Shown here: positions 1 through 12,915 of the stretch, piece after piece
Layout: every line of letters begins with the position of its first letter
How positions within the stretch are numbered: position 1 is the stretch's first letter
From: Candidatus Hodarchaeota archaeon
Lineage (GTDB): Archaea; Asgardarchaeota; Heimdallarchaeia; Hodarchaeales; Hodarchaeaceae
NCBI GenBank assembly: GCA_016839815.1
Contig: JAEOTM010000082.1
Coordinates: forward strand, 1-12,915
Direction of reading: 5' to 3'
Length of the DNA stretch: 12,915 bases
Notes under the pieces: model-generated
Told to the model about the DNA's origin: nothing
The model's database searches: none
What the model saw: the letters and a program-made list of their open reading frames with translations, nothing else
Translations under genes and position numbers: made by a program

Positions 1-57
1 GGTCAGGATGATTCCGAAGTAGTAGACGTTGATTATGAGATAGTTGATGAGGAATAA
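1..57 (+). CDS. dnaK: 3' end of Hsp70 chaperone DnaK (partial, 5' truncated)
   Basis: Frame 1 reads GQDDSEVVDVDYEIVDEE*, matching the acidic DnaK C-terminal tail (VVDADFEEV-like). It lies directly upstream of dnaJ. Confidence 0.85.
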   Translation, partial: GQDDSEVVDVDYEIVDEE

Positions 58-77
58 GGGAGATAATAGAAAAATAT

Positions 78-85
78 CAGGTGAT
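78..85 (+). promoter_or_regulatory. Shine-Dalgarno site (CAGGTGAT) of dnaJ
   Basis: Canonical archaeal GGTGAT at 80-85, 4 nt upstream of the in-frame CTG at 90. Confidence 0.7.
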
Positions 86-89
86 ATGA

Positions 90-1241
90 CTGAGCAATAA
101 TAACAAGCGCGATTATTACGAGGTTCTTGGTGTCCAAAGAGATACTAATGAAAAAGAGATTAAGAAAGCCTTTCGCAAGTTAGCAAGGAAATATCATCCT
201 GATATGAACCCCAACAATCCAGAAGCAGAAAAGCAATTTAAAGAAGTAGCTGAAGCGTTCGAAGTCCTTTCTGATGACCAGAAACGATCACTCTATGACC
301 GATATGGTCATGAAGGACTATCTGGAACCTCCTTTAGAGATTTTTCAGGAATGGGACTAGATGATCTATTTGGTGGTTTTGGAATATTTGATAGTATATT
401 TAATGCATTTGGTGGGGGAACACGAGCCCGAACTTCAGGCCCTCGCGCTAGACGTGGTCAGGATGTAAGACTCAATATTGATCTTTCTTTTGAAGATGCA
501 ATGAAAGGAATGAAAAAAACCATCAAAGTTCCTAATTGGGCTCAATGTCCTACTTGTCATGGAAATAGAGTCAAAGAAGGGAAATCACTTCTTAAGTGTA
601 GCACATGTGATGGAGTAGGGGAAGTGCGTCAAGTACAGAGAACTGCTTTTGGTCAGATGATTAATATTACAACTTGTCCAAAATGTCGCGGGGAAGGGGA
701 GATGTTAAAAAAAGGAACAGAGTGCAAAACGTGTAAAGGGGTCGGTAAGGTAAAACAATCAAGAACAGTGGAAGCTCAGATACCTGCGGGAGTTGATAAT
801 GGAACAAGAGTTGTAATACAAGGAGAAGGACGTCCTGGAGAATTGGGAGGACCTTCTGGAGATTTGTATTTAGTAATAAATGTATTTCCTCATCCATTTT
901 TCCAAAGAAATGGGGCAGATATACTTCTGGAATATCCGATTAGTTTTCTTGATGCAGTCTTAGGGACTAAATTGCTAATTCCTACAATAAATGGAAACGA
1001 AAAGATTACTATTAAACCTGGAACACCATCAGGAGAAGTAATAACTCTTAGAAAGAAAGGTGCTCCTTATCCGAATCGATCAGGGCATGGTGACATGCAT
1101 ATAGTTATTAATGTAAAATTTCCTAGAAAGTTAGAAAAAATTGTAAAACAAACATTAATCGAACTGCAAGAGTCAGATAAAACTGATTATGTATTTCGAG
1201 ACAATTCTGAATTAGCAAAATTCCTGCTTTCGCAAGAATAG
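90..1241 (+). CDS. dnaJ: Chaperone DnaJ (class A Hsp40); probable CTG start, extending the ORF-track start at 204
   Basis: The frame is open from 90: (L/M)[37 protein letters not shown] gives the J-domain with HPD. It is followed by a G/F-rich region, four CxxCxGx(G/R) zinc-finger repeats ([32 protein letters not shown]) and the C-terminal domain ([12 protein letters not shown]). Confidence 0.97.
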
Positions 1242-1250
1242 TTTTTTTTT
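1242..1250 (+). terminator. Oligo-T archaeal terminator after dnaK-dnaJ
   Basis: T9 immediately after the dnaJ TAG, in a 25-nt gap between convergent genes. Confidence 0.6.
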
Positions 1251-1266
1251 CATATTAACTGTTGCT

Positions 1267-2364
1267 TTATTCTCTAAGGGGATTCAATCTTCGTAATTTT
1301 GAGAGATTATGGATGCGGAATGTTTCCCACGGTGTATTCATCAGGATTTTCCAATTACTATAGCAAGAGCAGATTTTAGAGAAATTTTCAGGTAATTTTT
1401 CTTTCTGAACAGCTTTCTCGATAAGTTTAAGTACCAACTTATCACATTTTCCACAGTTATGAGCTCCTCGTTCTTTACCTCCTGCAGTGGGATCACAGAT
1501 TATAGTAGAATTTGGGAAAAGCTCGTTACTCATCTTTATCACTTGAAGAACGGTCCATAACCAAGGAGACTGGTACTCATTTTTTCTAAAGAGCTCATAG
1601 ATCAATGTCCCATTTTGTACATTGCATGGGTTTATTGAAATAACATCAGATCCCAAGTGTTGTGCATCGATTATTGTCTTGATTGCATCTCTTAATGCTT
1701 CTTGTTCATTAAGGAAAGGTGGTTTAATAAAAACGTAACTCTTTACAGTAATTCCTATTGAATGTAGATATTCTAAACTAGATTTAAAATTTTCTAAAGT
1801 TGTACCCTTATTCCAACAGTCTTGTAAGATTGCATTATTAGAGCTTTCCAATCCTAAACCAATCTCTAGAGATACATTTGAAAGTTGTTTGAGTAATTTT
1901 TCAATTACCTTTTTCTCCTTCAGGATGTATTCAGGTCTACATTCGACCGATAATTTGATAACTTTACCAGATTGTGTAATCAGGTCTATTAACAAGTCTC
2001 TTAATTCTTCTGGAACATCATCTTTATCGAAAAAACTCCCAGAGTTAAATATCTGCAATTCTAATGGTTTTGTATATTCTACATCAATAATTACCCTTGT
2101 TAATTCCTCTTTAATTAGTTTAATTGGGATTTTGTTCTCCCTTGAGGAATCATTCACATATCCACAGACAGAACATCCTCCACTTTCTGACAATGCCCAA
2201 CTACATCCTCTGGAAGGAATTAAAACTGTAATTATAAGTAAATTCTCTTTTTCGGATACGCTACTCCAGATTTTTGCATGTGATTTATCCGATATATGCG
2301 TTAAATAGTCTTGCCGAATTCCTTTAATTTTCCTAGTAAGGAGTGGATTTGTCTTATTAAGCAT
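1267..2364 (-). CDS. raSEA: Radical SAM enzyme for archaeosine formation (RaSEA, TIGR01210-type)
   Basis: Atypical radical SAM motif GCSWALSESGGCSVCG, plus IFNSGSFFD, VECRPEYI, IGLGLES, KPPFL, PWLWT and C-terminal RGAHNCGKCD. Overlaps the arcS stop by 8 nt. Confidence 0.9.
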   Translation of the reverse strand: MLNKTNPLLTRKIKGIRQDYLTHISDKSHAKIWSSVSEKENLLIITVLIPSRGCSWALSESGGCSVCGYVNDSSRENKIPIKLIKEELTRVIIDVEYTKPLELQIFNSGSFFDKDDVPEELRDLLIDLITQSGKVIKLSVECRPEYILKEKKVIEKLLKQLSNVSLEIGLGLESSNNAILQDCWNKGTTLENFKSSLEYLHSIGITVKSYVFIKPPFLNEQEALRDAIKTIIDAQHLGSDVISINPCNVQNGTLIYELFRKNEYQSPWLWTVLQVIKMSNELFPNSTIICDPTAGGKERGAHNCGKCDKLVLKLIEKAVQKEKLPENFSKICSCYSNWKILMNTPWETFRIHNLSKLRRLNPLRE

Positions 2365-4237
2365 TATTTTTCACCTTTTGACGAATCTTAACACCTAAAC
2401 CCCGAGGCATGTCCATCAATAATTTTCCGGGAAGATAAGCTACTCCAGTTGCAATAATCTCATTATCCCCATTAACTACGATTACTTCATCATTTATTCT
2501 AATCTCTTGATCAGCTTCTTTTATAGCATTAGCAAATATCGTAGTACCATTAATGATTTCGCCATCAAATCTAACTACATTGTTTGTTAGACCAAATATC
2601 CGCTTTGCTGCTTCAATAGATAGCGTTAATAATCCAGTTGTGGAGCGAAATGTCATTAAATGCTTTCCAGAAATTTGAATTCGAATACCTAGCTCTTTAT
2701 GTCCTTGCAACTTTGATTTTTCAGGAATAAGCACTTTTCCTATATCCCGTCCAAATTGGAAATCAGCTACAGTTCTTAAGAATTCTAACAGCTTGTTTCC
2801 TTTGGAAATTGGTTCAATATCTAAATTTTCTGAAATGAGATGACGAAACTTATATAAACTCTCTTTAGAGATAAGAGATGATTCTACCTCATCGATTAGA
2901 AATATTTCCCTGTTTAATTTTCTACATACATTAGCTAATACCTCTCCTTCTGTTCCCCTAACATATCCTATGAGTTGAATAGCTTCTGGAATTTTATTTA
3001 GAAACGCTTCGAGATCATGATGAAGTAGTTTTTTTTCCACTCCACTCCATTCACCAGTGACTGGAATGTCATAATGTGCAGCGGGGTATGTATATTCTAA
3101 TTCCCTTGGAACAACTCCCAAAGGACTAGTGAGTATTATTTCTGCAATCGAATGACGTTTACTCTTCAATGTTCTCCGAATGACTCTTTGGAAAGCCTGA
3201 TGTGATTTTGATTGAGAATATGGTTTTTTAGCCGAACAAGGAAGGAAAATAATCCCTTGGATATGTGATCCCAGCTGAAATCTATCTTTCACTCGTTTTC
3301 TAAACCGTGCAACTTCAGGTCGAGAAAAATCAGTCTGGTCTGTACAATAAAGCGATCCAGTACTGTAAATTGAACACCCTACATCAAGGGGAATTTGCTT
3401 ATCTATCAACCTGAGCAGTGTCTTCTGAGGAGGGTATGAATTGGAATAAATTCTAACCAAATCTCGGAGTTTTCCATTTTTTAGAGCAACTCTTGTACGT
3501 TTTAGGGCTAGAATAAATTCTTCCACTGAGTTTTCAATTTCTAATACAATATCTGAATTATTAGAAATAGAGCGATATGTAAAGTCAAATAAATCTACAC
3601 CTAAGTAAGCTAAGATTGGAAAGAATGAAGAAGGCACTCCAGGTGCATAGAGTAAAACATCAGGGGTAATTTTTTTACGTACAGAAGACAGATATGAAAG
3701 TAGAAATTTTGGGTGATTGAGGAAAGATGTAATATCTCCCAAACAAATGCCTTCTATGTTCAGCAAGGGGAGATTTTTCAAGGTGTTTACCTGAATGGAC
3801 TTGAAAGGAACGTTTATCATAAATTTGGAATTATTAATAATATTAGTTTTCGATACTAATTCGTTAACTCTTTTATAATAGTTTTTTCCATTATCAATAT
3901 AGATTTCAGGTAAATCCCAAGGAACTAAATTGAAGGAATTGTTTCTAGAAGTCAAGAATTCCTCGGATTTTGGAAAAAACTCTTCAATTTTAGTAAGCTG
4001 AGATAGTGATTTACCTTGCATCTGTAAAGATGGGTATATGTTACAGTTAGGATAAGAGACTGAGTCATGAAATTGAGGTTGAGAGGAAACGTGACTCATA
4101 ATGGTTTTTTTGATAGGATCTTTTATTACTTCATTTCTCTTATAGATATTTAGAAACGTAGGTGTTTCATAAGTTTTTCCCAGATTGAGGATACCAAGCC
4201 GCCCCAGTCCCTCTAACTTTTTGATTTCAAATGACAT
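2357..4237 (-). CDS. arcS: Archaeosine synthase subunit ArcS (TgtA2) with C-terminal PUA domain
   Basis: TGT-like N-terminus (GLGRLG...ETP, YLGVDLFD), ArcS motifs LPCSAKKPYSQSKSH and TSPLGVVPRELEYTYPAAHYDIPVTGEW, ADFQFG, and a PUA domain (IRINDEVIVV...IIATGVA). A GGTG SD lies upstream. Confidence 0.93.
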   Translation of the reverse strand: MSFEIKKLEGLGRLGILNLGKTYETPTFLNIYKRNEVIKDPIKKTIMSHVSSQPQFHDSVSYPNCNIYPSLQMQGKSLSQLTKIEEFFPKSEEFLTSRNNSFNLVPWDLPEIYIDNGKNYYKRVNELVSKTNIINNSKFMINVPFKSIQVNTLKNLPLLNIEGICLGDITSFLNHPKFLLSYLSSVRKKITPDVLLYAPGVPSSFFPILAYLGVDLFDFTYRSISNNSDIVLEIENSVEEFILALKRTRVALKNGKLRDLVRIYSNSYPPQKTLLRLIDKQIPLDVGCSIYSTGSLYCTDQTDFSRPEVARFRKRVKDRFQLGSHIQGIIFLPCSAKKPYSQSKSHQAFQRVIRRTLKSKRHSIAEIILTSPLGVVPRELEYTYPAAHYDIPVTGEWSGVEKKLLHHDLEAFLNKIPEAIQLIGYVRGTEGEVLANVCRKLNREIFLIDEVESSLISKESLYKFRHLISENLDIEPISKGNKLLEFLRTVADFQFGRDIGKVLIPEKSKLQGHKELGIRIQISGKHLMTFRSTTGLLTLSIEAAKRIFGLTNNVVRFDGEIINGTTIFANAIKEADQEIRINDEVIVVNGDNEIIATGVAYLPGKLLMDMPRGLGVKIRQKVKNNA

Positions 4238-4553
4238 TCATTTCTACACCGAATTTTCCCCTCGGTACTTGAAGGGATTCCTCGAAATTGATTCTTACTA
4301 GATACACGATCATAGATAAGGAGATTGGTTCCCAGTAATAATCTTGATTATCAAAAATATGAAATATAAGTCGCTGCAAAATTATGTTTCTACTTTTTCT
4401 ACTCAAATTTCTTGTCTTTTATATGCAAGAGTTGAATATTACCTACATATTATCTGGATTGAAAGAGGATGGGAGATGAGAATAAATAAGGAAAAAATTT
4501 ACTCCTTGATGTATTAATTATTTATCTTTATCTAAAAATCACATAAATTAAAA

Positions 4554-5975
4554 GTGAAATTTCCCTTGAGCTCTTCCCTTAGTAATACACAGATGATGGA
4601 ATATTTCCGTCCCAGAGGAAAAATCGTTTGTTTAGGAGATAAGATGAAACCAGAACTTGAGCTCGTAAAAAAGATATTAGACACATATAACGACAAGCGA
4701 ATACCTGTTCTTCTTCTTAGCTCTTCCACAAATCTTAGTGAATATGCTGATCAAGTAGTAATCTTTGACTCAGATTCGACAATAGCTCAAGTGCATAATC
4801 TCCTAAATTCCTCTTTCCTCTTTTTTCTATTTAATTCATCTGAAGAAGGAATATTGAGAATCTTGGGAACTATTTTAGCATCTATTGAATACAGAGGTAC
4901 AATCCCAATTTTTATTGATACTGGAAATGGCTTTCCGACCGAGCAAAAGAGAAATTTAGGAGAATGTTATTTTCATTTTGATTTGTTTGAAGAGATTAAT
5001 CAAAAGAATTTTTCAATATTCTTAGAAAGCGCAATCTCCGTTTTATCACCCACCTCAGGGCTTGGTATATCTTTCTCAGATTTAATACAGATTTTCGGGA
5101 AATCAGAAAGTCTATTTTATGGAATTTCTGAATCGAATCAGTTAGAAGATGTCCTTGAGGACTTAGTAAATCAGATTGGGGAAAAGTTAGTACACACATT
5201 ACCTGAGGAATTAGAACGTTTAGAAGCTATTTTTATTTCAGTAATCTCAGGAAATTCAATCAGTTTGCAAACTATGAATAAAATTACCTCTAAATTTGCT
5301 TCAACATTTGGAAGAGAATTCAATATCCATTTTTCTAACTCTGTAGAACCTGAGCTTCAGGGTTTTAAAGCATTAACAATACTTACAGATCTTCATCCTA
5401 TTAATGAAATATTCCCAGTAGCAAAGCCATTTCTAATGTTAGACTTCGAGAGTGAATCTGAAGATACATCAAATGAATTATCCTTCTCGAGTCATAAAGA
5501 GAACCCCTCCAAAGATGATGAAGAAGAGATGAGATTTCATATTCTGGGTAAAATCTTTTCTGAATCTGAAGTGTATATTTTTGATGATGGTGGCCTTCCC
5601 TTATTTGCAAGTCACCGGCCAGCAGGGCAAGAAGTTTGTCTGTATACAGGTTTGTTTTCTGCAATCCAGTCTATGAGTTCCGATTTAATAGGGCACTCCC
5701 CAGATCATCTTACCGCAGGGGATAAGGAATGTGTATTCGTTACACAGAAAGGCCCGAATCAAGTGCAGCTAAGGGGAGTAGCCATTTGTAATGGTGGACA
5801 TGAAGAAACAGCCAAGAATGACCTTAAAGTTTCAATGGATTTAGTCCATAGAATAATGCTTCAGGGAGAACCTGAATACGCTATAAATGATAAAATCCAA
5901 GCAATTCTTGTCAAAAGTTTTCAGAAAGGAGAACTCACAAATGGGTTATCCTTAGCCAAATATCAGGCGAGCTGA
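4554..5975 (+). CDS. Degenerate FtsZ/tubulin-fold protein fused to a C-terminal longin-like domain (start GTG 4554, or ATG 4593/4596)
   Basis: aa ~20-280 align by eye with FtsZ: DLFEEIN...GLGISFSDLIQIF vs FtsZ DAFGAAN...GLMNVDFADVRTVM, and AIFISVISGNSISL...IHFSNSVEPELQGFKALTILTDL vs GVLVNITAGFDLRL...VVIGTSLDPDMNDELRVTVVATGI. There is no GGGTGTG. An acidic linker spans aa ~297-325. aa ~337-460 carry the longin-type pattern VYIFDDGGLPLF...LYTGLFSAIQSMSSDL. Confidence 0.65.
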   Translation: MKFPLSSSLSNTQMMEYFRPRGKIVCLGDKMKPELELVKKILDTYNDKRIPVLLLSSSTNLSEYADQVVIFDSDSTIAQVHNLLNSSFLFFLFNSSEEGILRILGTILASIEYRGTIPIFIDTGNGFPTEQKRNLGECYFHFDLFEEINQKNFSIFLESAISVLSPTSGLGISFSDLIQIFGKSESLFYGISESNQLEDVLEDLVNQIGEKLVHTLPEELERLEAIFISVISGNSISLQTMNKITSKFASTFGREFNIHFSNSVEPELQGFKALTILTDLHPINEIFPVAKPFLMLDFESESEDTSNELSFSSHKENPSKDDEEEMRFHILGKIFSESEVYIFDDGGLPLFASHRPAGQEVCLYTGLFSAIQSMSSDLIGHSPDHLTAGDKECVFVTQKGPNQVQLRGVAICNGGHEETAKNDLKVSMDLVHRIMLQGEPEYAINDKIQAILVKSFQKGELTNGLSLAKYQAS

Positions 5976-5985
5976 AATCATCTAT

Positions 5986-6621
5986 TTATTTGGAAATCGA
6001 GTTTATCGCATTATTAGTATGAAAACGTTCATAGATTTTCTCTACGTATCCAAACTCTTCAATCAGTTCATGAATTCGTGTTGATTCAATATAGACTTCA
6101 GATGACCATAGGATCAAATATGCAGTAATGACGTGTATTTGAGGTGTAATGGATTCTTGTATTTCGAACACGATTTGTTTTCGGAGAGCTAGTTCGGTTT
6201 CATACATATCAATTATTTCTCGAATGGTATTTTGTGCCTGGTCGATAATTTCTAAATCATGGGGCCATTCAACTTTTTCTTTTACAGTACGATTTTTCGC
6301 TGGTTGAAGGATATCGCAATTGAAACTTGTCTCTATTTTTCTCATTTCTCGAATAACATCTTCAAAATGAGCAAGAAATTTATTTAATTCGAGAATATGT
6401 CTATTGATCGATTCAGCAAGGCGGAAAGCTAATCTTCCTTGTACATCATCGAATCGCGTTTTAACAGCTTCTGAGAAAACATCAGATCTCTGAGTCATGT
6501 TATATCTTGATAGAATATTCAATACCATATTTACTGTTCGTAATGACTGGCCCTGTACAGTAGTCCATTTTTTTTGAGAGATTTGAAGCCTCTTCTTAAA
6601 GACTCGTATACTCTGACTCAT
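5986..6621 (-). CDS. CINP/C1orf109(AIRIM)-like alpha-helical protein
   Basis: 211 aa, predicted all-helical. Motifs KWTTVQGQSLRTVNMVLNI, WP, DMYETELALRKQIVFEI and AYLILWSSEVYIES match, in order, the human CINP motifs as recalled (KWETLNDAGFTTANNIANL, WP, EMYRKELLLKRTVAKEL, SYLSMWLHQPYVES). Confidence 0.7.
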   Translation of the reverse strand: MSQSIRVFKKRLQISQKKWTTVQGQSLRTVNMVLNILSRYNMTQRSDVFSEAVKTRFDDVQGRLAFRLAESINRHILELNKFLAHFEDVIREMRKIETSFNCDILQPAKNRTVKEKVEWPHDLEIIDQAQNTIREIIDMYETELALRKQIVFEIQESITPQIHVITAYLILWSSEVYIESTRIHELIEEFGYVEKIYERFHTNNAINSISK

Positions 6622-6846
6622 GAACAGTCAATTCCGAATTTCTTGGACTCTATCCACAAATGAGGGAAAATATTTCCTCAAAACAGGAAGTGAAATTATT
6701 CCTTTAATATTATACCTAATGATTGCGGCATTGAATATGGCCATAGAAAATAATATATTCAAATGGTCTTTTCCCTTTCTTTTACCTAATTTCTTAGTAA
6801 ATTATTACACTAGTGAATAGAAGTAAATAATTTATATTAATCATAC

Positions 6847-9000
6847 TTGTCTTTATGTGTGAGTTGGTTGGTGAAAACGTACCCAGTATTATTCATAACT
6901 TTATTACTGGTTTTTTCTTACAGTAATGCGGATTCAGTCCATAACCATCATAATGTGACTGCTTTTTCTCTAACGTCACACGCCAGTAGCACTGATTTTA
7001 CTAATTCTACAGTTATCCAGTCAGGAATTCCTCAAGAAGGGGTTTTTACAAGTGAGAATAAAACTCACTACTGGAAGTTAGAAGATGTTAATCAAGGCCA
7101 AGTTGTATATCTTTCTCTTACCCCATACAGTGAAATGGAAATAGATCTTTATCGACCATCAGGAGAAAGTTTCTCCCAAATCTTAGAACCTACTGGAAGC
7201 TTAACCGATTATCTTGCTTCTTGGTCGGCAAATGATGATGGGGATTGGATAATTGCTATAAACGATACACGTGTGGCTCCTGATCTAAATGTTACTTACT
7301 CTGTTTTAGTATTTATGCCAAACTCAGCCTTTAGTTTAGATTCAGCCATACTAGTCAATGAGCTTCCAGTTAGAGCAAACTTTACAGTTAGTCATGAAAG
7401 CCATTATTGGAAGGTGTTGCTAAAAGAAAATCAGGTCGGAATATTAAATTTGCGGGAAATCACACCAATTGTACTACGGGAGTCTATAATTACAATATAC
7501 AGAAAGCTCAATCCCCAAAATCCAATTCTTCTCCCATTTGATATATTACAGAGCAATTATAGCTATTCATGGAATGCACCCGCGACAGATACATATTTTG
7601 TGGTCATTACACATAAATCAGAATTCCCTATAGGTCAATATAATATTTCATTTACAGTTGAGTCTGCTGGGTATAGTTTTGAAACCGCACAGGAGATACC
7701 TTTTAATCAGACATTTGCCATCAAAGTTGAACAGGGATTTATTCCTCGTAAACGCTATTATTTCAAATTTAGAATTAATGCAAGCCGTACTATCGCGAAT
7801 ATCCGTGTATTTGAGGTGAATACTACAACATCTACAATATTAGACTATGCGATCGTCGAAATCTTCGATGAGGGTCGTCAAGAACCAATTTTCTTACCCT
7901 GGCATGAGGAACAACAGAAAAGAGATGGTCAGATAAATATCTCTGAAAGGCTTGATGCTGGTATTTATTATCTACGAGTTACACCAGAGTCCAATGCAGT
8001 TGGTACGTTTCAAATATTCTTAGAATATCGTTTACCACAACCGTTCGTATGGAGTATCGTCGCAATTCTTCTAAATATATGTACAATCGTCGTACTTCCC
8101 GTTTATTTAATTTATCTGGATTCTAGAGGAAAGTGGTATAGAGTAAATCAATGGACGGTTGCTACTTCTCTCCAAAATACCTTTAAAATTTTCAGAAATA
8201 GTTTCAGAGGAATATATAATATTAAGGAAGTACCTAGTGACTCTATATTGATTCATATTGCCAGTATTCCTTTTCGGACGTATTCTATCCTAAATTTTGT
8301 GGAATCTTCAGAGAATGAAACACTGGTTTTCTCAAAGCGAATTAATCGTAAATATGAATGGGGAATATACATCCTTGTAGGTTTATTTGTATTTGATGCT
8401 ATGAATATTATATCCTATATTTTGTTTTCTATCCAATTTCTTCCAATTTATTTCACGAATTTAACGTCCCTTATATTATTCTTAGCAATTCCAACCATTG
8501 CATTACTACTCATTGTGTTATTCATTAATGGATCATCATATATGACTTATAGTCAGGTACACAACCGAATATCGTACATATTACAGAATATTGAAGATTC
8601 GGAAGAGAATACGATGTCTTCATTAAGTATGGATCCAATTCAAGCCGCGAAGAGTATAAACTATGTGAGAGTCTTATGGAATCAAGCGAGACACGCTTTT
8701 AAGAGCCAAAATTACGAACTGTTCGTGATCAAAGCCGATGCAGCAGTGAAAAATTTACTCTCCACAAGATTCTTGCAAATCTGTCCTATAAATACCCAAA
8801 CAAAAGCAGATTTTCAAACTCAAGTAGTAGAATTAAGGAAACGAGGATTTGACCTGCCTAATGAGAAAAAAATTGCCCATTTTAGAAATCTTCGGAATAG
8901 GATAGTTCATTCATCAGTTACATTAGGTGAGAAAGAATCTGTTGATTGTTTCGCCTATTATTCCACGTTTATCACTCGATTAGGACTTCGTCCCACGTAA
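6847..9000 (+). CDS. Membrane protein: signal peptide, 3 PPC-like beta-sandwich repeats, 3 TM helices, C-terminal HEPN-like domain (start TTG 6847, or GTG 6871)
   Basis: Hydrophobic N-terminus ending SNA|DS. Three ~110-aa repeats (HYWK/HYWK/YYFK ... GDWII/DTYFV/GIYYL). TM segments at aa ~400-424, ~505-532 and ~540-560. The C-terminus has WNQARHAFKSQNYELFVIKADAAVKNLL and RNLRNRIVH (R-x4-H at nt 8893-8910). Confidence 0.75.
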   Translation: MSLCVSWLVKTYPVLFITLLLVFSYSNADSVHNHHNVTAFSLTSHASSTDFTNSTVIQSGIPQEGVFTSENKTHYWKLEDVNQGQVVYLSLTPYSEMEIDLYRPSGESFSQILEPTGSLTDYLASWSANDDGDWIIAINDTRVAPDLNVTYSVLVFMPNSAFSLDSAILVNELPVRANFTVSHESHYWKVLLKENQVGILNLREITPIVLRESIITIYRKLNPQNPILLPFDILQSNYSYSWNAPATDTYFVVITHKSEFPIGQYNISFTVESAGYSFETAQEIPFNQTFAIKVEQGFIPRKRYYFKFRINASRTIANIRVFEVNTTTSTILDYAIVEIFDEGRQEPIFLPWHEEQQKRDGQINISERLDAGIYYLRVTPESNAVGTFQIFLEYRLPQPFVWSIVAILLNICTIVVLPVYLIYLDSRGKWYRVNQWTVATSLQNTFKIFRNSFRGIYNIKEVPSDSILIHIASIPFRTYSILNFVESSENETLVFSKRINRKYEWGIYILVGLFVFDAMNIISYILFSIQFLPIYFTNLTSLILFLAIPTIALLLIVLFINGSSYMTYSQVHNRISYILQNIEDSEENTMSSLSMDPIQAAKSINYVRVLWNQARHAFKSQNYELFVIKADAAVKNLLSTRFLQICPINTQTKADFQTQVVELRKRGFDLPNEKKIAHFRNLRNRIVHSSVTLGEKESVDCFAYYSTFITRLGLRPT
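6991..8028 (+). repeat. Three tandem diverged protein-level repeats (PPC-like), approx. nt 6991-7317, 7324-7659, 7666-8028
   Basis: Each unit has an F/L-x-x-A/S-x-x-I/V start (FTNSTVI, LDSAILV, FETAQEI), an aromatic-aromatic-K strand, an I/L-Y/F strand, a W/Y-hydrophobic strand and a terminal Y/F strand. Confidence 0.7.
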
Positions 9001-9118
9001 ATACGTAAAACAGAGGTTTCTTTTTAATTGAAATTTCTTGCATATAACATAAGGTTATTTAAAGGGATAAGAGGTTCAAAAAAATCAAGAAAGTGTAAAA
9101 AATCTGGATGAGTATTCC

Positions 9119-9388
9119 ATGACGAAGACCACTCTTGAAGAAGTACAACTTCCAAACTCTTGTAAAAAGGTATACAGTGTAATTCTTGAAGAGGGACCCG
9201 TAAGTTCCAAGGAAATTGTCGCACGCGTTTCCTGCTCGACCAGGTCAGTCCGATACGCGCTAAAAAGACTTTTGGATGATGAATACGTCGAAAAACGTCC
9301 ATGTTTATCAGATATGAGACAGACCTTATATTGTGCAAATATCAATAAAATCAAGGGAGAAATTTACTCTTTCAGAAAAGTATTATGA
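9119..9388 (+). CDS. Small winged helix-turn-helix (MarR-like archaeal) transcription regulator
   Basis: LPNSCKKVYSVILEEGPVSSKEI...STRSVRYALKRL...DMRQTLY fits the archaeal LPxSxKxV...RTVRYAL...DxRQxxY wHTH pattern. Confidence 0.85.
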   Translation: MTKTTLEEVQLPNSCKKVYSVILEEGPVSSKEIVARVSCSTRSVRYALKRLLDDEYVEKRPCLSDMRQTLYCANINKIKGEIYSFRKVL

Positions 9389-9390
9389 GA

Positions 9391-9399
9391 TTTTTTTTT
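9391..9399 (+). terminator. Oligo-T terminator after the wHTH gene
   Basis: T-run starting 1-2 nt after the TGA, between convergent genes. Confidence 0.55.
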
Positions 9400-9439
9400 A
9401 ATCCCAATAAATCAACCTTTTAATCTTAGTAGATTGTCC

Positions 9440-10678
9440 TCATTTTCCACCAATTTTTATTGAGCTTTTCGCTAATCTATGATTTTCACCAATGTAACAA
9501 TCAGCTTTGATTACTCGACCGTCAAAATGAGTCTGTTCTAGATCAAATTTGAATGTGTTTTCGAAGGAAAAGGTTTCACCTTCTGCAAGGGAACTAATCA
9601 GTTTCTCTTCAGTTCCCTGAGAAATCGAGACTCCCTCAGGTAGTTCGATTTTAATTTTAATATTCTGTATTGAGATTTTCCCAATATTTTCCACAAAAAA
9701 TGTAACCATGTATTCTAAATCCTCTTCAATCATCTCAGATTCCATTCTCAGATTCATTGCAGGTTCTGCATCTTTTGCTTCAATCGTATACAAATTTGAG
9801 TTACTCGGATATTCTCCCTCTTCATTTGGTATACTGTAAGTTATCATCAATGGACCTACCTGCCAACTTCCAGGTAGATTGGGAATCAAGGCAAAGTTGA
9901 TTGTATAATTTTCTCCTGTACTAAGCTTTAAGGGTAACTCTGGTGTGGTAGCTGAAATTAATCTCCCTTGAGAACCAGTCTTCAAAAAAACTGTATTTAC
10001 AGAGATCGGTGCATGGGCTGTAAGGGCCGCTGATAATAAAAACTCGGATCCCTTCTCTATTATTTGGTTCTTCTCACCTATAAAAACCTCTGACTGGCAA
10101 AGAGAACATCTCTGCATAATTTCCTCTGCTTTTTTCTTAATTTCAACAAATTCTTCAGGAATAGCAATTGTGGGTAATGGTTCATGTTCAACAAATGTCT
10201 CAGAAGAATGAATCAATGTCCATGCTAGTTTTATCGCTTTACCATATGAATCCTCTAAACTTCGTTTATTTGAATCATAGATAGACGAGAGCTTTTCAAA
10301 ATTTTTTTCTGAGAGGTAAATTAAGAATTGTAAGTATTTTATTTTGTTAGAAGCGATTTTAGGCTTTTTACTTGAACGGATCATTTGGAGTGTACGATCA
10401 ATGCTTTGAAATATCTCTCTATTAGATTTACGCTCCGCAGTAACTCGTAGTATTTGCTGATAATACAATTCAGATGCATTTTCATACATTTTAGCTTTTT
10501 CTGCAGACAAAGCAGCGTTATCAAGAGCTAATAGTTTCATTTCTTTTGTATCGAATTGTTGATAAGCTTTTTGAAACATTTTATGTGCTGCTTTAAAATT
10601 ATTTTTCTCAAAGGCTGATCTTCCCTTTTCAAAATTCGTTTGGGGATCTACACCTAGGATTCGTCGAATGAAAGACAT
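9440..10678 (-). CDS. Cytoplasmic TPR/alpha-solenoid protein with two C-terminal Ig-like (BatD/CARDB/ASH-like) domains
   Basis: aa ~12-190 are helical with a TPR pattern (FEKGRSAFEKNNFKAAHKMFQKA; NAALSAEKAKMYENASELY). aa ~193-302 and ~306-410 have Ig-fold motifs (LSTGENYTINF...PGSWQVGPLMITY; VENIGK...NIKIKIELPEGV...LAEGETFSF). No signal peptide or TM. GGTG SD 5 nt upstream of the ATG. Confidence 0.7.
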   Translation of the reverse strand: MSFIRRILGVDPQTNFEKGRSAFEKNNFKAAHKMFQKAYQQFDTKEMKLLALDNAALSAEKAKMYENASELYYQQILRVTAERKSNREIFQSIDRTLQMIRSSKKPKIASNKIKYLQFLIYLSEKNFEKLSSIYDSNKRSLEDSYGKAIKLAWTLIHSSETFVEHEPLPTIAIPEEFVEIKKKAEEIMQRCSLCQSEVFIGEKNQIIEKGSEFLLSAALTAHAPISVNTVFLKTGSQGRLISATTPELPLKLSTGENYTINFALIPNLPGSWQVGPLMITYSIPNEEGEYPSNSNLYTIEAKDAEPAMNLRMESEMIEEDLEYMVTFFVENIGKISIQNIKIKIELPEGVSISQGTEEKLISSLAEGETFSFENTFKFDLEQTHFDGRVIKADCYIGENHRLAKSSIKIGGK

Positions 10679-10778
10679 ATAGACACCGTAACTTAAATTA
10701 CTATTAATAGATCAAAGAATTCTGCTCCCTTTTGAAAGTTATCAGAAGGAGGGGAATGATCCAAAGAAAGACAAATTT

Positions 10779-11183
10779 CTATGAAGATCTAATAAATTCA
10801 ATTAATTCTCTTTCTCGCTCCTTAAGAAGCAGAATTAATTTTCCCTTCAACTTTTCTGCATTTTTTTCAGTCTTCCCCAAATCATAGACTCTGCGAGAGA
10901 GTTCAATATCACCTAATACGTAATTAATCCATAATGCGAGATCTGAACGGACGACTGGGCCATCTAATTGCTGGGGTTCGAAAATGTTTTGAGTAGTTTC
11001 TCTAAAAACATGAAATTGAGTAATAGTTGCTGGTATTTCTGATAATGTGGAAATTAATTCTGACAAATTGGAAATTGTAGCGATAGTTCTACCCTGATTT
11101 CCAATGAACCGAAACGCAAGTTCAGGACTGCATTTTTTGAACATATCCTTAGCAGAAGTATGAGAGATTTCTATTCCAGCCAC
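10779..11183 (-). CDS. DUF5752-like small protein
   Basis: Pattern AFRF...G...SNLSEL...IP...QFH...SDLALWINYVLGDIELSRRV is characteristic of DUF5752. GTG start. Confidence 0.7.
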   Translation of the reverse strand: MAGIEISHTSAKDMFKKCSPELAFRFIGNQGRTIATISNLSELISTLSEIPATITQFHVFRETTQNIFEPQQLDGPVVRSDLALWINYVLGDIELSRRVYDLGKTEKNAEKLKGKLILLLKERERELIEFIRSS

Positions 11184-11622
11184 AGTTGTTCACTAAGGGC
11201 CCCCGACAAATTCAGTTTATTAAATATTTCCTTATTATTTTGCATTTAATTGCATTAAGGTCTGTTTTTTTGTTTATTAAGACCAAATCCTGCTATTTTT
11301 TTTTGCTTTCTAAATAGAACCAGTGTTTTTTGATACCTTGAGAGGACAATTTTCCTTAAATCAGAAATAAACCCTTGTTTTTTTAGCAAATCACCTACGA
11401 TTTACATTCTATAGTCAAAAATTGTTAATTGCATGAAATATCAAGTTATATGTATAATAATCAATTATTTCCTGTCTTATGGGATTGATTTGGTTATCTA
11501 ATCTTATTGCACTAATATTAGGTTATTTAAAAGCGATATAGGGCCAAAAAAATGGAAATCTTGGTACACTAAATTCCAAAAAAATTTTCAAGTAGAATCA
11601 AAAAACATAGGTTGACGGACAA

Positions 11623-11910
11623 ATGACCCCAATACGAGAGATTGAATGGGAAATTGCCAAAGGAAAAGTTTTGGAAAATCAAAAGAATGCTGAATTAGCC
11701 AGTGCTTATGGGATTTCTCATGAAAATAATGTCTCACGCATCTATTCACGTTTTATTGAGAAAATTGAGCAGACAGAAAAAGACCTTTTACAAGCAATTG
11801 AACTTGGACTATATACTCCAGTCTGGTTAGATATTCGGAAAAAACCAGGATCATCAAATTCTCTCTTAGAATACTTAAAATCTGAATTGGAAAATGCCAT
11901 TTCAGATTAA
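11623..11910 (+). CDS. Small HTH DNA-binding protein (sigma70 region 4/Tfx-like HTH)
   Basis: KNAELASAYGISHENNVSRIYSRFIEKIE matches the ELA-x3-GIS-x(3-4)-VSR HTH pattern followed by an amphipathic helix. Confidence 0.6.
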   Translation: MTPIREIEWEIAKGKVLENQKNAELASAYGISHENNVSRIYSRFIEKIEQTEKDLLQAIELGLYTPVWLDIRKKPGSSNSLLEYLKSELENAISD

Positions 11911-11911
11911 T

Positions 11912-12913
11912 CTAGTAAAGAATTTTTCTTATGATTGATTTTTTTTTGCTAATCTCCCTCTCAACATCTAGATAATTTTTTGACGTTCCTACAAGTGCGC
12001 AGATAGGAAATTCGTCATGCGATAGGATTCCTGGTAAATTGCGTTGAGTAGCTAGATCATAGGGGATGATGGGCACTGGAGTTGACTTGGGAATATATAC
12101 TGGAATTTTGAATCCTTGTTTGAGATCTCCTGGAAGGTTGGTCACGTCTTTTATCTTTCCTAATAAAAATGGAGTAACTTTCCCACACGTTTTCTTCATC
12201 CATAGATCTATATTCTCGTCAGGAAGAGTATTACAGGAGAATGGGACAGCTTGATTTTCACACACCCCAAAAAAGAATGTTATTACCCCCTTTAGATTTA
12301 GGTGTTTTATGATATCGATGAAGGGAGAATCTTTAATTAATAACGAAATCCTTGCAGAATACGGGTAATAAGCGTTTCTTTCTAGATCCCTCCCAAAAAA
12401 TTTATGACCTTCAGGTGGTTTTACAACTTGAAATCCTAGAGGGATTATGGTTTGGTTTGTTGAAAAGAATCCTACACAGTAAATATCTTTAAAAGGGAGA
12501 AAAAATCCCTCTGACGATTCCTGTTTTAGATTTTCATAATTGATTTCAGGTGTGACACTATAAACGTTCAAATTTGTAATAAAAAATCCAGTAGTTGGTG
12601 TTTTTAGAAATTCTTCTTTAGTTACTTGCTTCAAATATACATTAAAATTAGGAAATTCATCAAGTAAAGTTTTAATAAAAGTTTTATTGGATATTACAGT
12701 TTTTAAGGATTCTTGGGTTGTTATTGGGATTTCACAATAATCTCTGAGTTTTTTTATTAATTCTGGAGACCTATGAAAAGGTGCAAGTGGTAACAACAAA
12801 TCAAATTCTTGTTCTTCCAACATAATTTCTGAGATCTCAAACAGTAAATCCACAGTGCGTTTCCGTTTTTTCCTACTGAGTAAGACATTAGCTTCTTGTT
12901 TAAGAAGAGAAAA
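11912..12913 (-). CDS. Degenerate ATP-grasp domain protein (COG2232-like), 5' truncated by the window end
   Basis: The frame is open past the GTG at 12853 to the window edge (FSLLKQEANVLLSRKKRKRT-VDLL...). ATP-grasp-like layout: VISNKTF, LGFQ...FFG, HLNLKGVITFFF...FSCN, and C-terminal VYIP...PG...EFPICAL. Confidence 0.55.
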   Translation of the reverse strand, partial: FSLLKQEANVLLSRKKRKRTVDLLFEISEIMLEEQEFDLLLPLAPFHRSPELIKKLRDYCEIPITTQESLKTVISNKTFIKTLLDEFPNFNVYLKQVTKEEFLKTPTTGFFITNLNVYSVTPEINYENLKQESSEGFFLPFKDIYCVGFFSTNQTIIPLGFQVVKPPEGHKFFGRDLERNAYYPYSARISLLIKDSPFIDIIKHLNLKGVITFFFGVCENQAVPFSCNTLPDENIDLWMKKTCGKVTPFLLGKIKDVTNLPGDLKQGFKIPVYIPKSTPVPIIPYDLATQRNLPGILSHDEFPICALVGTSKNYLDVEREISKKKSIIRKILY

Positions 12914-12915
12914 AC

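Follow-up and report, generated by a model that had tools for sequence, protein, structure and literature searches.

The stretch of DNA analysed here, referred to as the window, comprises 12,915 nucleotides of contig JAEOTM010000082.1 from the Candidatus Hodarchaeota archaeon assembly GCA_016839815.1, and all features described below lie on its forward strand. The open reading frame of interest occupies positions 4554..5975, with its stop codon at 5973-5975, and translation of the contig yields a protein of 473 amino acids when read from a GTG codon at 4554. Gene callers place the start at the ATG at 4593, giving the 460-residue protein P0002, to which all residue numbers refer. The upstream GTG is nevertheless a plausible start, as the segment SSSLSNTQMM between both codons resembles the N-termini of the homologues P0012 and P0013. 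The strings KIVCLG, NSSEEG, GISFSD, VYIFDDGGLPLF and GLFSAIQSM are all present in the translation. The protein is currently annotated as 'hypothetical protein'. Structural and sequence analysis confirmed that it consists of a complete FtsZ fold, followed by an acidic linker and then a longin-type domain.

The N-terminal subdomain (aa 1-152; 4593..5048) represents a shortened version of the FtsZ GTPase-domain fold (S1-S6, H1-H7), as established by fold match, secondary structure and positional alignment with genuine FtsZ, while the adjoining T7 loop, helix H8 and equivalent of the FtsZ C-terminal domain (aa 153-265; 5049..5387) constitute the sole part with similarity to FtsZ at the sequence level. 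The AF2 model of the protein had a pLDDT of 69.8, with blocks of the N-terminal module mostly at 70-90, and model residues 5-262 were superposed by VIA-align on FtsZ residues 7-306 with Z scores of 15.3-14.3 and an rmsd of 3.3-3.8 Å over 241-255 aligned residues. The predicted model contains the entire two-domain arrangement of FtsZ, i.e. a Rossmann-like GTPase domain, helix H7 and the C-terminal domain. All 50 best structural matches of the N-terminal module were FtsZ, as had been anticipated, and Foldseek gave an E value of 4e-5. A generic Rossmann fold for this module was ruled out, as a single superposition on FtsZ accommodates the two subdomains together with H7 and FtsZ alone tops the list of matches. 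Searches of all PDB sequences with phmmer and with the family profile retrieved FtsZ chains only, the best of them (E 0.003) aligning over T7 and the C-terminal domain, and Pfam FtsZ_C was matched weakly and below threshold by 16 of the 38 family members (best E 4e-4). At the curated cut-offs of PF00091, PF12327 and TIGR00065 the protein is without any Pfam or NCBIfam match, and the gene is not picked up by a PF00091 search of the genome. Profile-profile comparison of aa 1-152 with FtsZ GTPase domains gave no similarity (probability 0.1%), and the descent of this subdomain therefore rests on fold and colinearity. The colinear similarity to FtsZ that was originally predicted from the first strand onwards thus holds throughout for the fold and, for the sequence, from T7 through the C-terminal domain, but it does not extend to the sequence of the first 152 residues.

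The loops that form the nucleotide pocket in FtsZ have been replaced or lost. Positional alignment with genuine FtsZ established that T1, T4 and T5 are replaced and that T3 and H6/T6 are deleted, the gaps amounting to about 20 aa at T3 and about 23 aa at H6/T6 in a MAFFT alignment which is approximate in these regions and guided by the flanking strands. The position of T1 reads GDKMKP as compared to GGGGNN in genuine FtsZ, and NSSEEG (aa 81-86; 4833..4850) sits at the tubulin signature GGGTGTG of the T4 loop, a replacement which had been proposed from the sequence and is borne out by both the family and the positional alignments. Residue-level HMMER alignment placed GISFSD (aa 158-163; 5064..5081) on the T7 motif N-x-D-x-x-D, in agreement with the predicted decay of this loop; the Asn is changed to Gly and the first Asp to Ser, while the last Asp is kept, and the family consensus is G-[VI]-S-F-S-D. 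The protein thus possesses neither the GGGTG[ST]G signature, nor a glycine-rich T1, nor the T3 and T6 loops, nor N-x-D-x-x-D, and the absence of these motifs indicates that catalysis has probably been lost. The side of the former nucleotide pocket is at the same time strongly conserved (G15, D53-Q54, N81-S82-S83 and D109-x-G111, with N81, S82 and S83 invariant or near-invariant in the family alignment), and, being remodelled but under such conservation, these residues could bind another ligand. The near-invariance of these residues, which lie at the C-terminal ends of strands S1, S3, S4 and S5, might even be taken to reflect an active, non-canonical FtsZ paralogue that binds a nucleotide or another phosphate ligand in the remodelled pocket and polymerises alone; this we consider very unlikely for a protein that has no glycine-rich loop, has T3 and H6/T6 deleted, has a T7 without its Asn and first Asp, and fails to match either Pfam Tubulin or TIGR00065.

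The FtsZ-like body is followed by an acidic linker (aa 266-306; 5388..5510) which is poorly conserved (mean column identity 0.39) and predicted to be disordered, with a pLDDT below 50. It leads, as had been foreseen, to a domain with a longin/roadblock fold (aa 307-444; 5511..5924) with the order of elements α1-β1-β2-α2-β3-β4-β5-α3-α4. A model of the C-terminal 161 aa (pLDDT 76) displayed the topology α-β-β-α-β-β-β-α-α, which contains the longin/roadblock core of a five-stranded antiparallel sheet between helices (β-β-α-β-β-β-α). The structural matches of this model were headed by the Mon1 LD (Z 9.4), followed by the LokiRagO roadblock domain (9.3), Lamtor (8.9), AP-3 sigma (8.7), BLOC-3 (8.5) and TRAPP (8.4), and the first 16 entries of the list were longin or roadblock throughout. 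Foldseek E values were 3e-3 or weaker, yet that list too was consistently longin/roadblock. Sequence-based searches gave little in this region: the protein has no Pfam longin or roadblock match at the gathering score, PF19036 Fuz_longin_1 (FUZ/MON1/HPS1) was matched by just one of 38 family members (E 0.0019), and the profile of the longin-domain family retrieved nothing relevant from all PDB sequences. The original assignment as a longin-type domain is upheld by the fold and by the match to the Mon1 LD, but the extra N-terminal helix is as found in roadblock domains, and for this reason 'longin/roadblock superfamily' represents the safer label. The stretch from β1 to β3 (aa 326-375, β1-α2-β3) is about 95% identical over 38 homologues, and the corresponding region builds the GTPase-binding platform in the Mon1-Ccz1-Ypt7 and MglB-MglA structures. 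The C-terminal tail (5925..5972) is modelled with low confidence and has an invariant Ala-Ser end.

The gene is present as a single copy in all 22 genomes of the genus, and in each of these the full-length architecture is encoded without internal stops, single-contig genomes included. The same architecture was found in 68 database proteins and in four further paralogue families, and a divergent positional orthologue is present in the sister family. That an assembly or gene-calling artefact joined two unrelated genes has a negligible probability and was ruled out by this distribution over 22 of 22 genus genomes, the 68 database proteins and the paralogue families; the fusion is, as originally claimed, a real one. 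The neighbouring genes are ArcS/radical-SAM and a C1orf109-like gene, and this neighbourhood persists down to 33% identity, the sister family retaining its upstream block only. A function deduced from an operon was rejected, as the genes are convergent or divergent and functionally unrelated (tRNA archaeosine enzymes, DnaJ and the C1orf109-like gene), and the arrangement is read as frozen synteny rather than as a functional cluster.

The gene is under strong purifying selection (omega about 0.05), which extends to every part of the protein. Most pairs were saturated in the dN/dS analysis (dS above 1). In the three usable, unsaturated pairs omega was lowest in the longin domain, at 0.02-0.03, as compared to 0.05-0.07 in the N-terminal subdomain and about 0.08 in the FtsZ_C-like part, and the longin domain is also the most conserved part by mean column identity (72% as compared to 60%). 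This domain is far more constrained than the rest of the protein and in structure most resembles those of the RabGEFs Mon1, BLOC-3, TRAPP and CPLANE, which would agree with a pure regulator of small GTPases (GEF or GAP) without any cytoskeletal role, in which the FtsZ body would merely be a scaffold or dimerisation module comparable to the second domain of longin-DENN proteins. We regard such a regulator as unlikely, given that purifying selection also acts strongly on the FtsZ-like body (omega 0.05-0.08), whose two-domain fold has been retained in full. Known longin GEFs and GAPs moreover function as dimers, either hetero- or homomeric, that bring together several longin domains, whereas only a single one of this type was detected in the genome.

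The origin of the protein is clarified by a second family. P0075 and P0089-P0093, from other Hodarchaeales MAGs, are proteins of about 575 aa in which a genuine FtsZ is joined to a homologous longin domain; they match PF00091 (4e-40) as well as FtsZ_C, score 338 bits with TIGR00065, which is above the cut-off, and carry the intact motifs GGGGNN, GGGTGTG and NLDxSD. These proteins are annotated merely as 'cell division protein FtsZ'. The profile of the degenerate family retrieved P0075 with an E value of 3e-17, and hhalign aligned the degenerate with the motif-intact family with a probability of 99% (E 5e-18); the 280 aligned columns are colinear and extend from T7 across FtsZ_C and the linker into the longin domain. 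Both families belong to the same archaeal order and have in common the FtsZ core, the disordered linker and a homologous longin domain, the Ala-Ser ending being found in the motif-intact family and in most of the other paralogue families too. They differ in that the motif-intact family has kept all motifs while the protein described here has lost them, is about 110 aa shorter and lies in another conserved neighbourhood. Searches of this genome and of 83 genomes of the class detected no motif-intact FtsZ-longin gene, and the assemblies which carry such genes lie outside this 83-genome set. The anatomy of the protein and its origin can be stated with high confidence. The complete reading, according to which the gene is an order-specific, non-GTP-binding FtsZ paralogue that descended from a genuine FtsZ-longin fusion and whose longin domain would serve as a docking adaptor for small GTPases, stands in our estimate at an even chance.

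The genomic context of the motif-intact family points to a candidate for such a GTPase. On three of three contigs a gene for a Rab-like GTPase directly precedes the motif-intact FtsZ-longin gene on the same strand, at a distance of 270-620 bp, which suggests from gene order that an archaeal cytoskeleton may be linked to small-GTPase signalling. This lends indirect support to the link with small GTPases that had originally been suggested. An orthologue of this GTPase is encoded in the present genome (65% identity), and with a threshold set just above the paralogue level orthologues were detected in 20 of 22 genus genomes and in both genomes of the sister family (2/2) as compared to none of 59 further genomes of the class. 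The degenerate FtsZ-longin protein shows the same order-level distribution, although a common phyletic pattern represents weak evidence, since it corresponds to one phylogenetic event. In the present genome the orthologue is located on contig C20 (15182-15739), not adjacent to the degenerate gene, and the arrangement TFIIB / GTPase / FtsZ-longin / EamA is absent around both this orthologue and the canonical FtsZ gene. As the genome encodes more than 30 small GTPases, the partner is assigned by orthology only. When the longin domain was co-folded, as two copies, with the genome's Rab-like GTPase, the scores were 0.25 and 0.13, where the mark is 0.32 and lower scores are read neither way.

A mechanism can be proposed in which the FtsZ body, a complete fold without nucleotide loops, would act by protein contacts only, these being made either with filaments of true FtsZ or tubulin-family proteins or with the body itself. 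Contacts of the former kind could make the protein a cap or poison subunit, in line with the original idea that it may cap or co-assemble with FtsZ/tubulin-like filaments. Its conserved T7/H8 face would then bind an FtsZ/tubulin-like protofilament at the GTP-bearing end and, without catalytic Asp and nucleotide pocket, the protein would block or stabilise the filament end at a location set by the longin domain. The H8 region (F161, F168 and G169) is indeed one of the most highly conserved segments of the body, one Asp of T7 is kept, and the genome encodes possible targets, namely a canonical FtsZ of 428 aa (contig C149) and two other genes of the tubulin superfamily. A precedent is provided by plant ARC3, in which an FtsZ-like domain is joined to another interaction domain and which is reported not to form filaments but to regulate FtsZ assembly, directly inhibiting assembly of the Z-ring (PMC12232670; 10.1101/2024.01.08.574726). 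Capping is nonetheless improbable in our judgement, as the N-terminal subdomain has diverged beyond any sequence similarity and the loops of the top face, which supply half of each longitudinal contact in FtsZ, have been replaced or lost.

Under the adaptor mechanism, the longin domain is taken to be the working, partner-binding end of the protein, as a disordered acidic linker places it exactly at the position that the short tether-binding peptide occupies at the C-terminus of ordinary FtsZ. Its most likely partner would be a Rab-like small GTPase, another longin or roadblock protein being a possible alternative, and the domain would offer a platform for docking or regulation comparable to those of Mon1-Ccz1, MglB and Ragulator. 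In this manner the protein may connect the state of a small GTPase with a cytoskeleton of the FtsZ type or with a site on the membrane. This mechanism of GTPase docking is put forward tentatively, as possible rather than probable. A more far-reaching proposal, which we consider quite unlikely, would be that FtsZ-longin and the Rab-like GTPase form an archaeal module in which the small GTPase directly determines where a tubulin-superfamily filament is anchored or ends and the dead copy, conserved in all Hodarchaeales, acts as a specialised, non-hydrolysing end-binding or nucleating subunit. Hodarchaeales are often placed closest to eukaryotes and, if the proposal were true, such a module would represent a prokaryotic forerunner of the control that small GTPases exert over the interface between cytoskeleton and membrane.

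Longin and roadblock proteins together with small GTPases are at the core of the eukaryotic control of membrane identity and trafficking, while FtsZ and tubulin are at the core of division and of the microtubule cytoskeleton. Here a longin domain and an FtsZ fold are fused in one polypeptide, in an intact as well as a degenerate form conserved across an Asgard order, with the intact form located beside a Rab-like GTPase, thereby offering a clonable system in which to ask whether small-GTPase signalling was wired to a tubulin-type cytoskeleton before eukaryotes arose. The protein would also constitute, as judged from its motifs, a clear additional case of an FtsZ-derived pseudo-enzyme. Literature searches returned no description of FtsZ or tubulin fused with a longin or roadblock domain in Asgard archaea, in accordance with the earlier statement that the fusion is undescribed, and it is absent from the Asgard longin/roadblock architectures listed in PMC10933270.

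When compared with known systems, the protein has in common with canonical FtsZ (PDB 8h1o, 6ym1, 1w58 and OdinFtsZ1 9v7v) the complete two-domain fold with connecting H7 (Z about 15) and a weak but specific sequence likeness from T7 through the C-terminal domain. Canonical FtsZ, however, has GTP-binding loops and an intact T7, while the present protein is without these loops, has a decayed T7 and falls outside profile membership; furthermore, the short tether-binding peptide in which canonical FtsZ ends is here replaced by a whole longin domain. This domain has the same alpha/beta sandwich as longin domain 1 of Mon1, Fuzzy and HPS1, with a Z score of 9.4 and 18-20% identity to Mon1 in the Mon1-Ccz1-Ypt7 complex, and may be likened to the wider longin/roadblock superfamily, including MglB, LAMTOR, AP sigma, TRAPP Bet5/Trs23 and the Asgard longin and roadblock proteins (PMC10933270). 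The tri-longin RabGEFs (Mon1-Ccz1, BLOC-3 and CPLANE) possess three consecutive longin domains per subunit, whereas here a single one is combined with an FtsZ fold. Plant ARC3, composed of FtsZ-like, middle and MORN regions, likewise joins an FtsZ-derived domain to an interaction domain and provides a functional analogy for a capping or regulatory role, but it is of independent origin in the chloroplast lineage, carries MORN instead of longin and has no link to a small GTPase.

The predicted fusion of an FtsZ-like body to a longin-type domain is encoded by an open frame at 4554-5975 (+) of the window, whose G+C content is 34%. Translation from its GTG gives 473 residues, and public gene calls start at the ATG at 4593 and give the 460-residue form P0002, which all residue numbers follow. 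In the family alignment the 13 residues between these starts resemble the N-termini of the homologues P0012 and P0013, so that either start is possible. All strings quoted in the original prediction, including KIVCLG, NSSEEG, GISFSD and GLFSAIQSM, are present in the translation. The gene is solitary, with a 316-bp spacer to a divergent upstream gene and a convergent gene downstream. The latter (5986-6621, -) encodes 211 residues with a match to Pfam CA109-like (ribosome biogenesis protein C1orf109-like; E 3.9e-11), and it keeps its place in homologous loci where the fusion protein is as little as 33% identical. On the other side, 1267-4237 (-) holds a DUF5591 + TGT_C2 + PUA gene with a radical-SAM gene immediately downstream, a pair which we take to be ArcS/RaSEA of archaeosine synthesis. 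DnaJ comes before the pair (in relatives, GrpE-DnaK-DnaJ), and in the sister family too, within the order, the block of DnaJ and this pair lies upstream of the fusion gene. A 717-residue protein without a Pfam match (6847-9000, +), a 412-residue protein with a weak Nup120 HEAT-repeat match (9440-10678, -; E 1e-6) and a DUF5752 protein (10779-11183, -) are likewise syntenic in relatives.

Pfam and NCBIfam searches with the protein returned no match. Against all PDB sequences, phmmer with the protein and hmmsearch with the family profile A1 (the protein and its homologues, 38 sequences) returned FtsZ chains only, the best profile match (E 0.003) aligning positions 162-315 with residues 203-353 of B. 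subtilis FtsZ, that is, the T7 loop and the C-terminal domain; Pfam FtsZ_C was matched below threshold by 16 of the 38 family members (best E 4e-4). An AlphaFold2 model built on alignment A1 had a mean pLDDT of 69.8, with most blocks of the N-terminal module at 70-90 and the linker below 50, and when this model was compared with the PDB by Foldseek practically all rows were FtsZ, E values starting at 4e-5 over about 320 columns. Structural re-alignment superposed model residues 5-262 on FtsZ 7-306 (Z 15.3-14.3, rmsd 3.3-3.8 Å, 241-255 residues), and the top 50 structural matches were all FtsZ, Odinarchaeota FtsZ1 among them. The FtsZ-like N-terminal module first proposed from the sequence is borne out by Foldseek and re-alignment, which give a complete FtsZ match including the C-terminal domain, and the N-terminal 265 residues are, as modelled, an FtsZ fold. 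A generic Rossmann match was ruled out, because the two subdomains and H7, the helix that connects them, fit in a single superposition. Profile-profile comparison of residues 1-152 with FtsZ GTPase domains revealed no similarity; descent of this part from FtsZ is suggested by its fold and colinearity.

The nucleotide and catalytic loops were compared by means of the secondary structure of the model, the family alignment and the alignment with genuine FtsZ. GDKMKP stands at T1, the loop after S1, where FtsZ has GGGGNN; NSSEEG at T4, the loop after S4, in place of GGGTGTG; TGNGFP at T5, the loop after S5, in place of LPFxxEG; and, in the residue-level HMMER alignment, G-I-S-F-S-D at T7 in place of N-L-D-F-A-D. 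T3 (GxGAGxxP) falls inside a gap of about 20 residues and some 23 residues are missing from the H6/T6 region, which leaves the N-terminal module about 40 residues shorter than the FtsZ core. The alignments at T4 and T7 agree with the earlier view that the GGGTG(T/S)G signature had been replaced and T7 had decayed, and sequence and model together make it a well-founded expectation that the protein would neither bind GTP nor hydrolyse it as FtsZ does. The residues that have replaced the FtsZ motifs are conserved too: G15, D53, Q54 and S82 are invariant and N81, S83, D109 and G111 nearly so. This indicates that the former nucleotide-pocket side is still constrained, whether it is an interface or binds another ligand.

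An acidic, variable linker of low-confidence structure (residues 266-306) precedes the C-terminal domain, which, modelled alone (pLDDT 76, pTM 0.73), has the topology a1-b1-b2-a2-b3-b4-b5-a3-a4. An all-against-representatives structural search gave as best match the Mon1 longin of Mon1-Ccz1-Ypt7 (Z 9.4, rmsd 2.8 Å, 94 residues), followed by the roadblock domain of a Lokiarchaeota Rag-like GTPase (Z 9.3), a Lamtor subunit (8.9), AP-3 sigma (8.7), Gse1 (8.6), BLOC-3 (8.5) and TRAPP subunits (8.4-8.0). Foldseek returned the same longin/roadblock families at E 3e-3 or weaker, and Pfam Fuz_longin_1 (FUZ/MON1/HPS1) was matched by one family member (E 0.0019). The domain unites a roadblock-typical N-terminal helix with two longin-typical C-terminal helices and is therefore filed under the longin/roadblock superfamily; in keeping with the longin originally called, the last 155 residues as modelled form a domain of longin/roadblock type, nearest to the Mon1-type longin. 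Among the 38 homologues, which are otherwise 33-87% identical, the stretch 326-375 (b1, b2, a2 and the next loop and strand) shows about 95% identity. We take the equivalent region of the Mon1-Ccz1-Ypt7 and MglB-MglA structures to be the GTPase-binding face, and by this analogy residues 326-375 are predicted to form one.

Only 17 proteins were found when the family profile was run against 1.84 billion representatives. One of them, P0075 (572 residues), matches all the way from the T7 loop to the close of the longin domain (E 3e-17); it is a true FtsZ (PF00091 4e-40, FtsZ_C 1.5e-19) with intact GVGGGGNN, GGGTGTG and NLDYSD motifs. With its longin domain as query, five more such proteins were retrieved from Hodarchaeales MAGs, annotated 'cell division protein FtsZ'; P0090 of this intact family scores 338 bits with TIGR00065 against a cut-off of 295. 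Alignment of the two families with hhalign gave a probability of 99% and E 5e-18 over 280 colinear columns spanning FtsZ_C, linker and longin, and a terminal Ala-Ser is common to both. Degenerate FtsZ-like modules with a longin domain are also found in P0078 (515 residues; FtsZ_C E 0.006) and in P0080 and P0081, which represent other such families. The simplest reading of these sequences would be one ancestral FtsZ-longin fusion with subsequent loss of the GTPase motifs in several lines. The window's genome encodes one canonical FtsZ and two divergent tubulin-superfamily proteins; an intact FtsZ-longin gene was not found in it.

Locus L002, on contig G000:C147 of the window's genome, carries two adjacent same-strand genes (62-1462 and 1477-2847 of the locus; 466 and 456 residues), the first without a Pfam match and the second a divergent tubulin-superfamily gene (PF00091 6e-17, Tubulin_2 3e-4), and the pair could be a paired tubulin-like system. 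The metagenomic P0084 (270 residues) is a short FtsZ-like protein (FtsZ_C E 1e-16) with an intact T7 (NVDYAD), lacking the tubulin signature and a longin domain. The last residues of the fusion protein (5925-5972) close on an Ala-Ser that is invariant in 38/38 family members and follows a variable tail of low model confidence; it recurs in the intact family and in most families of degenerate paralogues (QAS, HAS, PAS, NAS, GAS), including P0075, P0090, P0081 and P0083, and this ending is a possible short linear motif.

Among 5.8 billion proteins searched there were 68 relatives of 443-522 residues, all full length or contig-truncated and all with Asgard labels, the named ones mainly Hodarchaeales/Hodarchaeota or Heimdallarchaeota. 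That the fusion is real, as originally proposed, is evident from the full-length gene, which is single-copy in 22/22 genomes of the window's genus; a full-length match was absent from 378 other genomes of the phylum. The two sister-family genomes gave a longin-domain match only. One of these matches, P0083 (479 residues; family profile aligned over 158-434), occupies the same gene position, after GrpE-DnaK-DnaJ and the radical-SAM/ArcS pair, and is a positional orthologue that has diverged fast; the gene is thus order-wide. Its locus is in genome G400, where the match shares its contig number and very nearly its coordinates with the match in G079, so that the two are apparently the same assembly. 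Omega was estimated by the Nei-Gojobori method on five close orthologues, among which three pairs were unsaturated. These pairs gave about 0.05-0.13 overall; the longin domain had 0.02-0.03, the FtsZ_C-like part about 0.08 and the N-subdomain 0.05-0.07, apart from 0.21 in the closest pair, where changes are very few. The dead FtsZ body is thus maintained by selection.

In each of the three contigs whose flanks are long enough, a same-strand gene for a Ras-superfamily GTPase of 184-190 residues lies 270-620 bp ahead of the intact FtsZ-longin gene, in the order TFIIB / GTPase / FtsZ-longin / EamA. This GTPase is Rab-like (GDGAVGKT, WDLAGQ, NKVDL and ETSAK motifs), and its best match in the window's genome shares 65% identity with it across the whole length, clearly more than the next paralogues (55-57%). 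The orthologue is 87-99% conserved within the genus, and in that genome it is not adjacent to the fusion gene. At a threshold just above paralogue level it was present in 20 of 22 genus genomes (those lacking it are 74% and 80% complete), in 2/2 genomes of the sister family and in 0/59 others of the class, a distribution which agrees with that of the dead FtsZ-longin and which, reflecting one shared clade, counts as a single observation. About 2 kb from the orthologue (6180-6740, -, of locus L025 on contig G000:C20), a gene at 3471-4202 (+) of the same locus encodes a 243-residue protein with a Roadblock/LC7 domain (E 1.8e-6).

In ordinary FtsZ the disordered linker ends in a short peptide which binds membrane tethers, SepF in archaea (PMC12583498). 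The alignment shows a short tail without an extra domain in the genome's canonical FtsZ and a folded longin at this place in the FtsZ-longin proteins; the longin domain may for this reason be read as the tether or partner end, its likeliest partner being the Rab-like GTPase or another longin/roadblock protein. The FtsZ body would be the cytoskeletal end, and in the window's family, where it would no longer run a GTP cycle, it may serve as a static subunit, cap or scaffold.

The surveyed longin/roadblock architectures of Asgard archaea comprise fusions to small GTPases and to TRAPPC3, and none to FtsZ (PMC10933270). Searches of 8.4 million full texts returned no account of a fusion between an FtsZ or tubulin fold and a longin or roadblock domain, as the original prediction had supposed. 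At the sequence level the protein falls outside FtsZ by every membership criterion, but it keeps the fold and a demonstrable homology through the intact fusion family, and is best described as a pseudo-FtsZ.

Follow-up and report, generated by a model that had tools for sequence, protein, structure and literature searches.

The stretch of DNA analyzed here (the window) is the whole of contig C24, 12,915 bp with a G+C content of 34.5%, from a 4.24-Mb MAG that is 89.5% complete. On the minus strand at 5986..6621 it carries an ATG-to-TAA open reading frame encoding 211 aa plus the stop codon, a gene of the CINP/C1orf109 family whose Asgard members are called "CINPL". The gene is convergent with a gene for a 473-aa protein (4554-5975) and divergent from a gene for a 717-aa membrane protein (6847-9000). 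Because of this convergent and divergent arrangement, the three genes do not form an operon. The 473-aa neighbor is unannotated, with no Pfam or NCBIfam match and no usable ESM Atlas match. FtsZ structures fill the top 50 Foldseek matches of its predicted model (pLDDT 72.9; E 2.5e-11, residues ~20-290); glycine-rich GTP loops are not evident. Its C-terminal domain is highly conserved and is predicted to follow the helix-strand order of a roadblock- or longin-like fold.

There are 85 relatives of the 211-aa protein at 48-88% identity, nearly all of which carry a precomputed PF15011 match. Those with names are MAG proteins of "Candidatus Hodarchaeales", "Heimdallarchaeota" or "Promethearchaeota", and the nearest, at 88% identity, is an NCBI "Candidatus Hodarchaeales archaeon" protein. 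The relatives align from residue 1, and an alignment of 28 Hodarchaeales-type sequences contains 43 invariant columns. Since the N-terminus is conserved from residue 1 in the 85 relatives, the 211-aa start is correct; the 170-aa gene call supplied with the source (P0008) lacks 41 residues. No NCBIfam model matches the protein. DNA of the CINPL locus is present in marine-sediment metagenomes; the sequencing runs listed as carrying it are all DNA runs from marine sediment, with no RNA run among them.

The 211-aa protein matches the Pfam family PF15011 (CA109-like) with 43.5 bits (E 3.9e-11; cut-off 27 bits), residues 10-157 aligning to positions 7-153 of the 161-position model, and the same match was recovered in a six-frame search of the genome. 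When the single sequence was used as the query, its best sequence matches in the PDB were the four deposited human CINP sequences at E 0.03. The match to human CINP reached E 1.2e-3 with a Hodarchaeales profile and E 5.2e-10 with one built from 25 diverse Asgard sequences, the latter at full length (residues 7-177). Profile-profile comparison by hhalign aligned the Asgard profile to a fungal CINP over 175 columns (probability 98.7%, E 2e-16) and to a eukaryotic C1orf109-type protein (P0118) over 172 columns (98.0%, E 2.7e-13). The human C1orf109 sequence itself was not matched by the Asgard profiles at E up to 10. Sequence identity is 16-19% to human CINP and 12-14% to human C1orf109.

An exhaustive HMM search of 1.84 billion representative proteins with the Hodarchaeales-only profile returned 25 proteins at E ≤ 1e-3. 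These included a Piromyces finnis protein (P0104, 50.1 bits) that is a CINP ortholog (human CINP at E 2e-8) and, at about the same level, a eukaryotic C1orf109-type protein (P0108/P0118, 44.9 bits). The assignment of P0118 to the C1orf109 type is based on a PF15011 score of 103 bits, a match to human AIRIM (9gwj_A) at E 0.004-0.006 and nearest ESM-Atlas clusters that are eukaryotic and C1orf109-like. The fungal CINP also passes PF15011, at 42.8 bits; thus, PF15011 cannot tell CINP from C1orf109. Pairwise BLAST gives ~26 bits between the two eukaryotic proteins and 23-57 bits between either of them and the archaeal rows. With high confidence, we assign the 211-aa protein to the Asgard CINPL family as a full-length homolog of both CINP and C1orf109/AIRIM.

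An AF2 model of the protein (pLDDT 86.6, pTM 0.81) places helices at residues 5-43, 51-56, 60-114, 120-156, 162-174 and 180-210. The protein is thus predicted to be a small bundle of five long helices that can be superposed on the solved structures of CINP and C1orf109. In a Foldseek search of the PDB, ranks 1-6 and 8-11 were CINP or C1orf109 chains of entries 8cih, 9gwj, 9lgo and 8rhn, with TM scores of 0.59-0.69 for complete chains; the C1orf109 chains gave 0.62-0.69 over ~200 columns. With VIA-align, comparison to CINP gave Z 15.1-16.5 over 151-187 residues at an rmsd of ~3.1 Å, the highest being 8cih_A (Z 16.5, 3.1 Å, 180 residues).

Four conserved motifs are distributed along the protein, all encoded on the minus strand. 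The first, KKRLQISQKKW in helix 1 (residues 9-19, 6565..6597), ends in the tryptophan common to CINP (KW) and C1orf109 (W). All of its positions except L12, I14 and S15 are invariant among the 28 Hodarchaeales-type sequences, and W19 is nearly invariant across Asgard archaea, aligning with the KW of human CINP and with the W of P0118 and human C1orf109. The second motif, FSEAVKTRFDDVQGRL (residues 49-64, 6430..6477), runs from the helix 1-2 loop into the beginning of helix 2 and has the C1orf109-like pattern F-x-D-[IVL]-x-x-R-L, with F.DIPERL as the Hodarchaeales consensus. The close family keeps F49, S50, F57, R63 and L64 without exception, and F57 is nearly invariant across Asgard archaea. 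Within this motif, RFDDVQGRL (residues 56-64) falls column for column on AFPDLKERL of human C1orf109, the link being made through P0118 (hhalign, and phmmer against 9gwj_A).

The third motif, IIDMYETELALR in helix 3 (residues 136-147, 6181..6216), is common to human CINP (MYRKELLLKR). I136, Y140, E141, T142, E143 and L146 are invariant in the 28-sequence alignment, and M139 and E143 are nearly invariant across Asgard archaea. The fourth, LILWSSEVYIE (residues 169-179, 6085..6117), corresponds to the W-x-x-E-P/V-Y-I-E motif of CINP (human MWLHQPYVE). E175 is the sole column invariant in all Asgard rows, with W172 and Y177 nearly invariant. This segment aligns with human and fungal CINP, whereas P0118 has lyaaqpnv at the same place, the motif being lost in C1orf109-type proteins. 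The motifs of the CINP branch, KW in helix 1, MY..EL.L[KR] in helix 3 and W..[EQ]PY[IV]E at helices 4/5, are therefore all present in the 211-aa protein. The whole is a mosaic in which a C1orf109-like loop between helices 1 and 2 is combined with CINP-like MYETEL and W..E.YIE.

The preliminary description of this DNA had compared the protein with human CINP and C1orf109. The motif blocks that it matched to human CINP do recur along the whole protein in unchanged order (K-W in helix 1, MYETEL-L-R and LW..E.YIE; residues 18-184 against human CINP over ~165 columns in HMMER), and the likeness it saw between RFDDVQGRL and C1orf109 AFPDLKERL holds in register through P0118. Homology to both proteins was borne out by the profile, profile-profile and fold comparisons made with HMMs and Foldseek. 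Two human interface residues, CINP E147 and C1orf109 D199, could not be transferred to the archaeal alignment, because the columns opposite them show no conservation and their exact offset is in doubt.

The SPATA5-SPATA5L1 unfoldase, which CINP and C1orf109 cap, is required for replisome turnover and for late maturation of the 60S ribosome; mutations in it occur in human neurodevelopmental disease. Human CINP (8cih, 9gwj_B, 8rhn_C/D, 9lgo_I/J) is like CINPL in its length, its five-helix bundle and the motifs KW, MY..EL.L[KR] and W..PY[IV]E. It differs in its helix 1-2 loop, which is polar and partly unresolved and takes the place of the conserved archaeal motif F..[IVL]..RL, and in forming a heterodimer with C1orf109, whereas the archaeon has a single family member. 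Human C1orf109/AIRIM (9gwj_A, 8rhn_A/B, 9lgo_G/H) shares with CINPL the fold, the PF15011 match and the loop motif AFPDLKERL, but C1orf109-type proteins are without the W..EPYIE motif, of which the archaeal protein has a counterpart. In the cryo-EM structure of the human T-shaped heterodimer, the helix 1-2 loop of C1orf109 packs on CINP (PMC12019325); few parts of the archaeal protein are as well conserved as this loop motif. The two homologs are, in animals and plants alike, constitutive subunits of the N-domain ring of the SPATA5-SPATA5L1 (CIP111-CDC48D) hexamer (PMC12019325, PMC11055677, PMC12332008). The plant OPENER complex contains OPNR (C1orf109-like), OAP1 (CINP-like) and OAP2 with CIP111 and CDC48D (PMC12332008). 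Since the pairing of lid and AAA+ protein is common to plants and animals, it is old in eukaryotes (PMC12332008). In OPENER, which serves as our functional model, a heterotrimer sits on a heterohexamer and Rlp24/RPL24C is extracted; the archaeon, in contrast, encodes a single lid-type protein and four VAT-like Cdc48 paralogs but no Rlp24-like protein.

The preliminary description had cautioned that the novelty of the protein needed checking, and rightly so. The Asgard CINP-like family is already known: full-length CINP homologs ("CINPL") have been reported from five major clades of Asgard archaea and from no other prokaryotes, and eukaryotic CINP groups with the Hodarchaeales sequences at UFBOOT 99, according to the accessible text of Koestlbacher et al. 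(Nat Microbiol 2026, PMC12962969; preprint bioRxiv 10.1101/2024.07.03.601958). The 211-aa protein is of that same family, as a Hodarchaeales member, and does not differ from it in the protein itself. The PF15011 tag on family members is likewise already present in public pipelines. In its accessible text, the published account names C1orf109 just in a reference title and makes no statement on C1orf109 homology; nor does that text state the copy number, the motif mosaic, an archaeal ATPase partner or the lack of a co-distributed Cdc48 paralog (PMC12962969). The homology to C1orf109, the single copy, the mosaic of motifs and the lack of a co-distributed Cdc48 paralog are refinements of what is known and not a new kind of finding.

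A CINPL match was found in 129 of 400 genomes of the Asgard phylum, as exactly one copy in 126 of these, and the source genome likewise has one family member. The three genomes with two matches include pieces at contig ends, and one NCBI MAG (locus prefix ACFFCZ) encodes two divergent members, P0103 and P0119. Within the source genus, 21 of 22 genomes carry the gene, the source included. It is common in the families labeled f2, f12 (17 of 19 genomes), f28 (5 of 5), f29 and f30, and it occurs in 80 of 89 genomes of f31 and two families beyond, pooled. No match was found among the 31 genomes of f4, a family of the same class as the source, and the 135 genomes of f20 gave a single weak match (E 2.4e-4). 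The gene also occurs in f1 and f8, and further families besides f4 and f20 lack it.

Taken together, family identity, a pre-duplication form and a role as an unfoldase adaptor make up our best overall explanation, one that we hold with somewhat less than even confidence. As for its mechanistic part, we tentatively propose, in line with the preliminary description, that CINPL may be an accessory, self-associating adaptor of a Cdc48/VAT-type unfoldase. A heterodimer of paralogs is impossible here because the genome has one family member. Instead, CINPL would associate with itself, the loop of one copy packing on the bundle of another, and this contact would replace the C1orf109-CINP "T" heterodimer. 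This assembly would bind to the N-domains of a double-ring AAA+ unfoldase of the Cdc48/VAT type and would shape or select what passes into the pore. Human CINP and C1orf109 are each monomeric when alone (PMC11055677), and self-association of the archaeal protein is therefore not a given. The adaptor mechanism rests on the animal and plant precedent and on the conserved loop rather than on evidence from archaea.

As for potential partners, the genome encodes four full Cdc48/VAT proteins of 732-768 aa with a CDC48_N domain, and there is a fifth, weak CDC48_N match. Each of the four paralogs is closest to Thermoplasma VAT, then to p97/Cdc48 and then to SPATA5, and none is specifically AFG2-like. 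The canonical paralog (746 aa; contig C149, L009:1017-3257:-) scores, over D1-D2, 632 bits against human SPATA5 and 618 bits against the D1-D2 chain of p97 (7wub_C), a slight SPATA5 edge present in this paralog only. The other three paralogs lie at L010:925-3123:-, L011:954-3167:- and L012:870-3176:-. A tree was built from 77 CDC48_N-containing sequences (N-domain plus D1) of 31 Asgard genomes including the source, 15 with CINPL and 16 without. The canonical Cdc48 clade, which holds the C149 paralog, is found in genomes with and without CINPL and is the sole clade present in every CINPL genome. Another clade, that of the paralog on contig C6, draws seven of its nine rows from CINPL genomes, yet it is missing in f12, f30 and f31. 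CINPL is missing from about two-thirds of the Asgard genomes that retain Cdc48, and it is therefore not a general Cdc48 subunit. A complex prediction with two CINPL copies and the N-domain of the canonical Cdc48 gave a score of 0.01 (mark 0.32) and makes no call for or against binding.

CINPL could also be a true homolog that works without an AAA+ partner in archaea, for example as a helical scaffold binding ribosomal, replication or other proteins, and that joined an AFG2-type ATPase only in the eukaryotic stem. Consistent with this, no Cdc48 paralog clade mirrors the CINPL distribution in the 77-sequence tree of 31 genomes, the non-canonical clades each being missing from some CINPL families; no AAA+ gene lies near CINPL in the 12,915-bp window; and the genome has no Rlp24-like second eL24 gene as a substrate, only one real eL24 and one spurious weak match. 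CINP was, moreover, first described through replication and checkpoint partners (references listed in the accessible text of PMC12962969). On the other hand, the lid of a SPATA5-type hexamer is the only biochemically established assembly of either homolog, in animals as in plants, and the archaeal protein keeps the very loop that forms the T-junction of that lid. We consider partner-free action somewhat unlikely.

The adaptor proposal can be carried further. A capped, 55LCC-like unfoldase may already have existed in Asgard archaea, with a homo-oligomeric CINPL lid on the N-domain ring of the canonical Cdc48/VAT hexamer. CINP and C1orf109 would later have arisen by duplication alongside SPATA5 and SPATA5L1, each keeping half of the contact motifs: the loop "plug" would have gone to C1orf109 and the W..EPYIE "socket" side to CINP. 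We regard this full scenario as unlikely as it stands. The archaeal single-gene version bears on how the eukaryotic SPATA5 machine was assembled from Asgard parts, and it would offer a simpler system for studying the role of the lid.

Because the gene is single-copy and combines motifs typical of both eukaryotic proteins, we lean toward the view that the 211-aa protein resembles the form that preceded the eukaryotic CINP/C1orf109 duplication. The near-equal scores of the two eukaryotic proteins with the Hodarchaeales-only profile, and their low BLAST score against one another, point the same way. The tree comprises 34 Asgard and three eukaryotic rows; further searches for eukaryotic CINP/C1orf109 homologs gave 1 and 4 matches. 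Its deep nodes are not resolved, and the branch leading to the C1orf109-type row is 4.6 substitutions per site long. Constraining the three eukaryotic rows to one clade cost 1.7 log-likelihood units and was not rejected (p-AU 0.33). The two fungal CINPs group with non-Hodarchaeales Asgard rows with support 91/82; placing them with the source's family cost 8.3 log-likelihood units and was also not rejected (p-AU 0.09). The published sister relation of eukaryotic CINP and Hodarchaeales was not reproduced in this sparsely sampled tree of 34 Asgard and three eukaryotic rows. The single ancestor of both proteins suggested in the preliminary description thus agrees with the single copy, the mosaic of motifs and the one-clade constraint, but a tree this small cannot prove it: with three eukaryotic sequences and deep branches without resolution, such an ancestor is compatible with the data and not demonstrated by them.

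A competing reading makes CINPL an ortholog of CINP only, with a C1orf109 of separate origin whose likeness would stem from a shared simple helical fold. The asymmetry of the profile searches, which reach human CINP (E 5e-10) and not human C1orf109, points that way, as do the identities (16-18% to CINP against 12-14% to C1orf109) and the W..EPYIE motif, kept in CINP alone. Yet the C1orf109-built PF15011 scores the archaeal protein and the fungal CINP at ~43 bits each, the hhalign match to the C1orf109-type protein extends over the full length, and the loop motif lines up with that of human C1orf109, whose chains superpose on the model with the TM scores given above. We judge a separate origin of C1orf109 improbable.

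The order FtsZ-like gene, CINPL, membrane-protein gene recurs in each of the 20 further genomes sampled from the genus, with proteins 47-87% identical; in two of the 20, a short locus has no match to the membrane protein. One might thus tie the function of CINPL to its neighbors, as part of a cytoskeleton- or membrane-related module with the protein of FtsZ fold and roadblock-like domain and the 717-aa membrane protein, the more so as the order persists in the more distant genomes, where protein identity falls to 47-55%. Such a module is, in our estimation, slightly less probable again than a separate origin of C1orf109: the genes are convergent and divergent rather than an operon, neither neighbor was found beside CINPL in families f2, f12, f28 and f29, and conservation within one genus may reflect simple inheritance.

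That the protein is just another helical bundle, unrelated in any specific way to CINP or C1orf109, we regard as refuted, since, although helical bundles score high structural Z values unaided (designed ones reach 13.7, ~3 Z units under 8cih_A), a designed three-helix bundle stands at Foldseek rank 7 and the Foldseek E-values are just 1e-3 to 6e-2, 10 of the 11 top matches are CINP or C1orf109, conserved motifs stay in register along the whole length, and independent sequence evidence (PF15011, the human CINP profile match and hhalign) is far over thresholds. Structure by itself gives a modest margin for a helical bundle; with the sequence statistics added, homology is secure. Nor are the protein's matches confined to generic coiled coils. 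Elsewhere in the window lie dnaJ following the end of dnaK, the archaeosine pair ArcS and RaSEA, a TPR/HEAT-like protein and a DUF5752 protein.

The public gene call for the CINP-like gene (5986-6621, minus strand; 211 aa in our reading) is P0008, a 170-aa protein that starts at Met42. The conserved N-terminal helix carrying KKRLQISQKKW is thus missing from P0008, and a precomputed match to PF15011, the Pfam CA109-like model, is absent from it as well. Elsewhere in the family, a single Asgard MAG appears to be an exception to the single-copy rule. Its two divergent CINP/C1orf109-family members, P0103 (NCBI MFX1253792.1) and P0119 (NCBI MFX1253182.1), share the locus-tag prefix ACFFCZ, and neither is clearly C1orf109-like. 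Their co-occurrence under this prefix may also be explained by chimerism of the MAG.

Among the four Cdc48/VAT paralogs of the genome, the 768-aa protein encoded on contig C147 (L012:870-3176:-) carries an insertion of ~31 residues within its N-domain, which the other three lack. In the Asgard Cdc48 tree, the clade of this paralog is present in the genus of the window, and a single genome from the Asgard family f3 has a more distant member.

The CINP-like gene is convergent with a gene at 4554-5975 (plus strand) that encodes a 473-aa protein, and this neighbourhood is kept throughout the genus. The protein found no match in Pfam, NCBIfam or Atlas. When its AF2 model (pLDDT 72.9) was compared with the PDB by Foldseek, all of the top 50 hits were FtsZ (E 2.5e-11, 8-14% identity), with residues ~20-290 forming the matching part. 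Because the glycine-rich GTP loops usual in FtsZ are not evident in this protein, which has IVCLGDK and FNSSEEG instead, it may be a pseudo-GTPase. The FtsZ-like part is fused to a C-terminal domain (residues 323-457) that is highly conserved and whose order of helices and strands is roadblock- or longin-like.

On its other side, the CINP-like gene is divergent from a gene at 6847-9000 (plus strand), an arrangement kept within the genus. The 717-aa product, which matched no family in Pfam or NCBIfam, is a predicted membrane protein: one hydrophobic segment lies at the N-terminus, and there are also a long Asn/Ser/Thr-rich part, presumably extracellular, several more hydrophobic segments and a helical C-terminal domain. 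The 412-aa protein encoded at 9440-10678 (minus strand) barely passes the Pfam model HEAT_Nup120 (29.1 bits against a cut-off of 29, E 1e-6). Its N-terminal part is TPR/HEAT-like and its C-terminal half, which falls outside any domain match, is probably beta-rich; this is possibly another eukaryote-like helical-repeat protein.

At the beginning of the window (1-1241, plus strand), dnaJ comes after the 3' part of a dnaK-like gene. The first ATG listed for dnaJ is at 204, yet its J-domain, with the HPD motif, is encoded in frame 5' of this codon and directly follows a TGA (87-89), leaving CTG as the only possible start. A nearby ATG (86-88) lies in the adjacent frame and meets a stop four codons later. 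This arrangement suggests that dnaJ has a non-canonical start or that the A/T-rich run at ~95-104 contains a 1-nt indel.

Domain matches identify, at 1267-4237 (minus strand), a predicted archaeosine pathway pair whose genes overlap by 8 nt: an ArcS-like archaeosine synthase alpha (626 aa; DUF5591, TGT_C2 and PUA domains) and its downstream radical-SAM partner RaSEA (TIGR01210, 261 bits).

Follow-up and report, generated by a model that had tools for sequence, protein, structure and literature searches.

The gene that we analysed may link the cell surface of Hodarchaeales to RNA cleavage, as predicted from sequence and models. We lean, short of even confidence, towards the reading that it encodes a housekeeping membrane-tethered sensor RNase of this order, regulated from outside. 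Prokaryotic HEPN RNases occur mostly in conflict systems (PMC3710099). Here, in contrast with the patchy HEPN toxins of such systems, we found a fixed, vertically inherited core gene tied to a predicted-glycosylated surface domain.

The gene lies in a window of 12,915 nucleotides, the whole of the stretch analysed (contig JAEOTM010000082.1 of assembly GCA_016839815.1, Candidatus Hodarchaeota archaeon), and as called it encodes 717 residues on the plus strand. Its homologues carry the taxon labels Candidatus Hodarchaeales, Hodarchaeota or Heimdallarchaeota. Translation probably starts at the GTG at 6859 rather than the TTG at 6847, or else at the TTG at 6868, because in five aligned upstream regions the GTG is kept behind a conserved AT-rich box and the TTG at 6847 is not. 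This box may be a promoter-like element. Searches of Pfam, NCBIfam and PADLOC gave no above-cut-off match for the whole protein, which we therefore describe by its parts:

about 6820-6836, plus strand: AT-rich BRE/TATA-like box upstream of the gene, conserved in five aligned upstream regions
6847-9000, plus strand: whole open reading frame as called; full-length homologues have 694-774 aa
6859-6930, plus strand: predicted signal peptide or signal anchor (aa about 5-28), from a hydropathy peak and a model helix at aa 5-24
7000-7320, plus strand: PPC/collagen-binding-type beta-sandwich 1 (aa 52-158), VIA Z 10.8 to PliG
7354-7665, plus strand: beta-sandwich 2 (aa 170-273), VIA Z 11.2 to p24 GOLD
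7666-8031, plus strand: PPC-type beta-sandwich 3 (aa 274-395), VIA Z 13.4 and rmsd 1.9 to ColG CBD 3b
8056-8124, plus strand: TM1 (aa 404-426), running out to in, from hydropathy and model; W402 and P418 nearly invariant
8140-8343, plus strand: first part of the KA1-like domain (aa 432-499; strand, helix, four strands), VIA match to Chk1 KA1
8350-8532, plus strand: TM2-loop-TM3 hairpin (aa 502-562) inserted in the KA1-like fold, from hydropathy and model
8533-8598, plus strand: helix that completes the KA1-like domain (aa 563-584), from the model, followed by a low-confidence linker (aa 586-593)
8635-8988, plus strand: HEPN-fold domain (aa 597-714), from an isolated model (pLDDT 92), VIA and Foldseek
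8737-8751, plus strand: helix-2 segment D631-x3-K635, with the canonical Glu replaced by Lys or Arg and an invariant Asp one turn earlier
8893-8910, plus strand: R683-N684-x3-H688 (RNRIVH), candidate catalytic motif where the penultimate helix ends

An AF2 model of the full protein, built from 49 homologues (mean pLDDT 81), has three beta-sandwiches, three transmembrane helices and a helical C-terminal domain, and hydropathy places the hydrophobic segments at aa ~5-24, 404-426, 505-527 and 539-562. The pTM of 0.51 makes the domain orientations uncertain. The earlier note on this DNA had outlined much the same anatomy: a signal peptide (which may also be a signal anchor), three repeats, three transmembrane helices, sequons and the RNRIVH motif. 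All these held, but a folded KA1-like domain had been missed.

The C-terminal domain, previously read as HEPN from its first helix pair and RNRIVH, belongs to the HEPN superfamily by fold and motif, although it lacks the helix-2 E-x3-K. Its best structural match is AF0298 (2hsb; VIA Z 11.7, rmsd 2.9 over 119 residues), and the top 16 VIA rows are all HEPN or HEPN-clan, AF0298 being followed by AbiA, 4nqf, Sacsin, TT1696 and Csm6. Foldseek ranks HEPN matches alike (TM 0.72), with weak E-values (best 0.033). A Z of 11.7 alone is moderate for a helical bundle; the uniform HEPN ranking and the motif carry the case. Pfam RiboL-PSP-HEPN is matched weakly by 15 of the 23 family members. When full-length and HEPN profiles were run against the sequences of solved structures, no HEPN matched, ESM Atlas feature searches returned scores under 0.9 or nothing, and no KEN, Las1 or Cas13 chain is among the 50 VIA matches listed.

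HEPN proteins place their R-x4-6-H motif at the end of the penultimate helix (PMC3710099). In the isolated HEPN model this helix ends one residue before H688, and the motif Arg is followed by a polar residue. The motif, noticed earlier as an intact R-x4-H, proved to be an invariant R-N-x3-H: R683, N684, V687 and H688 are identical in 21/21 divergent homologues. Conservation spans the whole domain (R608, R664, R711 and R715 included), and in the 14 most distant homologues identity is 40-56% in the HEPN domain, 13-22% in the middle part and 18-28% in the ectodomain. The domain is basic, with a net charge of about +9 to +10.

The HEPN domain is predicted to be cytoplasmic, on the side opposite the ectodomain, because both halves of the KA1-like fold must share one side of the membrane and no further transmembrane segment stands between them and the HEPN. 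The K/R counts (1.3 before TM1, 2.5 after TM1, 3.25 before TM2, 0.65 in the hairpin loop and 2.1 after TM3) follow the positive-inside rule in sequence. A distant homologue, P0070, has two extra transmembrane segments (five after the ectodomain) and keeps the membrane parity. Together with the sequon asymmetry described below and an STT3-family protein encoded in the genome, these observations agree with the cytoplasmic C-terminus that had been proposed from the count of helices. By computation the fold is HEPN, the C-terminus is predicted inside and the Arg and His are conserved, where the earlier note had named the opposite of each as computational grounds for abandoning its reading.

The 78-residue 'loop' after TM1 and the helix after TM3 make up one folded KA1-like domain (aa 432-584), interrupted by the TM2/TM3 hairpin. 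In the full-length model it matches Chk1 KA1 (5wi2) with VIA Z 11.6 and rmsd 2.2 over 89/93 residues, and further KA1 matches follow (AMPK, METTL16, SAD-B, MARK, TUT1). It has the two-helix, five-strand fold of about 90 residues common to the KA1 domains of Chk1, MARK, AMPK, METTL16 and TUT1, but differs from them by the inserted hairpin and matches none in sequence. The same region also matches SRPBCC/START-like folds (Z 9.1-9.7). The shared KA1 fold shows neither function nor ancestry, the fold class including SRPBCC/START halves. The KA1 domains of TUT1 and METTL16 bind RNA, KA1 folds act as RNA-binding partners of RNA enzymes (PMC7229813), and the KA1 domains of MARK kinases bind acidic lipids according to a title in the reference list of that paper. 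In our protein, aa 427-503 hold 12 K/R versus 5 D/E, and the net charge of the region is +7 in the query, with an average of +3; the homologue alignment has no invariant residue in this domain, basic ones included. Elsewhere in the 400 Asgard genomes searched and in the same genome, a split KA1 module gave marginal partial hits only, with a 29%-identity profile of limited reach.

All three ectodomain repeats share the fold of PPC and clostridial collagen-binding domains, jelly-roll-like beta-sandwiches of ~105 residues (Z 12-13.4). Here they precede the TM-HEPN module and no protease. Beta-sandwich 1 is included in a match to the ColG tandem CBD, the profile of repeat 3 matches beta-sandwich 2 at E 1.4e-5, and PPC clusters rank first in an atlas search with the ectodomain, for which Pfam hits are sub-threshold only. 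The "about 12" sequons reported before were counted as exactly 12 N-x-S/T, well above chance (3.8 expected; 0/10,000 shuffles reach 12). Over the 21 divergent homologues, ectodomains hold 231 sequons versus 107 expected and cytoplasmic parts 32 versus 37.5. The ectodomain is acidic, at about -20 per sequence. No conserved ligand site stands out in it, because a single residue, E354 in beta-sandwich 3, is invariant among the 21 divergent homologues; G361 in the same repeat is near-invariant. The number of repeats is constant throughout the family, which also retains E354/G361/W402/P418. Hits to SID-1/SIDT1 raised the idea of extracellular RNA sensing, which we rejected as a generic sandwich match to an acidic ectodomain.

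A profile search of 400 Asgard genomes (24 Hodarchaeales and 376 others) matched the gene in 24/24 Hodarchaeales, versus 22/24 for rpoB, and found the full architecture in 0/376 of the others, where three genomes of one other family match only through a His-less Zn ribbon-TM-HEPN protein. The surface-HEPN gene is thus a marker of the order Hodarchaeales. Most genomes hold one copy. The second partial pieces of G013 and G014, at contig ends and 88% and 91% identical, probably come from co-binned relatives; a 152-nt 3' duplicate is present in G011, and G008 has a fragment only, at a contig end. A library-wide profile search gave 30 clusters, about half of them full-length with the ectodomain-TM-HEPN architecture, and ectodomain and HEPN are fused in all full-length members. 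The protein tree shares 12/16 splits with that of RpoB without conflict between supported splits, and within its own family the distance correlation with RpoB is 0.62, a value reached by 0/999 permutations. Pairwise dN/dS is about 0.01-0.11 in the HEPN domain and 0.08-0.29 in the ectodomain (rough values, as dS is often above 1), and by these rough values exceeds 1 in no domain, which points to strong purifying selection on the gene.

Members of the family share a stable gene order, which changes in distant lineages. The neighbours in the window are DnaJ, RaSEA, ArcS, a C1orf109-like gene and a winged-helix gene. As the earlier note had remarked, none of them is an MNT antitoxin, nor did we find MNT in five distant loci; Polbeta-family genes are present on other contigs of the genome. 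No defence or MNT gene lies near the gene in its own family or in the distant lineages examined, and no conserved partner or target gene was found nearby across deep lineages. The head-to-head C1orf109-like gene as a functional partner and the downstream winged-helix gene as HAC1-like target were both rejected, these neighbours not being kept in distant loci. The order-wide presence, the RpoB-like tree, the purifying selection and the lack of defence and MNT neighbours speak for a housekeeping function rather than abortive defence.

How might such a protein work? In the sensor RNase that we prefer, the computed layout places the predicted-glycosylated triple-PPC ectodomain outside the cell, from where TM1 leads to a KA1-like domain that lies against the membrane and is fixed to it by the TM hairpin, and a short flexible linker leads on to the basic cytoplasmic HEPN with its intact R-N-x3-H. 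HEPN RNases need two domains per active site, and two copies would pair their HEPN domains to form one composite, metal-independent site, if known HEPN biochemistry applies. A change in the ectodomain, whether through ligand binding, clustering or the condition of the glycoprotein envelope, could then alter how far apart or at what angle the two TM/KA1 units stand, bringing the motifs into or out of alignment. The KA1-like unit would relay the change and may help to hold RNA or anionic lipid. The output would most likely be selective cleavage of cellular RNA at the membrane, not cell suicide. We hold a little more tentatively the narrower version in which a kinase-free single-chain receptor RNase, as a core signalling gene, passes a PPC-sensed cue through the membrane-split KA1-like relay to a HEPN that cuts specific cellular RNA. 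By analogy, ligand-induced dimerisation is only one possible switch, because the regulated HEPN RNases Csm6 and HepS are activated allosterically (PMC10897365, PMC13043305), HepS being a pre-formed tetramer (PMC13043305). A complex prediction scored 0.45 for the HEPN homodimer and 0.71 for one unrelated control, and we weigh it on neither side.

Several observations speak against parts of this scheme. The low-confidence linker between the KA1-like and HEPN parts of the model weakens the case for rigid coupling, and the match of the KA1-like region to SRPBCC/START-like folds weighs against a KA1 relay. The single invariant residue of the aligned ectodomains, the lack of any in the KA1-like domain and the lack of a conserved neighbour weigh against the scheme too. 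One might propose that the RNase is ungated, or gated by its substrate, and that the predicted-glycosylated PPC stalk only anchors or positions it in the envelope. This proposal, less probable in our view though the most serious competitor, draws on the same motif conservation and purifying selection, on the same core-gene behaviour, and on the poor conservation of the ectodomain in distant members and the flexible linker before the HEPN; C6orf70 and Las1 are precedents of HEPNs recruited to core RNA handling (PMC3710099). But a simple tether would not need three conserved repeats, repeat number and the four conserved residues in and after the repeats are retained family-wide, and the ectodomain is itself under purifying selection.

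The sensor RNase also requires that the HEPN domain be catalytic, and here the main deviation is in helix 2. The profile alignment puts K635 on the Glu position of E-x3-K, bearing out an earlier caveat, and this position is K/R in all 21 homologues, which counts against an RNase. In 12/21 of them a Glu stands at the Lys position four residues later, a charge swap. The E-x3-[KR] motif is present in many HEPN families but not all. A supporting role at the active site has been suggested for its Glu (PMC3710099), and in Csm6 the Glu that probably corresponds to K635, judging from the aligned ranges, is E332, which keeps hold of the motif Arg while the enzyme is inactive (PMC10897365). We take the loss as a genuine departure that does not disqualify the domain: by analogy with this role of E332 it need not abolish catalysis. 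Might the domain be instead a non-catalytic receptor tail, with RNA, a nucleotide or a conserved protein as its binding partner? We judge this unlikely, somewhat more so than the ungated RNase. The lost Glu would fit it, as would conservation over the whole domain, such as a partner-binding surface would show, and the His-less membrane-anchored relatives in another Asgard family reveal non-catalytic uses of the subfamily. Yet these same relatives are informative in the other direction. The HEPN subfamily occurs in other fusions, with a Zn-finger-like protein (P0087), an LRR protein (P0089) and the Zn ribbon-TM protein of that Asgard family, and in P0087 and the Zn ribbon-TM proteins W611, F626, D631, R641 and P671 remain while the His is lost. 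Because sister HEPNs in other architectures keep other residues but lose this one, retention of N684 and H688 is specific to the ectodomain-TM-HEPN family, which favours catalysis; the motif is also at the position typical of HEPN RNases (PMC3710099). Taking the readings together, we think it quite probable that the HEPN domain cuts RNA.

Alternatively, the protein could serve immunity: a virus would be sensed at the surface and the cell shut down, by abortive infection or as a toxin, an option that the earlier note had kept in view. Conflict systems are the setting of most HEPN RNases (PMC3710099), HepS is a single, constitutively produced HEPN protein that senses a phage protein and acts (PMC13043305), and the ectodomain diverges faster than the effector. 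We nevertheless regard this as improbable. The gene is in all the Hodarchaeales genomes, versus 10/24 of the same genomes for the classical toxin-type HEPN (PF05168), its tree agrees with RpoB and synteny is stable in its family. PADLOC gave no convincing match for the protein or its neighbours, no domain has a dN/dS above 1, and the low dN/dS of the HEPN sits poorly with the option. Patchy distribution, horizontal spread and defence-island context, the marks of anti-viral defence, are all lacking in our data.

Among known systems, TM-HEPN sensors were predicted in bacteria in 2013 (DUF4145-TM, Abi2/Swt1-TM and HEPN-2TM-Zn ribbon; Anantharaman et al. 2013, PMC3710099) and proposed to process RNA upon surface stimuli (PMC3710099). 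They share with our protein the cytoplasmic HEPN and the transmembrane segments, both systems being known from prediction, and weak DUF4145 hits occur among the relatives of the latter. But the bacterial proteins have one or two transmembrane segments and no described PPC array or KA1-like insert, whereas the Hodarchaeales protein is an archaeal core gene with a predicted-glycosylated ectodomain of 370 aa. It has neither the single TM with strict WP (W402 is near-invariant, the following Pro is not), nor an alpha-helical domain-TM-HEPN or HEPN-2TM-Zn ribbon arrangement; it would work like these sensors though outside their three groups. C6orf70/DUF4209 (ERMARD) is likewise a membrane-anchored HEPN conserved as a core gene, with predicted RNA degradation at the membrane (PMC3710099), but is eukaryotic and has a single TM, and DUF4209 is not among the Pfam matches listed here. 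Csm6 (Z 9.6) and HepS (Z 6.2) have the HEPN fold and R-N-x3-H, but are soluble defence proteins with no membrane part that respond to cyclic oligoadenylate or a phage tail protein. The HEPNs of the toxin-antitoxin type (AF0298, HepT, Sacsin HEPN) are the best structural matches; yet with no adjacent MNT gene, no patchiness, about 13% identity and a replaced E-x3-K, ours is not a HEPN-MNT toxin. The literature searched, of incomplete coverage, held no paper describing the protein and none joining Hodarchaeales and HEPN.

The RNase motif of IRE1 is R-N-x3-H. IRE1 and RNase L share with our protein a non-cytoplasmic sensor, a membrane passage and a HEPN-derived RNase fold with this motif, and the earlier note had accordingly imagined a kinase-less IRE1-like system. 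The likeness of layout stands as an analogy; membership of the IRE1 family does not, because there is no kinase: other folds fill the model, the KA1-like domain taking the place of the kinase, and Pfam finds no kinase or pseudokinase. The protein also differs by its PPC ectodomain and by three TMs after it (five in P0070) where IRE1 is single-pass, and we saw no circular permutation: the best VIA matches are unpermuted prokaryotic HEPNs and Sacsin, among 50 matches listed. Hodarchaeales have been proposed, with debate, as close relatives of eukaryotes, and this closeness and the common outline of outside sensor, membrane and HEPN-derived RNase are what could recommend the protein as a true archaeal forerunner of IRE1, related by shared ancestry, but this is very improbable given the missing kinase, the three TMs, PPC ectodomain and KA1-like insert, the nearest folds being prokaryotic HEPNs and Sacsin, and HEPN matches that span the domain end to end where KEN is circularly permuted (PMC3710099). 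If active and gated, the sensor RNase would instead be a worked example in an archaeon of direct surface-to-RNA signalling. Such a layout was foreseen for bacteria in 2013 (PMC3710099), and eukaryotic IRE1 has it. An archaeal order close to eukaryotes would then have a core gene for signalling that had arrived at the logic of IRE1 independently. One can now test whether a HEPN toxin was already domesticated in Asgard archaea for control of RNA linked to the membrane. The HEPN domain, of 120 residues, is easy to express and assay.

The genes around the focal gene, which encodes the surface glycoprotein with the C-terminal HEPN domain, are as follows in the window.

204-4237, DnaJ, RaSEA and ArcS genes, the latter two for archaeosine synthesis
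4554-5975, + strand, 473-aa protein whose FtsZ C-terminal match is weak (E 0.18)
5986-6621, - strand, C1orf109-like gene (PF15011, E 3.9e-11, exceeding the cut-off)
9119-9388, + strand, small winged-helix protein gene, directly 3' of the focal gene
9440-10678, - strand, 412-aa protein with a helical repeat and a beta-sandwich (HEAT_Nup120 match, E 1.1e-6)
10779-11183, - strand, DUF5752 protein gene

Within the Hodarchaeaceae, the 412-aa gene always lies downstream of the focal gene, and the C1orf109-like gene is head-to-head with it in nearly all loci that extend that far. This head-to-head neighbour is absent beside the homologues of distant lineages. The 473-aa protein is conserved (58-87%) and syntenic across the family, and in genome G023 a 27% match to it adjoins the homologue of the focal gene. 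Among close relatives the winged-helix protein is 96-98% identical and the DUF5752 protein about 91% conserved; eight genomes of the family lack the winged-helix gene at this site. PF15011 is a ribosome biogenesis family of eukaryote type, and the RaSEA and ArcS reading frames share 8 bases.

Three distant loci carry, upstream of the homologue of the focal gene, an SCP2 gene and a member of a gene family of 234-250 aa, whose products are 36-63% identical to each other; no copy of the latter was found in the source genome of the window.

L094 4050-4760, L096 2772-3476 and L066 2763-3515, members of the 234-250 aa family

The homologue P0070 has five TM helices in total, the two additional ones lying after the ectodomain and before the KA1-like domain. 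A 152-nt copy of the 3' end of the focal gene, 91% identical, adjoins a GMP synthase gene, apart from the full copy in the same genome, and is possibly a remnant of integration or rearrangement.

L061 1449-1600 (contig G011:C40), partial copy of the 3' end

The HEPN subfamily of the focal protein also occurs in another architecture, at the C-terminus of a Zn ribbon-multi-TM protein of another Asgard family, one member of which is labelled Lokiarchaeota. This HEPN domain lacks the motif histidine (H688 in the focal protein), and its gene has a helicase-ERCC4 gene on one side and one for a GCD14-type methyltransferase on the other.

L056 1495-2526, L057 1498-2535, L058 1495-2577 and L091 4001-5002, Zn ribbon-multi-TM-HEPN protein
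L093 4001-4837, P0087, Cys-rich putative Zn fingers fused to a HEPN

Related HEPN domains are found in other fusions (P0087, P0089, P0088 and P0092), a set that includes a DUF4145-like member. The HEPN of P0087 is likewise without the histidine, and P0089 is an LRR-HEPN fusion with an intact motif.
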